From NCBI RefSeq assembly GCF_016432865.1, contig NC_067401.1, positions 283,154,001-283,218,000 of the forward strand: a stretch of DNA of 64,000 nucleotides. Direction: 5' to 3'. The DNA is from Antechinus flavipes (taxonomy: Eukaryota). The notes beneath the pieces were generated by a model. The model worked only from the letters and a program-made list of their open reading frames with translations, ran no database searches and was not told the origin of the DNA. Shown here in pieces: positions 1 through 64,000 of the stretch. The translations under genes and the position numbers were made by a program. How positions within the stretch are numbered: the stretch's first letter is position 1; every line of letters starts with the position of its first letter.

Positions 1-140
1 TTTGTTTATAATATTTATTCATTTAATTTTATTTTTAATATAAACATTTATTTATAATAAATAATATTACATATTATATTACATTGTAATATATATAAAA
101 AGATAATAAAAAGCTGATCCATCTTACTCCCCTGTCCCTA

Positions 141-370
141 ATAATAATAACAGATCACATTTATATAGTACTTTAAGGTTAACCAAGTACTTTAAACATA
201 CGTTATTTCTTTTGTTCCTCTTAACTGTGTGAGATAGTTGATAGGACTATTAGTATTTCCATTTTATAGATGAGGAAACTGAGACTCAAAGAATTAATTT
301 TACCCTAGTAATGCATGGATTTCCATGTGAGGTGGGGTTCAAGCATAAGACCCATGATTCTAATAGATCC
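141..370 (-). mobile_element. MIR/CORE-SINE copy (representative; many more, e.g. ~385-590, 12120-12350, 13630-13790, 30500-30690, 45090-45280, 45810-46010)
   Basis: Contains the MIR core in reverse orientation (CATTTTATAGATGAGGAAACTGAG) and the AATAATAAC tail; boundaries approximate. Confidence 0.8.
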
Positions 371-639
371 TTTCTTTTACTCTAACAAATAATAACTTAT
401 GTTTGTAATGAGCCTTTCAGTGGCAAACCACTTTCACAAGAATTATCACCTTTGATCCTCACAATGACCTGTGAAGTAGAGAAAACAGCTGTTATGGTGA
501 TGACAAGGAAACTGAGGTACAAGAAATCTAAATGAGAAGCTGAAGATCACATCTCTAGTTAAGGGCAGAGGTGGAAGTCAAATCTAGGCAGGAAATAGTG
601 TCACCAAATTTCAATTCAATTACTTTTTCTCTTTCTTAT

Positions 640-1300
640 TTAGATCATTCCTCAAATTTAAACATAGCATGAAAAGTTCAGCTTCCTTCCCTTTCTAATC
701 CTGATTTTAACAACAAATAAAATGAACTTTCCATATATATTGTAAAAATGAAAAAGATTGTTCCTGAAACTGTGAATCTCTATTATGTAAGGCTTGATTT
801 GTTTACAGCATTCAGCACCCAACTTTCAAATTGACCTATTTGTCCTATCTACTTTCTAACTTTTCTTCTGTTTTCTTCTAAAAAAAACTTTTAAAAAACT
901 CTATATTTAACCAATTCCTTTCCCCACAATTTGAAAAGGAAAGAAAACCAAAATCTTTTCAACAATTATGCAAAAGAGATCCCCACATTGTTTATTTCAA
1001 AAAACAAAAAACAACAACAACAAAAACTGTCTCATTCTGCAACTTCAGTCTATCACTTCTGTGTTGGGAAGTGGGGAAGCATGCATCATCCTCAACTCAT
1101 GAATGGTCATTACATTGTTCTGAGTTTTTAAGTCTTTCTACTTTGTTTTTCTTTACCTTGTTGTTGTACATTGTTGTTTACATTGTTGTTCTCCTGGTTC
1201 TGCTCACTGTATTCTATCATTCAAAAAAAGCTTTCTAGGTTTCTCTGATACTATCTCCTGTTACTTCTCTTTGGGGCAATATTGCATTTAATTAGTAAAT
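640..1300 (-). mobile_element. Old marsupial-type L1 3' end fragment
   Basis: Motifs GAAACTGTGAATCTCTATTATG and TTCTCCTGGTTCTGCTCACT resemble the reverse strand of the L1 ORF2 end/3'UTR as recalled; similar segment at ~5110-5830. Confidence 0.6.
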
Positions 1301-1412
1301 TATCATTTTCAACCTCTTTTCAAGTTCCATAAGCTATTGAGACAAAGAGGAGACAAGTTCTATGCATGAGGAAACTGAGGCATCTTCTTTAAAAAAAGTT
1401 GTACCTTAATTT

Positions 1413-1658
1413 GTTTCTTTTTTAATTAATTTTAATAGCTTTTTATTTACAGGTTATATGTATGGGTAACTTTACAGCATTGACAATTGTCAAACCTTTT
1501 GTTCCAATTTTTCCCCTCCTTTCCCCCACCCCCTCCCCTAGATGGCAGGATGACCAATACATGTTAAATATATTAGAGGATAAATTAAATACAAAATAAG
1601 TATACATGTCCAAACCATTATTTTGCTGTACAAAAAGAATCGGACTCTGAAATATTCA
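1413..1658 (-). mobile_element. Younger 5'-truncated L1 3' end
   Basis: T-rich tail, C-rich tract (TTTCCCCCACCCCCTCCCCTAGATGGCAGG) typical of an L1 3'UTR on the reverse strand; possible TSD TACCTTAATTT (1402-1412) / TATCTTAATTT (1659-1669), 10/11 match. Confidence 0.65.
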
Positions 1659-2584
1659 TATCTTAATTTTTGATGTTAGAAATGGTTAAAGCATAAAGTG
1701 ATTTTGTTAAAATAGTTTGCCTTTCCCTGATACTAATTCTCCCCTTCTTTTCTACTTTTCTCTCTTAGCATCAGTATCACCTCCCAGTAATCTAGGCTCA
1801 CATCCTTTAAATTATCTAAATTTAACATGGATTTATTGACAGCCATGTCAGGAACAGCCTTAAATTGTGGGGTTACAGAGATAAATTATGACATATTCCT
1901 TGTCCTCAAGAAGTTTATATTCTAAGAGGGTGGGGTTCTCTTTGATGTTTTCCCTATTCATAATCCCTGAGAGCAAAACAGTCACTAATAAAACATCCTT
2001 AAAAGCTTCAATCAAATCTTCTTATATGTTTGACTGGTGCTTTTTTCCCCATTACTATCAATTCCCCATGATTCCTTCTGGCCCCAACAGAGCTATCTCT
2101 TGGGACCCTTGTTCGGAAAAAGTATTACATATATCACAACAACTAAGTTTTCTGAAATGTTCTCCCTGGGGCACCTATTCCTACATACTCTTCCTATCCC
2201 AAGCATTTCTGATGTAGCACCTAGAATAATGTTTTCCTAACACTGTTTTTATGTCACTGCCCTGGTAAAGAATCTGCAATGACCTCCTTTTAACCTATGG
2301 GAACAAAACTTGATTCTTTATATCCAAGGTTCTCAGTCAAATGTGTGTCTGACCTGCCCCAAACATTTATCCAACCTCATCCCTTTCTACTCATCCCTCT
2401 ACTTCTGCCAGAGAAGTGTCCTTGCTCAGATATCTTTCTGCTTCCCTGCCTGCCCACTTACACATCAGCTGGAATGCCTTCCTCTCTCTCCAACAGCTCA
2501 ACCCTTTTCAGTACTTCAGAAACTTGTTCAAACAACTACCTCATGAAGATCCTCCTTTGCTCTCTCTTTCCTTCTGAGTTGGCG

Positions 2585-2815
2585 GTGTAATACATGGAGT
2601 GTTGGAGCCGGAATCAAGAATATCCAAGTCTGATTCCTCAATCAGACACTGTGTGACACTGAACGAGTCACTTAATCCTGGTTTGTCAAAGGAGATCTTA
2701 ATAATACCTCCCTCACTGGATTGTTTTGAGGATCAAAAGAGATAACTTTTGTAAAGTGCCTTGCAGACTTAAAAGAGCTATATAAATGTAGCTGTTGTCA
2801 TTGCTATTATTGTAC
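2585..2815 (+). mobile_element. MIR/CORE-SINE copy (others on + at ~11610-11820, 20200-20390, 24640-24870, 56540-56630, 62350-62520)
   Basis: tRNA-like head, GTCACTTAA core, and tail GTAAAGTGCCTTGCAGACTTAAAAGAGCTATATAAATGTAGCTG. Confidence 0.75.
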
Positions 2816-3417
2816 TGATGCAGACCTAGAAACAATTATGGGTCATCTAATAACCGTCTAGATGTTGCTTTAAGATTTGCAGATTGCTTTACCTATATTA
2901 TCTCATTTTGATCTTCTAAAAAGTATTAATCTGAAAGCTGGAATTTGGGATGCAGGGAGGAAAAGGCATACTTGCTCCCTTTTTTTCCACTAAGGCCACT
3001 GACTGATGAGTAGTTCATCAAATTAGTGACAGTTTTTAATTAGCTGCTTATAACTTTAGCTGACCTGCTGCTGATAACCATTCAGTGACTGAGGATGCTG
3101 AAGGTGACTTCTTCCTCCTCTCTCCACTGATTGGACACAAAGGAGTCCCAGGCAATATTCTGAAGATATAAACTCTCCCTTCTATTGGTCCAGAGATACA
3201 AGCACAATTATGAAGATCACAGAATGCTCAAACTGCTACTTAACCAATCAATATTATATCTCAAGAAATATCTTAGGCTAGAAGGAGCTAGGCTATCATC
3301 ATGAAAGCCAGTTCCAAATGACCCAGTGGAATTCTGAAGGCATCCTACAGCACTTGTTCGTTTTTTTTCTTTTAAAAAAAATGATAGATTTTGTTTTTAC
3401 GCCACCTTCATTGCCAA

Positions 3418-3429
<12 letters not shown>

Positions 3430-3448
<19 letters not shown>

Positions 3449-3925
3449 ACCTTCTTTTCCTTTTAGAGAGCCATTTCTTGAAACAAAGAAAAAAAAGAAA
3501 TCAGCTGGTTCTGACAGTATGTTCTGCAATGTTTTATACCCATAGAGGGAGATACATTTTTCATCTCTTCATGTTACAGTGCTTAGTTTCTTTTTTTAAT
3601 GTCCTTTCCATTTATATTATTTTGATCATTAAATATATCATTTGCCTGGGTCTACTTGCTTCATTTTGTCTTAGTTGCTATAACACTTCCCATGTTTTTT
3701 GATCATCTTCAAATTTGTTGGGTTTTTATGGCCCAATGATATACAGAACCCTTTACCTCCTTTCTAAACATTTCCTAAATAATATATCTACTTTGTTTTC
3801 AAGTCCTTGGTGCTAAAAAAAAAATTGCTGCTATAAACATTTTGGCATATATGGGACCTTTCTTTCTATCTTAGCCATCTTTGGAGTAGATGCTTCACAA
3901 TGGCATATCTGGTTCACAGCGATAT
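3430..3925 (-). mobile_element. Degenerate L1 ORF2 C-terminal fragment
   Basis: TGCTGCTATAAACATTTTGGCATATATGGGACC matches the reverse strand of the L1 ORF2 C-terminal region as recalled. Confidence 0.6.
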
Positions 3926-6213
3926 TTATACATGAATTATTCGGTACCATAGCTAGACAGTAGTAGAACTGGAACCAAGACCAGGCTTTTCTAAAAAACA
4001 AAAACTAGCCCAGTGGAATCTCTTAAACAATAACATGTAGACTTAACGTTTTCTTCATATTTTGAAATAGAAGAATATTGATTAAATCCAATTGATAATT
4101 TTAGGTATAAGAAACGTCTTAGCATATTTCTATCTTTGGTACTTGTATAAACTTTTTATTTATTATTAATATCATGCAGGCAAAAAAAAGGTTTTAAGAC
4201 AAGATTTAGTAGCTACATTTGAAAATCTCTTCTAATTTAGAAACAGCTATCTTTTTTTTCCCCAGGTAGCATTATTATACAATATAAAAATAGCCATCTC
4301 TTTTTCTAGGTAACATTATTTATATAGTACAATATACCCGTATCTTTTCCAAGGTGTCATTGTTTATATGATTTAATACCATTAGCTATTTCTAAATCAA
4401 GAGATATATCTACATATCTATTTATATATTTATGTGATATCTCTTGGGATTTAATAAAATTTCATTGGTCAGATTTAACTTGGGGTCCTGGAACCCAGTG
4501 TGCAGAATTTACTGTGAATTACCTTGATTCTGTGATATGTGTCTGTAATACATCTATGACATGTAATATAAATCCATACTTGCTAAAGATCTTAAGAATA
4601 TAGTAACTTCTCTATCATTATGCTCAATAGGTAATTTAAAGTATTACTCATCCTATATTTTTCTCCCTCTTTGAGTATAAAAGGTACATAGTCATTGATG
4701 TACAGAAGAGATGCTTTCCTGAAAAGTTATTCATAAATAGAAATTTCATACATTAACTTTAATTTCAGAGTTTCTTAACTTGAAGTTCATGGCCCACAAG
4801 GAATTCTTGAACTGATTTCAGGAGTTTGGTTTACTTGGATGAGAAAAATAATTACATCTTTATTTTTATTAACCTTTAATTGAAATTTGGCATTTCTTTC
4901 AGTTATCAGAAAACATTATTCTGTGAAGGGATCCTCATAAGACTTCCCCCAGACTGCCAGAAGGAGTCCCTGAACAAAAAAATGGTTTAGAGCTATTGAC
5001 TTATACTAAACAATGATTAACATGCATGCTTTATATAAGGCTAATATGGAAGGGGGAAATGGAAGAGTCAGCAAAATTTCATAAATATAATTTAAATATG
5101 ATAAACAGAATTTATTCCTGTTTTATAACTTTTTAAAATTTGAACTTAACAAATATCAAATAGAATGCCCATTTCCATATTCAAAATAGAGCAAAAAAAG
5201 AGAAAACCATAAATATCTTTTGTTAATACCTTGCTTTCCCTTTTATGTGCATTAGGAAATTCAGCATGCAACTTTCAAAACTATCTTGCTTATCTACATT
5301 TTCCTTTAGGTTTTTTTTTTCCTCCTGTGCATTTAAAAAAAATTTAAAATAACCCTATTTTTTAACCTTTCTCTAGAGCCCCCCTCCTCCTTTCAACTCT
5401 CACCAAAAAAGAAAAAATAAACTAATCAAGCAAAATAAATTCAGCTACTGACCATGCTTGAAAATGTATGTCTCATTCAGTGCCTTGAGCCTTTCACTTC
5501 TCTATCAGGAGATGGGTTCCAAGCTTCATCACTGGTTCTCAGGAATCATGATTGACCATTGAATTGATCACATTTCTTAGTTTTGCAAAGTTATTTTTCT
5601 TTAAAATGATTTTTTTCCTGGTCCTATTTTGTATCTTTTCATACAAGTCTTCCCAGGTTTCTTTGAAAAGGTTTATAAATTTTGTAATAGTGAAACTCTT
5701 AAGTATTGAATTTCTTTATACTGAGTTTTACCGTTCTTTAAAAACCTATACATGGTTTCTAAAAGGCTTCTTTATTCAACTCCATTTCTTTTAAAAATTA
5801 TGTTCACCTTCAATATTTGTTACAAATTATTTCCTTCAAAAATAATTGATTAAGATAAGGGCTACTGAAGTATACATTAACAGAGTGTTGAATGCAAATT
5901 TTAGTTTTAATTTTTTCTTCACTCTTCCCTCCCCCAAATAGCAGCTAACAGGGGTTGGTGAAGGGGTAATGGAGACACAAAATGAATAATCACCACTGCC
6001 TTCAGTTTTAAGAGCCAAAGGAAATGGCAGCAAAAAGAAGCCCAAATGAAGATGGATGGATTCCCATTCCCAAAAGGGCGAAGGGGATGCCCTCCATCTA
6101 GGACAAGAATGGACGAGTGACTCCTGGGTCCCCTCAAACTGTTGCCTTTTCCTTGTGGTGTTTTCCTAGGGCAACGATTCTGAGGAGTGCTTCCTGGCTA
6201 TGACCGGGGCTCT

Positions 6214-6246
<33 letters not shown>

Positions 6247-8416
6247 AAACTTCTTCCCTAGGTCAGACGGAGGTCAATGTAAACTAAACTGAGTACCTCT
6301 TTTCTAGCTAATTCTACTCAAATGGGAAGAAGCATCAAGAGAAGTGACTTACATGGGGTTTTCAAGGTGAGAAAGTAGCACTCAGGGTCTGAACTACTCA
6401 GGTCTTGGGGTAGAATGAACATAAAAGTTTCCTTGGAGAGTTTGTTCTAAAGCCAGCTCCTCAAGTTGGGTTTCCCTGTCCTTTTCCTATGTGATGTCTT
6501 TTAAAATCTTTTTCTCTGGAGAAAAATGTGCCCCTCAAGGAGAAAATATGTTATAAACTGTTACACCATAAAGTTGTCAACTTTGAGGGGACAGACTTCA
6601 TGTTTTTGGACACAATTTAGAATATCATATGATTGTCAACTCTTGTCCATAAGCATACTTTCTCTGATACTCTTTTTGGGGAAAATAAGGATTATGAGTT
6701 AATTTTTTTATGATTTTAGGAACCTTAAAAATTAGAAGCAAATGAGAAATTTGAAGCACATTCCCAAAAGTACTTATATGTCAAGGAGAGATAGTTACCT
6801 TATGTTTCCAATTGGCTAAATCAATCTATTTATCACATCCCTCATTGACCCCTTTATTCTTGATATAGATATCACTGGGGTGGATTTGATAAATATTGTG
6901 AAGCTCCTACTATGGAGTTGGAAGAGGAGAAAGCCTGCTGGATACCTTGAATAGCACCCCAAAACACATTCCTTGCCTTAAAGGCATTTACAATGTAAAT
7001 AACTAACTATAATAGAAATATATGAAGCATATGAAACTCATTCAGCTGTGTACTGTCTGTGATTCTAAAAGAACATTTAAAGGCAGAATTTTTTTTTAAT
7101 TTAAAGACGTTTTAACCTGCTTAGGTTAAATTTCAGCCTCTGTTTCCTTATCTGTAAAATGAGATTGTACTCAATGATGTCAGAACTCTGTTGTAGCTCT
7201 TAATCTATAATCCTATGAACTCTCTCAGATTGGTTCTATGCAAGGTGATGGAGAAGACGCTTAAGAGGAGAATGGAGTAAGGAGGGGGAAAGGAGGAAAA
7301 AAGATCATTTTGTATTCAGTTTGGAAACGGTTCTTCCTGTTATTTAAAGAAAAGTGTAGTTTTTCATTAAGTTGGAATATGGAGTACTTCATATCTACAT
7401 TGGACCAAAAAAAAATACACAATTCAGAGGGCATCTTTAAATTTTTTAAAGTTGTTTTGAGTACATTTACTGGAGTTCAAAGCCTTCTGCAGATGGGTAC
7501 AATGCCCACATTTCTAATTTTACCTAATATCCAGCATCTGGTATGTTCTGATTTGTAGTGCTGAGAGCAAGAGGAAACACATTAGTCATAGATGAAAGGG
7601 GGGAAAATCACTGTCCTGCCTAAAAATAGCTTTGTGTTTTTCGCCAGTTAATATCAGCTGGAGGTATGATTAAACAGTAGTTGTCTAGAAAGAGACAATA
7701 ATTAAGTGTGACTGTTTCCTCTCTAAGGCCAGACCCAGGTGGTGAAAGTTAAGTATTGTCATTCAGATAAGGCCCTGAAAGCAGTTTTCCTGGACGTCCA
7801 TTCGGCCCTTCTGTAAAATGTCCTTTCTGGGTGCTGAGCTGTGGACAGACAAAGTCCAGACCCGTTTGCAGGACAGCCACAGCAGCAGCCCTCAGATATT
7901 AGAGGGTGGGGTTACGGCTGTCCAAGATACAGACCCCACCTATCTGGTTATGAATCCAAGCTGAGAGTCTCAAACAACATTACTCAAAAGACTTATAAGT
8001 GTCAGTCCCATAGTATTATTCCTGGGAGTCCTATGGCAGAAAACCAATGTAAGCCAGCTTGGAGAGAGGAGCAACAGACTTAGGATGACAGATTGTTTTC
8101 TCAGCAGGCAGTTTCAATTTGTCCTTGGTTCATCTCTGAAGAGTTACCCCTTTTTCTTGATAGTCTTGGCACATTTGGTACAAAAGTTAATAGCATCTAT
8201 GTTTATAATTGTATTTGTGGTTAATGAGGATGCAAAAACTGATTTAAATAACTTGGAAATAATGAAATCTAGTATTCATCAGGCAAATATCACACTTAAA
8301 TGACTTACTTGGATAGCTAAACTAAAACTACTTGTGTCTTTTTGCATTAACAGAAGTTAAAAAGGAAGGAGAGGCTTCTTAGTAAATAAATAAACATAAC
8401 CTGAAATATATGAAAC

Positions 8417-8419
<3 letters not shown>

Positions 8420-8448
<29 letters not shown>
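8420..8448. repeat. (TG)n microsatellite
   Basis: Direct reading; lies at the tail position of the adjacent 7SL-derived element. Confidence 0.95.
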
Positions 8449-8450
<2 letters not shown>

Positions 8451-8469
8451 ACATATATACATTTATATG

Positions 8470-8740
8470 AGAGATTGGCTGTCTCTCTCTTGCCCAGGCT
8501 GGAAGTGCAATGATCACTCATGGACCTACAGCAAGGAAGCTTAACCTCCTCTGTTTTTCTGATCTGAATGTGTTTCTCCCTCCTTAAGCAACCTTGTAGC
8601 TCCCATGATCCTTGGATCTCATCATATTGGATTTAAGTACGGACACCTGATTGACTAACCCAATTGTAGCTCCCAAACTCAATCAATCCAAAGCCTCAAG
8701 TTCTCAAGGAACAGGGATTTTTAGGCGTGCTCCACCTAGT
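8470..8740 (-). pseudogene. 7SL (SRP) RNA-derived pseudogene/SINE
   Basis: Collinear blocks match the reverse complement of 7SL RNA: TTGCCCAGGCTGGAAGTGCA, CCCTCCTTAAGCAACCT, CATATTG, CGGACACCTGAT, AGGCGTGCTCCACC. The S-domain blocks are present, so it is near full length and not Alu-like; heavily mutated. Confidence 0.8.
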
Positions 8741-10979
8741 TCAAAGTTTTCTGATTTTTTTGTGCATAGTGAATAAAAAGCTGACCTTACCTCTACTCTG
8801 CATATGGCTGTATGACTCTGGATAACGCATTTAACTTCCCAGTGCTCTATGAGACTGTATTAGACTGTAAATTACCGTGAAGTTGCTAGTTAGGGAGTTT
8901 CCTCACTTGGGAATTCCCTACAAAATCACAGGTTCAGGACTTATAAAACTCACCAAACTATGTGAAATCTATGACTATATTAGGGATTCCTAATTTTATT
9001 TGTTTCATGAACCCTTTTGGCAGCCTGCAGAAACTTTCTAAGAATAATATTTTGAGTGCACAAATTAAGATTCATAGGATTATAAAGGAAAACAGTTATA
9101 TTGAAATAAAGATATAATTTTTATTCCCCATGAAAGTTAAATAGATCACTTGAAATCTCTGGTTTATGAACCCCAATTTAAAAATCCCTGTTCAATATGA
9201 ACATTAAATCTAAAGTTTCAAAGACATAAATTTTCTTAAGACAAAGTGGTATATTTATCAACAAAAATTAGAGTAGAGTTAAATATAGATATATATATGC
9301 AGGATGCCGTTTTGGTTTCCAAAAAAATTTTAAGTATACTTTCAGACACAGTAGAAAACCAAATATTTTAGTGGGCTGCCTGCCCAATAATCTCATGCAA
9401 ATAACTGTTGAAAATGATTATAACTTCATCTCCTATTATCAGTTTATTTAAATAATAACTGGGTCAATAAGCCTTCAGATAAGAAGGCCAGATAAAGGAA
9501 GATTGAGGCTTCATGCCTTCAATATTTTTGAGCCTATGACTTCCAAAATCAAGAGGCCATTCTATTAATCCTAATGGATTGAACTTCTAAAATTCCTTGG
9601 ATTTGTCCTTAAGGACTTCTCTCTTTGTGGAGCTTAGCTTGTATTTGGATAGATTTTCAGGTTTATATATAATATTATTCCATTTAGTCTAACCATAAAC
9701 TTGAGGCTGCTGAATTAGTATATTAAGGGAAAGTCCTGTTGGTACCTATAGAGGCCATAGTGTATCACTCAGATGTATTTAGCAGAAAAATAAAGACTTT
9801 TCAATTAGTTGGTAGAGAGGCCCTATGGAAAAACAGCAGGGATGGCTAACAAAGCATTGTCTGTGGTATCAGCTTGCCCCTTACCAAGAAGACAAATAAA
9901 GAGGGATTCAGTGCTTGGTCATTAATGGGCTAGCCATTGGTGGGTTTTTTCTTAAATGGGGGCTTTGTCTTATCCCTGCTGTTTAAGCCCCCTCCAAGCA
10001 CTCCTCACCTGTCATATCTGTCATACATTTAATTCATCACGCTCAGTGGTCAAAAGCTAGCTGATAATATCAAAAGGGGGGGGGAGGGGAGGGAGGAAGC
10101 CTAAACGGAGAAGAGAAGCAATCTTATAACTTTAGCATCAAAGGAGATTACTAGGCAAATAAGATCTTAATGAAGAAGGCAGCAGGGTTGTGAAGGAGAA
10201 TTTTCTAAGCTTCAAGACATGTCTGATTTAGGATCTAGGCAGTTTCAAAAATATGATTTTAATTCACTTTTTAAAAAATATTTTTAAATTGTTAAATTAG
10301 AAATGGGGCTGAAGATGCACAAAAGCATTCTTTTCTAATTTGCAGTTATGACTATCTTCTCCCAATATACTTAAAAAAATTAAATCCTGAAAGGTTTTTT
10401 TTTTCCCTTTCCTCTTTCATGCAAATGAAAGCCCTAGCTTACCAAAGCGTATTAGAGGTTCCAGCAGCCCTTGTTCTGCCAACACATATGCCTGCCCAGC
10501 CCAAGGAACTTTGGGCTTTTCACACCCTTTCGCCAGGATGCCAGCCTCAGATGCCAGTCCCAATATCACTTCCTCCAGGTGTAGTTGACCCACTTCTCAA
10601 CTTGGAATGTAAAACCCTTCACAGCTTAGTCTCAAACTACTTTCTCAGGTTTATTTTACACTATTCCCTTTAAAACATTCTCCCTTCCAGCCAACCTGGC
10701 CCTCTTGTTGTTCACTGAATTTACCATTCTCTCCCTCATCTCGATACTGTTGCATCGGCTGTCTACAATATCTAGCAATATTCCCCAGTCTGACTTTTGA
10801 AATCCCTAGCTCCCTTCAAGTTTCACCTCTTCCTGAAGACCTTTCTTCCCCTTTCCAGTTATCAGTGCTATCCCCACAAATTACTCTATGCTTAATTTTT
10901 ATATATTTTAAAATTGAATTATCTATGTTCAAGTTGTCCCCTATCTAGTCAAAGGTAAGCTTTTTGAGAATGAGGCTGA

Positions 10980-11482
10980 ACTTTTTAGCCTGAGGTATAT
11001 GAGCTTGTTTTTACACACACATACAGACATGTGTATATATAAAATACATATATATGATATATATTTTTATGATTGTATTTCAATATAATTGGTTACTGTT
11101 GTAATCCTATTTCATTTATGTATATGTATATATATATAGTCTATGAGCTTGACTTATATGTACGTATGTGTGTGTCTATCCATGATAGTATTTCAATATA
11201 ATTGTATACCTTTGTGATCCTATGTATTTCATTTATATATATGAGATCTATGGGTTTGATATATATATACACATACATATATATATATACACACACACAC
11301 ATATATGCGCATATATATATACATATATATTTGATGATAGTATTTCAACATAATTGAATACCTTTATGATCCAATGTATTTCATTTTCTGTCTTAAAAAT
11401 GATATCCTGAAAATGAGTTCATACTATCACTAGACTGCCAAAAGAATCCATGATCAAAAGAAAAGAAAGTTAAGAATCTCCA
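10980..11482. mobile_element. Non-autonomous hAT/Charlie-like DNA transposon with internal triplication (related copies ~4765-5000, 8990-9190, 18960-19075, 21595-21760, 24820-25010, 50630-50965)
   Basis: The motifs GTATTTCAATATAATTGG, CACTAGACTGCCAAAAG and GTTAAGAA recur at all listed loci in both orientations; family name is from recall. Confidence 0.6.
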
Positions 11483-14400
11483 GGGTAAGGACAGTTTGCT
11501 TTTTCAAAGTCTTTATATTCCCAGTACTTAGCACAGTGCCTAATACAGTCTGTGTTTAATAAATGCTGGTTGAATTGAATGAGATGGAATTGGAGTTGAA
11601 AAGATACTAGATAGAACAAGAGAGACCTAGCTCTTGAACTCTTGCTAATAGCAAATCTTTTAACTTTTCTGAGTGGGAGTTTCATCTTTTGCAAAACAGA
11701 ATAATAATATCATTAGAAATACTTACCCTACCCTACCTTTTGGAAGGTCAAATGAGATAATCTAAGTGAGATACTTTAAAAGCCTTAAAGCTCCACCTAA
11801 ATGTAAATGTCTGATAGCATGCTTTTATTTTTTAGGGTAGGAATTATATTTTGTCTGAAATTCACATTCCCTCAGGACCTAGTACAATATCCTGAACAGA
11901 GTATATCCTTAATAAATATTTGAAATATAAGGTGGTGCCTCTGTTTCCTTACTTGTAAAAAGTGAGAGGATTAACAGAAATTATTTCCACGATCCTTTCT
12001 AACTCTAAAATTGTGTGAGGACTTATGGGAAACATGGGTCACTAGAATTTGTAGTTATTTTCTCTGAAGCAAAAAGTAATCACTGTTACTTATATCAATT
12101 TTGCTTATTATAATTAGTCCTATTTAAATGACACTTTAGAGTTTTAAGTGTTCTCTATATAGTATCTCATTTTATCCTCACAATCTGGTGAGTTAGATAT
12201 TATTATATATCTATTCATTGTAAAGCTATTAATATTAATTCTAATTAACATAGGAATATATTGTTATATTCTATTTTACAGATGAGGAACGTCGCTTACC
12301 TGGGGGGATACAGCTAGCATACATAGAAGGTGGAATTTGAGCCTATACTTTACCAATGTCATTTAAAAATAACAAAATATTGAAATGTTAAAAAAAAAAG
12401 TTTGAGTTACTTATACATATGTCAAGCTTTAGCTCTTCCCATTTCTCTTATATACTTATGTATTTGTATTATAGTTATATCTACATGTGTTGGACTATAA
12501 ATTCCTTGATGGTGAGGAATATGTTTTGTGGAGCTAAGAGCACATAGTAGGAGCTTAGCAATGTTTACTGAAGCCTTTCCAGTGATATCTATATGTAGAA
12601 TGAAGTAGAATTAGTCAAGTTGGATGTGAAGAATCCATATAAAGTTGTCTTCAGCATAAACTACCTATCTTGTCCTTTTATTCTTTCTACCACCACCCCC
12701 AGAAGTAAAATAAATCCTTCACATGATTAAAGGAGAGAAATAGCAATATGGGGATGATCTAGAAAGCTGGTTTCTTTCTCCAATTCAGGTACTTAGATTA
12801 CTCTGTTAAAGCTGTCTCAGTCATATCTGGAAATTTCATGTGATAACAGATGTAATTCTTTACTTCAGATTATACTATATTTTCTTACATTTGGTTTTGG
12901 CATTTACTGTTTTAAGACTTGGGCAGCCCTCTTGGTTGTGATGGAGAGAGCAAGAGAAGCTTCTCAGAGCTCTAAATGACGCGTGCCAAACACGTGGAAG
13001 GTAAATCCCCTAATTCAGTCTATTCTTCTAGCATTCCCTGGCAGCCAGCCAAGCTAAATATTTCTGCTGGATAAAAATGCACTCTTGTATGCTTCACTCT
13101 CAACTGAAGGTCTGACTTCAGCAGGAGGGAATAGAGGAGGGGGTTCCCCCTGAGTGGAGAATAAGAAGACAACCAAAAGTATTCTATAGATTTTCATTTT
13201 TTTATCTATTTATTTTATTAAATAGCAGCTTCTCAGGTTATTATTGGATTAGCTTTTTAATGTTTGAAGAAAGGAGAAAAACAAATTTGAAAAATAGATT
13301 TAAGGATTCTTCATTACTCAACTTTTTTTTTCCAAGTTATCATCTTTTCGAATTTTCTGGCTGACTGCCAGTCACTTTAAGTCTGTTGTATGTTCTTTAG
13401 ATTAATCAGTTTTAAAAGGTTTTAATATGGGGTTGATTGAAGTACCCAGCATATGGATAGGAGGGGCTTGTCAGTGGTGCTTATGATTAATTGAAATTAT
13501 CACTTGAAGTGTTTGTTTCTGGAACACTAATTGAAGGAAAATTTTTAATTAGAGGAGGAGAATTGGAAATCAACAGTTAGACACTCTTGTAATTATTGTC
13601 ATACATTTCAGTTAATACACCCTTTAAAATAATAATAATAGTTGACATTTATATCACACTTTCAAGTTTATAAAAAGTGCTTTATGTATACAATCTTCAG
13701 CTCACAACAACTTGTTAGGTGGGTACCACAGGTATTATTAGTCCCATTTGCAGATAGGGAAATTGAGAGTGAACAAAAACTTGACTCCAGCCCCTCTCAC
13801 CCTACCCTTTCACAAAGAGTCACTGTTTTAGAAAAATATCTCTTTTAAATATCTTTCTTTTGTTCTTTTTTTCCCTTTATTTGTATCTATTTTTCTGCCC
13901 AGCCTTTTCAGTCTATAAGCATTTATTCAATGCTGACTATGTGCTGCTCACTGTCCTCATCTCCAGAGACACAAATAAAGACAAAAGCAATTCCTGTCCC
14001 CTAGGAACTCACTTTCTAAAAGGGGAGATGGCATGTAAACAACCCTATGCTTCTAATACATACAGAGAAGGCATAAGGCAATCTTGGGGGAATCTAGGAG
14101 TCCTAGAAAAGGCCTGCTGCAGAAGGTGGAGTTTATAAAGAAGTCAGAGAATAAAGTGCACAGGATTTCTAGACAAGGACAATAGCCACTGGCTAAGTAT
14201 AATGAAAAGCTAGGTTATATGATTTGTAGAAGGGAATAAAGTGTAAAAAGACTGGAAGGGTAGAAAGAAGGCAAATCATCAAGATCTTATAATTATATGC
14301 TTATCCTTTTACTCTTAGAGGAAATCCAAGTTTTATGGTATCACTGTGAGTCCAAGCACTGAAGCAAGCTGGGAAGGAGAGAGACAGGGAATTTTGAGAC

Positions 14401-17400
14401 CTTTAGGTGAGAATTCCTAATTTATTTAGGAATTCTACCATAATTCCTTGCATTTGTGCTCCATATTGACTTAAGTAACCATATTTCACTGTGTTTAGTC
14501 ACATGAGTTAATAACTTGTTTCTGCTCTTTTATCAAATTATCAACACTCCAATATGATTAGGATTAGGATAATGATAATGACAAGAACAACAGTAGCAGG
14601 CTGTCCTTTCATGGTCAAAGATGGTAATGCTGGCTGGGTTCAGTAGGGCACAGACTTTGAATTCTTTTCTAGAAGCAATGACCCATTTATACACTTGCCT
14701 ATGGGGAATAAGGATGGACGTTTGAAAGATAGGCAGCTGGAGTTAGGTCCATCAAAAAAAAAAAAAAAAAAAAAAGGAAAAAAGCTAATCGACTTCCATG
14801 AGGTTGGAACCCCCCCCCCCCCATAATATAATGACCTTGGCCTCATTATGGCTAAGCAGACACATAGACAGATTCTGAGGGCAATTAACCCAAGTCAGAC
14901 ATTCAGATACTATTACTTATTGGGACTTATTGTAACTACAAGTAATTTGTTGACCAATGGTGAACAGCAAACTTAGTAATCAGATTGAATATGTACACTG
15001 TAAGTATATAAAAAAAGAATAAAAGCAGTGAATTGAAAACAAAACAACTGAACAGATTTTAGGAGTAATATTATCATTCAGAGGTTTTCTGATGTCTTAG
15101 ATTAGGTATCCTCACAGTAGAATGTAAACTTCATGAAGGCAGGAGACTTTTTTTTTCCTGTTTTGTCTTTATATTTCCCAGTGCCCATTTTAGTTCCTTA
15201 TACATAACTGGGTAGAGGCAGATGCATTTGCATTTTTCCCACATAAAAACATAAAAAATTTCTCATCTTTATTCCCCCATTGCTAGCGGGAGGAAAAAAG
15301 ATCATGGTTCCTTTTTAGATTTTTCAAATATCAATTAGTTAAAAGAAGGTGATAATAATATTGAACCTAAAAATCATACTGCAGCTGTATTTTGGGAGAT
15401 GAAACTTAATCATGAATTCTAAATTGTGTTTGAATTTATTAGAGGGAAATTCTGACCTCTTTTGCTTTTCCACATTTTATTTAAGTATAGACCCATAGAA
15501 TCAAGAGTTTTCTTTTTTCAACAAAATAATAATCTACGATGTTCATATTAGATACTGAAGTCCAAATTAAATAAGAAAAATACATCACTTTTAATTTATT
15601 CCTTAAGGGAAAAACTCATGATAAAATTGGGATTAAAAATTGATTCCCAGAATTGACAATACAAATTAAGGAGATTTTTGATTGAGTTTAAGACATCCCA
15701 TATCCTCAGACTGGGGCATGTGATATGGGTCTAAGGAAAAAAGAAAACACAATTCACATAATGCAGCTTTCCATAAAGAACCTCAGGGCAAAACATCTTT
15801 AAAAAAAAAATGTATAGATCTGGACTTTCTTTCTCTTAGGACTTGGTCTTCCCAATGTTAATAAAGTGCAAAACTAGATTTGAGAATGTCACTGAGTAAG
15901 GCAGATGCTCCTGCATCTGTGGGTTATTCCACATGAGAACTACATGACAACCTTTTAAAAAGTTTTTATACTGTCAATCCTTAATAGAGGAGAACAGAAA
16001 AGTGATGGGGTGAATTTAGCTCTTCCCCAGAAAAGGGATGGTTTCAATACTTGTCTTCCCACACAGACTTCTACTAGTTCTTTGAAGGGAACTTTATTCC
16101 ACCAGGGTCTTTGGGCCTCCCTGGAAGATGTGGCCTGTTTTGTATATACATCTGACATGGAAGGGGAAATGGCCACATCAGAAGGGGGAAGAGAAGGGAT
16201 AAGAACTGATTGTTAGTTTTCTTCTTTTTCCCCATCAGGCAAACAGCAGATATCAGTTTGGGTGTTGGTATATGTGCCTATCATTCTTTACCCTATCATT
16301 TATCCCTTAACCTGTCTTGAAAATCTCCTTTCTTTGGTCACTGAAGACAGTCTTTGGCTAAAATAAGTTCTTTAGTTCCTGTTTCTAAATTTGCTAACAA
16401 AAGGGGCACTTTTTCTTTAATCAAATGACACAAAATAATGTAAAGTGCTTGGAAACTCTTACAAGCTAAATAATTGCAAGGTCTTATTTTATGGCAACTG
16501 CTATAAATTACCTTCCTGTTATAGACATATGTGCCTATTGTTTCTAGGATAAAATACAAACTTTTCAATTTGACATTAAAAGGCTTTCCACACATTGACT
16601 TCACATAATTTTCAGACTTAATAGACATTATTACACATTACTCCCCTTAAACTTTACTTCTAGTAATCCTGGTCTACTTGTTTCTTCTCCCACATGAAAA
16701 TATCATCTCTCACCTCTAGATTTTTATATTTTCCATGTCTGTAATGTACTCCTTTGTTCAGCTCTCTCTCTTAAAATCTTTATCATATTTCAAGGCACAA
16801 TTGAAGGGTCCTCTCTTATAGAAACCTGTCCTGATTCCCATTCCACCCCACCTCTACCTCAGTTATTCAACCTTTCATTAAATATATTTTGTATTTACTA
16901 GGGAGGAAAGAACGGGCTATGTAGAAGAGGTGTTGCTAAAGTAGAATTGACAGGACTTAGTAACAGATTGGATATGATGGAGTGATGGGAAGACAGGAAA
17001 GGGTGAGGGAGAGAAAGGAGTTAAGGATGACATATACATCATGCACTTGAGTGACTGAAAGAATAGTGGTGCCTTTAGAAAAAAATGGGGAAATTATGAA
17101 GTGAGGAGTGTTTGGGGAAAAAATATTGGTCAAAAATTCATCTGACCTGTTGAAGTTCACAAAAAGTTCGTCAAGGAGGGAAGTAGGACACTGAATTCAT
17201 ATTTCGAGAGGTAAAATGATGTCCGTTCCTCCTCTCTATCCCCTCTTCCAAGCAATTCCTTCTTAGAAGCTTGATTGAAAGGCTTCCACCCTAAACCACC
17301 AGATGCTTGAATCCTGCATTTCAAACTAGCTTCCTAATTTTATAGAAGTTCCACAGGGTTTGGCTGCTTCCCACAACCAATCTGAATGTACTTCCAGGTC

Positions 17401-17599
17401 ATCCATTGGTGTTTAAGGATTTTTTAATTCAACAAGGACTTTTTCTATTTTGCCTAAAGTTTATGATTGGTTGATTGACATAAAAGAGGGATTTAAGTTT
17501 GGCTCATACATCCTTCACACTTTTGATGGATTAATTCAATTAGGAGGTATCAGAGGTCTATATTTAAATAAGGGTAAGGAAATAGTCCTTTTATACTTT

Positions 17600-17720
17600 G
17601 ATTCAACAAGCATTTATTAAGAGCCTATTATTTGCCAACTAGGCATTGTCCCAGGAATGGAAATATAGAGTCAAAAGTAAACCTGTCTCTGACTTAATGG
17701 GTCATATTCTATTGGGTACC
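17600..17720 (-). mobile_element. L2 LINE 3' end (representative; others ~13910-14020, 18180-18290, 25660-26040, 32000-32480 on -, and ~10680-10980, 20520-21480 on +)
   Basis: TTCAACAAGCATTTATTAAGAGCCTATTATTTGCCA is the characteristic reverse strand of the L2 3' end. Confidence 0.7.
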
Positions 17721-19115
17721 CATATTCTACTAGGAAAAAACTATTTATACCCAGATAAGTAAAAACAAAATAAATTTAATTAATAGGAATCTAAAGTAGA
17801 AAAAGTTTAAGAAACCTTGCTTTATATCACTTCATAAAAGCTAATTAAATCTGGTTTACTAATTGAGAGCAGTGATAATAGGGAAAACACACTGGTAGAG
17901 GCTTATGAGCTATACCCAACCCCTTAAAGCTGACCCTAAAACTCTTAAGGGAATATGTGGTATTTCAATATCTGCCACATATAAATGTGGCTAAGTGATA
18001 ATAAATCTGGGGAGTATTTTAAAAGGTAATCAACAGTACTCTTCATTAGGATTTGAAAGATTGCCTAAATGTGTTTTCATATAAGAATCAAACATGGCTT
18101 ATGCTATAGTCATAGATTAAAGGCAGTTTCTGTTAGTATATAGAATTGATTGCAATTGAGAAAAGAGACCTAGGTTCTATTCATTTAAAAAACAAACTTA
18201 TATTAGATGCTTACTATGTGCCAGGCTCTGAGGATATAAAGACTGAAATGCAAAAATGTGCCCTCAAGGAATGTATTTTCTTGATAAAAAAAAATGTACA
18301 CATATAAATATGATCCTGTCTCTACTATTACCATTAACTAGCTCTATAATCTTAATCTATTAATTTCAATCTCTGGGTCTCAGGTTCCAAATTCATAGAA
18401 GGTCACATTTATGCAGTTGTTTATGGTTAACAAAGCACTTTTAATTCAGTTCCCCAAACATTTATTAGGTACATACTCTGTTCAAGGCATTGTACCAGGG
18501 CATTAAGAATATCAGCTAACCCTGTTTAGGAGCACTCATGCTAATGCATCGATTATACACAAGGAAATCAGCAAAGTGAAGAAGCTGTCTGTTGTAAAAG
18601 CAGAGCTAGACTCCCCGGACTTTCTAACATGATGTTTGTAAAAAAGGACACATATATTAATATTTGATCCCATGAAACAAGCTCAACTAGAATCAAGCTT
18701 GTAAATCAATTGATTAGCAAAGTGCTTTTTGCAGCTTGGAAAAGAAAGGTGGGGGAAAACTTCAAAATACACTCCCTTTCAAATGTACTCCTGCTTCAAA
18801 ACAATTTGATTAGGAGAATTTATTTTTCTTGGTTGCTGCCTACCATCAAAAAGGAAATAAATATTAGGGAATTTTGTTAGATCACAACTTGGTTTATATT
18901 CACATGGAGAATTTTTCTTCTTTAAGGTTTCCTTTAAAAATTGTATTTAGTAAATATAATTTACCTCATACATTTTTATATTTTGATAACTATTTCAAAA
19001 TAATTGTTTTCTGCTGTGATCCTTCACCAGACTGCTAAGAATTCTATTGCCCCAAAAAAGGTTAAGATCTTATATTAAAACAATGTAATAGTTAAATATT
19101 TAAAGGAATCCTCTA

Positions 19116-19294
19116 TACTGCAACATATTTAACATATATAGGACTGCTTGCCATCTTGGGGGGGGGTGTGGAGGGAGGGAGGGGAAAAAACGAAACATAA
19201 GCGAGTGCAAGGGATAATGTTGTAAAAAAATTATCCTGGCATGGATTCTGTCAATACAAAGTTATTATTAAATAAAATAAAATTAAAAAAAAAA
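19116..19294 (+). mobile_element. 179-nt 5'-truncated L1 3' end with poly(A) tail and 15-bp target-site duplication
   Basis: G-rich 3'UTR, AATAAA and A tail; perfect TSD TAAAGGAATCCTCTA at 19101-19115 and 19295-19309. Confidence 0.85.
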
Positions 19295-19309
19295 TAAAGG
19301 AATCCTCTA

Positions 19310-19480
19310 AGCCAAGATTTCTTAAACTTTCCCCACTCACAACCCCTTTTCACCCACAAAATTTTTATATATCCTGGATATACGAATATATAAAATAGGT
19401 ATACAAATAAAACATTTACTGATAAATCATAATTCCATGACCCTCCCCACATTCAGTTATTTAGTTTAAAAAGTTCTGCT
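19310..19480. mobile_element. hAT/Charlie-type MITE remnant
   Basis: GATTTCTTAAACTTTCCCCACTC...ATAAAATAGGTATACAAATAAAACATTTACTGATA...GTTTAAAAAG resembles a marsupial hAT MITE as recalled. Confidence 0.5.
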
Positions 19481-19639
19481 TTAGGCTCCCTTTTTGGGGG
19501 AGTTAGGGTTATGTAACTTGAACAGACTTAAAGCTAATAGGGATTTGAACCCAGGACCTACTAATTCCTGGCCAATCATCTATCCATTGCACTATCTAGC
19601 TACCCCTCAAATATTTTTTTAGAGGAATACCATTAGAAA

Positions 19640-20120
19640 TGAGAGAGGTAGTAGTTCCTTCCCATTCTACCATAGACTATATTTGAAGTTCACTTCTGGG
19701 TTTCACATTTTAGGAAGTACATTAATAAGCTATAGAATATCCAAAGAAAGATGCCAACAAAGAACATGCTATGTGAGAAATTATTGCAGAAAATGAATGT
19801 TTACTCTAAAGAAGAGAAGCCTCTAGATAGGACTCAATAGCTTTCTTGGCTCTAGAGGATAGATCAAGGAAGAGTGGAATAGTGGTTATAAATTGGGGAA
19901 AGGTAGATCTGAAAAACTTTCTAATTAGAGTTAGTGCAGAGTGGAACAGGCTGCCTTGAAAGATGGTGTTTTCTTCTTTACTAGAGGTCTTCAGCAAAAT
20001 CAAGATATCCACTTATCTAATATAATGTGAAGGAAGTCTAGATCCAGTATCTAGATAGATCTAATTAGAAGATGGTCTCTGAGGTCCATTCCAACAGTCT
20101 AAGATTCTGTTATTCTATGA
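19640..20120 (+). mobile_element. CR1/L3 LINE 3' fragment
   Basis: CTAAAGAAGAGAAG (RT end, EKRRL-like), GAACAGGCTGCCTTG and terminal GAGGTCCATTCCAAC...AAGATTCTGTTATTCTATGA are typical of the CR1/L3 3' end. Confidence 0.7.
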
Positions 20121-23100
20121 GAATGAGAATAGTATTAAATCAATAGGCCTACTATTGTACCTAGTAAAGTTGTTTCAGAGATAGAATTAAAAAAAAATAG
20201 GGTCAAATGCAGACTTAGCTACTTACCAACTGAATCTATTCTGGATAAATTGCTTTAACTTCTCAGCTGATTTTTCCTCATCTATAAAATGAAGATAATA
20301 TTAATACTTACTGAACAAAGTTGTTGGGAAGATCAACTGAGATAATATATAGAAACTAATTTGCAAACCTTAAAACATTAGCCATTATTATTAGTCAGTA
20401 GGTTTACTAGTCATGTTATACAACTGAATGATGCTGACTGGATCCACTGCAAATTTCTTATCTAACATCAATTTGGCCCTCACTGTTCCTAGGCTATCTG
20501 ATTTCCCCAGTGGTCAATTCCTCCAGACCCAGTCACTTGTTTTACTGAGCAAATAGAGGCTATTGATCATGAGCTGCCTATTCTTCCCTGTTCTATGCTT
20601 TAAAACATCCTTTATATTCTCCCCCATTCTGTCCTCCAATCTTTGAGAAGTGACTTCTCTTCTTGTCAGAGTCAATCCCTCAACCTCTTAGCTCTGGATC
20701 ATGTCTCCTCCTATGTGCTTCTTTTAGTTTGGCCTTTGATCAACCCCTTTCTCTAATTTTAATTTGTCATCGACAGACACCTTGTAGACATATCTGGGTT
20801 TTCCCCATTCTACAAAGAAAAAAGCAAAACTTTCAGCTGACCTTGTCAGCCCCTCAAACTATCATCCTACATCTTTTCTCCCTTTTATATACACAGAAAA
20901 AGCTAACTACAATACTCATTTCTTTCTCACTTCTTAACTCTTTGTAATTTGGCTTCAGATCCCTCCACTTGAAAAACTATTCTCTTCGCTATTACAAGTG
21001 ATCTAACTACTAAACTTGATGGCCTTTTATCAGCCTTAGTTCATTTCTTTTGACCTTATTGTAGTTTATAACTATTGACTACTTCCTGATTCTGGTACCC
21101 TTTCTTACTTTCTCCATCTTCTTTTGCCTTAGTGATCTCCAGGATCTGTTCAGGGCTCTTTTTCTTTTCTTTTTAAATTTTTAAAATTTTATTGGTTTTT
21201 TTTTATGTTTTTATGGGCTCTTTTTCATTGTTATCTCACCAGGGCCCATAGGTTCAATTATCACTTATGTAGACTCCTAATCTCTCACCAAATTCCTTGT
21301 CCAGCATCATAACTAAATGTTTTTGTGTCCCCTTTTTGGAGTTTGTCACATCACCTTGAGCCTTGTTAAACAGAATTGTGTTAGAATGTGAACTCATTAA
21401 AAAAAATAGTTTTGTTTTACATATTTGTATCCCCTAAGGCTTAGCAAACAACAAGCATTTAATAGATCCTTGTTTTTTGACTGATCAATTGATTGATTGG
21501 ATCTTTCCTCTCTTAAACTTAAAAAAAATTACAGGGTCCTGAAGTAGGAACCAGAGTCTACTCACTTAAGGCCTGTGTGGTGGTATTGGAGCAAAGATTG
21601 TTAACTTTGTGTCATAGAGCCCTTTGGCAACTTGATGAAGACTATTAGAATAATGTTTTTAAATGAATACAATAAAATTAATAGGATTGCAAAGGAAATC
21701 AATTATTGAAACATGGTTGTAAAAGTATTGTTTAAAAACAAGTTCATGAAGTTAAGAACTCCGGATTGGGAATGGGAAGGTAAATGAACTCCCCACAATA
21801 TTTAGTAAGAGTCAGAATTAGGATGAAAATGTGGAAAAGTACAGGCACTGACTGTCTATTTCTTTATCCTTCATAAGATTTACTCATAACTTATTTCCAT
21901 AAGCATTTAAGGTAGTAGGGACATCCAAAGAGGACAAAAGACTGGGACCTTCCTCTTAAGGAGCTTGCAATCAAAAAATAACCTCTGGTGATTTTTTTTA
22001 AAAACTAGAGAGACTATATGGTAAAATAAAAAGAATTTAGAATTTAAAGTCAGAGGAACTGAATTCAAATCCAGAGTTTGACACTTAACTATAGTCATAT
22101 GTTGATAAATGTTTAATAATGATTACGGACACAATTTGAAATTTAATCTGTATTTTTAACTGTTTTCCCATCAATTTCTTAATAAAAGTCAGTTCCTGAC
22201 TTGCCAATTTCTGAGATGTAAATGCTCACATTCGAGCTGGCTCCAGCAGATCTCCTATTAAATAACATACTCTACTTCAAGTCACTTAACACCTTTGGAC
22301 CTCAGTTTCCTCATTTTTTTAAGTTATGAATTTGGGCTAGATAATCCTTTAAGGTAAAATTTCCTTCTAAAATTTATTGATTCTGTGATTTCTTGGAGTC
22401 TTTACTCTGGTTCAGTTAATGAAAGAAAATCCTTTGGGGTATTGGTTCCAAGGACCTACGGGGGCTGTTAATCCACCACCTAGTAAAGACATCTTTAAGA
22501 ATAGTCATTTGCATAAACCAGAAGCAAAAGCTTTATTTATTCTTTAGGCTTTTGCCTCTAGTTTATACAATAGAAGCCAAAAAGATTTTCATAGCCCAGA
22601 CAAGCCTCACCCATTGCCCCCAGAGGCTGTTTTGTTAGCCTCCAGTGGGATTTCCCCAGATTTATACCTTGGGAAGCTGATTACTGCCATCCCATATGGG
22701 AAATGCAATCAGGATTTTCATTTTGTGTAGAAATTCTCTTATAAAAGATAGTTATCAGAAAATCCCTTCTTTCCTCATCACTCCTACTTCACCACCACCT
22801 ACCTTTACCATGTTGATAGGATCCAAAGTCTTTGAAAAAACATTACATGTAAAAAGTCTATTACAGAGAACTCTAAGAGACTCCAAATTCCTTTGTTACT
22901 GACTTGGTATTTTATCTAATAATAGATTTACTACTTACTAAAGTCTTCTCTCTTAACTATCCCAAGGGGTAGATAATTTAAGTCGTATCATAACCATCTT
23001 TTGCATGCGAAAGTATAGAGACTCTTAGGTGTTAAGTGACTCAATGTATATATTTTTTTACTTACATTTATTTTAATGGGTCTTTAGAGCTTTTAGAAAT

Positions 23101-23207
23101 CTGGTTACCTGAAGCAAGAATACTAGGAACTTTGGGGACACTGACATTAAAGTTGAATTAAAAAAATTTTTTTGACTTGCCTGATAACTTTGTTTCTTGG
23201 TTGGAAC

Positions 23208-23777
23208 TGTTGTGTCACAGTTCTCTTTTATTGTCCTGACTCAGTTTCCCTAATTGTCGTGACTCAGTTTCCCAAAATTGTCTTTCCCTGGTTACCCTAA
23301 ATTGTCCTGCCTCGGTTTTGAATTGTTCTGTTCAATCCAGCAAAACCTTCCCTTCCTCTTAATCAGAATATTTGATAAGGATAAAAGATCATATATTACA
23401 GAATATCAGAATGTCTTTCTCTATCCCAAACTATCAGAATATCAGATACAGTTTTATCAAGATGCCTTTCCCCATCTCCGGGGTGCCTCCCCTCTTATGT
23501 CATGCCCATCTCTGGTGGCTCACCCCATCCTGTCAGAGTTCCGTTCCTGCTCTCAGCACCCTGACTCCGCCCCTGCCTCCATCTACCTATTGTGTCTGAG
23601 CCACATATATATATGTCATTGAGAAATCACATTGTTTGCTGGATTCTTGGAGATGTTAGTCTCATTCAGCCTGGGACCAAACCATGGATCCATTGGGTCC
23701 CAGTAAATCTCTCCCTTTCAAATAAAATATTAAATATTCTCTATTCTCTATCTTGCCTCAGTTTCTCCGGCATTATA
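23208..23777 (+). mobile_element. Solo ERV LTR (570 bp; 4-bp TSD suggests ERV1 class)
   Basis: Starts TG, ends CATTATA, flanked by GAAC (23204-23207 and 23778-23781). U3 has ~23-bp tandem repeats, GC box at 23567, TATA-like at 23606-23614 and AATAAA at 23721. Confidence 0.8.
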
Positions 23778-26700
23778 GAACTAATTGCCTCTGTATACAG
23801 CACATATTGCAGATTTAAGCATCTTATGTATTGTTTTTGTTTTGTTCATATCTATTCCATATCAATATATTATAAACTCACCTATTAGCATGACTCTTGA
23901 AAACCAAAGGCAACTGTAACAAAATCCTTATAAATTCAAAAGTCCTTTATAAGTATTCATTAGCTAAACAGTGAACATATATGAGCCATGTCTATTTCAT
24001 ATGTGCATAGGTGCGAATATATCAACTTATCTACATACATATTTATGTATTTGTATTTACATGTATGTATATGTGCATATTTATACACATAAATAGGGTT
24101 CCAGAAGTTTTGTGCCATTTGCCATATACACTAATTCACAGAAGAACTGTACATAGTAAGCTACATTAAGACTTTTAGAATACCCTATAGAGTAGTAACA
24201 ATTCTATCATCATTACCCATTAACATTAGTTATATATTGAAAAAATGCATGAATTTAAAAAATGAATTATACACAAATGATTGATTTTTATTAACCTTTT
24301 GTTTAACTGTTTTTTCAATAGCCCAAAACAATTTTGCAGTCTGAATAATCAGATCACTGGACTGTATGGAGTTTGTTTTCCTAATAGCTCTTTGTTAAAC
24401 TATTAGATGGAATGGATGGAGAGGAGATGGAAAATTAGATTGGAAAGAAAAAAATTTCTAGTCATAGAAAGAGATACATGAACTTTAAAGTACTTTAAAA
24501 ATCCACATTTAAATACTACTTCTAGGAGTCTTCATATCTTAGAGTTCTTAACTTTTTTGTAGAACTCAATAGATTTCTTTAGACAGCCTGTTGATGCCTA
24601 CTGATCTCATCTCAGGAGAATTTTTTTTTAAGCCAGCTCAGTAGTATAATGGATAGAGCAGTAGCTTTTTCATCAGGAAGATTTGAGCTCAAATATGACT
24701 TTCTACATTTAACAGCTAGCTGCACGATCCTGGAAAAATCACTTACTTTTTGCTTCGGTTTTTTTCATTTGTAAAATGGGGTAATACTTCCTAGAGTTGT
24801 GAAAATAAAATCAGATATTTCTAAAGCTTTTTGCAAACCTTAAAGCATATATAAAATGTAAGTTATTATTGTTGCTGTTAAATGCATAAAATACATTGGA
24901 TTACAAATTCTATTGAAATACAGTTGTTAAAAAAAAAAACACACACTTTTTTTAAGTCACAGAACCTCCAGGTTAAAGACTTACTTCCCTTATTCGAGCT
25001 CATGAAAGGAAAAATCTATATGGAAATGAAAACTATAGGGAATATGCTACATTTGGAACCCAAGGACAGGAACCACGGGATTTTTTGTTTGTGTATATAT
25101 GTGTCTGTGTGTCTCTATGTATGTTTGTGTGTGTATAAAAATCACATCTAATTGGTCGAGATTAAGGTTTATGGAGATGATGATATAGCATCAAAATTAT
25201 AACATTGTGAATGCCAGGTTAATTTTTAAACTTAACTGTTAACTTTCCTAAAGAGAATGTCAGTTTATTCCGTTAACTGCTCATTTCTCTGAAAGTAGTT
25301 GTACATTCCATTCCTTTGATATAAATGAAAGGCAAGCAAGACATGGCTTTTTATCTCTTTATATATGTTCTTTGTCTTCAAAATTAGATTGGAAGGCTCT
25401 TGAGGACAAAGACTGAGTCTTAAATCTTTTTGTATCCCAAAAGTCTAGCAAAGGATTCCAGATAAGGAAGATGCTAAATAAATGTTTAGCAGTTATTGGA
25501 AACAGTCCCTAAATTACACGTTTTAACAATATTTTTCTTCTTTTTTTACATTTGATCTATAGCTTTTCCAAAGAAAATACAAAATCAAAGTAGCCTCTAA
25601 ATTAAAAAAAAAAAAAGACGAAAAAACTACTTTGTATTGAGGTCGCAAGGACCATTTGTGAATCATCCATTCACCGAATAAACATTTATTAAATACTTGT
25701 CATGTGCCAGGCACTGTTGTGGGTGTTAGATATAAAAAGACAAAAAAAGGAACCAATTCCTGTCTTTTTAATGGGGGTGGGCAGGGGTGACATCACCTAA
25801 TCAGATAAATTAATATGAAATACTATAGCGGGGGTGGGAGTCCTAGCAACTGGAAAAATTAAGGAAGTGGCATTTGAGCACAGCCTTGAAGGAAGATAGG
25901 GACTCTGAAGCTAAGATGAAGAGGAAGTATATTCCAGACATGGGAGACTGTCTGATACAAAGGCAGGAGGAGGTAGGAGATGCAGTGTCACTTACAGAAA
26001 GCATCAAATAAGCCAATTTGACTAAAATGTAAACTGGGTGATGGGGAATAGTATTATGTCCAATTCCTTAATTTTACAAATAAGCAAACTGAGGACCAGA
26101 GAGAGGATTTGACTTGTCCAGGGTCACACAGATAATTAGCAGGAGGGTCCTGTCCAGACATCAGATTTCTTGATTCCTGTTCCAATGTTACTTGCACCGG
26201 GATCCTACTAAACAGGCATTTCACAACATATTATTATGTATTGGAGCCTTCGCATCTGGGGTTCTTATGAACATGTGTCTCAACAGTTGCCTAAGATTGA
26301 TGATTAAATGTGATGATGTCTTGAATAAAATGATCCCCATCTATGAAACACCATTCTGTATTCATAACTAAAGTCTCAAAAGGGTTTCCCTTTGAGTCTG
26401 ACAGAAACTTTTTGGTATTAACATGTCTATTAAAGCAAAGCATTGTACCTGAGAGTAGGCAATCTTTCACTTCAGTGAGGTAGATTCATCTCCTAGTTAA
26501 ACATTCAGTCTTCAAGGTCTGTGGGAGCTAAAAGCATTGGAAAAGTCAAGGAGAGTGTGTTTCTGAGGTAGAAGTGACTTAGCCCTTCTTTCTAGATGGA
26601 GATACTGCTGGGTAAATGTGTTTACCTTTTTGTTCCTAGTATTTATACTACTTAATGTGTTGCACCAGATAAATTGACTTCCTGAGTCTGTCTTTCAACT

Positions 26701-26789
26701 TGTTCCCTTCCCTCCTTGCTTGACAAATGGTCTGAATTTGACAGTTTATCAGTTGAGCCCCTGCTGGGTACTGCCTGCCTGCTTGCTCA

Positions 26790-29100
26790 GTATATATCTT
26801 TAAAAAAATTTTTTTTTCAATAATCAAGCATTCTTTTTTCCCCCTTCTACCTCCTCCATCCATGGAGGGAGAAGAGGGATGATAAAAAGAAATACAGAAC
26901 CTTTCAATCACAAAAACAAATTAAGCAAAACAAATCTCTCTGTGGATCGCATCCAAAAATGCATTTCTTCTATATTTTGACTTGTCGATAGGGACTGCTT
27001 TCTTTGTCATCAGGTCTCTGGAATCATAGTTGACAAGGTTAATCTCTTTTAGGAATTTTGAGATTGAAGTATAAATTATTCTACTGATTTTTCCCATTTC
27101 ACTTTGCATTAATTCACACTGTCTTTTTCAAGCCATCTTTTTCTATGAGTTGTAAAAATGATAATTGTTTCTTCTTTGTGTATGTTTGTAATTTTCCATT
27201 TTTTTCATCTTTTATTGATTAATAAGGTAACATTTCTAGTATTTTGTCAAGTAGTAGTGGTGAATATAGACTTTTTTTTTTGCCCTAATAGAAAGGATTC
27301 TAATTTAACCTCAAAACATGTTGGCTCTTGGTTTTTGGTGAATGTTACTTATGTTAAGGAAAGATCTACTTATTCTTGTGTTTTCTAGGGTTTTTAACAG
27401 AAATGGATGTTGGATTTTGTCTTTGTATCTATTAATTTAACTATGATTTTTGTTGCTGTTCTATTAAAATGGTTCACTACATTTTTTATTTCCCTAATAT
27501 TAAACTAAATCTATTTTCTGGTATAAATGCCACCTGTTCATAATGTATAACCTTTGGTATTATTTTTAGTCTCTTTGCTAATTTTTAAAATTTAAAATTA
27601 CTCTCCTTTATTTCTTCCTTTCTCTTCTTTCTTTTCCTTCCTACATAATCTTGCTGAGTTGGACAAACTCTTTAGGTATGTATATTTGTGTGTAAGCTTG
27701 GCACATGGAGGTTTTTAACAAATAGCTTATTGACTGACTACTCTGTCCATGTTTATATAAACTTATACTTATATACCTGATTGTTCAAGATAAGTTCCCA
27801 CATATTCCTTCCATTCCCCCCTCATGTATCCTTTCCTCCTCATTTTTCTTTGTTCTTACATTATCAAAATCTAATAAAGCCATTTTTAAATCTTCCATCT
27901 CATTTAAGAACTTCTGTGATACTTGATGTCTTTAAAATTCTAAAGAACCCTTTATCATCCTTTCCTCCCCCCTTAGAATGTAAATAATTCATTCTTATAA
28001 GTTCCATCTGATTATTCACCTATACTCAACTTTTTATTTTTCTCTTGATTCTCATATTTATATTTCAAAGTTCCTACTCAATTTCAAGTTTTTTTCATTA
28101 GGAATATTGAAAATTCTCTATTTTTATGAAGATTCATTTTTTTTCTTTGGAGTATTATACTCCATTTTGCTAGATAATTTATTCTGGCTTGTAGGCCTAC
28201 CTATATCTTTTGTCTTTTTGCAATGTCTCATTCTGTGTTCTAAGTTCCATATTTTAATTCTTTCTTTCTGACTGCTTATATTGTTTTTTCTCTGACAAGC
28301 TCTAGATTCTAGTAAGGCTGTTCCTGGATTTTTCATGTTGGGGTTTCTTTGGGGAGTTAATTAGTGGTTTCTTTCTTTTCCCCCATTGCTCATTATTCTA
28401 ATGTTTGGACAAGTGTCTTGTGATTTATTTGAAAGATGGGTATCCAAGTTTTTGTTTTGATTATAAATTCTAAGTAGCCCAATGATTCTTAAGTTACTTC
28501 TACTTTATCTGTTTGCTGGTCATTTGTTTCTGATATGAGATATCTTGTATTTTCTTTCTAGTTTTTAATCTTTTGACTTTATTTTAATATTTCTTATTTT
28601 TCCTAGTCATTGCCTTTCTTTAGTCCATTCTAATTTCTAAGTTGATAACTTCTTTGAGGCTTGGCAAAGAGAAGAGGTTCTCTTTACTTCTTAGTTCTTT
28701 TCAAATTCTGTCCTCTCATTCTAATTTCATTTTATAATGTTATTTTAAACTTTTAAAATGTATATAATTTTCTTCTAGGAATTCTTATTTGTCTCATTGG
28801 TAAGCTCTTTTTCAAGGGTTTAATTATTCACTTTTTAAAAACTTATTTTCTCTAGTATTCTCGAGTATTTCTGGTATTAAAAAAATCCTTTTTATTTTCT
28901 TTTTTGTTTGTTTCTTTACTCATTTTTTGGTGCTTGCATCTTAAGAACTAAGTTCTAGGCCTTCACTTTTCTGGGAATCAGAATAATTTGAAGTTCTTTT
29001 CTTCACCCTAGGTGTGTGTATTGGGGGAAGGGGGCATCTTTCATCCAATTCCCCCTTTTCCTTAGAGTCAAAATTAAGTTTTTTATTTTCAATTGTAAGT
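26790..29100 (-). mobile_element. Old fragmented L1/HAL1-like element
   Basis: 3'UTR-like segment (~26790-27100), ORF2-like segment (GATGTTGGATTTTGTC, ~27140-27600) and ORF1-like segment (~28050-28900), in the order expected for a reverse-strand L1. Confidence 0.55.
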
Positions 29101-32100
29101 ACCTTTCTTTCATCTCTGATACCAAGATTTCCATCTTCTTCAATGCTCAGCCTGAATTGAAGCCCTTTTAAACAAGAAGGAGGAAGGAGAGGGTTTTTCT
29201 TTAATAAATAGGTCATCCTTCTCTGATGGAATGGACTTAATTCCTCAGGAGGGTGGAAGGGGGGAAGTAGGAGGTGGGTGGAAGGCTGTAGGAAGTAGGG
29301 ACTTTTGATTTAGTTCACTTTTTCTTTTATCATCAGCTAAGCCACCTCCACTTTTTTTCTCCCTCTAAAAGCAACCAGTAGCCTGAACTGAGGCTTTTCA
29401 TTTTTATTCCCTTGGGGTATTTCTTGGCCAGAGGTTTCACTTTTGTCCCTTGTGGGATCTCTTTTTTCTGAAACTTTCAATTTCACTTTTGTCCCTTTGG
29501 GGATCTAGTTCCAATATCTAGCACTTGTCTAGAGGAGTAAATGTTATGGTAAGTGGACTGTTGTGTCATGTAGGAAGGGAGAGAATAGAGCTGTATCTTT
29601 TATCCATTTTGGTTATTCCCATATCGCAAAAAAAGTGAATAATCTGCAATATTTTGTTTCTGAAGTGGGAAGGAGTACAAGCGCTGGTCCCTCTCAGAGG
29701 GGGCAGGCTTATGTGATAAGAAGGGTCTTTCCTTCATTCCTTTACAAATTCCACATGTTACAGCACAGAAGGTATCTAAAGAGCTTTTATCTTTTACCAC
29801 ACTGCCTTATGCTGAGGAGAAAATAGCTTCAGTATTCAAAATAGGATCAAACTATAGCACCATTTTTTTTTCAGTTTTGTTCCAAAGACAAAAGTTAAAT
29901 TTGCATTGTGGTCATTTTGGTGTCTCTAATGGTGACACAAGTTACTGAAAGAGAAGAGAAAATGAATAACAGAAACTTGGTCACAGGTGATTGTTGGCAA
30001 GGTATATTGAAAAAATTATCTTTAGGTTCTATAAAACTCCTGTAATCCTGGGGTTTGGGGAAGAGAATGATGCTGAATTGTTGGAGCATGATAGTCCCTC
30101 GAGGGTTAAGAGGCTAAAGGGGCTGGGATAAAAAGAAGAGAAAGGAGTCAGTTCTGGCTGGGATCCTATCTGAAAACCCTTGGTGGAGAACATAAGGCCA
30201 TAAACCCTATCTTCAGTTCTTATTCCATTTGTTCCCATTTATTCTAGGATAGGAAGGTTAAGTTAAGCAGAGAGGCCACTGAGTGAATGATACAGATCTC
30301 TAGAACTATTAAAATGTTGCTAATGCTTTCTGTTTTTACATCCCAATTGTTTCTGGATATAATCCAACCAATCAATCAAAAAAGAGCCAAACAAAATTTA
30401 GCAGATTCAGGAACAGTCTGATGGAATATACAACATTCAACCCTTCTCATGGTTTTTAATTATATTGACAGCTTTTATTTTATCCCAGAATCCTTATTAT
30501 GAAGTACAGTTTATGTGATCGTAGATCTAGAGAGAACATCCAAAGCCATGTAGTCCAAGCACCTCATTTTATAAATAAGGAAACTGAGGCCCCAGGGAAA
30601 TTATGTCAATTGTTGAAGGTTGTAAATCTCAAAAGTAGGATTTGAAACCAGAGCTTCTCTGATCCCAGAACAAGGGCTCTTTCTATTGTTCTGCAATTCC
30701 TCCAAATTGTCAACTCTGTAAGGCTAGCCAAAATGGTGATTGGAGAGACATTGATGCAGAGGTTGCCCACCTAACCATTTAACCAGGAAAAAGGCTTCAC
30801 CTGCAACCAAAGGCAGATGGTTTTTTTGTTTGTTTGGGGTTTTTTTTTGGTGTGTGTGGGGTTGATATGCAGACATTAGTTGGGGAATCATGTAGACAGA
30901 AGCAAGTCACTAAACTGACATTCAAAGAGCAATCTGTTAGGTAAGGATTCTATCCTTTTAGCAGCGGCTGTGTGAACATGAATACCGTGCTCTTGTTCCA
31001 AGTAGCTGGTTGTGACAATATAATTAGGGGGACAGTGTCAGCTGCAAATGGAACCACTGGGGCATCTCCTCCTTGCTCGTATGAACACAGGGGAAGTTGG
31101 CAGCTCGGAGAGATCTAGCGATTGAAACGTCAACGTGGCTTGCTCCCACTGGTGGAGCCGAAGGTGGAGGGACGCTTGAATCTGGGATTGCTGTGCCAAA
31201 CTGCTTGATTAGCTGTTAACTGCGGATTAAGGCCAGCATTGTCTGCAGTTCCAGCATTCCTGATTGGGCTGGTGCCTTCCTCTCCCTCTCCCTCCCCTCC
31301 CCCAAGGAGAAGGGAAGTTCGGCAGGAAAGGGGGCCAGATGGGGAAGAAAACTGTTCTCTAAAGGCCATCTCTAGGAAGTAGGTCAGGTACTTCAGAGAT
31401 TAAAGGAGCACGCTTCATCCCTGCGTGCTAGAGGCCTGCACAAGGAGCGGGACAATTAGGAGGAATTAGAAGGGCAACAAGTAGCCTAGATTTATCTGCT
31501 TTAATTGTCTATTGTCAGGAAAGAGCTCGTCTTAGAGATCACGGCTGCTGCCTGAATGCTAATACCTTTAATGCACTCTCCTTTGGGGAATGGGAGTCTC
31601 AAGGGCTGCTCTCCTAAAGGTGGGTTTGAGGTGAATGCCTAGAAGAAAGTACCTGAGGCCCAGGATGTAACTAAAGATTCTCTTTCTTTACCTGTACCTG
31701 AAGTGGCGGATTGGGGGGGGGGGGGGGGGGTGGGGAAAGGGGGAAGATCAGGAAGAACCTAGTGAACATTAACCCTTTACTGCCTCTTCTTCGATGAGTT
31801 CCCTCAGGAAACAATAGACTGCTGATAAAGACTAGATAAGCCCGGATTCTGAGTCTCAGAGAGACTCCACACTGTCTTCCTTTAAAAAAGGTTTTCTGGG
31901 TCCTGTGAAATAGACACTAGATGAAAGAAAGATAAAATGTCATCTTTTAAAGGAGAAATTTTTTCAATAAATTATTCATTGGGTTACTTTTCCTTACTTT
32001 CTCAATCAGCAAACACTTATTAAATACCTCACAATGTGTCAAGTTCTGTTCTAGTCAAGACAAATATAATGAATGAAAAAACAAAAACCATACTTGAAAG

Positions 32101-35100
32101 TCTTACATTCTGACTGTGGTGCGTATATACGTGCAAAATTTTGTAAATTGTCTGGTTTCCTTGACAAATATATACATGAGTACAGAATAAATATGAAGAA
32201 ATTACTAGGTGGTTTGAAAGAGAGGATACCTGCAGCTGAGGACTTCAGGAGAGACTTTAGGTAAAATCTGGTGGTGCTCAAGGTGTATCTTTAAGGAAAA
32301 GGAAATTTGAGGAGAGGAGTTGATAAAGAAGGGCTTTTCAGGCTGGTAGGAGCTACCATTCCAAAGGCAGGGGAAAAGTGCTTCTTGGGAAGGAACAAAA
32401 TGGCCAGTTTGGCTAAAGAGCATAATTTAGGAATAAGGGAAATAAATATAACTGAAAATCTCGGTTGGATGAGGTTGCGAAAAGCTTTTAAAAGCTAACT
32501 CAAGGTGTTTCTGTTTGATTCTAGAAGCAGTAGGAAGCCTGTGGAGTCTGAGTAGGGGAGTGAGTTGATTTGAAAGGTGCTTTTAAAAATCACTTTGGCG
32601 GCAAAGTAACAGACCAACCGAATGAAGAGTGGCTTGTAAGAGACTCATCCCAGAGATTAACTGATACGATTCACTTCTCCCCACCAACTTCATCACCACT
32701 TCCCTCCCTCCCCAAACTCACCTCTTTCCCGCCTCCTTATTCTTTTTTCTTTAAATGTCGACAGTTTTGCATACAAACGGTGCTATAAAAACCTTTGATA
32801 GAGTGTACCCTCCTTGAGGTCAGAGAATGGGGTGGGGGAGTTGCATTTCTTTGTGTCCCCAAAATTTAGCTTGGTGCCTAAAGCTTAACGAGCCTTTCTG
32901 GTAGCTGGCTCCAGGGCAAGATCTTTTGTTTTTGTCTTTTATATTCAGTGTTTGACTTTTCCTCAACTACTGTATGCTCGTATAACCTGTTAACCCAGTG
33001 TTTTGGCACTAGGAAAGGCTAAATGAATACTTTGTCATCTATTTATTCAAAATATCATACTTTAAAAAAACACCCAAATTTTTGTTTGCTAAACATTATG
33101 AAGTTCTAATTATGTGCTAGGGTTAGAGAGCAAAAAATGAAAGATAACAAGCTCCTATTTGAAAGTAGCTTATAATCAGACAGTAAATTTGGACTGGAGA
33201 AAGTATAGGAAGTAGAATAACCACCCCTAAAACCATCATAAACCTTCTCCAACTTCAACTAGGGAATAAAGAAAAGTAAGCTAGAAATGGACTCCAAGAA
33301 AGTAAGACATTTCACTAAAAGTGAAAAATTTGCATTAGATGATTATTTCTAAAGTCTCTTTCAGTATTAAGTCTGATTTTCTCTATTGAATTTATATCAC
33401 TGGTTCAGTCACTAGCCCAAATCTTCCTATAATGTGGAAATTTTCTAAGAAAACATTGCCCCTCACATTTTAAGGTCGAAAACCTGGGGATACTTTTGAT
33501 AGTCACTTAGAGTAAGCTGTTCTGCTTTCTGGGGATTCTCTGCTTACCTGTATAAAAATACTCTGCAGTGTCCCTTGGAGCTTCTGTTGTTCTTCTTAAA
33601 ACCTAATGCTATCCCCTCAATTACATCAGCATAGGATAAATGCCCTTGTACACAGACTTCCTTTTCTCCTTCCTGTGGGTCAGCTCTTCCTCCAAAAGTC
33701 ATTCTCACATTCCAGTGAAAAGACTAATAATAATCATTAGACTACAATATATATACTTTAGAGACTGCAAAAAAGGCTTTATATACATTATTTCATTTGA
33801 TTCTCTCAACCCTGTTGGGCATTACTGCTATTAGAATAAGGATTGGACCTGTGATTTCATGGGATATAAGAAGATCTCCTATGTGGAAACTCCTGTCAGT
33901 ACAATTATAATTTATAATGTTTGAAAATTGCATGGAGCACTGAAAAGTTAAGTGAAGTGACTTGCCAGAATCCTAGAGCCATTGATGGTCCTAAAATCCA
34001 TTTCTTCTTGAAGGTCACTACTATATATTATCTCTCCCTGATGACATTATCCCCATTTTTGGGTGATTAAATTGAGGTCTGAGAGCTTAAGGAATTTAAA
34101 GAAAGTATCCTGGTACAGTAGGAAAAACAATACTGATTCTGGAATTTAAGGATTTAAATTAGACCTGGATTTAAGGCCCTGTCACACACTACTATGTAAT
34201 CTAAGAGAAGGAAAAAAAAAGTTACTTTAGATGATCTTTTGAGGTTCCTTACATCTCTGAATGTATAATTCTATACCTTGTCACTAAAAAGTGTTACAAG
34301 TCTTATTTGAACCTAATTCCAATCCATTCATTAGTCACAGATGCGGAATTTCTAAAACCCAGAGAGATGGAATGATTTGTTCAAATCTATGTATAGTTAA
34401 TTAATGACAGAACCAGGACTAGTATCCAGATCCCCAGAGTCCTAATTCCAAAGTCCTAATTTCTATTATACCAAACATGGGAGTTGGAGTGGAGGGGAAG
34501 GGGGCTTGGAACGAAGCACAGGGGGAAAAACATTCTAGATGGGGAATCTAGAATTTACTAGAGGGCAAAATCATGCACCCAAAGTCTCTGGGGTGGTTAA
34601 ATGCCAGAGAAAAGGATTCAAACTCAAATTCTCTATAAAGGTGAAGTGGTTATGCCATTTTATAGATGTCTTTCTCTAGTTCTGACCTAATACTAGGTTA
34701 TAAACTCCTGGAGGGTAACACTGTTATCTTCCTTCTTTTTCTCTCCAAATACTTTGCATATTCTTGGTGCTGAATAAATGTTGTATTGAATTGATCTAAA
34801 AGATTGCTAAAAAGCTTCTTTAAAAGAAAACTTTTGGCACCTCTCTTGAAGTACCCTTTGTATACAAAACTGTAGACATTTCAAAGAAAAAATAGCCGTT
34901 ACCCCAAAAATGGGGTGGGTGAAGGGGGGAGGGTGGGGTTACTGAGGGTTCTGGGAACCCTTGTCCCAAACAATTCCTCTTTCCTTCCTGTGTAACTTGG
35001 AAGGGGAAAAAAATTGACGAAAGTAACCCACTTGCTATTCACTGAGGAAGAAAAATAACTTTTGAAAGTTGATAGATTATTCTTTTACCTGTTGAGGGCT

Positions 35101-36189
35101 GTGTGACTATCTGCCTGTTCATATAGCTCATTGGTGTTTGCTTCTGAAACTCAGGAAATCTTTTAATAATGAAAACAATGTTTGTGACTCAAGATCTTAA
35201 CCTAATGTCAGACTTATACTTAGAACAACCCCTAAAAATAGTTCTGGGATACATTAAAAAAAAAAATCTAAGTAGGTCCTTTCACTGGTCACCGATTACC
35301 TGTGTGACTGTGGGCAGATAACTTCTCTGGGTGAGTTTCTTCATTTGTGAAATGAGTACATTAGATTAGTTGAACTATGGTGATTCTGACTCTATACCTC
35401 GTCAGGGGAAGAGGGATAGGAAGGCCTGGTGACTTCTAGTTAGAGCCTCTTTTGGGCATCTGGAAATTGGGCAATGCCCCATTATCATTACAAGCCCAGA
35501 AAATCCCATATTCTTTTATTCCCAATGTTCAGATTTATTTTGGCCTCTTTTTTTTTTTTTTTTTCCTAAATAAAGTGAAAGCTGGTTTCTCAGCTTTGGC
35601 TCCTTTCTCTTTAGCTTCCCCTTGTTTAGCCTCAGTAGTCTTAAACCTTAAATGATTTCTGGAATTCACTTTTTCACTTCTTTCTTCCTCCTTGGCTCAA
35701 GCAAAAGATCATAGAATTAGAGGTCATTCAGTCCAAACACCTTATTTTCTAGACGAGGAGTCTAGAATTTACCTGGAGGGTAAAATGATTCACCTCAAGT
35801 CACTGGGATGGTTAAATGTCAGAGACCCGGATTCAAACCCAAATGAGGATCCTTCCTAATCCATTCCCCTTTTCATTTTAGCACCACCCTGACTCTTAAA
35901 GTAATACAATGAAAAGATTCTGTAGCCATTAATCACCCAAGGTGTAATTTTTCCCCCCTTCATTCACTTTTTAACAAAATCTAAATAACTATTGCGTACC
36001 TATATTTATCTAAAAGAAAAGGGGAAAACTCTAGACTTGTCTGTAGGAGACAGAGAATATCAAATTGGAGATAAATATTGAGTTATAATTTATGTTTATT
36101 CCACATAATCAATTTACCCAAGTCCCAAGACAAAAGTAAAAAACACAGGTAAACTTCTTTAAAAAGATGATGGAACAATGTATTCATGG

Positions 36190-36480
36190 ATATAATGTCT
36201 ATGTACACCAACATATTATGTCTTATGTAATATATACATATTATGTATTATGTACTATATGAGATATACTAGGTAAAGATATGCACGTATTTAATGATAT
36301 ATAGTAATATTTATATTAATGTATTTGTTTATTTAATATGTATATTATTATATGATAGAGGATTATAAATGTATGCTCTATATACATAAATATATATGAA
36401 TACATTATATGTAAATTACATACTTATATGGTAGGGGAATATATATATGAATGTCCTATGTATGTCTTGTAACATAAATA
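36190..36480. repeat. TA-rich low-complexity tract
   Basis: Direct reading. Confidence 0.85.
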
Positions 36481-36806
36481 TTATGCAATAAGTTTTTGCA
36501 AAAAAAAATTAATACTGAGATAGTATATAAATTAAATTTTGCAAATTTAAAAAAAGCATTTTTCAACGAGTACAGGAAGCAGTTTAAGGAGAATATCAGC
36601 TTTGGTCATTGATGGTGAGCTGTAATGCCTTCTTCTTGATGTGTCCTAGGAAGGAGTTGAACCTTCATAGCTGACTTACAAGGCCAGTATTTTGGTTCAA
36701 TTACTTGGATTCTTCACTTAGGTTTTAATATATAGTTTTCAAATAATCCGGCAAGAGGCATAAGGCTAGGATGCTTTAAAAAAAAATTCTTCTAACCAGC
36801 ATATAT

Positions 36807-37565
36807 GGAGTATCCCAAAAGTCTTAGTGCAGTTTGAAGCTTTAATAATTTCTGAAATCTAAATGTTATAAATTTACCCAAAAAATAACTACAGATTTTA
36901 GTTATTCACATTTCTTTTATGTTTATTTGTGCATTTTGAATAGTTAATTTTAATATACTAGCTTACCATATTATTATATATCATATATGCCATTGTGGAT
37001 TATATTTTTGGAGGTGGTGGATCAATAGAGGAGATTCTCTTATCTGGTCACTTTACTCACCTAATCTATCTTCATCAAACTCTTTCCTTCCTGATCACAA
37101 CTTTGTGGTCAGTATTATCATTCTCTGGATGATCCTATTGATGGGTTCCCAGCCCTTATCCCCAGAATTTTCAATATTAAAAAACTCTCCCAAACTTCCT
37201 CTAAAAGATAGATTCTCTTAGAGACTAGTTTTTCAGCTATAATATTAATAAAGTCTTTTGTGACTATAAGAGAATCTCTCTGAATTCTTTCAAACAAACA
37301 TGAACCATGATTCTTGAACACTTCACTATGGCTACTATTACAAGTTCAGTCCTTTTAGTCCCTTGACCCACAGCTGATGAAAGTTTTTACATATTTTGAA
37401 AATTGACTAAAATGATGTATAGCACAAGACATGTTGAATCTTAATTAAAATTCATATTTTAATATATAGTTAACATTTCAAATGATGTTTTTGTACATTT
37501 GTAATACTTATATTTTTGGTCTTATTTACAGCTTAAAACTGTACTAAGACTTTGGAGGATGCCTC
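36807..37565. mobile_element. Tc1/mariner-type MITE with ~35-bp terminal inverted repeats
   Basis: Left end GGAGTATCCCAAAAGTCTTAGTGCAGTTTGAAGCT (36807-36841) is the near reverse complement of right end AGCTTAAAACTGTACTAAGACTTTGGAGGATGCCTC (37530-37565). Confidence 0.75.
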
Positions 37566-39644
37566 ACATTATAAGGCTCTTATTGGCAGCACATCCCATC
37601 TATACCTAGGGAAGGTAACATCCCATTTCAAAGTCAGGTCACTATTTTTTTTTTTTTTTGGAGGCTTGCAGGAAGGATTCATTTCCCTTTATCCAAAAAA
37701 ACTGGCTCAAAGCTCTTAGTCTTAGGATCAGAATTTCAGTCCTTATTTTTAGTGTGTTTATTATTTTTTTTGGTGGTGGTAGTGGTGGTAGTAGTAGAAG
37801 TGGTGGCAGTGGTAGTGGCGGTGATGTTTTAAACCAAAATATCTGGCGAGGTTGGGAGGGAAACATGATTCTATTTTTAAACTTTGTTTCACTCATCACC
37901 AAACTGGTTCATGCACGTAAATCATACCAATGATACATATGCCAAATTGTACTCTAGAGTATGTCATACATTCTCTCCTTCATCCACATAGTTGCTTCCC
38001 TTGTCAGCTTGGGGGGGGGGGGAAGGGAGGAAATGGGGAACCTGAGAATGTAGGGAAGCAGAAAGTCGAGCTGAGTTGATTCACTTTAGAAAGGCTGTTT
38101 GAGTTTAAAAATCAAGAGTCCCACTAGGAACCAGGGCCTTTAGTTCTCAGCCCGGCTTTTAAGACATGTGGGAGGGCTTCAAAGGCCCCTGTGCCCTTCT
38201 TTTCCGAGGAAAGACTGCAGTTGGTCCCCAAATGTTTACCAGCATAAAGATGCCCTAACCTACAGGAAGTGGGAAATGAGGAGGGGGAGGGGGAGGGTCA
38301 AAGCCCAGGGTGGGAGGGGGTTTACTCTTGATGTGGTTAGTCTGTCATTGACCTTGTTTTGGTAAAGGAGGGTTGAATTCGAAAATGAGACCACATTTCA
38401 TCTTGGGCACATTTCATCCTTCTTTTGACTTGCTTTGGAAAGTTTTTTTTTTTCCTTGTTGGAGCCAGCTCTGCAGATTTGGTTCTCAATTCCACTTAAC
38501 TCAACAGTCCCCTCTTCCCGTACCGTCGTTCACTGATCATAGGCTCTTCTGAGCAAGCATATGCTCGCCTGTCCCCACCAGAAGACTGAAATATTGTTGC
38601 AGTAGCTGGAGCTGAGTAACATCAGCTGTGATGATAGCATCAAAGAAAATGGATGGGGATTTCTGAGATCAGAACTGTTTAGACCATTCATGACTTGCTG
38701 CCAACCTGAGAGCAACAAAGAAAGCTCTGCCTGAAAAATGCTGATTAATAAAATAATTGAGGTTTTTAGTGCACTTTTGTGTGTGTGTGAACCAGGAGGG
38801 GAGGGAGGGAAATGCCATGACTAAAAATGCACCAAATTATGATGTTGAAATGAACATTTTGAGACATAAAAGTCCAGACAAAAACAACTTTTGATATGGC
38901 TGTGCAGTAATAGGCCAGCCAGCAACTTCTCCCCAATTTTAGTCAACAATATGGTACACTATTTTTAATGCCTTTCTAAAAGGACAAGGGGTCAAGAGGT
39001 CACTACCCATTGCCTTTTATTTTCTTCTCTTAAAAAACCTCTGTGCTGTTTTTTTTAATGGACTATTTGGAGATATTGGAGGAATCTGATTCTGATTTTG
39101 TCAGTCTTCCCTTAAAGATCATTAAAAATTTGGAATCCAAAGTCTTGAATTCATAATCCCATTTCTGCTGCTTACTAGTCATGTGACCTTAGGCAAGTCA
39201 CTTCTACCCCATCCCAGCCTCTGTAAAATAAGGTAGTTGGATTCTTTTCTAAAAAAGCCTGCAGTGAGAAATCAGTACTCTTTTGATCCCATAAATAGGT
39301 AAAGAAAGATGGTTAAATTAGGTTGGTATAACCCTAGAGGGAGTCCCCTGATGCCTGTACTCCCATGCTCTATCATTTCTGCCCCTTAAGGGCTACAGTT
39401 CTACTTGTGGCCCTATCCAGCTTAGCCAAAACAGCTGGAATTAATTTCAGGGTTGCCTGACTAAGCCCTACAAAGGTATTTGAAGTGTGCGTCCTCCCTA
39501 GACTCAAGCCCTTTTCACCGCCTCTGAAGGTGAGTGCAGGCTGATATTAATTAACAGTGAGTTGAATCACTGGCATCCTCCAGTCATTGAAGTAAATATT
39601 TGCCTTAAAACAGCCAAGCCCTCCCACCACCCTCCAAATGTTTT

Positions 39645-39647
<3 letters not shown>

Positions 39648-39685
<38 letters not shown>
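39648..39685. repeat. (CA)n microsatellite
   Basis: Direct reading. Confidence 0.95.
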
Positions 39686-39686
<1 letters not shown>

Positions 39687-41399
39687 ATTTTCCTGTTCTC
39701 TTACTGTATCAGATGGGCTTAAATAGCTCTCAAATGCCATGTGTGACCTAAGAACAGATTTGATCCTAAGAGGGAAGTGAAAAAGTTCTCCTAACATCTG
39801 CATCTCAAAGTGAGACTGTATTTTAATAGAAGGCCTGCCTCCACTATGACTACATTGTTTTTCTGTCCAATGTGGCTCTGACTCAGCATCAGTTAATTAA
39901 CCCTCCCAAAGAGGCTGGATTTCTCTGGTCTAATTATCATCTTCAGAGCTTTCTGAGATCTCTTTTAGGAAGTGCTCATTCAGTTTGACACCCGTACCAC
40001 TTCTCCCAAAGGAGAGCCCTGATTCTTCTAAGGAGCCAGCGTCCCCTGTGGTATTTCATGCTATAGCAGATAAACCAGGGTGCTGAGGGCAGCTTTCAGC
40101 TCTGCTAATATCCCCTGGTGGGTGTTGATTATAGCCTGTCCAAGACCTTTAGACACAGATGCCATTCTCAGATGAAGTAAGCCTTCTTCACTTTTTAGCT
40201 AACAGAACCACAGAAAAGTTTTGTCTTTCTTTTTTAAAGAAGGAAATATATATAGGCACAGTTGTGATTGTGGACTGTTTTTTTTTTTTTCTTTAATTTA
40301 TTTTGATCTTCCTGTAAACAAATACTCAAATGTCCACTTCATTGTATGACTAAGCTGGTATCAGTAGGTTGGGACTGGGTGTGTGTGTGTACGTGTGGGT
40401 GGGTGTGTACGCACATGTGTGTTTAAAATGTTAGAAAAGACACTGCATCCTGAGGCAGAGGGAAGGGATGATAAATAAATCTGAGTATCTGAAGCCAGCA
40501 GGAAAAATCGGAGACTTGCCTTTCGTGCATCTAAAGAGTGTTTGCAACAGAGTGGCTGTCTATTAATGGATCTTATGCATCATTGTTTCTCTGAATTGGA
40601 GGATTCCTTGCTGGGGGAATAGGTCCATTGAAGGAAGTAAAGCATCTGGTTTGTTTTGTAATGAGGAGCAGGAATGCTAGGTCCTTGCTCTTAATAATAA
40701 ACAAACAGGACATTGTATGCCATCATCACAGGATGTCCTTCCTTCAGCCAGACTGGCTTGAACAGGAGGAAAAGACTGACAAGAACTCAGAACCCACTAA
40801 TTACTAACCCAATACTTCTGTCATTTGTAATACACTCTAAGAAGGATCAATCTATTACACTCTCTAATGGTGAAATTATGAATGTTTTATATTTTATTTG
40901 GGTATTGAACTTCAGACTGGTAGTTTGGACTTGTGAAAAGAAGGGAAAGCAAAGAGATTTCTTTGTAGAAGGACTCTGATTTCTTCCCATTTCAATATTC
41001 CCCAAAGATCTTTAAAGAGGGAAAGTTATGCCGAATATAAAATCATTTAATTACCTACTTCTTTGGAAGCTTATACAAATAAATACAAGCCTTAAAATGC
41101 TTCACAGGAAATACACGCTTCACAGGAAATTACTCGAAACCTAGATCTCTGAATTGTATGGCATTATATATTAAATATTAGATACCCATTTCCCTCCCCC
41201 CAGGGACTCCCGCCCACCCCTGCCTCGGCGTGCCCGATGTAAAGTTTGCATTCCCTAACCAGGACTTTTTTTATCAGAACAACAGAAGTTTTAACTAAGA
41301 CTTTTTTTTTTTTTAATGAGAGATGTGTTTATGATACTTTAAGCCTCAGCTGTAAGAAGGGAATAGTTAATGAATTTGTTGCACAAAGCAGATAATGTC

Positions 41400-41886
41400 A
41401 ACTCTTTCACTTTGAGGTTAAGTGTGTTTCGAGGGGAAGTAAGAAAGTTCCAAGTGAATGGTGAACTTCACATGTAATAAGAGGAAAACCTATAAAGCCT
41501 GAACTATTTGGAAAGGGGGGGGGGGAATCCCTCTTTTCGGGCTCGTTCGGATTGGCTTTTGACTGAATTTATACAGGTAGCTCCACCCCCTTAGCTTATT
41601 GAGTAAATGCTCAGTCTGTTTGGTTAAGCAGACAAAGTGCTGTAACACTCAGCCCTCCAGTGTTTCGGCGAGGCAAAAGCACTAAGTGCCGCAGCACCTG
41701 TCTGACAGACACGGAGAGAAAGACAGAGAAAGAGAAGAGAAAAAGAGGCTTGCGGGGGGTGGTGGCGTCGGAGAGACCGTAGAAAAAGGAGTTAACTCTG
41801 GAGGTGTGAGTCAGTTTTTCTCTAAGCCGGCAATTGGAAGGACGAAGAAATGTTTACTGTGTAGAAATGAGTGTGACTTACCTTAG
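41400..41886 (+). promoter_or_regulatory. PRDM1: PRDM1 main (alpha) promoter and 5'UTR; TSS probably ~41615-41630
   Basis: Locally CpG-enriched; ATTGG (CCAAT box) near 41551; CAGACAAAGTGCTGTAACACTCAGCCCTCCAGTGTT resembles the start of human PRDM1 mRNA as recalled; lies directly upstream of coding exon 1. Confidence 0.75.
41522..41531 (+). promoter_or_regulatory. NF-kB site GGGGAATCCC
   Basis: Perfect GGGRNWYYCC match ~100 bp upstream of the inferred TSS; NF-kB-dependent induction from the mouse Prdm1 first-exon region is established. Confidence 0.7.
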
Positions 41887-41928
41887 ATGTTGGATTTTTA
41901 TTTGGAAAAACTTGTGGATACGACTTTG
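41887..41928 (+). CDS. PRDM1: PRDM1 coding exon 1 (MLDFYLEKLVDTTL)
   Basis: 42 nt followed by donor GTAAGA; matches human MLDICLEKRVGTTL (10/14 as recalled); phase 0 with exon 2. Confidence 0.85.
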
Positions 41929-43679
41929 GTAAGAAATTTTTGATTCTATTTCTTTTCTCTTGAGTTGTTTAAACTTTTTTTTTCTCCCTGCTTAACCAAC
42001 ATAGTAGCAGTTGCAAGCAAGTAATACTTTTGCCTTGGTGCACTCAGGACTTCAAACATGTTTATTATAAGACCTTTTCTCTGCTCCTTATGAATCATTA
42101 ACCCTTTCAGTTCTGAGTGCAATTGTCAATTCATTGAAGTTTCAGTCTCAGTTCTTCTCCCCCCTCCCCATAAGATCAAAGAAGAGCAAATATTCGGTGG
42201 TGGCTTAATTTTAAAACCTTTATTATTAGTTAATATTTATTTAGCATCATGACTGTACATGCTGGTAAAAGCCACCCATAGACAGGTCTGTCTAAATTTT
42301 GAACAGTGTAAGACATATGTCCCAGGTTCTTCAATTTGGATGCTCCAGCTCCCCCCCTCCCCCGCCCCCATTAATTATGGCTAAATGAAAGAAGATAAAG
42401 TCTACTTTTAACATCTTCCTTGGGACATTATCTTATTTTGAAAATCAAGTGAGTATTCTCCTTTCATGTATAGAGATTCTTTGTTAAAATTACGAAGTAT
42501 GATTTTTAACAGAAGAGTGTTTGAGACACTTTTTTCTTTTTGTCATCTAGTTTTTGTGTAATAGTATGAGAGAGGGTAACTTTTTTGGGGGGAAGAAAAT
42601 AGAGAACTACTTCTCTCTTATTTGGAAGGCAAATGTTATTACTAATCTAGAGGATAAGGCAGGTTTGGGGAAAGTAGCCCATCACTAGTTGAGGAAGGGC
42701 TTACTTACTCTCTCACTTTTCTATATTTACTATAACTTTCATTATAGTAAATTGAAACACTTATGATTTCTGAAAACGGAATGAATGGTCAAAATTTTCA
42801 ACAGAAAGTACTATTTGTAACCCAGGTGGCTGAAAGGAATTTTCTCCAGGGATATTTACTATTGGACAGTTTTGCATTTTTTGTTGTGCCTTTTCATGAT
42901 GGCGTGAGATGCCAACAAATCACAGAAACCCCATTTTTTCTTCTGTTTTGGTCCAAATGAGTGCACTCCAATGATTTGTGACTAGCTCTACCAGGATGCT
43001 GGCCAAGATGCAGCCTTTTGCTCTCTTCCTTGCCTAGAGGATGAAAGAAAGCAAAGCAGAAGGGGGAGGATAAATAGGGGTGGGGGGGCAGGTTGTTTTG
43101 AAAGTTGTTTGTGCTTTGGAAGCTGGTGGGAAAGTTCAGTCTTCCCCATTTGGAAAAGGCAGGCTGGGTTCCGCTCCTGCAACACACGCGCTTTCCATTT
43201 TTAGCTTCATTCAGACGCAGACAGCAGCTCCTTCCTCTTCCTCTCCTTGTTTATGACACTTTTTTTTTTCTCTGAGGCAGCTTTTCCACAGGCACTGAGT
43301 GGTCTGGTGGCCATGACCCCAGGTTTTCTTGGATACGAGATTGGGAACCCAGAAAGTGGGTTCCGTGCTTTTGAGAGGTAAAGCCAGAAATAGATCTCTG
43401 AGCTGATTTGTTTTGATTTTTTTTTTCCTCAGCGAGTCTGCCTCACTTTGCTTTTTTGTTTTTTGTTTTTTTAAACTAAGCTTAGCATTTGAAAACCTTG
43501 CTCCATTCAGCCCGGGCAATCTCGTTTATACTGCTCTTTTTGGCTGTTACTCAACTGTACCAGCTCTTCTGCATAGGCTTTTCAAGTGCCACAGACTACT
43601 GTATTAGTCACAGTGTCTCAGAGGAAACCACAGAAACTGCAGGACAATGGGGATTAAAGGCTTTTTCCTTCTTTTCCAG

Positions 43680-43928
43680 GCTGCCACCCAGTGTAGCTCC
43701 GACACCGTAAATTTTCCGACCTTGGTAGAGGGGGCAGAGGGAACCATGAAAATGGACATGGAAGATGCTGACATGACTCTGTGGACAGAGGCAGATTTTG
43801 AAGAAAAGTGCACATACATTGTGAATGACCATCCTTGGGACTCTGGTGCTGACGGAGGAGCTTCCATTCAGGCGGAGGCATCTTTGCCAAGGAATCTGGT
43901 TTTCAAATTTGCAACGAACTGCAAAGAG
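43680..43928 (+). CDS. PRDM1: PRDM1 exon 2 (AATQC...[22 protein letters not shown]...ATNCKE)
   Basis: TTTTCCAG acceptor, GTAAGC donor, 249 nt; contains the diagnostic [16 protein letters not shown] motif (ATG at 43746) and the start of the PR domain. Confidence 0.97.
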
Positions 43929-46900
43929 GTAAGCCTCTGCTTTTTTGCTGAAGAAGATTGTCACCTGACAGCCAAATCTCCCATACACTTCTATTGAGGT
44001 CCTATAATCTTGGGAGACTTCTTTGTAAGTACCTGTAAATAATATATCCATTTCATTGCATTCTAATTTTCCTTGAAACAATTTCTGCTTCTCTTCCCTC
44101 CCCCATTCCCCATCATACCAATTAGCAAGCAGTTAAAAGCTTCTGGCAGGCTGTAATGTGCCTAGAAGAGGTATATGCCCAGCATGGGGGTGGGGGGGAA
44201 AAACCGGGGAAGGTAGACCCCTGAGCCAGGTTTTAAACTGCTTGTCAGCAGCCTATGTATCCATTGCCTCTGGCCACTGGATTAAATTGCCTTGGTTGTA
44301 TAATAGCTCTGGGGAGGGGTAGAAAAGTCAAGTTTCCTTGGAAAACACTCTTAATCTTTTCTTTTGTCTCTCTTCAGTTATTAAAGTGCTTTATTCTTTT
44401 TAATGAGCTAGGTTTATTAGCTGTGTTTCTAAAATTATTCCTGAAACATTGACGTGTTTATGAACAGGAGGGATGGTATATAAACTGAGAAAAGTGTCCT
44501 TTGTCAGGATGACTTAAGAGTTAACCACTGTTTATCTGCTGGAGTTCCTTTGCTCCCTGCTAGACTTGTAAATCCCCCCCCCCCAATGTCTGAAGTGGGG
44601 CTGTCCTTTGTTTTTATTTCCAAAGGACTACCTCTGGACCCTGAAAGGACAGTTTGATTTGTGTTCACCCATTTGTGTAACTGTTATAGCTAGGTGTGAT
44701 GTTCAGCTAGGTAATCTGAAAAGCAACCTAACCTCTTTATCTATGGAATTTAGGGCTGTGCCTCTCCCCCCTTTTTTAACCTGTGCTGCTACTGTTCCCA
44801 AATATCTCCTTATCCTTATCCCACTCTAACCCCCCTCCATGTGTAAATTATATTATTGTGTCTTAAGAGAGCAGTGAGAAAGGACTTGTTTGCTTATGAA
44901 AACAGTGTTTGTTTCTGGGAATATTTATTATAGCCATGTAAAATCACTTTCTCTTACTCTTAAAAGTAGCATTTAAAGGACCTGGCAATCTTTTGGGGAA
45001 AGCTTTCTCTCCTAATTTCATGTTCTATAAATTTTTTGTGAATTGGGAGACAAAGTTATCTAAAATAAAGAAAACATTTATTGTATTCCTAAATTCATAG
45101 ATTCAGAGATAGAAACGGGAGCTTAGAGTAAGAGTCTAAACCCCTCATTTTATAGATGAGGAAATAGAAGTTAAATGACTCGCCCAGAGTTACCTAGCTA
45201 GTAAATACTTAACATAGGATTTGAATTCATGTCTTTAGTACTGGACTTCAGGTTCAGCACTAACTATTTACTGCCTCTGATTTATTAAAATTAGAGGCAG
45301 AGGTGTTGGGGAATAGAAGGGGGCCACAGATTTTATATCTACATTTTGTTAAATAATTCGAGTGACAGGATGCCTTTTTATATAATAAACCCTGTCTCAT
45401 ACTAGATTGCTGGAGATGCCCAGAATCCACTATATCCTATGCATCTCATTAAATAGAAACATTTTTCTAAGTAGAACATCTTCAGTTAGTTGTCATAATT
45501 CTTTGACAAAGGCTAACTTGACCTGTTTTGTAAATTGTTTAATGCTAGTTGTTGCTGTGGTTTTAAGAAATGCATTTCCCTTGGCCCCCACCCCCAGTAT
45601 ACAATTTGAAATTTCCAGGAGGAGACTGGGGGTTAAGCCTTCTCTCTTCTTTTGTTCTCCAGGGTTCCCCATTTTATTCAGAAAGCTGCCAAAAGAAACT
45701 GATCTTGATCCCTTATTCTAGTATTTGAGAGATCCTCCCTCTCCTTTAAACAGGCTGTATATTGGTGTGTGCCCTATGTCCCACAGTCAGAATTTATAAC
45801 ATTCTGCCTCATTCTTAGAATTATAGCTTTTTAGAACTGGAAGGTACCATGGAAACCATCCAGCTCTTCACCACCTTTTTACAAAAGATGAAACTGAGGT
45901 TTGGAGTTAAGTGAGTTGCCCAAGGCTACATACTGCTAATTATTGGCCCAGCCTGGACTAAAACTCAGATCTCCTAACACTGACCAATATTCTTTGCATT
46001 AGAACATGATTACCACTTTTTATGTCTCAGCATGATTTTATTTATTTACATGACTATTTGACCCTTCTGAATATCCAGAATGTTATTGATTTAGGAGAGA
46101 TTGTAATTCCTCACAAAGGTGGTTACATGCGAAGTGAGCCCACCTAGGCATCTATTGTTTACCTTTTCCTCTTCTAAATCAAACTTAAAAGAAACAAGCC
46201 ATCTTGGGGGTCCTGGTTGAATCAAACAGGATACAAATTTCATATGCACACTTATTTAACTGTAGCTCTGGAATTTGTACTAGAATGATAGTCTTTGTTA
46301 AAAGAACAATAAATTTCAAAGAATGGAGGGGATTCAACAGGTTTAAGAACAAACATTCATAATTAACAAAATATGCAGGCTGGCATGAATCAGTTTGTTC
46401 TTAGTCATATATCCCATGGGAATTTTTAGAAATTTTTTTGCATGTAGTTTTAATCTGATTTATAAAGTTATTTAAATGTTTTTGTTTAAATGGTAGCTGT
46501 TAAATTACATGTTATTTTTTTCTTTTCCATGACTTTTTTTTTCATTATGAATTTACATATGTATCAGCTCCTTTTTTATTTAAAAAAGTTTCTGCACTAC
46601 TCTCTTGGTGGTTCTAAATTTTATTTAGGTCAATAATGCATTTTAAAGATTCTCTTATTGTTTATTATTATTTCTATAAATAAGGGTTATTTTTAAAGTT
46701 TCATTTAAAAATATGTTAATCCATGCTACTAAACTATTTACTTGTGTCCTTCCTTTTTTGTGGAGACTTGACTGTTGTCCCCCTTAAACACTATTTTTGA
46801 GCATTTAAAAAAATACTAGCTTTGACATTTTATGTATTTGAAAAACTTAAATTCTGAATGTGCTTCTCACTCAATCGGGAAAACTCCTGTTCTGGAAAGT

Positions 46901-49900
46901 CCTAAAGCAATACCATGATAAAAATCAGTCTGCTATATGTCTATTTTAGTTGAAGTCCATTATTAACTTAAGCCATCTGAAAAAAGTATCTCATCACAAC
47001 ATGCAATCCTATGTTCTTGGGGATGGTCTTTTATTTTGGAGATGATACAGGGAGGCTGCTACTGTGTTTCCTTTAATACCGAGATAATTAAGGAGGAAAC
47101 CATCTGAAAACATTTCCTTTCACTCCACCCCTTTAAAAAAAAATCAGATGAATTACAGACTTTAGGTCTTGATCCATCTGTAGAATCCCAATCATCACAG
47201 TGCAAATGATCTTAGGTCCAAAACAAAATTTTAATAGACTGAATCAGTTTTATGAGGAGGAGGGGGGTGAGAGAGAACTAGTAATTTGTGATCTTAATGA
47301 TTTAGAGTGAGTTTGACCACATCATAAATATACCTATATAATAGTCCTCTGCTTAAAAAAATACTATTGTTGAGGAGGTTTGTGTATCATAGGATAAATG
47401 TATGTAAAGTACCTTAGAAACCATAGTTCTAAATAAAATTGTGCTTTTAAAAAAATCTACATAGCTTCTTTAAGGGAGAAATCTGCTTTTTTGGGGAACT
47501 CCTTTTCTCTCCCTAATGGGAATAGATATGCAATAAATACCCCCTCTAGCTCAACCTCTCCAAAGTTTTTAAATCACTTTTATTTTTGTAAAATAAGAGG
47601 CTAAGGAGTCCTGTTTTTTGTCTAGAAGCCTTGGGTGTCAGGATGTGCTCTGTGACTCAGTCCATTGACAGAGACGGATCTTCCAAAATGATAGGAAGGT
47701 CGGTGCTACTCATAAAGCATCCTGGGGACGGGCTTCTGTAGGGACAGATGAAGCATGAAAGTGTTGAAGCTTTTTGTCTTCTCACTGATATGTTTATAGA
47801 AGGCATGCAGCAGCCTTGTCCCAGCAGTAATTCATTAGGACCCTGGTCAGTTCCAATCATGTTTCTTTCCTGGGTTAGGTGAGCACCAGTCTAAAGTGGC
47901 CTTTTTAGCACATGGGAATTCATCAGAGAGACAAGGTCCTTGTATGACCATTGCTAGTTCTGGGACAGTGAAGGCAATGTTGAACTGTGCCCATTTTCAA
48001 ATCAATCAGAAATCTCAAATCATTATAGATACAGAAAATTGTGTTATATTTCATTGTCTCAAGTTTTCTATTTAGAAATCCAACGTTTATTTCATAAAGA
48101 ACAAAATTAATAATATCAGAATAAACAATGAGTGCTATTACCTTACAGGTGATTGTGATTTGACTGGATTATTTCATTTTTATGTGTCCCTTATTTTTAG
48201 ATTAAAACAAAATAGTTGCTTAATGAGTATTTGTTGATCGATTGATCTGCTAGCATCAGGAAAATAGCCTGAACATACTTTTGTTTTAAAGTTGTTGCTT
48301 TCATGTTGGCTGAAGGAATCCATCTGACATTATATCATAATGTTAATTCTAAATGTAATCATTTCTTCCTACCTGTTTAAAAAAAAACTGGTTTAGCTTT
48401 CTAACTGATAATAAAATTAATTAGCTTCATATTATTATGCAAGTACATCTATATGGATAGATAAGTCCCAACACTGTATCATAAACAGGCTTTTGTGAAG
48501 CTATAAGTGAGGTGCAATGTGCTCTAAATATGCCATTTAATATGTTGTACAATACCATAATTTAAATTCTCTCTTTAACTCCACTGTATGGAGCACTTAC
48601 ACCACAGGAATATATACATTTCAAAAAAAGACAATGGAGCTAACCACATGGCCATTCATAATAAAAATTATTTTCCCTAATAGTTTTGAGATCTTTAAGG
48701 TAGATTTCATAGGCTCTCAAGCCAAATTATTTGTTATATGTCTGTGCTCTATCTCGACTAGATTGTCAACTCCTAGAATGTGGGAATTAGATTTCATACC
48801 TTATTTAAGACATATGTGCTATTAAGTAAATTTTTTCGATTGACATCTTCCCAATTAAAGAAAGACAATAATGCTTATAGAAAGTAGATTCTAGCCTATG
48901 ATCTTGTATTTGATCACTGAAAAACTATTTGGTATTTTTATTGATACAACATGAATTCAACTGATAGAAGATCAGTTTTAATGCTGAAAAGCAAGCACCT
49001 CAATCTGGTAGACAGAGAATGGCCACTAGGTGGAAAAGCACTGACCTCAATGTAATGTTGCTTGTTGGTAATCATGCACTGTCTCAAGACTGTTTAAAAT
49101 TATAGTCTCCAGCAGACACAAAAGTTGGTGAACCAGTTGAGTGCCTCTCTTAAAATTACTACTTTAACATGGACATGTTGAAAAATCAGCTGTTAATTAT
49201 TGGCTGACCAGCAAATGGCATTATTTGCTGTTCCTGTTTGGGCTTTTTAATGCTGTGTTATAATCAGTCAAATATAAGTGTCAGAAAATTTGCTACATCC
49301 TAAGAAGCCAACATGAATGTTTCAAGTTGACTGTTTTCAAGGATGCTCTAGATAGTGAGAATTTCACTTAGGTATACAGAGACAAAAATCATAGAATGAC
49401 AGGGCCCTTCACCAGTCCAGCTTTCTTATTTCACAGTTGAGGAAACTTGAAGCTAGAGTGCCCAAGACTTTACTAATATCTTCCTAGCAGTTAGGCTGTT
49501 CTGATTACCAATAATAATGAGTCTTTATTGAAAGGTCAGATAGATGTAAATGAGAGCAGAGGAGGATGAAATGAACATCTGTCTTTTTCAGCTCAGTCAG
49601 AAATGCAGGAAAATGCCCAAAATAAAATTGGCCCCAACAACCTTGTTTCAGCTTGTGTTAAGTATAGGAACTTTTCTGCCCCTACCTTTTTCCTCCCCGA
49701 CTCTATGTATGCCAGATGCTTTTAAATGCTTCACTGGCTTTTATGTCAACTATTGTGCTCTTGATCACTTGCTGATATGAACTCAGCATCTGCCAGAAGT
49801 TTGTTGATCTGCTTTTTGGCTTAACTGTATGATTCCATAGAAGTTTTGGGTCCCTTTTCATTTGAAGGGGGACTTAATGTATTGCTAGAAATTGCATGGA

Positions 49901-51293
49901 ATGATGGGTAAATTTTCCGATTTTTACAAACTATCTGTATAAGGACTTTGGACAAATTGTCTGATTTGTTCTTTTCAATGTCATTTGACTAGTAATAGAC
50001 ATGAAGGAAAGTATCTAGTTCCATAGGCCCAAACAGAAGCATTTACTTAAGTCACCAAAGAAGCATTATAAAAAAGAAAACTATAAACAATTCTTACATT
50101 TTTTTTCTCTATGTCAATCAATTCAAGTTAAGAATTTAGTCAATTCTAAAAATCAAAGTTGTGGGGGGGGGTATGAAGTAGTTGGGGGGGGGGTGAAAAA
50201 TACCGGTAACTCAGCAGAATGTTGTAAGTGACTACTCACAGATGAGTTCTTTTGAATAGTGATGAATTGCTTCCTGATTTGTGGTTGGTGATTCTACCCT
50301 ACTCAAAAGAAATTTACCATCAAGGAGGAACTGGCGTAATGTGTTTCTTTACCAAAGCCTTTTAAAAATATGGGCTATAGTAGATTTTCAGTCATTTCCT
50401 TATCGCAGGATCTTGGGTGGGGGAGGGGCAGAGGGCACATAAAATTATGTCTCCTTGCCAGATCCATAAGAGAATTGCTAATGAGGACTCTTGCCACTTC
50501 TATAGAGAGAAGCAGACTGGCTGTCCTATTGCACGTTTAGAGAAAAACAATTATATGAAAGCTATTTCTCTTGTCAGGGAACAGGAAACTATGATGTACT
50601 CCATCAGGAATTAGTAGCCTATAATACAATGAATTTATAGTTTTTCAACCCTTTGAGGAACAAGATTTTGTTTTCCCAAAGCTAAATATGTCATTCCTCA
50701 AAAATGACATTGATGTTAATGCTTTAATGGGTAAGAAGAGTGAAGAGAAACAACAGGCTGGAATAGTCAATCTGTTTCTTTATATTCTTGACTATAACAG
50801 GGGATCTAAATCTGGGGTCTCTGAACATATTTTTATATAACTGAATTTTAAATAATTGATTTCCTTTTGCCATCCTATATATTTTATTTTGTGCATTTAA
50901 AAACAATATTCTTATGATGATAAGGCCTCACCAGATAGTCAAAAAAATCCACGACAAAAAAAGTTAAGAATATCTATTATAAATTATGTGGTTCTTATCC
51001 TAAGAAAGAACTAGTTTCTTTTCTTTGTGACTTTGACTCTTCCCACTCAAACTGAACAAAGGTCCCTAATTCAACAAGTAAAAATAATTTTAAAATGGCA
51101 TCTCATCACTGGAGTTTGGGGAAATAAAATTTTATTCAAATGATGAGAGAGTTTGGTATTGCTCTCTATTTGTTTATTTTTTGTTTTGTTTTCCCTTATT
51201 GTGCTTTCCTTTCATGAAAAACCAATTTAGCTGAAAAAGGATTGCTGTTTTGAAATGTAGGTCATAAATTGTCTTGCATTCTTTCTCTTTTAG

Positions 51294-51593
<300 letters not shown>

Positions 51594-52699
51594 TAGTTTG
51601 AGTAAATGTGTCTGTCTTCTGGGGGGAGGGAAAGAGAAGGGGAGAAAGCCTGTAGGTGGACGAAAAAGAGATAACATGGACTATACTTGACTTTAATTTT
51701 TGCAACTCATAAGAGCTTCCTGATAAAATGAAACAGTTGCTACTTGCTTCCAGAATAAATTCATTTGCATTTCTCTGCAAGGAAGGAGTAATGAGTCATT
51801 AAATCTTTCATCTTCAAATATGCTTGAATTCTTACTAAAACTTTAATATATTGGATAAACTGAAATCAATGAATTATATAATCCTGAAAACAATTTTTTT
51901 TTTCATTTGGAAAGGTTGACAAAGGTAGAGAAGGGGGAAGGAAAAGGAATAGTTCTTTAAATGAATATAATGTAATTCAGAATCTGGGTTTCAATTCATA
52001 GTTTATTGGAATGTATACATTTTTACAATCACATACATTCCTTAGAATATTTCCATAAAGTCTCTGAAGCCTGACCTAGAGTATTTAGATAAAAGATGTG
52101 TCTGGGCATACCCTGAATCATTGGGGGAAAAATTCATCCTTTCCTCAGTGTACCACCATTAGTTTTGTGATTTCAGTTTCTCACACTTAGAAAGACTCAC
52201 AACTTTTTCTTGAAAGAAATGCTGTGATGATTCAGATGGAAATCTTTTTCTTAAAATTCTTGTAAGGAAAAAGTCACTATGACTAAAAAGTATTTATTAA
52301 TTACTGATCTATAGAATATTTATTAGGTTCCTTTAAAAAAATTCATTTCATTTTTTTAGTCTTATCTTAAGTGTAAACCACAATGTATATAGTGTTAAGG
52401 AAGCCTATGAATTAGAAAATCTTCTCTCCGGTTGTTCTGTTTTCTCACATAAGAATTTTTTCTTTTCCTTGATGTTTTCTCATTGATTTTCTCACTAACA
52501 TTCTTGTTTCCTATTTAAAAAATTTTTATTTCCACTGTGAACAAAGAATGGTATTTGTATTGTTTTTCCAAAATATAAGCGATGTGTTTATATTTTTAAT
52601 CCAAAAAATATTTAATTGCTCAAAGTATATTTACACATATATACCCATTATGTGTGTATGTATGTATGTGCTCGTGTGCGCACACGCGCACTACCAGCT

Positions 52700-52710
52700 T
52701 TTCCTAGAAA
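52700..52710. promoter_or_regulatory. BCL6/STAT-type motif TTTCCTAGAAA in intron 3
   Basis: Matches the BCL6 core TTCCTAGAA; BCL6 repression of PRDM1 through intronic elements is established. Confidence 0.5.
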
Positions 52711-52834
52711 AAAAGTGGGTGGGTTCATTTCAGTTTATTGCCAGTAAGTCCCTCTTCAGTTAAAAGCAAGCCATGGAGGTGTATAATTTCCTGGAGAGTG
52801 ACTAAGTCTTCAATTAAGACCATCCAATGTATAA

Positions 52835-52865
<31 letters not shown>

Positions 52866-53187
52866 GGTACAAAGCTGTATTGAAAAAGGCAACAACAGCA
52901 CCTTAGTTCTTGTATCTCTCTGAAAATTCTCTTAGTCAATCAGCTTCAATTGTCCCCTGAAGATGTTCTTTCTAGCTAAGAATTTGGATCAGTCTCACCC
53001 ATGAAAAGGAAATTATCGGAGATAAACTTCCCACATATTATAAAAACTGTCCTGCTTTTGCTGGCAGGGATAGGAACATCTGCTCTATGAAGAAAAAAAA
53101 GTTCCATGCAAATTACATAGTCAAAGAGGAGAAGGGATGTTCGAGTTGAGTAAACCACAGAGTGACATTATTTCTTGTAACCGAACT

Positions 53188-53198
53188 GTGAGTCAGCA
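53188..53198. promoter_or_regulatory. MARE/ARE (BACH2-MAF/NF-E2-type) motif GTGAGTCAGCA
   Basis: Full RTGASTCAGCA match in a repeat-free part of intron 3. Confidence 0.5.
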
Positions 53199-53436
53199 CA
53201 TTTTTAATCTTCATGATAATATATGGAAACACGAGATAGGGAAAGGCATTCATTTTAGCGTTTGCTTTTATTTTATATTTTTGTGGGTGTGAGCCTGTGA
53301 CTTCATGGCATCATCATCTCCCTTTTTAAACAAGGGTACAGTAAATTGGGGAAAGCTGACTGGAAGGTGCATCGCCCTTAGCTTTAGAAAGCAGCTTCCG
53401 CCCAAAGCAAAGAGTGCAGAGCAATGGAACCCCATG

Positions 53437-53445
53437 TTCCTGGAA
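53437..53445. promoter_or_regulatory. GAS/STAT motif TTCCTGGAA
   Basis: TTCN3GAA match in intron 3. Confidence 0.4.
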
Positions 53446-54444
53446 GTTTGCACATCAGAGTAAACAAACTTGAAGACTCCTCTTGATAGCAGAATTCAAC
53501 CAGCCCTGTTCCATTTTCTCATAACAAAACACACCGCAAAATCTCTCACAAGCTTCTTTGATGAAGCCACATGTATTTCCCCCTTCACAATTTACAGGAA
53601 GTTACTCTTAAAAGAAAGTGATTCTGGTGTTTACTGCCTGTGTTAAAGGGACAGAGTTCCCTTTTTATTTTTTGATAGCGTTGGAGAGACATAAAAAAGG
53701 CTTTTTAGTCAGTCAGGGTGTGTGAGTAAGAATCAAGCCAATAGTTTGCTTTCCCCATGGATACTCTTGGACTGTGAACAGGATGAGGCTTCCTGGAGAC
53801 CACACACTACAGATCATCAGGTATTAGTTGCCAAAGAAAATCAGGTGAGATGAGGGAGAAGAATGGGGCATCTTTTAATAGGAATGTTCTATGGAAAGAT
53901 GAGAGCTTTAGGTAGAAGGTTTGAGTTTCTTATTATTCATAACTATTTTTTATTTCATTTACAATACATTTATTAAACTACCCTGCCTGATTCTGGAAAA
54001 AGCTCTTAATTTTTCATCCTACTTTTCCATTAATAAACCACATTTTTTTTTTCTTCTCCAGCCGATGGGCAGAAGTGTATAGTGATTTTATACTACCCCT
54101 TATAAAAGTAATACGGCTTCCTTTTTTCCTTCCTCTCCCTCCCCCCCCCCCTTTTTTTGTTTTAAAGAAAAGTACAGGTCCTAACATGTCCATTGAGAGG
54201 AAAAGTGACTTCTCAGTAGTAGACTGTCAAATTTTGGCCTCTGTCCAGGTCTTCACTTTGTTATGGCAGGTGAAGTTCACCTTTGCCCCACCCAGTGTTT
54301 CCACAAAAAGGCAAGGTTCCAAGTATTCATATGAGCAAGTGTTACTTTAGGACTTGTGGGGGGGTGGAGGATGTTTGCATAGTTTAAACCTCTGGGCGGG
54401 GGTGGTTGGAAACTGCAAGTAAAAAGAGGCCCATAGAAAAAGCT

Positions 54445-54802
54445 AAGAACAGAACCTGGAGAATGTTGTATACAGTAACAACGATATTGTTCAATGAAGA
54501 ACTATGAATGACTTAGCTATTCTCAACAGTACAATAATCCAAGACTATCCCAAAGGACTAATAGTGAAACATACTATCTGCTTGCAGAGAAAGAACTGAT
54601 GTCTGAATTCATGCTATTTTCCCCTTTCTTCCAGTTTTTTTCTCTTTTTTCAAATCTTGTATAAAAATGACTAGTATGGAAATGTTTTACATAATTGCAT
54701 ATGTAGAGCTTATATCTGATAGGGAGCCAGGAGAAAGGGATAGAATTTATAACTCAAAACTTTAAATAAAAATGTAAAAAAATTGAAGAAAAAAAGGAAG
54801 AA
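54445..54802 (+). mobile_element. 5'-truncated L1 3' end in intron 3 with 10-bp TSD
   Basis: L1 ORF2-end/3'UTR motifs (AGAACCTGGAGAATGTTGTATACAGTAACAAC), AATAAA at 54765, A-rich tail, TSD AGAAAAAGCT at 54435-54444 and 54803-54812. Confidence 0.8.
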
Positions 54803-54819
54803 AGAAAAAGCTGAGACTC

Positions 54820-55028
54820 GCATTTGACATAGCCTGCTTTTATACCTAGGTGACTCAAAAGTCAGCACACAATCAGAACTGGAGTTAGTCTATTACTCAT
54901 TTGCCATTCTAACACTTTTAAGAGCGCTCTGAAGTTTTTTCAGAGTCAGAAGCAGCCCAGCCTTTTCCTTACGTGAAACTGTTTTTCAGTCTTTTTTTTT
55001 TCCCCTTCAGCATTACAAATTGAACAAA
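54820..55028 (+). promoter_or_regulatory. PRDM1: Putative PRDM1-beta internal promoter / exon 1-beta 5'UTR
   Basis: AP-1 site TGACTCA at 54851-54857; no upstream ATG in ~54890-55028; lies just upstream of exon 4, where the human beta promoter is located. Confidence 0.55.
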
Positions 55029-55037
55029 ATGAAAAAG
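55029..55037 (+). CDS. PRDM1: Putative exon 1-beta coding part (Met-Lys-Lys) of a PR-truncated PRDM1-beta isoform
   Basis: ATG AAA AAG then donor GTAAAG, phase 0 with exon 4 (IYSNG...); parallels the human beta N-terminus Met-Glu-Lys. Confidence 0.65.
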
Positions 55038-55264
55038 GTAAAGAGAGAAATGCCACTTCTCACTAGTAACTCCCTTATTTCTGCTAAATCTAGAATGCTC
55101 TGATTTTTTATTTAACTTTGTAACTCGAGAGAGAGAAGGGAAAGCATACATTCTCTTTACCTCCGTCTCCATTCTTGTGTTGTGCCGAAAGAAGAGAATA
55201 AAAATAAGCCTCTGTCATTTCAGGAATTTTTTTTTCAATGGTCTTGTCTTCTGTTTTCCTCCAG

Positions 55265-55517
55265 ATCTATTCTAATGGGGAGCTTCACCACTTCATCGAT
55301 GGCTTTAATGAGGAAAAAAGCAACTGGATGCGTTATGTGAACCCTGCTCACTCTGTTCAGGAACAGAATTTGGCTGCGTGTCAGAATGGAATGAACATCT
55401 ATTTCTACACTATTAAGCCAATCCCTGCCAACCAGGAACTTCTTGTGTGGTATTGTCGGGACTTTGCAGAAAGACTCCACTATCCTTCCTCCGGAGAGCT
55501 GATGAAGATGAATCTCA
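55265..55517 (+). CDS. PRDM1: PRDM1 exon 4 ([13 protein letters not shown]...SNWMRYVN...ELLVWY...MKMNL), PR/SET domain C-terminal half
   Basis: TTCCTCCAG acceptor, GTAAGT donor, 253 nt; NWMRYVN and ELLVWY PR-domain signatures. Confidence 0.98.
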
Positions 55518-58500
55518 GTAAGTGGATTACAATTATAAATTAAAAAAAAAAAAGAATGCTAGTAATGTCTATTCTGTCTGTACAATCTGATAATATGGTG
55601 GTTAATTACATGGCTGTATCAGCTGCTGTGCCAGGGTAGGGAGTTTGGACCAGAAAAAGAGGAATTGCTTTCTTTTTCTTCTCTTCTCTTCTTTTTAAGT
55701 TCCATTTGCCCATTAAGGTAGAGTTTTTTTAAAAAATTAAACATTACTTTTTGAGATCTGAATTTATAAAACTGTAGGAGAAAAATGATTTAAAATTGGC
55801 AGCATTTTAAAAAAATATGGCTAGTACCAAGAGACTTGAAGCCATTGAACAAATCAGTTACTGTTGCCTAATTGTGCTGCTTAGAAATGGATCTTATTAT
55901 ACCATTTTATATATATATATAATATATATATAATTGCTTACTATGAAACTAGCATCTGCCAAGAAATTGCATAAGAATAAATACTCTAAGATATTCCATG
56001 CTTTTTCTACAAACAATAAGCAATTAGTTGTCTCCTGAAAGACCATTCTAAGTAGATGTTCTGAAGATTTCATATCTAACTTCCTTCCTTATGATAAAAT
56101 CTAATTATCTGAACTCTTAATTTGTTTGACAGTAGCTGCATATCACTTTATCTAACAAATTCTCAGTTCCTCTGTCAGGTTTATAGGCTTTCACTTTTTT
56201 ATTTAGGTAAAATTATCTGGCCTGGACCCAGTGACCCCCTTCTGCCGGTAGTAGCTACAAAAAGTCTTATTTATGTATGTAATTTGGTCCATTCTTAGGT
56301 GTTGTAACAATAAGTCAGAAAATTCTAATCTTTTGTTGTTGATAAAACCCACAGAAATCTGTTATTTTTAAATAGCAAAATATTTGTCATTTTGCTCCCT
56401 AAACCAGACAAAACCAGTTAATTTTAAGGATAGATCCTATCTTTGAGTCATTTGGATTTAAGTATTAATTTTATTTTTTTAAATGAGAAATAATGACAAA
56501 ATAACACAGTATAGCTTTCTTTCATATGGAGGAATTGATGTATCTAGATGAAAATCCTGGCTTTGGCCCTCCTAGCTGTGTGACCTTTCTGGCCCTCAGT
56601 TTCCTCATCATTTAATATAGGAAGTTAACATATATTCCATCTCTCACTAAATAATCCTATGAAATCTTATTCTTGGCCCTGGGACATGTGCACCAACTAG
56701 CTAATTCTGATTCTCATTAGAAATGAATTACTAACTTATCTACTGCTTCAGAAGTATAATTTCTGACCAGTGTGAGTGTGTCAATATAATTCTCGAGAAT
56801 GTATAAAACTAGGCTGCTCTTTGGAATACAAAAGTTTAAAGCATCTCCATGTTACTTGTAAGAATACACCCACTCATTTAGATAGGTCTTGTGTGAGATT
56901 CAGTTTGTCATGGTCCTTTTTTTTCCAGGTAGGCTAGGATAGAATGTTCAGAAATAATTCTGTTCTCAACATCGAACCCCCGAGGAGTAATTTAGCTCTG
57001 CTTGTTCTTCTACCAATTACCCAGAATTAATTTCTTACTCTTTGCCATTGTGTAATCATTTAACCTTTGTAAGCATTTCACATACAATATAGCATCCTCT
57101 TATTTCAATGGGCAAGAGTGAGTACATTTCAAATAGTTTGGATGGAAATACCAGTAGGATTCCTGGAGCTTTGTAATCATTGCTTAAGTCAGAGAAGTTC
57201 TAATGACTTAAAAAATAGCCCACTAGGCCTCTTTGTGAGTCATTGGTTCTTTTGCTTGTGCTTTTCTTCCCTATTTGCCAAGTGAGAAAGTCTTCCTCTA
57301 AACTAAAATTATTTTCTCTTGCATCCTAAAATTGGCAAGATATATATAGCATTTCCAGATTCCTGTATCAAAAAACATCATTTTGATAGAAATGTCATGA
57401 CTGCCTCTCAAATAAGACCTTTTATTTAAGTAGATCCTTTTTCTCTCAGTCCTTCCATACAATGGGAAAATAACATTTCCAGATGTAACTAACTTTCCAT
57501 TAAGTTTCAGGGTAGATTCTGCTTAGTAGTTTTTGAACTGTAACAACTAGTCACCCTCAGCAGAGGGTTCTTATTGCCTCTTGTGAAATCAGTTGTCTTA
57601 GGTGTGGTGGTTGATGATTGAGACTGTTGATCAGGAAAATTTCCACTATTTCATCAGTCCTAATAAGTAGATTATGCCTCAGACTAGTGAGCTGTATTCA
57701 TTTTCCACACTTACAAAGCACAATACAAATCTGTGCCAGATTCCCACTGAGGGACTTGTATGATATTAGTGAATGATTATAATGGTTTAATTAATAGAGA
57801 TAACAGAAAAAAGAGCTTTGATAAGTAACAGCTAAATTTTAAGTTATTGTATACATTTTTTTCCTTTTTAGAAGAGAGAATATGATTTTAAATGTGAATC
57901 AGAATGTAAATTTATTTATGCCCCTCCTCTTTTCTCTGCTGGAGGGAAGTTATTTGGCATACACACAAAAGAAGAGACATAGATCCATCTAGAAAACAGA
58001 TGACCAAATTATAGACTTCTAAATGTTAGTTTGCTTTCTCAGTTTCAGTTGAAAACATGCTTTATTTTACCTTCTGTAGAACTTCTAGGTTCTCTTGCTT
58101 CTAACCTTAGAAGCTCTTATTATAGACTGAAAATGTGAATCGGCATAATTAAGCCATTGAAGGCCTTCAGGAGCATTTTACTCTTGAAATGACTCTGTCC
58201 GCCTACAGCCATTTAAGATTTAAGAACAAAACATCTTTTTTTTTTTAATTCTTTTTTTTAATGTTAAGTTGTTACTGAGTGGAAGAATTAGAAATAACAG
58301 AACTACTGATTACTCAGCAGGTGCTGAAGAATAATTTACTATGTATAAATACTCAACATTTTTTTAAAATTCTCCCCTCAAAAAATACTCTCTTAGAACA
58401 TTCTAATTAGGCTCTTGTCCTAAGTTGAAGCAACCTTTTCTAGGTCTGCTTTTCTAAAGTTCTAAAGGTGATAAATATTAGTAACTTTGGGGTTTGGAAA

Positions 58501-60968
58501 CCAAAGATAGTAAAAAAAAATTAATCCAGTCTTACATATTATTTCTGAACTATCAAAATTCTTTGTGAGGGTTCTTTTTTTTTTCTTCTTTTTTTTTTTT
58601 TTGGCTAAAATAGTTTGCAAACTATTTGAATTGTTTTTTGCTAAATAATTTTGCTAAATTGTTTGCTAAAACAATTTGGAAAAATTGTTGTAATTAGTAG
58701 GCATCCATCATGTGCTCCATAGAATAGCAATATCAGAAAATAATTCTTCACAAAGGAATATGTTTCATTTATGTTTTTCATGTTTGAAATTGACTCACTA
58801 TGGAATCTGATTTTCTTTCAAGGATTATGGATAAAGCATAATTTCTTTCACCTGCTTGATAGTCATGAAACTAGTTTTGTTTTAATTTATTAGTAATGAT
58901 AAGTACTCAGTATTAATTAAAGAAATAAAAGGAAAGTAAATGCCATGAAAACTTGGAAGTACTATGGACTCTTTCATCTGACATCTTGATTTAGTTATTT
59001 CCATGTTGAAATTGATCAAGAAGACTTTTTGAAATCAGTGAAAAAAATCATTGTGATTAAATTTGATCTCTCAAGTGAAGTTATTAGATTATTATATCTG
59101 TATCTTCATTTTGTTAATGGGAGGTTGAGGAGAGCTGAATTAAATAGGGGGGAGAGGGAAGTGAGGTAGCCTTCTCTAAAGACTTTTCCCACCTAGCATT
59201 CCACTTCATCTTAGTTAAATTCCTTTCCCTAGCAATAAGGAGGCTCCCCTATCAGTTTTCCAGGTTAGCTGTCTCTCTCTTCCTCTACCATTTTAGCTTT
59301 AAAAAACAAAAGTGACAATTTGAACTTCCTGCCTCCCGGGCCCCACTGAAAGACTGAGATTGGTCTGATAAGATGATATTTATTTTGGTCTAGTGGCTTC
59401 AGAAACCCTTGTCCTTCCACAGGCTTCCTATCAATCCCCACTGATCAGCACCTTTCCTGATAAGGGTCCTTCTCCCTGTTTATTCTGGGCTGCCTGCTCA
59501 GTAAGAAGCAACTGATAATAGCTGACCGAGATAACATTCTCTGAGGGATTCTTAAGATGGAAGAGAATTTTTCTTAAGCATGGTGACCTGTAGTGTACTG
59601 ATTTAGAAACTAAAGTTTCTAGTTTTCCATATCATTAATTTCTGCACCCACCAGATTTTCATGGATGACTTGACTTTTTTCTTCAGATAAATTTTTAAAT
59701 TATTTTCTCAAATGTTTCTTTAGTTAACATTTTTTTGAAAACTTATCCTTTTGAAAGATTGTTTGAAAAATGATGCCCGATCAGTTGTCATCAAATTCTA
59801 TCTACTTTTACACTCTGGAAAATTAGACTGAAGCACATCCAAATCTCCCTGTTGCTCTCAGAGATCATTTTCTTTTCTTTGTTTTATACATTCTAGTTTA
59901 TTTCTTTCCACATCATAATCTACTATGTGGATGGTAGTACAATATTGGCAATGGGTTGTCAGGTATCCAGAGCTCAAATGAGAGATTTCTAGATGTAGAT
60001 TTTCTCATATTTTGGGTCTGATACAAGTTGAGACAGAGTCCTATGACTTTGATTTTCTTTGTCTTGACCTATATTTAGTCTACGTTGTCCTTCACAGGAG
60101 TTTTGTATTTTCTAACTGTTCTTCCTTGTTGTTCATATTCTTAAATAGTATATTTACTAAGTAATGCTATGCTTACCTAGTATAGAATACGCTCTCTCTC
60201 TTAGGGAAAAAAAAGGCTTTCATTCGAACTGCTTATGTTTTCTTTGGGACTATAAGTAATTGAACTGGCTGGTGGAGCACATGTTGTGGTTTGGCAAAGG
60301 TTAATCTGTCACGCCTTATGATTCCAGGGGACAACATTTTTGGGAGCCAAATTTTACTGGGTAAAATCTGGCTAAATTTTTGCATTGTGAACAAGTGATT
60401 TGAGGAGGACGTTGACTGGAGTTTTTCCTCTAGCTTACTATTCACCTACACGTAGGCATTTATAATTAAGTTTAATCAAATTCATATTAAAAATTCAATT
60501 TTTTTTTAAAATTGAGGGTAAAAATTAATGACTGATACTATTCAAAACAGCTTTAATCTGACCAATCTAACTCATGGTACATGCTGATTTCCTTTATGTG
60601 AACTGTGAACATCAGTATGACTATTTTATTAGCTTCTGACACCTCATGGTATTTTTCCACCCCATTTTAATAGAAGCTATCTGTTCTGGCAAGTTTGATC
60701 TTTTGCTTGAATAGCACTTTTCATGTTCTATGTTCTTTACCAATGGAAACAAAATAAACCAAACAATAACCCTCTTATGTAGATAAGTATTCTTTCTTTC
60801 CCCATTTTGAAGGGGAAAGAAATGAGATATAGTTAAGTTTTTGATAGTCTGCCTGGAACCTTACAGAGGGGATAACCAAAACCCCTGAATGAGTATCATG
60901 ATCATTTATCCTTGGTTTATGGGTCATCCCTCTCTCCTTTGATTCAGTTGTCTCAAGCAAGCTGTTTA

Positions 60969-61001
60969 ACACACACACATACACACACACACACACACAC
61001 A
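60969..61001. repeat. (CA)n microsatellite in intron 4
   Basis: Direct reading; ~90 nt upstream of the exon 5 acceptor. Confidence 0.95.
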
Positions 61002-61092
61002 AGATCTCAAAATAGAGATATTCTCTACTCTTTGGCAGGGGTGTGCCATTTTCTCACATCACTTCAAGTAACGATATTCTTCTTTATTTCAG

Positions 61093-62177
61093 CCCAAACA
61101 CACATCAGTCCAAAGCAACAAAGCACTGAGAAAAATGAACTTTGTCCCAAAAGTGTCCCAAAGAGAGAGCATAGTGTGAAAGAAATTCTGAAAACTGATT
61201 CCAGCCATTCAAAAGCAAAGAGCTTCTTCCATCCTAACATTTCACCCATCACTCCAGAAAAGGACATGGATGACTTCAGGAAAAACTGCAGTCCTGAAAG
61301 GCCTATATGCCCTCGTGTTATCTACCCAATCCGAGTTCCCAATGCAGAAGACTTGTTGAAAGCTTCTCTGACCTATCGGATGGAGAGACCTACTTACATC
61401 ACTCACTCCCCCATCCCATCATCTACCACTCCTAGCCCTTCAGCAATAAGCAGCCCAGACCAAAGCTTGAAAAGCTCCAGCCCTCATGGTAGCTTGGGAG
61501 ACACAGTTTCACCTTTGGCTCCCATTTCTCAAGAACATCGAGAATCTTACCCTTACTTGAATACACACTATGGCACAGAAGGACTGGGGTCTTACCCTGG
61601 CTATCTACCACCCAGTCATCTTCCTCCAGCTTTCTTCCCTTCTTATAATACTCATTATCCCAAGTTACTTTTACCTCCATATGGTATGAGCTGTAATAGC
61701 CTGAGTACTGTGAACAACATAAATGGCATCAATAACTTCAATCTCTTCCCAAGGTTATATCCAGTCTATGGTAACTTGCCTCATCCCATGTTCAACTCGG
61801 CTACTCTTCCAAATTCATTGCCCTCCGAAGGATCCCGGAGATTGTTGCAACCAGAGCACCCCAGAGATGTTCTTGTACCTGCACCCCATAGTGCCTTTTC
61901 TATCACCAGCGCAGCCACCAGCATGAAAGACAAGCCATGTAGTCCAACGAGTGGGTCCCCAACTGCTGGGGACACATCTGAACATATGATACAACCTAAA
62001 GCTACCTCAACAATATTGGCTGCCAACAGCAGTGAAGAAGCCATAAATCTCATTAAAAGTAAAAGAAATATGACTGGTTACAAAACACTTCCATATCCAC
62101 TGAAGAAACAGAATGGAAAAATTAAGTACGAGTGTAATGTTTGTTCCAAGACTTTTGGGCAGCTCTCAAATCTGAAG
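61093..62177 (+). CDS. PRDM1: PRDM1 exon 5 (Pro/Ser-rich repression region to first zinc finger ...[17 protein letters not shown])
   Basis: TATTTCAG acceptor, GTAGGT donor, 1085 nt, phase-compatible with exons 4 and 6; contains [19 protein letters not shown]. Confidence 0.97.
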
Positions 62178-62604
62178 GTAGGTATTGAAAATCAGACTAT
62201 TGATTTATATGTAGGCACCCATATGTGCCTACATATATGGTTTTTATGTCCCTATTTTTTTTATAAAAGGTCATGTTTTTACAACTGTGTGAAAAAAGTT
62301 ATATGTCCAGAAGTGTCTTATCTTGGTGTTGCCATCTACTCTATATATCTGGGCAATCTTGGGTCAAGTCCATTTCACCTTTGTATGCCTTGGTTTTTAA
62401 ATTTTCAAAATGGGGATAGTAATAGTACTACTCCCTATCCCATAAAATTGTTATGAAGATTGGAATTTATAAATTATGTAGCATTGTGTACATATGAGCT
62501 ACTGTTATCATTATGATTCAACAATACTAATGTTGCTTTTAAGGATAGTAAAAATAAGCCAGTTCATGTGTTCTCTTGAGAAATTTGTATCTTAGATGTT
62601 TCTA

Positions 62605-62985
62605 ACCAACAGACTCAAAAATATTGTGGTCCTAAAAGTTGTTAAACTGTGCATACCCTCTGACTCAGCCATACCACCAAAAGTCCTAGACTCCAAAGAC
62701 ATCAAAGAAAAGATGAAAAGGATTCATATTGTACAAAAATAATTGTAGCAGTTCTTTTTGTAGTAGCACAAACTGGCAACTAAAGGGAATTGCACACATA
62801 TTGGGGAATGCCTAAACAAAGTATGGTGCACGGAAGAAGTGGAATATTATTGTACCGTACAAAATGAGAAAAAATGAGCACTTTCACAGATGACCCAGAA
62901 AGCCTGTGTAAATTGATGTAAAATTAAATTAACAGAATCAATAGGACAATTGATAAAATAACAACAGTATTGCAAAGAAACAACA
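62605..62985 (+). mobile_element. Degenerate L1 ORF2 C-terminal fragment in intron 5
   Basis: Decayed PFDPAIPLLG...IAALFVVAK...EWLNKLW-like coding motifs at DNA level. Confidence 0.65.
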
Positions 62986-63039
62986 TGATCTTGATTTTAG
63001 TTCAAAAGTGAAGCTATATAGTTTTTTCTTTGTTCTTAG

Positions 63040-63168
63040 GTCCACCTCAGAGTACATAGTGGAGAGCGACCATTCAAATGTCAAACTTGCAATAAGGGTT
63101 TTACTCAGCTCGCCCACCTACAGAAACACTACCTGGTCCACACTGGAGAAAAGCCTCATGAATGTCAG
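63040..63168 (+). CDS. PRDM1: PRDM1 exon 6 ([43 protein letters not shown])
   Basis: GTTCTTAG acceptor, GTGGGT donor, 129 nt; C2H2 fingers with linkers. Confidence 0.98.
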
Positions 63169-63556
63169 GTGGGTAGACTCCTCCTGGGGAAAAATTTTGA
63201 ACTGCTTGGAAATCTGTCCAACTAGCTCCTAACACACTCAATAAATGGAGTCTGTAGTTTAAACCCAGAATATGTAGCTCCTCTTCAACACTGATTGCTG
63301 CTGTGTGCCACGACTGTGTCCCATAATCTTGCAAGCAAACAGGCAGACATGGTGTCCAGTGGGTGGAAGAGGGACAAGGAAATAAGCCACCACCCCCTAT
63401 GGGTTATACCCACATAGCCCTATTTGCTTAATAGCCCTCGTGTTGCTTCTCACCTCCCTCGCTGTTGCAGGCTGCCTTTGAGCTTAACTCCTCCCGTTTG
63501 TAGCTTTTAATTTTCTGATTTTCCCTTCTCCTGTCCCATCTGTCCTCCCGATGTAG

Positions 63557-64000
63557 GTTTGTCACAAGCGATTCAGCAGCACCAGCAATCTTAAGACTCA
63601 CCTGAGACTTCACTCTGGAGAGAAACCATACCAGTGTAAACTGTGCCCAGCAAAGTTCACCCAGTTTGTGCACCTGAAACTCCACAAGCGCCTACACACC
63701 CGGGAGAGGCCACATAAGTGTACTCAGTGCCACAAGAGCTACATCCACCTCTGTAGTCTTAAGGTTCACCTAAATGGCTATTGCCCCCTAGATCCTACTT
63801 CTGGTCTATCCATGGAGGACCTAACCCGAATCAATGAGGAAATAGAAAAGTTTGACATTAGTGACAATGCAGACCGGCTCGAAGACACGGAGGATGGTAC
63901 TGATATGACCTCTGTGGTAGAGAAAGAGATCCTGGCTTTGCTCAGAAGAGAGATGGATGGCGCCAACCTGAAAATGTCTTTGCAAAGGAACATGGGAAAT
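63557..64000 (+). CDS. PRDM1: PRDM1 exon 7, partial (VCHKRFSSTSNLKTH...EKFDISDNADRLED...LQRNMGN); stop codon beyond the window
   Basis: TGTAG acceptor, 148 open codons to the window end, containing the remaining zinc fingers and acidic C-terminal region. Confidence 0.97.

Follow-up and report, generated by a model that had tools for sequence, protein, structure and literature searches.

A pair of upstream open reading frames conserved around the PRDM1 start codon of amniotes and its possible part in start-site selection

Two known systems are closest to the locus described here. In C/EBP-alpha and C/EBP-beta, the stop of a short out-of-frame upstream open reading frame (uORF) lies a few nucleotides 5' of the first start, and ribosomes that have translated it reinitiate only at a distal in-frame AUG, giving an N-terminally shorter isoform, while leaky ribosomes use the proximal AUG. 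ATF4 and GCN4 are two-uORF switches that operate by delayed reinitiation, the gap between uORF1 and uORF2 of ATF4 being about 90 nt. PRDM1 of the marsupial Antechinus flavipes shares with ATF4 and GCN4 a first uORF that is short and a second, longer one that runs across the main start in a different frame; its spacing and its two in-frame starts, taken up in the last section, bring it nearer to C/EBP.

PRDM1 (Blimp-1) is widely described as a dose-sensitive master regulator of plasma-cell, T-cell, and germ-cell fate, and accounts of its regulation mostly center on transcription and microRNAs, to which the uORF pair would add a translational layer. A literature search for uORFs of PRDM1/BLIMP1 found none, returning only co-mentions, mostly of ATF4 uORFs or of PRDM15/PRDM16. 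We consider it most likely, with a probability of about 0.55, that selection acts on the start and stop codons of the two uORFs and that the pair would set the share of ribosomes initiating at each of two in-frame PRDM1 starts. We infer uORF translation, reinitiation, and an influence on the isoform ratio from the anatomy of the locus, its conservation, and the contexts of the start codons.

Layout of PRDM1 exons 1 and 2

The features, in coordinates of the analyzed window (the whole stretch of 64,000 nt from A. flavipes), are collected in Table 1. The positions and peptides that the initial annotation had given for uORF1, uORF2, the main ATG, and the MKMDME start were all reproduced, exact to the base, the reading from exon 1 (last base 41928) into exon 2 (first base 43680) being obtained by tracking codon phase. 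This junction agrees with the protein models P0121 and P0131 (one 90% cluster), in which the first 60 residues are identical to the translation of exons 1 and 2 of the window, and is also backed by a tammar wallaby model (P0001) and by a spliced muroid mRNA contig (L009). The same muroid contig, in which the leader measures 274 nt, contains both uORFs, and it is by homology that the uORFs are placed within the marsupial's own mRNA.

Table 1. Features of PRDM1 exon 1, intron 1, and exon 2 in the window
Feature	Position	Strand	Remarks
Probable 5' leader of exon 1, 5' of the uORFs	41625..41849	+	5' limit approximate; homologous to sequence in muroid mRNA contig L009 and frog mRNA contig L011
uORF1	41850-41864	+	ATG TTT ACT GTG TAG, MFTV*, 4 codons + TAG; third frame relative to main ORF; context gaagaaATGt
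uORF2, exon 1 part	41867..41928	+	uATG2 context gtagaaATGa; 20 codons, translation MSVTYLRCWIFIWKNLWIRL, then two bases of the split codon TG/G (W)
Annotated main start (MLD ATG) and exon 1 coding part	41887..41928	+	reads MLDFYLEKLVDTTL up to the donor; context ccttagATGt
Intron 1	41929..43679	+	donor GT 41929-41930; acceptor AG 43678-43679
Homologue of the 79-nt muroid extra exon, within intron 1	43476..43563 (approximate limits)	+	without GT donor at the homologous position
uORF2, exon 2 part	43680..43710	+	last base of split codon, 9 codons (LPPSVAPTP), TAA 43708-43710
Main-frame N-terminal extension in exon 2	43680..43745	+	22 codons (AATQ...EGT)
Downstream in-frame starts, MKM of MKMDME	43746..43754	+	ATG 43746 ggaaccATGa; ATG 43752 atgaaaATGg
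Rest of exon 2, strongly conserved coding sequence	43755..43928	+	3/5/23 variable sites of 35 by codon position

Both short frames have the features by which uORFs are generally recognized, an in-frame stop and a position 5' of, or overlapping, the main start. The stop of uORF1 is separated from uATG2 (41867) by only two nucleotides (AA), lies 22 nt before the MLD ATG, and is 130 nt from the MKMDME ATG when the exon pieces are summed (64 + 66). uORF2, 30 amino acids in total, overlaps the main ATG out of frame, crosses the exon 1/2 junction, and stops 35 nt before the MKMDME ATG. The main ATG itself is in a weak context, with T at both -3 and +4.

Conservation of the uORF pair

The uORF region was compared in eight amniote sequences: the window, tammar wallaby, echidna, golden mole, beaked whale, Peromyscus, a muroid mRNA contig, and a bird. 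These represent a monotreme, two marsupials, four placental sequences (two of the eight being muroids), and the bird, a ground tit, which is the sole confirmed sauropsid. The human protein match (P0023) was left out of all comparisons, which were made without human DNA; ape and monkey proteins (first 100 residues, perhaps identical to human) are included in the protein tallies.

According to the initial annotation, the proposal would fall if the uAUGs or the stop were lost in other species. It came through this comparison: uATG1 is invariant in 8/8 sequences, uATG2 stands 20 nt 5' of the main-ATG position with G at its own -3 in all eight, and uORF2 is exactly 30 codons long in every one, ending at the same codon, which is TAA in the marsupials and TGA in the others. 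uORF1 has 4 codons in all but the muroids; there it is 6 codons long and ends in a TGA that overlaps uATG2. The gap between the two uORFs is 2 nt in 6/8 sequences (window counted), with 4 nt in golden mole and an overlapping ATGA in the two muroids. In the bird, the MLD ATG is lost (codon CCG) and both uORFs are kept nearly base for base. Between mammals and the bird, whose lineages split some 300 million years ago, the start and stop codons of the pair and its spacing have been kept.

The conservation of the uAUGs and the stop exceeds the background of the leader. Across the eight sequences, all six uATG bases are invariant, compared with 26 of 106 (about 25%) other bases of the proximal leader (rough p ~2e-4, a liberal value, as conserved sites cluster), and among 245 leader 3-mers only 5 are invariant, two of which are the uATGs. 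The 225 nt 5' of uATG1 contain no ATG, against about 3.9 expected from base composition. Together, the ATG-free leader, the invariant uATG 3-mers, and the invariant uATG bases indicate a pattern beyond chance. The whole leader is fairly conserved, and the conservation of the ATGs may partly be a by-product of this. Codon 2 of uORF1 varies (TTT, TGT, TGG, or CGG), as do the bases between the ATGs; this variability, and the replacement of the lost muroid TAG by an in-frame TGA, point to selection on the boundaries of the reading frames rather than on a fixed motif.

The initial annotation had called the suggested control ancient; the uORF pair is documented for amniotes only, from monotreme to bird, and homologous uATGs were not found in three other sequences examined (caecilian, frog, and one further vertebrate mRNA).

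Start-site selection and its alternatives

The two in-frame starts differ in context. The main ATG is weak in 7/7 mammalian sequences, the -3 base being a pyrimidine and the +4 base T, whereas A occupies -3 of the first MKMDME ATG in every sequence that has this ATG, and the second ATG of MKM carries A (-3) and G (+4) throughout the sequences compared. Annotations place a start at MLD in placentals, marsupials, echidna, and caecilians; the bird lacks it, and marsupial isoforms are annotated as starting at both MLD (P0121) and MKMDME (P0123, P0130). In the tetrapods examined, the distance from the beginning of exon 2 to MKMDME is 60, 63, or 66 nt, always a multiple of three. This constancy of phase, together with a main-frame pN/pS of 0.41 in the exon 2 extension, suggests that the MLD-start isoform is probably made and matters, and the earlier description of the uORFs as favoring MKMDME may therefore overstate the case. 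Other annotated N-termini arise from alternative first exons, and such transcripts would bypass uORF control.

In the predicted mechanism, scanning ribosomes would first meet uAUG1, which has G at -3, and some of them would translate the four codons of uORF1. After termination, these ribosomes would pass over uAUG2 and the MLD AUG, which at 2 nt and 22 nt are probably too close for the initiator tRNA to be reloaded, and would resume initiation some 130 nt later, at the MKMDME AUGs with their strong contexts. Ribosomes leaking past uAUG1 could start at uAUG2 and translate the 30-codon uORF2, which spans the MLD AUG in another frame and stops 35 nt short of MKMDME; this would block the long isoform and lower output, and may expose the mRNA to nonsense-mediated decay. 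The MLD-start isoform would be made only by ribosomes that leak past both uAUGs. Such an arrangement may bear on the disagreement among databases over the N-terminus of PRDM1, given variously as MLD, MKMDME, or the mouse M..YLRCWIF form, and 5'UTR variants that create or destroy uATGs may be candidates for altered PRDM1 dosage.

It is conceivable, though rather unlikely, that the uORFs are translated but act only as a general brake on PRDM1 output, by capturing ribosomes and by nonsense-mediated decay, and do not set the ratio of N-terminal isoforms. Both uORF stops are located 5' of later exon junctions, and uORF2, which overlaps the first start and leaves just 35 nt to the second, offers little opportunity for reinitiation; in the bird, moreover, where the uORFs persist in the absence of the MLD start, isoform choice cannot be their role. 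Against mere dampening speak the conserved contexts, weak at MLD and strong at MKMDME, and the uORF1 stop placed 2 nt 5' of uATG2 in six of the eight sequences, which is the geometry to be expected for bypass.

Another view of uORF2, which we think improbable, is that it constitutes a genuine second coding frame, whose Trp-rich peptide has a function of its own, be it as a micropeptide or, while still nascent, on the ribosome that makes it, and which has been captured as the N-terminus of muroid Blimp-1. The constant length of 30 codons and the retention in mammals of a peptide core, YLRCWI..WK..W.R, are in agreement with this view, and the main and uORF2 frames are both open in all seven mammalian sequences. 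The main frame of exon 1 also lacks the third-position excess of ordinary coding sequence: variable sites by codon position number 2/4/4 of 14 in exon 1 compared with 3/5/23 of 35 downstream, so that 4/14 third positions vary in the former and 23/35 in the latter (p = 0.027), and no frame of exon 1 has such an excess. For the five non-overlapped codons that belong to uORF2 only, pN/pS is 0.32, and TAC/TAT and CTT/CTC occur there as synonymous changes. The uniform variation of exon 1 fits overlapping constraint and gives the earlier description of exon 1 as dual-coded limited support. The frame-specific substitution ratios that had been proposed as a check, however, did not separate the frames of exon 1, the pN/pS values being alike in all three (0.49-0.58; 0.58 for the uORF2 frame in the overlap). 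The exon 2 overlap is without the reduced third-position variation of exon 1, and the first 10 codons of the exon 2 extension give 0.41 in the main frame but 0.83 in the uORF2 frame. Furthermore, residues 2-4 of the peptide and its C-terminal third show free variation, and the bird peptide retains only M, S, R, two W, and K among its first 20 residues.

The muroid N-terminus deserves separate consideration, since there the models of mouse and of Peromyscus read the uORF2 frame into the protein. Mouse isoform 1B presumably starts at MKMDME, judging from the mouse sequence. The statement in the initial annotation that the mouse N-terminus is the second frame was borne out by the UniProt data reproduced in PMC4009873, where isoforms 1A and 1B are tabulated alongside the canonical isoform (Q60636-1): the first 20 residues of Q60636-1, MREAYLRCWIFSWKNVWVRP, correspond to the uORF2 frame of exon 1, isoform 1A begins MLDLLLEKRVGTTL in the main frame, and isoform 1B is without residues 1-67 (PMC4009873). 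In muroids, an extra exon of 79 nt (L004:5503-5581 in Peromyscus, donor CAA/gtac) shifts uORF2 into the main coding frame and yields the fused, mouse-type N-terminus, which looks like a clear example of a uORF captured into protein. A GT donor at the homologous position is absent in six of the seven species aligned, the window included, only the muroid having one. With the donor absent in the window and in the five other non-muroid species aligned, uORF2 ends after 30 codons, and a mouse-type fusion in the marsupial is ruled out. The restriction of the fusion donor to the muroid among the aligned species also speaks against uORF2 as a genuine second coding frame. A fuller version of the idea, in which uORF2 would be an amniote-wide translated frame of fixed length (30 codons) whose Trp-rich nascent peptide acts on the ribosome or as a micropeptide, the mouse N-terminus being its capture through the muroid-specific exonization of a conserved intronic block, seems to us equally doubtful.

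Finally, it is very unlikely that the block is conserved for a role at the level of DNA or RNA (for instance as a factor site close to the promoter or as a signal for splicing at the nearby donor), its ATGs and stop being incidental. ATG-free leader blocks are conserved to frog as well (e.g., GCAGCACCTGT, TGAGTCA-containing block at 41807-41813), and constraint that is alike in every frame of exon 1 would also suit a non-coding function. On the other hand, the ATGs are invariant within a block whose intervening bases vary, the stop lost in muroids is replaced by another in frame, and the 20-nt spacing and the frame relation are kept despite many indels in the leader 5' of the uORFs. No conserved RNA structure emerged, the uORF region having only a weak consensus fold (-8.6 kcal/mol, 0 compensatory pairs), and an Rfam scan gave no match there, its one sub-threshold chance match lying outside the uORF region.

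Comparison with known uORF systems

The arrangement proposed for PRDM1, in which the uORF pair would apportion ribosomes between two in-frame starts, is worth comparing with both of the systems named at the outset. In clear contrast to ATF4, the distance from the uORF1 stop to uAUG2 in PRDM1 is as short as 2 nt, or 4 nt in golden mole, and the two uORFs overlap in muroids. With a 2-nt spacer, the level of ternary complex cannot decide whether reinitiating ribosomes take uORF2 or the main start, and a stress switch of the ATF4 type is thereby ruled out. The likeness to C/EBP is closer. As in C/EBP, uORF1 of PRDM1 is short and out of frame, its stop being separated from uATG2 by 2 nt and from the MLD ATG by 22 nt, and it is followed by in-frame ATGs at 41887 and at 43746/43752, both annotated as starts, of which the distal ones have strong contexts and lie 130 nt away. 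Unlike C/EBP, PRDM1 has a second uORF, of 30 codons, which begins between uORF1 and the main AUG and overlaps the latter, and its MLD and MKMDME isoforms differ by only 36 residues. With these two differences, the PRDM1 uORF pair appears, by analogy of layout, to resemble the uORF system of C/EBP.

Layout of the two upstream frames

The region under study, on the plus strand of a marsupial genome, covers the start of the PRDM1 (Blimp-1) gene at its 5′ end and contains no N bases between 41000 and 44200. The exon 1/2 junction is supported by two protein models of the same 90% cluster, P0121 and P0131, because their residues 1–60 are identical to the joined translation of exons 1 and 2. With uORF2 followed over the intron exon by exon via codon phase, all coordinates and peptides of the layout described in the initial annotation, namely tandem uORFs of which the second overlaps the main ATG (MLD start), crosses the junction and ends at a TAA 35 nt before the downstream in-frame MKMDME start, were reproduced exactly. 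uORF2 has 30 codons in total, and uORF1, uORF2 and the main ORF each lie in a different frame, all three frames being used.

Features of the PRDM1 5′ end (positions within the window)
Feature	Position	Strand	Description
uORF1	41850–41864	+	MFTV, then stop; context gaagaaATGt
Gap uORF1–uATG2	41865–41866	+	AA
uATG2	41867	+	context gtagaaATGa
uORF2, exon 1 part	41867–41928	+	20 codons, then TG of split codon
Main ATG	41887	+	ccttagATGt, T at −3 and +4; reads MLDFYLEKLVDTTL, phase 0
Exon 1 donor	41929–41930	+	GT
Exon 2 start	43680	+	completes split codon TG/G (W)
uORF2, exon 2 part	43680–43710	+	LPPSVAPTP, then TAA (43708–43710)
MKMDME ATG	43746	+	ggaaccATGa; uORF2 stop 35 nt upstream
Second downstream ATG	43752	+	context atgaaaATGg
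PR-domain exons	~51.3 kb and ~55.2 kb	+	downstream of exons 1 and 2
Large PRDM1 exon	61093–62177	+	top match tammar wallaby protein, 91% identity

Two further elements were observed in exon 1 and its leader. CTTACC (41877–41882), similar to the U1 snRNA 5′ end, is complementary to GGTAAG (41928–41933) at the exon 1 donor; this 6-bp stem is predicted by the consensus fold in all seven species, with zero compensatory changes, and might hide the donor before splicing. An AP-1-like heptamer, TGAGTCA (41807–41813), lies within the leader block GGAGGTGTGAGTCAGT, which is kept in marsupials, echidna and bird and replaced by GCGCGTCAG in placentals; the muroid mRNA contig indicates that this block is part of the transcribed leader.

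Conservation and age of the uORF pair

Orthologous DNA was obtained by exact-protein match from tammar wallaby (L001), echidna (L002), golden mole (L003), Peromyscus (L004), caecilian (L005), ground tit (L006) and beaked whale (L008), together with spliced RNA-assembly contigs from a muroid (L009), frog (L010 and L011) and another vertebrate (L007). The amniote comparison comprises seven genomes, the window counted, plus the muroid mRNA, with the ground tit as the sole certain sauropsid. uATG1 is found throughout this set, in which uATG2 always lies exactly 20 nt from the main-ATG position and uORF2 always spans exactly 30 codons, with its stop (TAA or TGA) at the same codon, 35 nt from the MKMDME ATG (32 nt in muroids). 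uORF1 has four codons and is separated from uATG2 by 2 nt (4 nt in golden mole), except in muroids, where TAG has become TGG and the frame runs on for two more codons, to a TGA overlapping uATG2. Placentals with the same layout include beaked whale and golden mole. As to start contexts, uATG2 has G at −3 in 8/8 sequences, the main ATG a pyrimidine at −3 and T at +4 in all seven mammalian sequences, the MKMDME ATG, wherever present, A at −3, and the second downstream ATG A at −3 and G at +4 in every sequence. In the ground tit (L006:8459–8537), the main ATG is replaced by CCG and exon 1 is GC-rich and otherwise strongly diverged; uORF1, the 2-nt gap and uATG2 are retained nearly base for base, the donor is still 62 nt away, and uORF2 still has 30 codons. 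The uATGs and the stop, on whose conservation the proposal of uORF control had been made to depend, are thus both kept in every amniote compared, and this conservation supports the idea.

Base composition would predict 3.9 ATGs in the 225 nt 5′ of uATG1, where none occurs. A nine-sequence alignment shows just five of the 245 leader 3-mers unchanged in all eight of its amniote sequences; two of them are the uATGs and a third sits within uORF1. The uATG bases are invariant at 6/6 positions versus 26/106 of the other proximal-leader bases (rough p ~2 × 10−4, a liberal value because conserved sites cluster). Between the two uATGs bases vary, and the lost stop is replaced by another in-frame stop, as selection on ORF boundaries would predict. 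Neither a conserved RNA structure (consensus fold) nor an Rfam family (Rfam scan) explaining the conservation was found. The residue after Val-24 (protein column 25; window 43705–43713) is R, K, N or S among 41 distinct N-termini, and its codon begins with A in 8/8 DNA sequences (AAT, AGT, AGG, AAG); that A, together with the third-position G or A of the preceding Val codon, forms the uORF2 stop. The stop itself may therefore be under selection. In echidna exon 2 (L002:5694–5800), ACG (Thr) replaces the first Met of MKMDME, giving TKMGMED and leaving only the second downstream ATG and the MLD start.

The suggested reinitiation control had also been called ancient; the layout itself is seen within amniotes (mammals and one bird) and not in caecilian, frog or L007, where other uORFs occur instead. 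In the caecilian, which shares the MLD start, the 70 nt before it lack any ATG and the sole small uORF, of two codons, is at −94; in the frog mRNA, the alignment places no ATG at the site homologous to the uATGs, and the leader carries 14-codon and 3-codon uORFs elsewhere; L007, whose protein is about equally distant from bird, amphibian and mammal proteins, has a single 31-codon uORF overlapping the main start in the other alternative frame. Evidence for this specific pair is thus confined to amniotes, and some uORF is present in every tetrapod leader examined. Small uORFs in caecilian (L005:3907–3915) and frog (L011:104–156) lie ~90 nt 5′ of the MLD-type start, directly after a conserved GCAGCACCT.

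Coding frames and the muroid N-terminus

Variable sites, counted by main-frame codon position in the seven mammalian sequences, number 3, 5 and 23 at positions 1, 2 and 3 in the 35 codons from MKMDME on (35 sites per position), versus 2, 4 and 4 in the 14 codons of exon 1 (14 sites per position); third positions differ at p = 0.027 (Fisher's exact test), and exon 1 lacks the coding signature seen downstream. The frame-specific dN/dS comparison suggested in the initial annotation, run here as pairwise pN/pS, separates the frames in the first 10 codons of exon 2 (main 0.41, uORF2 frame 0.83, third frame 1.81) but not in exon 1 (0.57, 0.58 and 0.49, respectively); the five uORF2-only codons give 0.32 in the uORF2 frame, with too few sites to carry weight. 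Among the 41 distinct MLD-start N-termini (human protein P0023 excluded from protein comparisons), mean pairwise identity is 85% for residues 1–14, 78% for 15–24, 66% for 25–36 and 88% for 37–100. The stretch from exon 2 start to MKMDME is always 60, 63 or 66 nt in the tetrapods examined, so that the main frame is kept open. We read these patterns as probable translation of the MLD extension under weak constraint, extra constraint on exon 1 specific to no frame, and no peptide-level constraint on the C-terminal third of the uORF2 product.

Mouse canonical Blimp-1 starts MREAYLRCWIFSWKNVWVRP, followed by CQRLHF...STVQ, isoform 1A starts MLDLLLEKRVGTTL, and isoform 1B lacks residues 1–67 (UniProt data in PMC4009873); these data bear out the statement of the initial annotation that the annotated mouse N-terminus is the uORF2 frame. 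Peromyscus model P0088 is built like the canonical form, and its extra exon of 79 nt (L004:5503–5581) brings uORF2 into the main frame. This exon falls within the last part of intron 1, in a block conserved in all aligned amniotes; among these species only the muroid has its GT donor, and it lacks three bases there that the others carry. The window has no donor at the homologous position, so that in the marsupial uORF2 stands as a 30-codon ORF of its own and does not serve as an alternative N-terminus. As a side result, the muroid N-terminus reads by sequence comparison as a captured uORF. Muroid uORF1 now terminates at the TGA within the ATGA of uATG2 (L004:3984–4004, L009:238–258), an overlap that could channel ribosomes into uORF2, whose frame is fused to the protein there.

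The conserved intron 1 block itself (43440–43679) covers the ~240 nt before the exon 2 acceptor and holds an invariant GGACAATG.GGATTA; reading from the ATG of this stretch (43647) across the acceptor stays in the exon 2 frame. Gene models of bird, marmot and camel either begin at this ATG or continue across it, suggesting regulated retention of the intron or an alternative start site.

Predicted translational control and known systems

From the geometry we infer leaky scanning combined with reinitiation. uORF1 would be short enough for the 40S subunit to go on scanning, and because its stop lies so close to uATG2 (2 nt) and to the weak MLD ATG (22 nt), rescanning subunits should bypass both and would initiate at the strong MKMDME ATGs, ~130 nt further on (64 nt of exon 1 and 66 nt of exon 2). 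Ribosomes that start at uATG2 would cover the MLD ATG and stop 35 nt short of MKMDME, which should be largely repressive, and the MLD isoform would arise only by double leaky scanning. This mechanism is plausible but unproven. PRDM1 is an important, dose-sensitive regulator. A literature search of limited reach found no description of PRDM1 uORFs, and the pair would be a well-conserved further example of an already known kind of translational control. As in ATF4, a short uORF is followed by an overlapping one; however, the PRDM1 spacer is too short for ATF4's regulated reinitiation at uORF2, and an ATF4-type switch, which requires a long spacer before uORF2, is rejected. The nearest known match to the PRDM1 pair is the uORF system of C/EBP-alpha/beta.

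What the first reader, a model, noticed from the sequence alone, without database searches (positions are those of the whole stretch)
43441..43607. Hidden homolog of the extra mouse Prdm1 coding exon inside intron 1
A branch-point-like CTCAC (A43445), a long U-tract and AAG at 43478-43480 form an acceptor. Joining exon 1 (uORF2 frame, ending TG) to C43481 gives C-LAFENLAPFSPGNLVYTALFGCYSTVP, which aligns with the mouse insert C-QRLHFKTVLLQGSLLYTALDSYSTVQ as recalled (GNLVYTAL/GSLLYTAL, YSTVP/YSTVQ). An exon ending at 43556 (weak GTACCA donor) or 43562 (non-canonical GC) would shift uORF2 into the main frame and give an N-terminally extended, mouse-like protein. Without a donor, the frame stops at TAG 43605-43607. 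So this is a weakly used cassette exon, a vestigial exon, or a conserved element that mouse exonised. In each case the supposedly mouse-specific N-terminus may have therian-age roots.
Basis: partly seen in the sequence, partly recalled or inferred. Interest (0 to 1): 0.78.

Follow-up and report, generated by a model that had tools for sequence, protein, structure and literature searches.

The report
Unspliced marsupial counterpart of rodent Prdm1 exon 2
This stretch of a marsupial PRDM1 intron really is the DNA counterpart of the extra coding exon of mouse-like rodents, but here it lacks the rodent splice sites and a conserved reading frame, so it is an ancient conserved non-coding element that rodents later turned into an exon.

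Summary
The homology is real: window 43476-43562 aligns end to end with the 79-nt exon 2 of Peromyscus and rat Prdm1.

It is not a hidden coding exon.
- At the rodent acceptor CAG the window has AAA.
- At the rodent donor GT it has GC, as do all nine non-eumuroid mammals sampled (the window, three other marsupials, echidna, four eutherians).
- In the rodent phase it opens with TAA and TAG.
- Its length is 87 nt, which does not restore the frame.
- That frame is not kept in other marsupials. Wombat and wallaby carry +1/-1 indels that change the middle of the peptide. Bilby loses the frame.

The 11/17 amino-acid match is a by-product of nucleotide conservation. Window 43485-43679 is a conserved non-coding block, 81% identical to a bird over 316 nt (43485-43800). 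It is better conserved than the adjoining coding sequence. The block holds an 11-bp RNA helix (43485-43495 with 43579-43589) with two independent compensatory changes.

Best reading: muroid rodents exonised an amniote-age element. Current splicing in this marsupial could not be tested because no RNA data were available. Interest is modest.

The parts
41867..41928 (+). 3' end of PRDM1 exon 1. Alternative-frame ATG at 41867 (MSVTYLRCWIFIWKNLWIRL + TG), main ATG at 41887 (MLDFYLEKLVDTTL), donor GT at 41929.
   Evidence: The alternative-frame ATG and peptide are shared with rodents, mole, golden mole, echidna and the other marsupials.
43442..43480 (+).
   Evidence: This AAG lies 5 nt downstream of the position of the rodent acceptor. 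A second AG (TAG, 43483-43485) follows 5 nt later.
43476..43562 (+). DNA orthologue of muroid Prdm1 exon 2: 87 nt here, 79 nt in Peromyscus and rat.
   Evidence: Alignments A1-A4 and the rodent-phase table.
43473..43475 (+). AAA where Peromyscus and rat have the acceptor CAG.
43477..43485 (+). TAA (43477-43479) and TAG (43483-43485), both in frame in the rodent phase.
   Evidence: The three other marsupials and porcupine carry both stops; golden mole keeps the second and mole the first. Nannospalax, Peromyscus and rat have CAA and TTG.
43481..43562 (+).
43563..43564 (+). GC at the position of the rodent GT donor.
   Evidence: GC in echidna, the marsupials and the non-eumuroid eutherians, CT in the bird, GT only in Peromyscus and rat.
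43485..43679 (+). Amniote-wide conserved non-coding block. It covers the 3' part of the exon-2 orthologue and everything up to the exon 2 acceptor.
   Evidence: Bird 81% over 316 nt, 43485-43800.
43485..43495 (+). 5' arm of the conserved RNA helix (GCATTTGAAAA).
43579..43589 (+). 3' arm of the conserved RNA helix (TTTTCAAGTGC).
43605..43607 (+).
43680..43928 (+). Next coding exon (AATQCSS...[10 protein letters not shown]...), acceptor CAG at 43677-43679. The 3' end is inferred from where the frame leaves the PRDM1 sequence.
   Evidence: The N-terminus is identical to P0126/P0136.

Best explanation
Window 43476-43562 is the true orthologue of the 79-nt exon 2 of muroid rodent Prdm1. That exon puts the upstream alternative-frame ATG of exon 1 into the main frame and gives mouse-like Blimp-1 its longer N-terminus. 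In this marsupial the stretch is not an exon. It is the 5' edge of a roughly 195-nt non-coding block (43485-43679) conserved across amniotes, lying in intron 1 just upstream of the exon 2 acceptor.

The peptide resemblance arises because the conserved DNA happens, in this species, to lie in the rodent frame over its last ~50 nt.

The exon was made in the muroid lineage.
- The TAA>CAA and TAG>TTG changes are already present in Nannospalax.
- The CAG acceptor, the 79-nt length and the GC>GT donor are seen only in cricetids and murids.

Inferred, not shown: the block acts at RNA level. An 11-bp helix pairs 43485-43495 with 43579-43589 and loops out the most conserved core. In rodents that loop holds the weak exon 2 donor. 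The element may therefore tune processing of the 5' end of PRDM1 pre-mRNA.
For: Species and gene: the window is marsupial PRDM1 (best hit wallaby, 90%).

Orthology:
- Peromyscus aligns at 83% column identity over ~720 nt.
- The Peromyscus and rat exon 2 boundaries were found from tool-derived proteins.

Not an exon here:
- Acceptor AAA against CAG, donor GC against GT, length 87 (0 mod 3).
- Stops TAA and TAG in the rodent phase.
- GC at the donor is shared by all four marsupials, echidna, golden mole, mole, porcupine and Nannospalax.

No frame conservation: wombat and wallaby read a different middle peptide because of +1/-1 indels. Bilby is 74 nt (2 mod 3).

Conservation is nucleotide-level and extends beyond the 'exon':
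- Cassette 5' part: 40-47% to the eutherians and echidna.
- Cassette 3' part: 70-89%.
- Downstream intron 43563-43679: 74-79%, and 99-100% among marsupials.
- Adjoining coding exon: 63-72%.
- Bird: 81% over 316 nt.

Helix:
- 93-94% of cells paired, against 20-60% when the partner is slid by 1-3 columns.
- Compensatory UA>GC in the marsupials and AU>CG in Nannospalax; U.G/C.G variation.
- It is present in the window's minimum-energy fold, z -2.0.

Donor log-odds (approximate matrix): real donors of this gene 6.6-7.4 bits, rodent exon 2 donor 0.6, window GTACCA -2.3, window GC -11.

Annotation: none of the window-genome or other marsupial isoforms seen carries the insert.
Against: - No RNA data could be consulted, so low-level splicing from the AAG acceptor (43480) to the GTACCA donor (43557) cannot be excluded.
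- The rodent donor that is actually used is itself weak (0.6 bits), so weakness alone does not rule out use.
- Only 12 species were compared. Monodelphis and mouse itself could not be fetched.
- The helix rests on two compensatory events, is A/U-rich, and is built on a partly palindromic motif.
- The block could instead, or also, be a DNA-level promoter-proximal element, or part of a longer 5' exon as annotated in birds.
Confidence: 0.78

Rival explanations
1. Weakly used cassette exon. In this marsupial the AAG acceptor at 43478-43480 and the GTACCA donor at 43557 (or the GC at 43563) are used at a low level. This would give an N-terminally extended PRDM1 translated from the ATG at 41867.
For: - The frame is open and the length is 1 mod 3 in the window, wombat and wallaby.
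- A long pyrimidine tract precedes the AAG.
- The alternative-frame ATG is conserved.
- The rodent donor that is really used is also poor.
Against: - The donors score -2.3 and -11 bits, against 6.6-7.4 for the real donors of this gene.
- AAG is a disfavoured acceptor, and a competing TAG follows 5 nt later.
- The peptide is not conserved among marsupials, and bilby loses the frame.
- No annotated marsupial isoform seen carries it.
Confidence: 0.08
2. Vestigial exon. A therian or older ancestor had a coding exon here; muroid rodents kept it and other lineages lost it.
For: - The DNA is conserved very deeply.
- The alternative-frame ATG of exon 1 is conserved from echidna to rodents.
- The bird has no stop in the rodent phase.
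Against: - GC (CT in the bird) at the donor position and TAA/TAG in the rodent phase are shared by marsupials, an afrotherian, a laurasiatherian and a hystricomorph rodent. This makes them the ancestral state by parsimony.
- Segment lengths differ by non-multiples of three in nearly every lineage.
- Conservation continues unbroken into the downstream intron and is higher there. That is not the pattern of a decayed exon.
Confidence: 0.05
3. The conserved block works at DNA level, or as part of a longer 5' exon, and not as an intronic RNA structure. It could be a promoter-proximal or enhancer element of the internal promoter at about 43080-43380. It could also be the 5' UTR of transcripts that start inside intron 1 and use the ATG at 43647.
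For: - The neighbouring block 43082-43330 is 86% identical to the bird, and many predicted eutherian isoforms start there.
- Bird and some rodent models start at the MRIKG/MGIKG ATG, inside the block and in frame.
Against: - The ATG is lost in porcupine, and an extra T puts it out of frame in echidna.
- Compensatory and wobble changes in the helix point to pairing on the + strand RNA.

The two readings do not exclude each other, and neither revives the hidden-exon claim.
Confidence: 0.3
4. Chance resemblance between an arbitrary intronic ORF and the mouse peptide.
For: The protein match is short (17 residues, 20 bits), and T-rich introns yield many short ORFs.
Against: The DNA is collinear and aligned with the rodent exon and both its flanks, with E-values from 1e-62 to 1e-154 across species.
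Confidence: 0.01

Closest known systems
Exon 2 of muroid rodent Prdm1/Blimp-1 (79-nt cassette; N-terminus MSE.YLRCWIF...QGLHFK.VLLQGSLLYTALDSYSTVQ)
   Same: Orthologous DNA in the same place, between exon 1 and the MKMDMED exon. The last ~47 nt are 76% identical to Peromyscus. There are 11/17 identical residues in the shared frame. The same RNA helix arms are present.
   Different: - No AG at the rodent acceptor position and GC instead of GT at the donor.
- 87 nt instead of 79.
- Two stops in the rodent phase.
Conserved non-coding elements in and around developmental transcription-factor genes
   Same: Conserved from bird to marsupial at ~80% with no conserved reading frame. It is more conserved than the neighbouring coding sequence. 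It lies in the 5' part of a developmental regulator gene.
   Different: It is short (~195 nt), it is not ultraconserved, and it carries signs of an RNA helix rather than only a DNA-level signal.
Lineage-specific exonisation of intronic sequence by creation of splice sites (as known for Alu and other intronic sequences)
   Same: In rodents, a point change at +2 of the donor (C to T), a new AG and the loss of stops turned intronic sequence into an alternative coding exon. Both rat forms exist (P0154 without the exon, P0157 with it).
   Different: The source is an ancient constrained element and not a transposable element. Here we are looking at the non-exonised state.
GC-AG introns
   Different: From general knowledge, GC donors that function have near-perfect consensus at the other positions. 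CCA|GCTCTT matches almost none of them (-11 bits).

Membership tests
Functional orthologue of muroid Prdm1 exon 2 | AG acceptor at the orthologous position | tested here: not met
   Window AAA at 43473-43475, against CAG in Peromyscus and rat.
Functional orthologue of muroid Prdm1 exon 2 | GT donor at the orthologous position | tested here: not met
   Window GC at 43563-43564. GT only in Peromyscus and rat.
Functional orthologue of muroid Prdm1 exon 2 | Length 1 mod 3 between the orthologous boundaries, with an open frame in the rodent phase | tested here: not met
   87 nt (0 mod 3); TAA at 43477-43479 and TAG at 43483-43485.
Functional orthologue of muroid Prdm1 exon 2 | Sequence homology to the rodent exon | tested here: met
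   End-to-end DNA alignment. BLASTP 11/17 identities.
Coding cassette exon (any boundaries) in marsupials | Reading frame and peptide conserved among related species | tested here: not met
   Wombat and wallaby have +1/-1 indels that change the middle 12-13 residues. Bilby is 74 nt, 2 mod 3.
Coding cassette exon (any boundaries) in marsupials | Splice junctions seen in RNA | not testable with these tools
   No RNA-seq access. The annotated isoforms seen lack it, but only 15 of the 39 cluster members were listed.
Conserved non-coding element | Conservation far above the intronic background over deep divergence, without frame conservation | tested here: met
   Most of the rest of intron 1 (41930-43070) aligns only in patches outside marsupials. 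Downstream intron 43563-43679 is 74-79% identical to echidna and the eutherians. Bird is 81% over 43485-43800. Indels are not multiples of three.
Structured RNA element | Helix kept by compensatory changes | tested here: met
   Two independent double changes plus U.G/C.G variation. 94% of cells paired, against at most 60% in the slid controls. Only two events, so support is moderate.
Structured RNA element | Folding energy clearly below shuffled sequence, or membership of a described family | tested here: inconclusive
   z -2.0, with 8 of 200 shuffles as good. No Rfam match at E<=1.

The most novel reading that the evidence does not exclude
The amniote-wide block 43485-43679 is a structured pre-mRNA switch. 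Its helix (43485-43495 with 43579-43589) encloses a latent donor. It controls how the 5' end of PRDM1 is processed and hence which N-terminal isoform or uORF configuration is made. Muroid rodents co-opted this switch into a regulated coding cassette. In this marsupial it may allow rare use of the AAG...GTACCA cassette.
Probability: 0.12. Interest if true: 0.6.

Novelty: new member of a known kind. Interest (0 to 1): 0.33.

Why it matters
Mouse Blimp-1 is the standard model for PRDM1 biology, and its N-terminus differs from that of most mammals. The data show where that difference comes from. It is a muroid-specific exonisation of an amniote-age non-coding element. The exon joins a widely conserved upstream alternative-frame ATG to the main frame.

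This is a caution against reading peptide similarity inside conserved introns as hidden coding sequence. It also points to a small conserved RNA helix next to the exon 2 acceptor. That helix could be tested for a role in PRDM1 5'-end processing.

The work does not reveal a new marsupial protein isoform.

Tried and rejected
- Word search with the Peromyscus N-terminus (P0089, residues 1-47) returned only itself. Only cluster representatives are searched, so this says nothing about which species carry the extension.
- The Monodelphis locus (P0131) was not on record, so there is no American marsupial in the comparison.
- The canonical mouse protein was not among the listed cluster members. Rat, Apodemus and six cricetids stand in for it.
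- Morgan 2009 and Tunyaplin 2000, the papers on mouse Prdm1 exon structure, are not held. Literature searches gave only indirect mentions of exons 1A and 1B.
- Rfam gave no match.
- A consensus fold of the whole block gave little beyond the one long-range helix; the other predicted stems never vary.
- Chance similarity was rejected (see rival explanations).
- Not done: the third word search, the large HMMER search, and structure or complex prediction. None bears on a 27-residue non-conserved peptide.
- Not done: any joined exon 1 + cassette + exon 2 protein. None was built for a search. Exons were handled separately by reference, and the two carried-over bases were added only for in-script translation.
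- Human: no human contig was fetched. Human proteins that turned up in clusters (P0027, P0156, P0158, and the P0019 cluster) were not read or compared.

Full report
WHAT THE WINDOW IS

The large ORF at 60912-62453 matches PRDM1 proteins. The best hit is tammar wallaby at 90% identity, with eutherians at 70-80%. The window is therefore the PRDM1 gene of an Australian-type marsupial. Over intron 1 it is closest to wombat: 90% over 2 kb, against 88% for wallaby and 86% for bilby.

Exon 1 ends at 41928.
- The main ATG at 41887 gives MLDFYLEKLVDTTL.
- An alternative-frame ATG at 41867 gives MSVTYLRCWIFIWKNLWIRL plus a split TG.

The next coding exon starts at 43680 with AATQCSS...[10 protein letters not shown]. 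This N-terminus is identical to the annotated proteins of the window's own genome, P0126 and P0136.

CHECK OF THE OBSERVATION

- CTCAC lies at 43442-43446, a T-tract runs to 43472, and AAG lies at 43478-43480.
- TG + 43481 onward reads C-LAFENLAPFSPGNLVYTALFGCYSTVP, and the frame stops at TAG 43605-43607.
- An exon ending at 43556 would be 76 nt and one ending at 43562 would be 82 nt. Both are 1 mod 3.

The comparator was obtained from tools, not from memory. Peromyscus isoform X4 (P0089), rat (P0157), Apodemus, Cricetulus, Mesocricetus, Arvicola, Microtus and Phodopus all start with MS..YLRCWIF.WK..WVRPC. This is followed by QGLHFK..LLQGSLLYTALDSYSTVQ and then AAPK.... BLASTP of the window peptide against P0089 gives 11/17 identities (GNLVYTALFGCYSTVPA against GSLLYTAL-DSYSTVQA), 20 bits, E 3e-4 for the single comparison. 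The first 11 residues do not align.

THE HOMOLOGY IS REAL, AT DNA LEVEL

I fetched the genomic loci of Peromyscus, rat, Nannospalax, porcupine, mole, golden mole, echidna, wallaby, wombat, bilby and a passerine bird. In Peromyscus and rat, exon 2 is 79 nt, with acceptor ...tttcag|C and donor CAA|gtactc. The window aligns with Peromyscus at 83% column identity over about 720 nt. The rodent exon corresponds to window 43476-43562, with indels of +5 and +3 nt. Chance resemblance is therefore excluded.

WHY IT IS NOT AN EXON HERE

Reading each species between the rodent exon boundaries gave the following.
- The window has AAA where rodents have the acceptor CAG.
- The window has GC where rodents have the donor GT.
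- The segment is 87 nt, which is 0 mod 3.
- In the rodent phase it starts C-TAA-GCT-TAG, two stops.

The three other marsupials and porcupine carry both stops; golden mole keeps the second and mole the first. GC at the donor position is found in echidna, all four marsupials, golden mole, mole, porcupine and Nannospalax. The bird has CT, and only Peromyscus and rat have GT. By parsimony the non-exon state is ancestral.

This happens to offset the 5-nt insertion, so only the last two thirds of the peptide are in the rodent frame.

That frame is not conserved among marsupials.
- Wombat and wallaby have one more C at AAAACC(C) and one fewer T in the T-run. Their middle residues are quite different (PSSIQFGQSRLYSS and PCSIPSGQSRFCCS).
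- Bilby has an 8-nt deletion and ends at 74 nt, 2 mod 3.

The window's state is probably derived, because the T-run length is shared by wombat, wallaby and bilby and the extra C by wombat and wallaby.

With an approximate textbook donor matrix entered from memory, the scores are:
- the gene's real donors, 7.4 and 6.6 bits;
- the rodent exon 2 donor, 0.6 bits;
- the window's ACT|GTACCA, -2.3 bits;
- the window's CCA|GCTCTT, -11 bits.

None of the marsupial isoforms listed, including four encoded by the window's genome, carries an insert.

WHAT IT IS INSTEAD

Identity to the window, by segment:
- cassette 5' part (43476-43515): 40-47% to echidna and the eutherians;
- cassette 3' part (43516-43562): 70-89%;
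- downstream intron (43563-43679): 74-79%, and 99-100% among marsupials;
- first 66 nt of the coding exon: 63-72%, and 95-98% among marsupials.

The bird aligns from 43485 to 43800 at 81% over 316 nt. A second block, 43082-43330, aligns at 86%. Most of the rest of intron 1 aligns only in patches outside marsupials. The 'mouse-like' codons are therefore the 5' edge of an amniote-age non-coding block that runs on to the exon 2 acceptor. Single-base indels occur within it.

A CONSERVED HELIX

RNAalifold proposed a long-range stem. In window coordinates it pairs 43485-43495 (GCATTTGAAAA) with 43579-43589 (TTTTCAAGTGC). On the 11- and 12-species alignments:
- 93-94% of cells form standard pairs, against 20-60% when the partner is slid by 1-3 columns;
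- one pair changed U-A to G-C in the marsupials, and the neighbouring pair changed A-U to C-G in Nannospalax;
- a U.G pair is C-G in mole and golden mole.

The window's own minimum-energy fold contains the stem, extended to about 17 pairs. Its energy is -30.5 kcal/mol with z -2.0. Rfam has nothing here.

In rodents the 5' arm lies inside exon 2 and the 3' arm about 16-17 nt into intron 2, so the weak donor sits in the loop. That this helix regulates splicing or 5'-end processing is my inference and is not shown.

HOW THE RODENT EXON AROSE (descriptive)

Nannospalax already shares CAA and TTG in place of the two stops. It still has CAA at the acceptor, GC at the donor and a length that does not restore the frame. 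It has also lost the alternative-frame ATG of exon 1, which is now CTG followed by a stop. Cricetids and murids have all the enabling features.

Rat has both forms in the databases: P0154 without the exon and P0157 with it. So the exon is an alternative cassette even in rodents.

LIMITS

- No RNA data were available, so rare use of the cassette in this species cannot be excluded.
- The comparison covers 12 species, without Monodelphis or mouse itself.
- The donor matrix is approximate.
- The key papers on mouse exon structure were not held.

VERDICT

Interest is modest.

Noticed in passing
window 43077-43377 (ATG 43313, donor GT 43378): A second deeply conserved block, 86% identical to the bird over 254 nt. 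It corresponds to the alternative first exon from which many predicted eutherian isoforms start (MTPG...CSE|AAPK; mouse NP_001392860.1 = P0159, rabbit, pig, bats, marmoset). In this marsupial the MTPG frame stops at TAA 43379-43381. Here it can therefore only be a non-coding first exon or a uORF.
   Followed up: partly
window 43647-43679: ATG in a good context (ACAATGG), giving [11 protein letters not shown] in frame with the coding exon at 43680. Bird models start at the same place (MRIKGCFLFFQ, P0037), as do some rodent models (P0141, P0022). The ATG is GTG in porcupine, and an extra T puts it out of frame in echidna.
   Followed up: partly
window 41867-41928 and exon 1 of L001-L009, L011: The alternative-frame ATG 20 nt upstream of the main ATG, and its peptide (..YLRCWIF.WKN.W.R.), are kept from echidna to rodents. 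Outside muroids it would be a uORF overlapping the main start and ending in the next exon. It is lost in Nannospalax (CTG plus a stop) and in porcupine (ACG). Camel and bat gene models (P0075, P0007) translate this frame.
   Followed up: partly
window 43485-43495 with 43579-43589: A conserved long-range RNA helix with two independent compensatory changes. It encloses the most conserved core of the block (TTTTGGCT.TTACTCAACTGTACC).
   Followed up: yes
window about 61900-62100 (large exon): The window's PRDM1 lacks 7 residues (NILSGGG-like) and 2 residues (TA) that wallaby, wombat and bilby have. This fits the 816-817-aa proteins P0126/P0136 of the window's genome, against 826 aa in the others.
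   Followed up: partly
L005 (Talpa) whole locus, minus strand: An ATG5 gene model is annotated on the opposite strand across the whole mole PRDM1 locus. It is probably a long read-through or mis-joined model.
   Followed up: no
L001 2915-2975 (Peromyscus intron 1): A (TA)n microsatellite of about 60 nt sits directly upstream of the pyrimidine tract of exon 2 in Peromyscus. It is absent from rat and all the other species.
   Followed up: no
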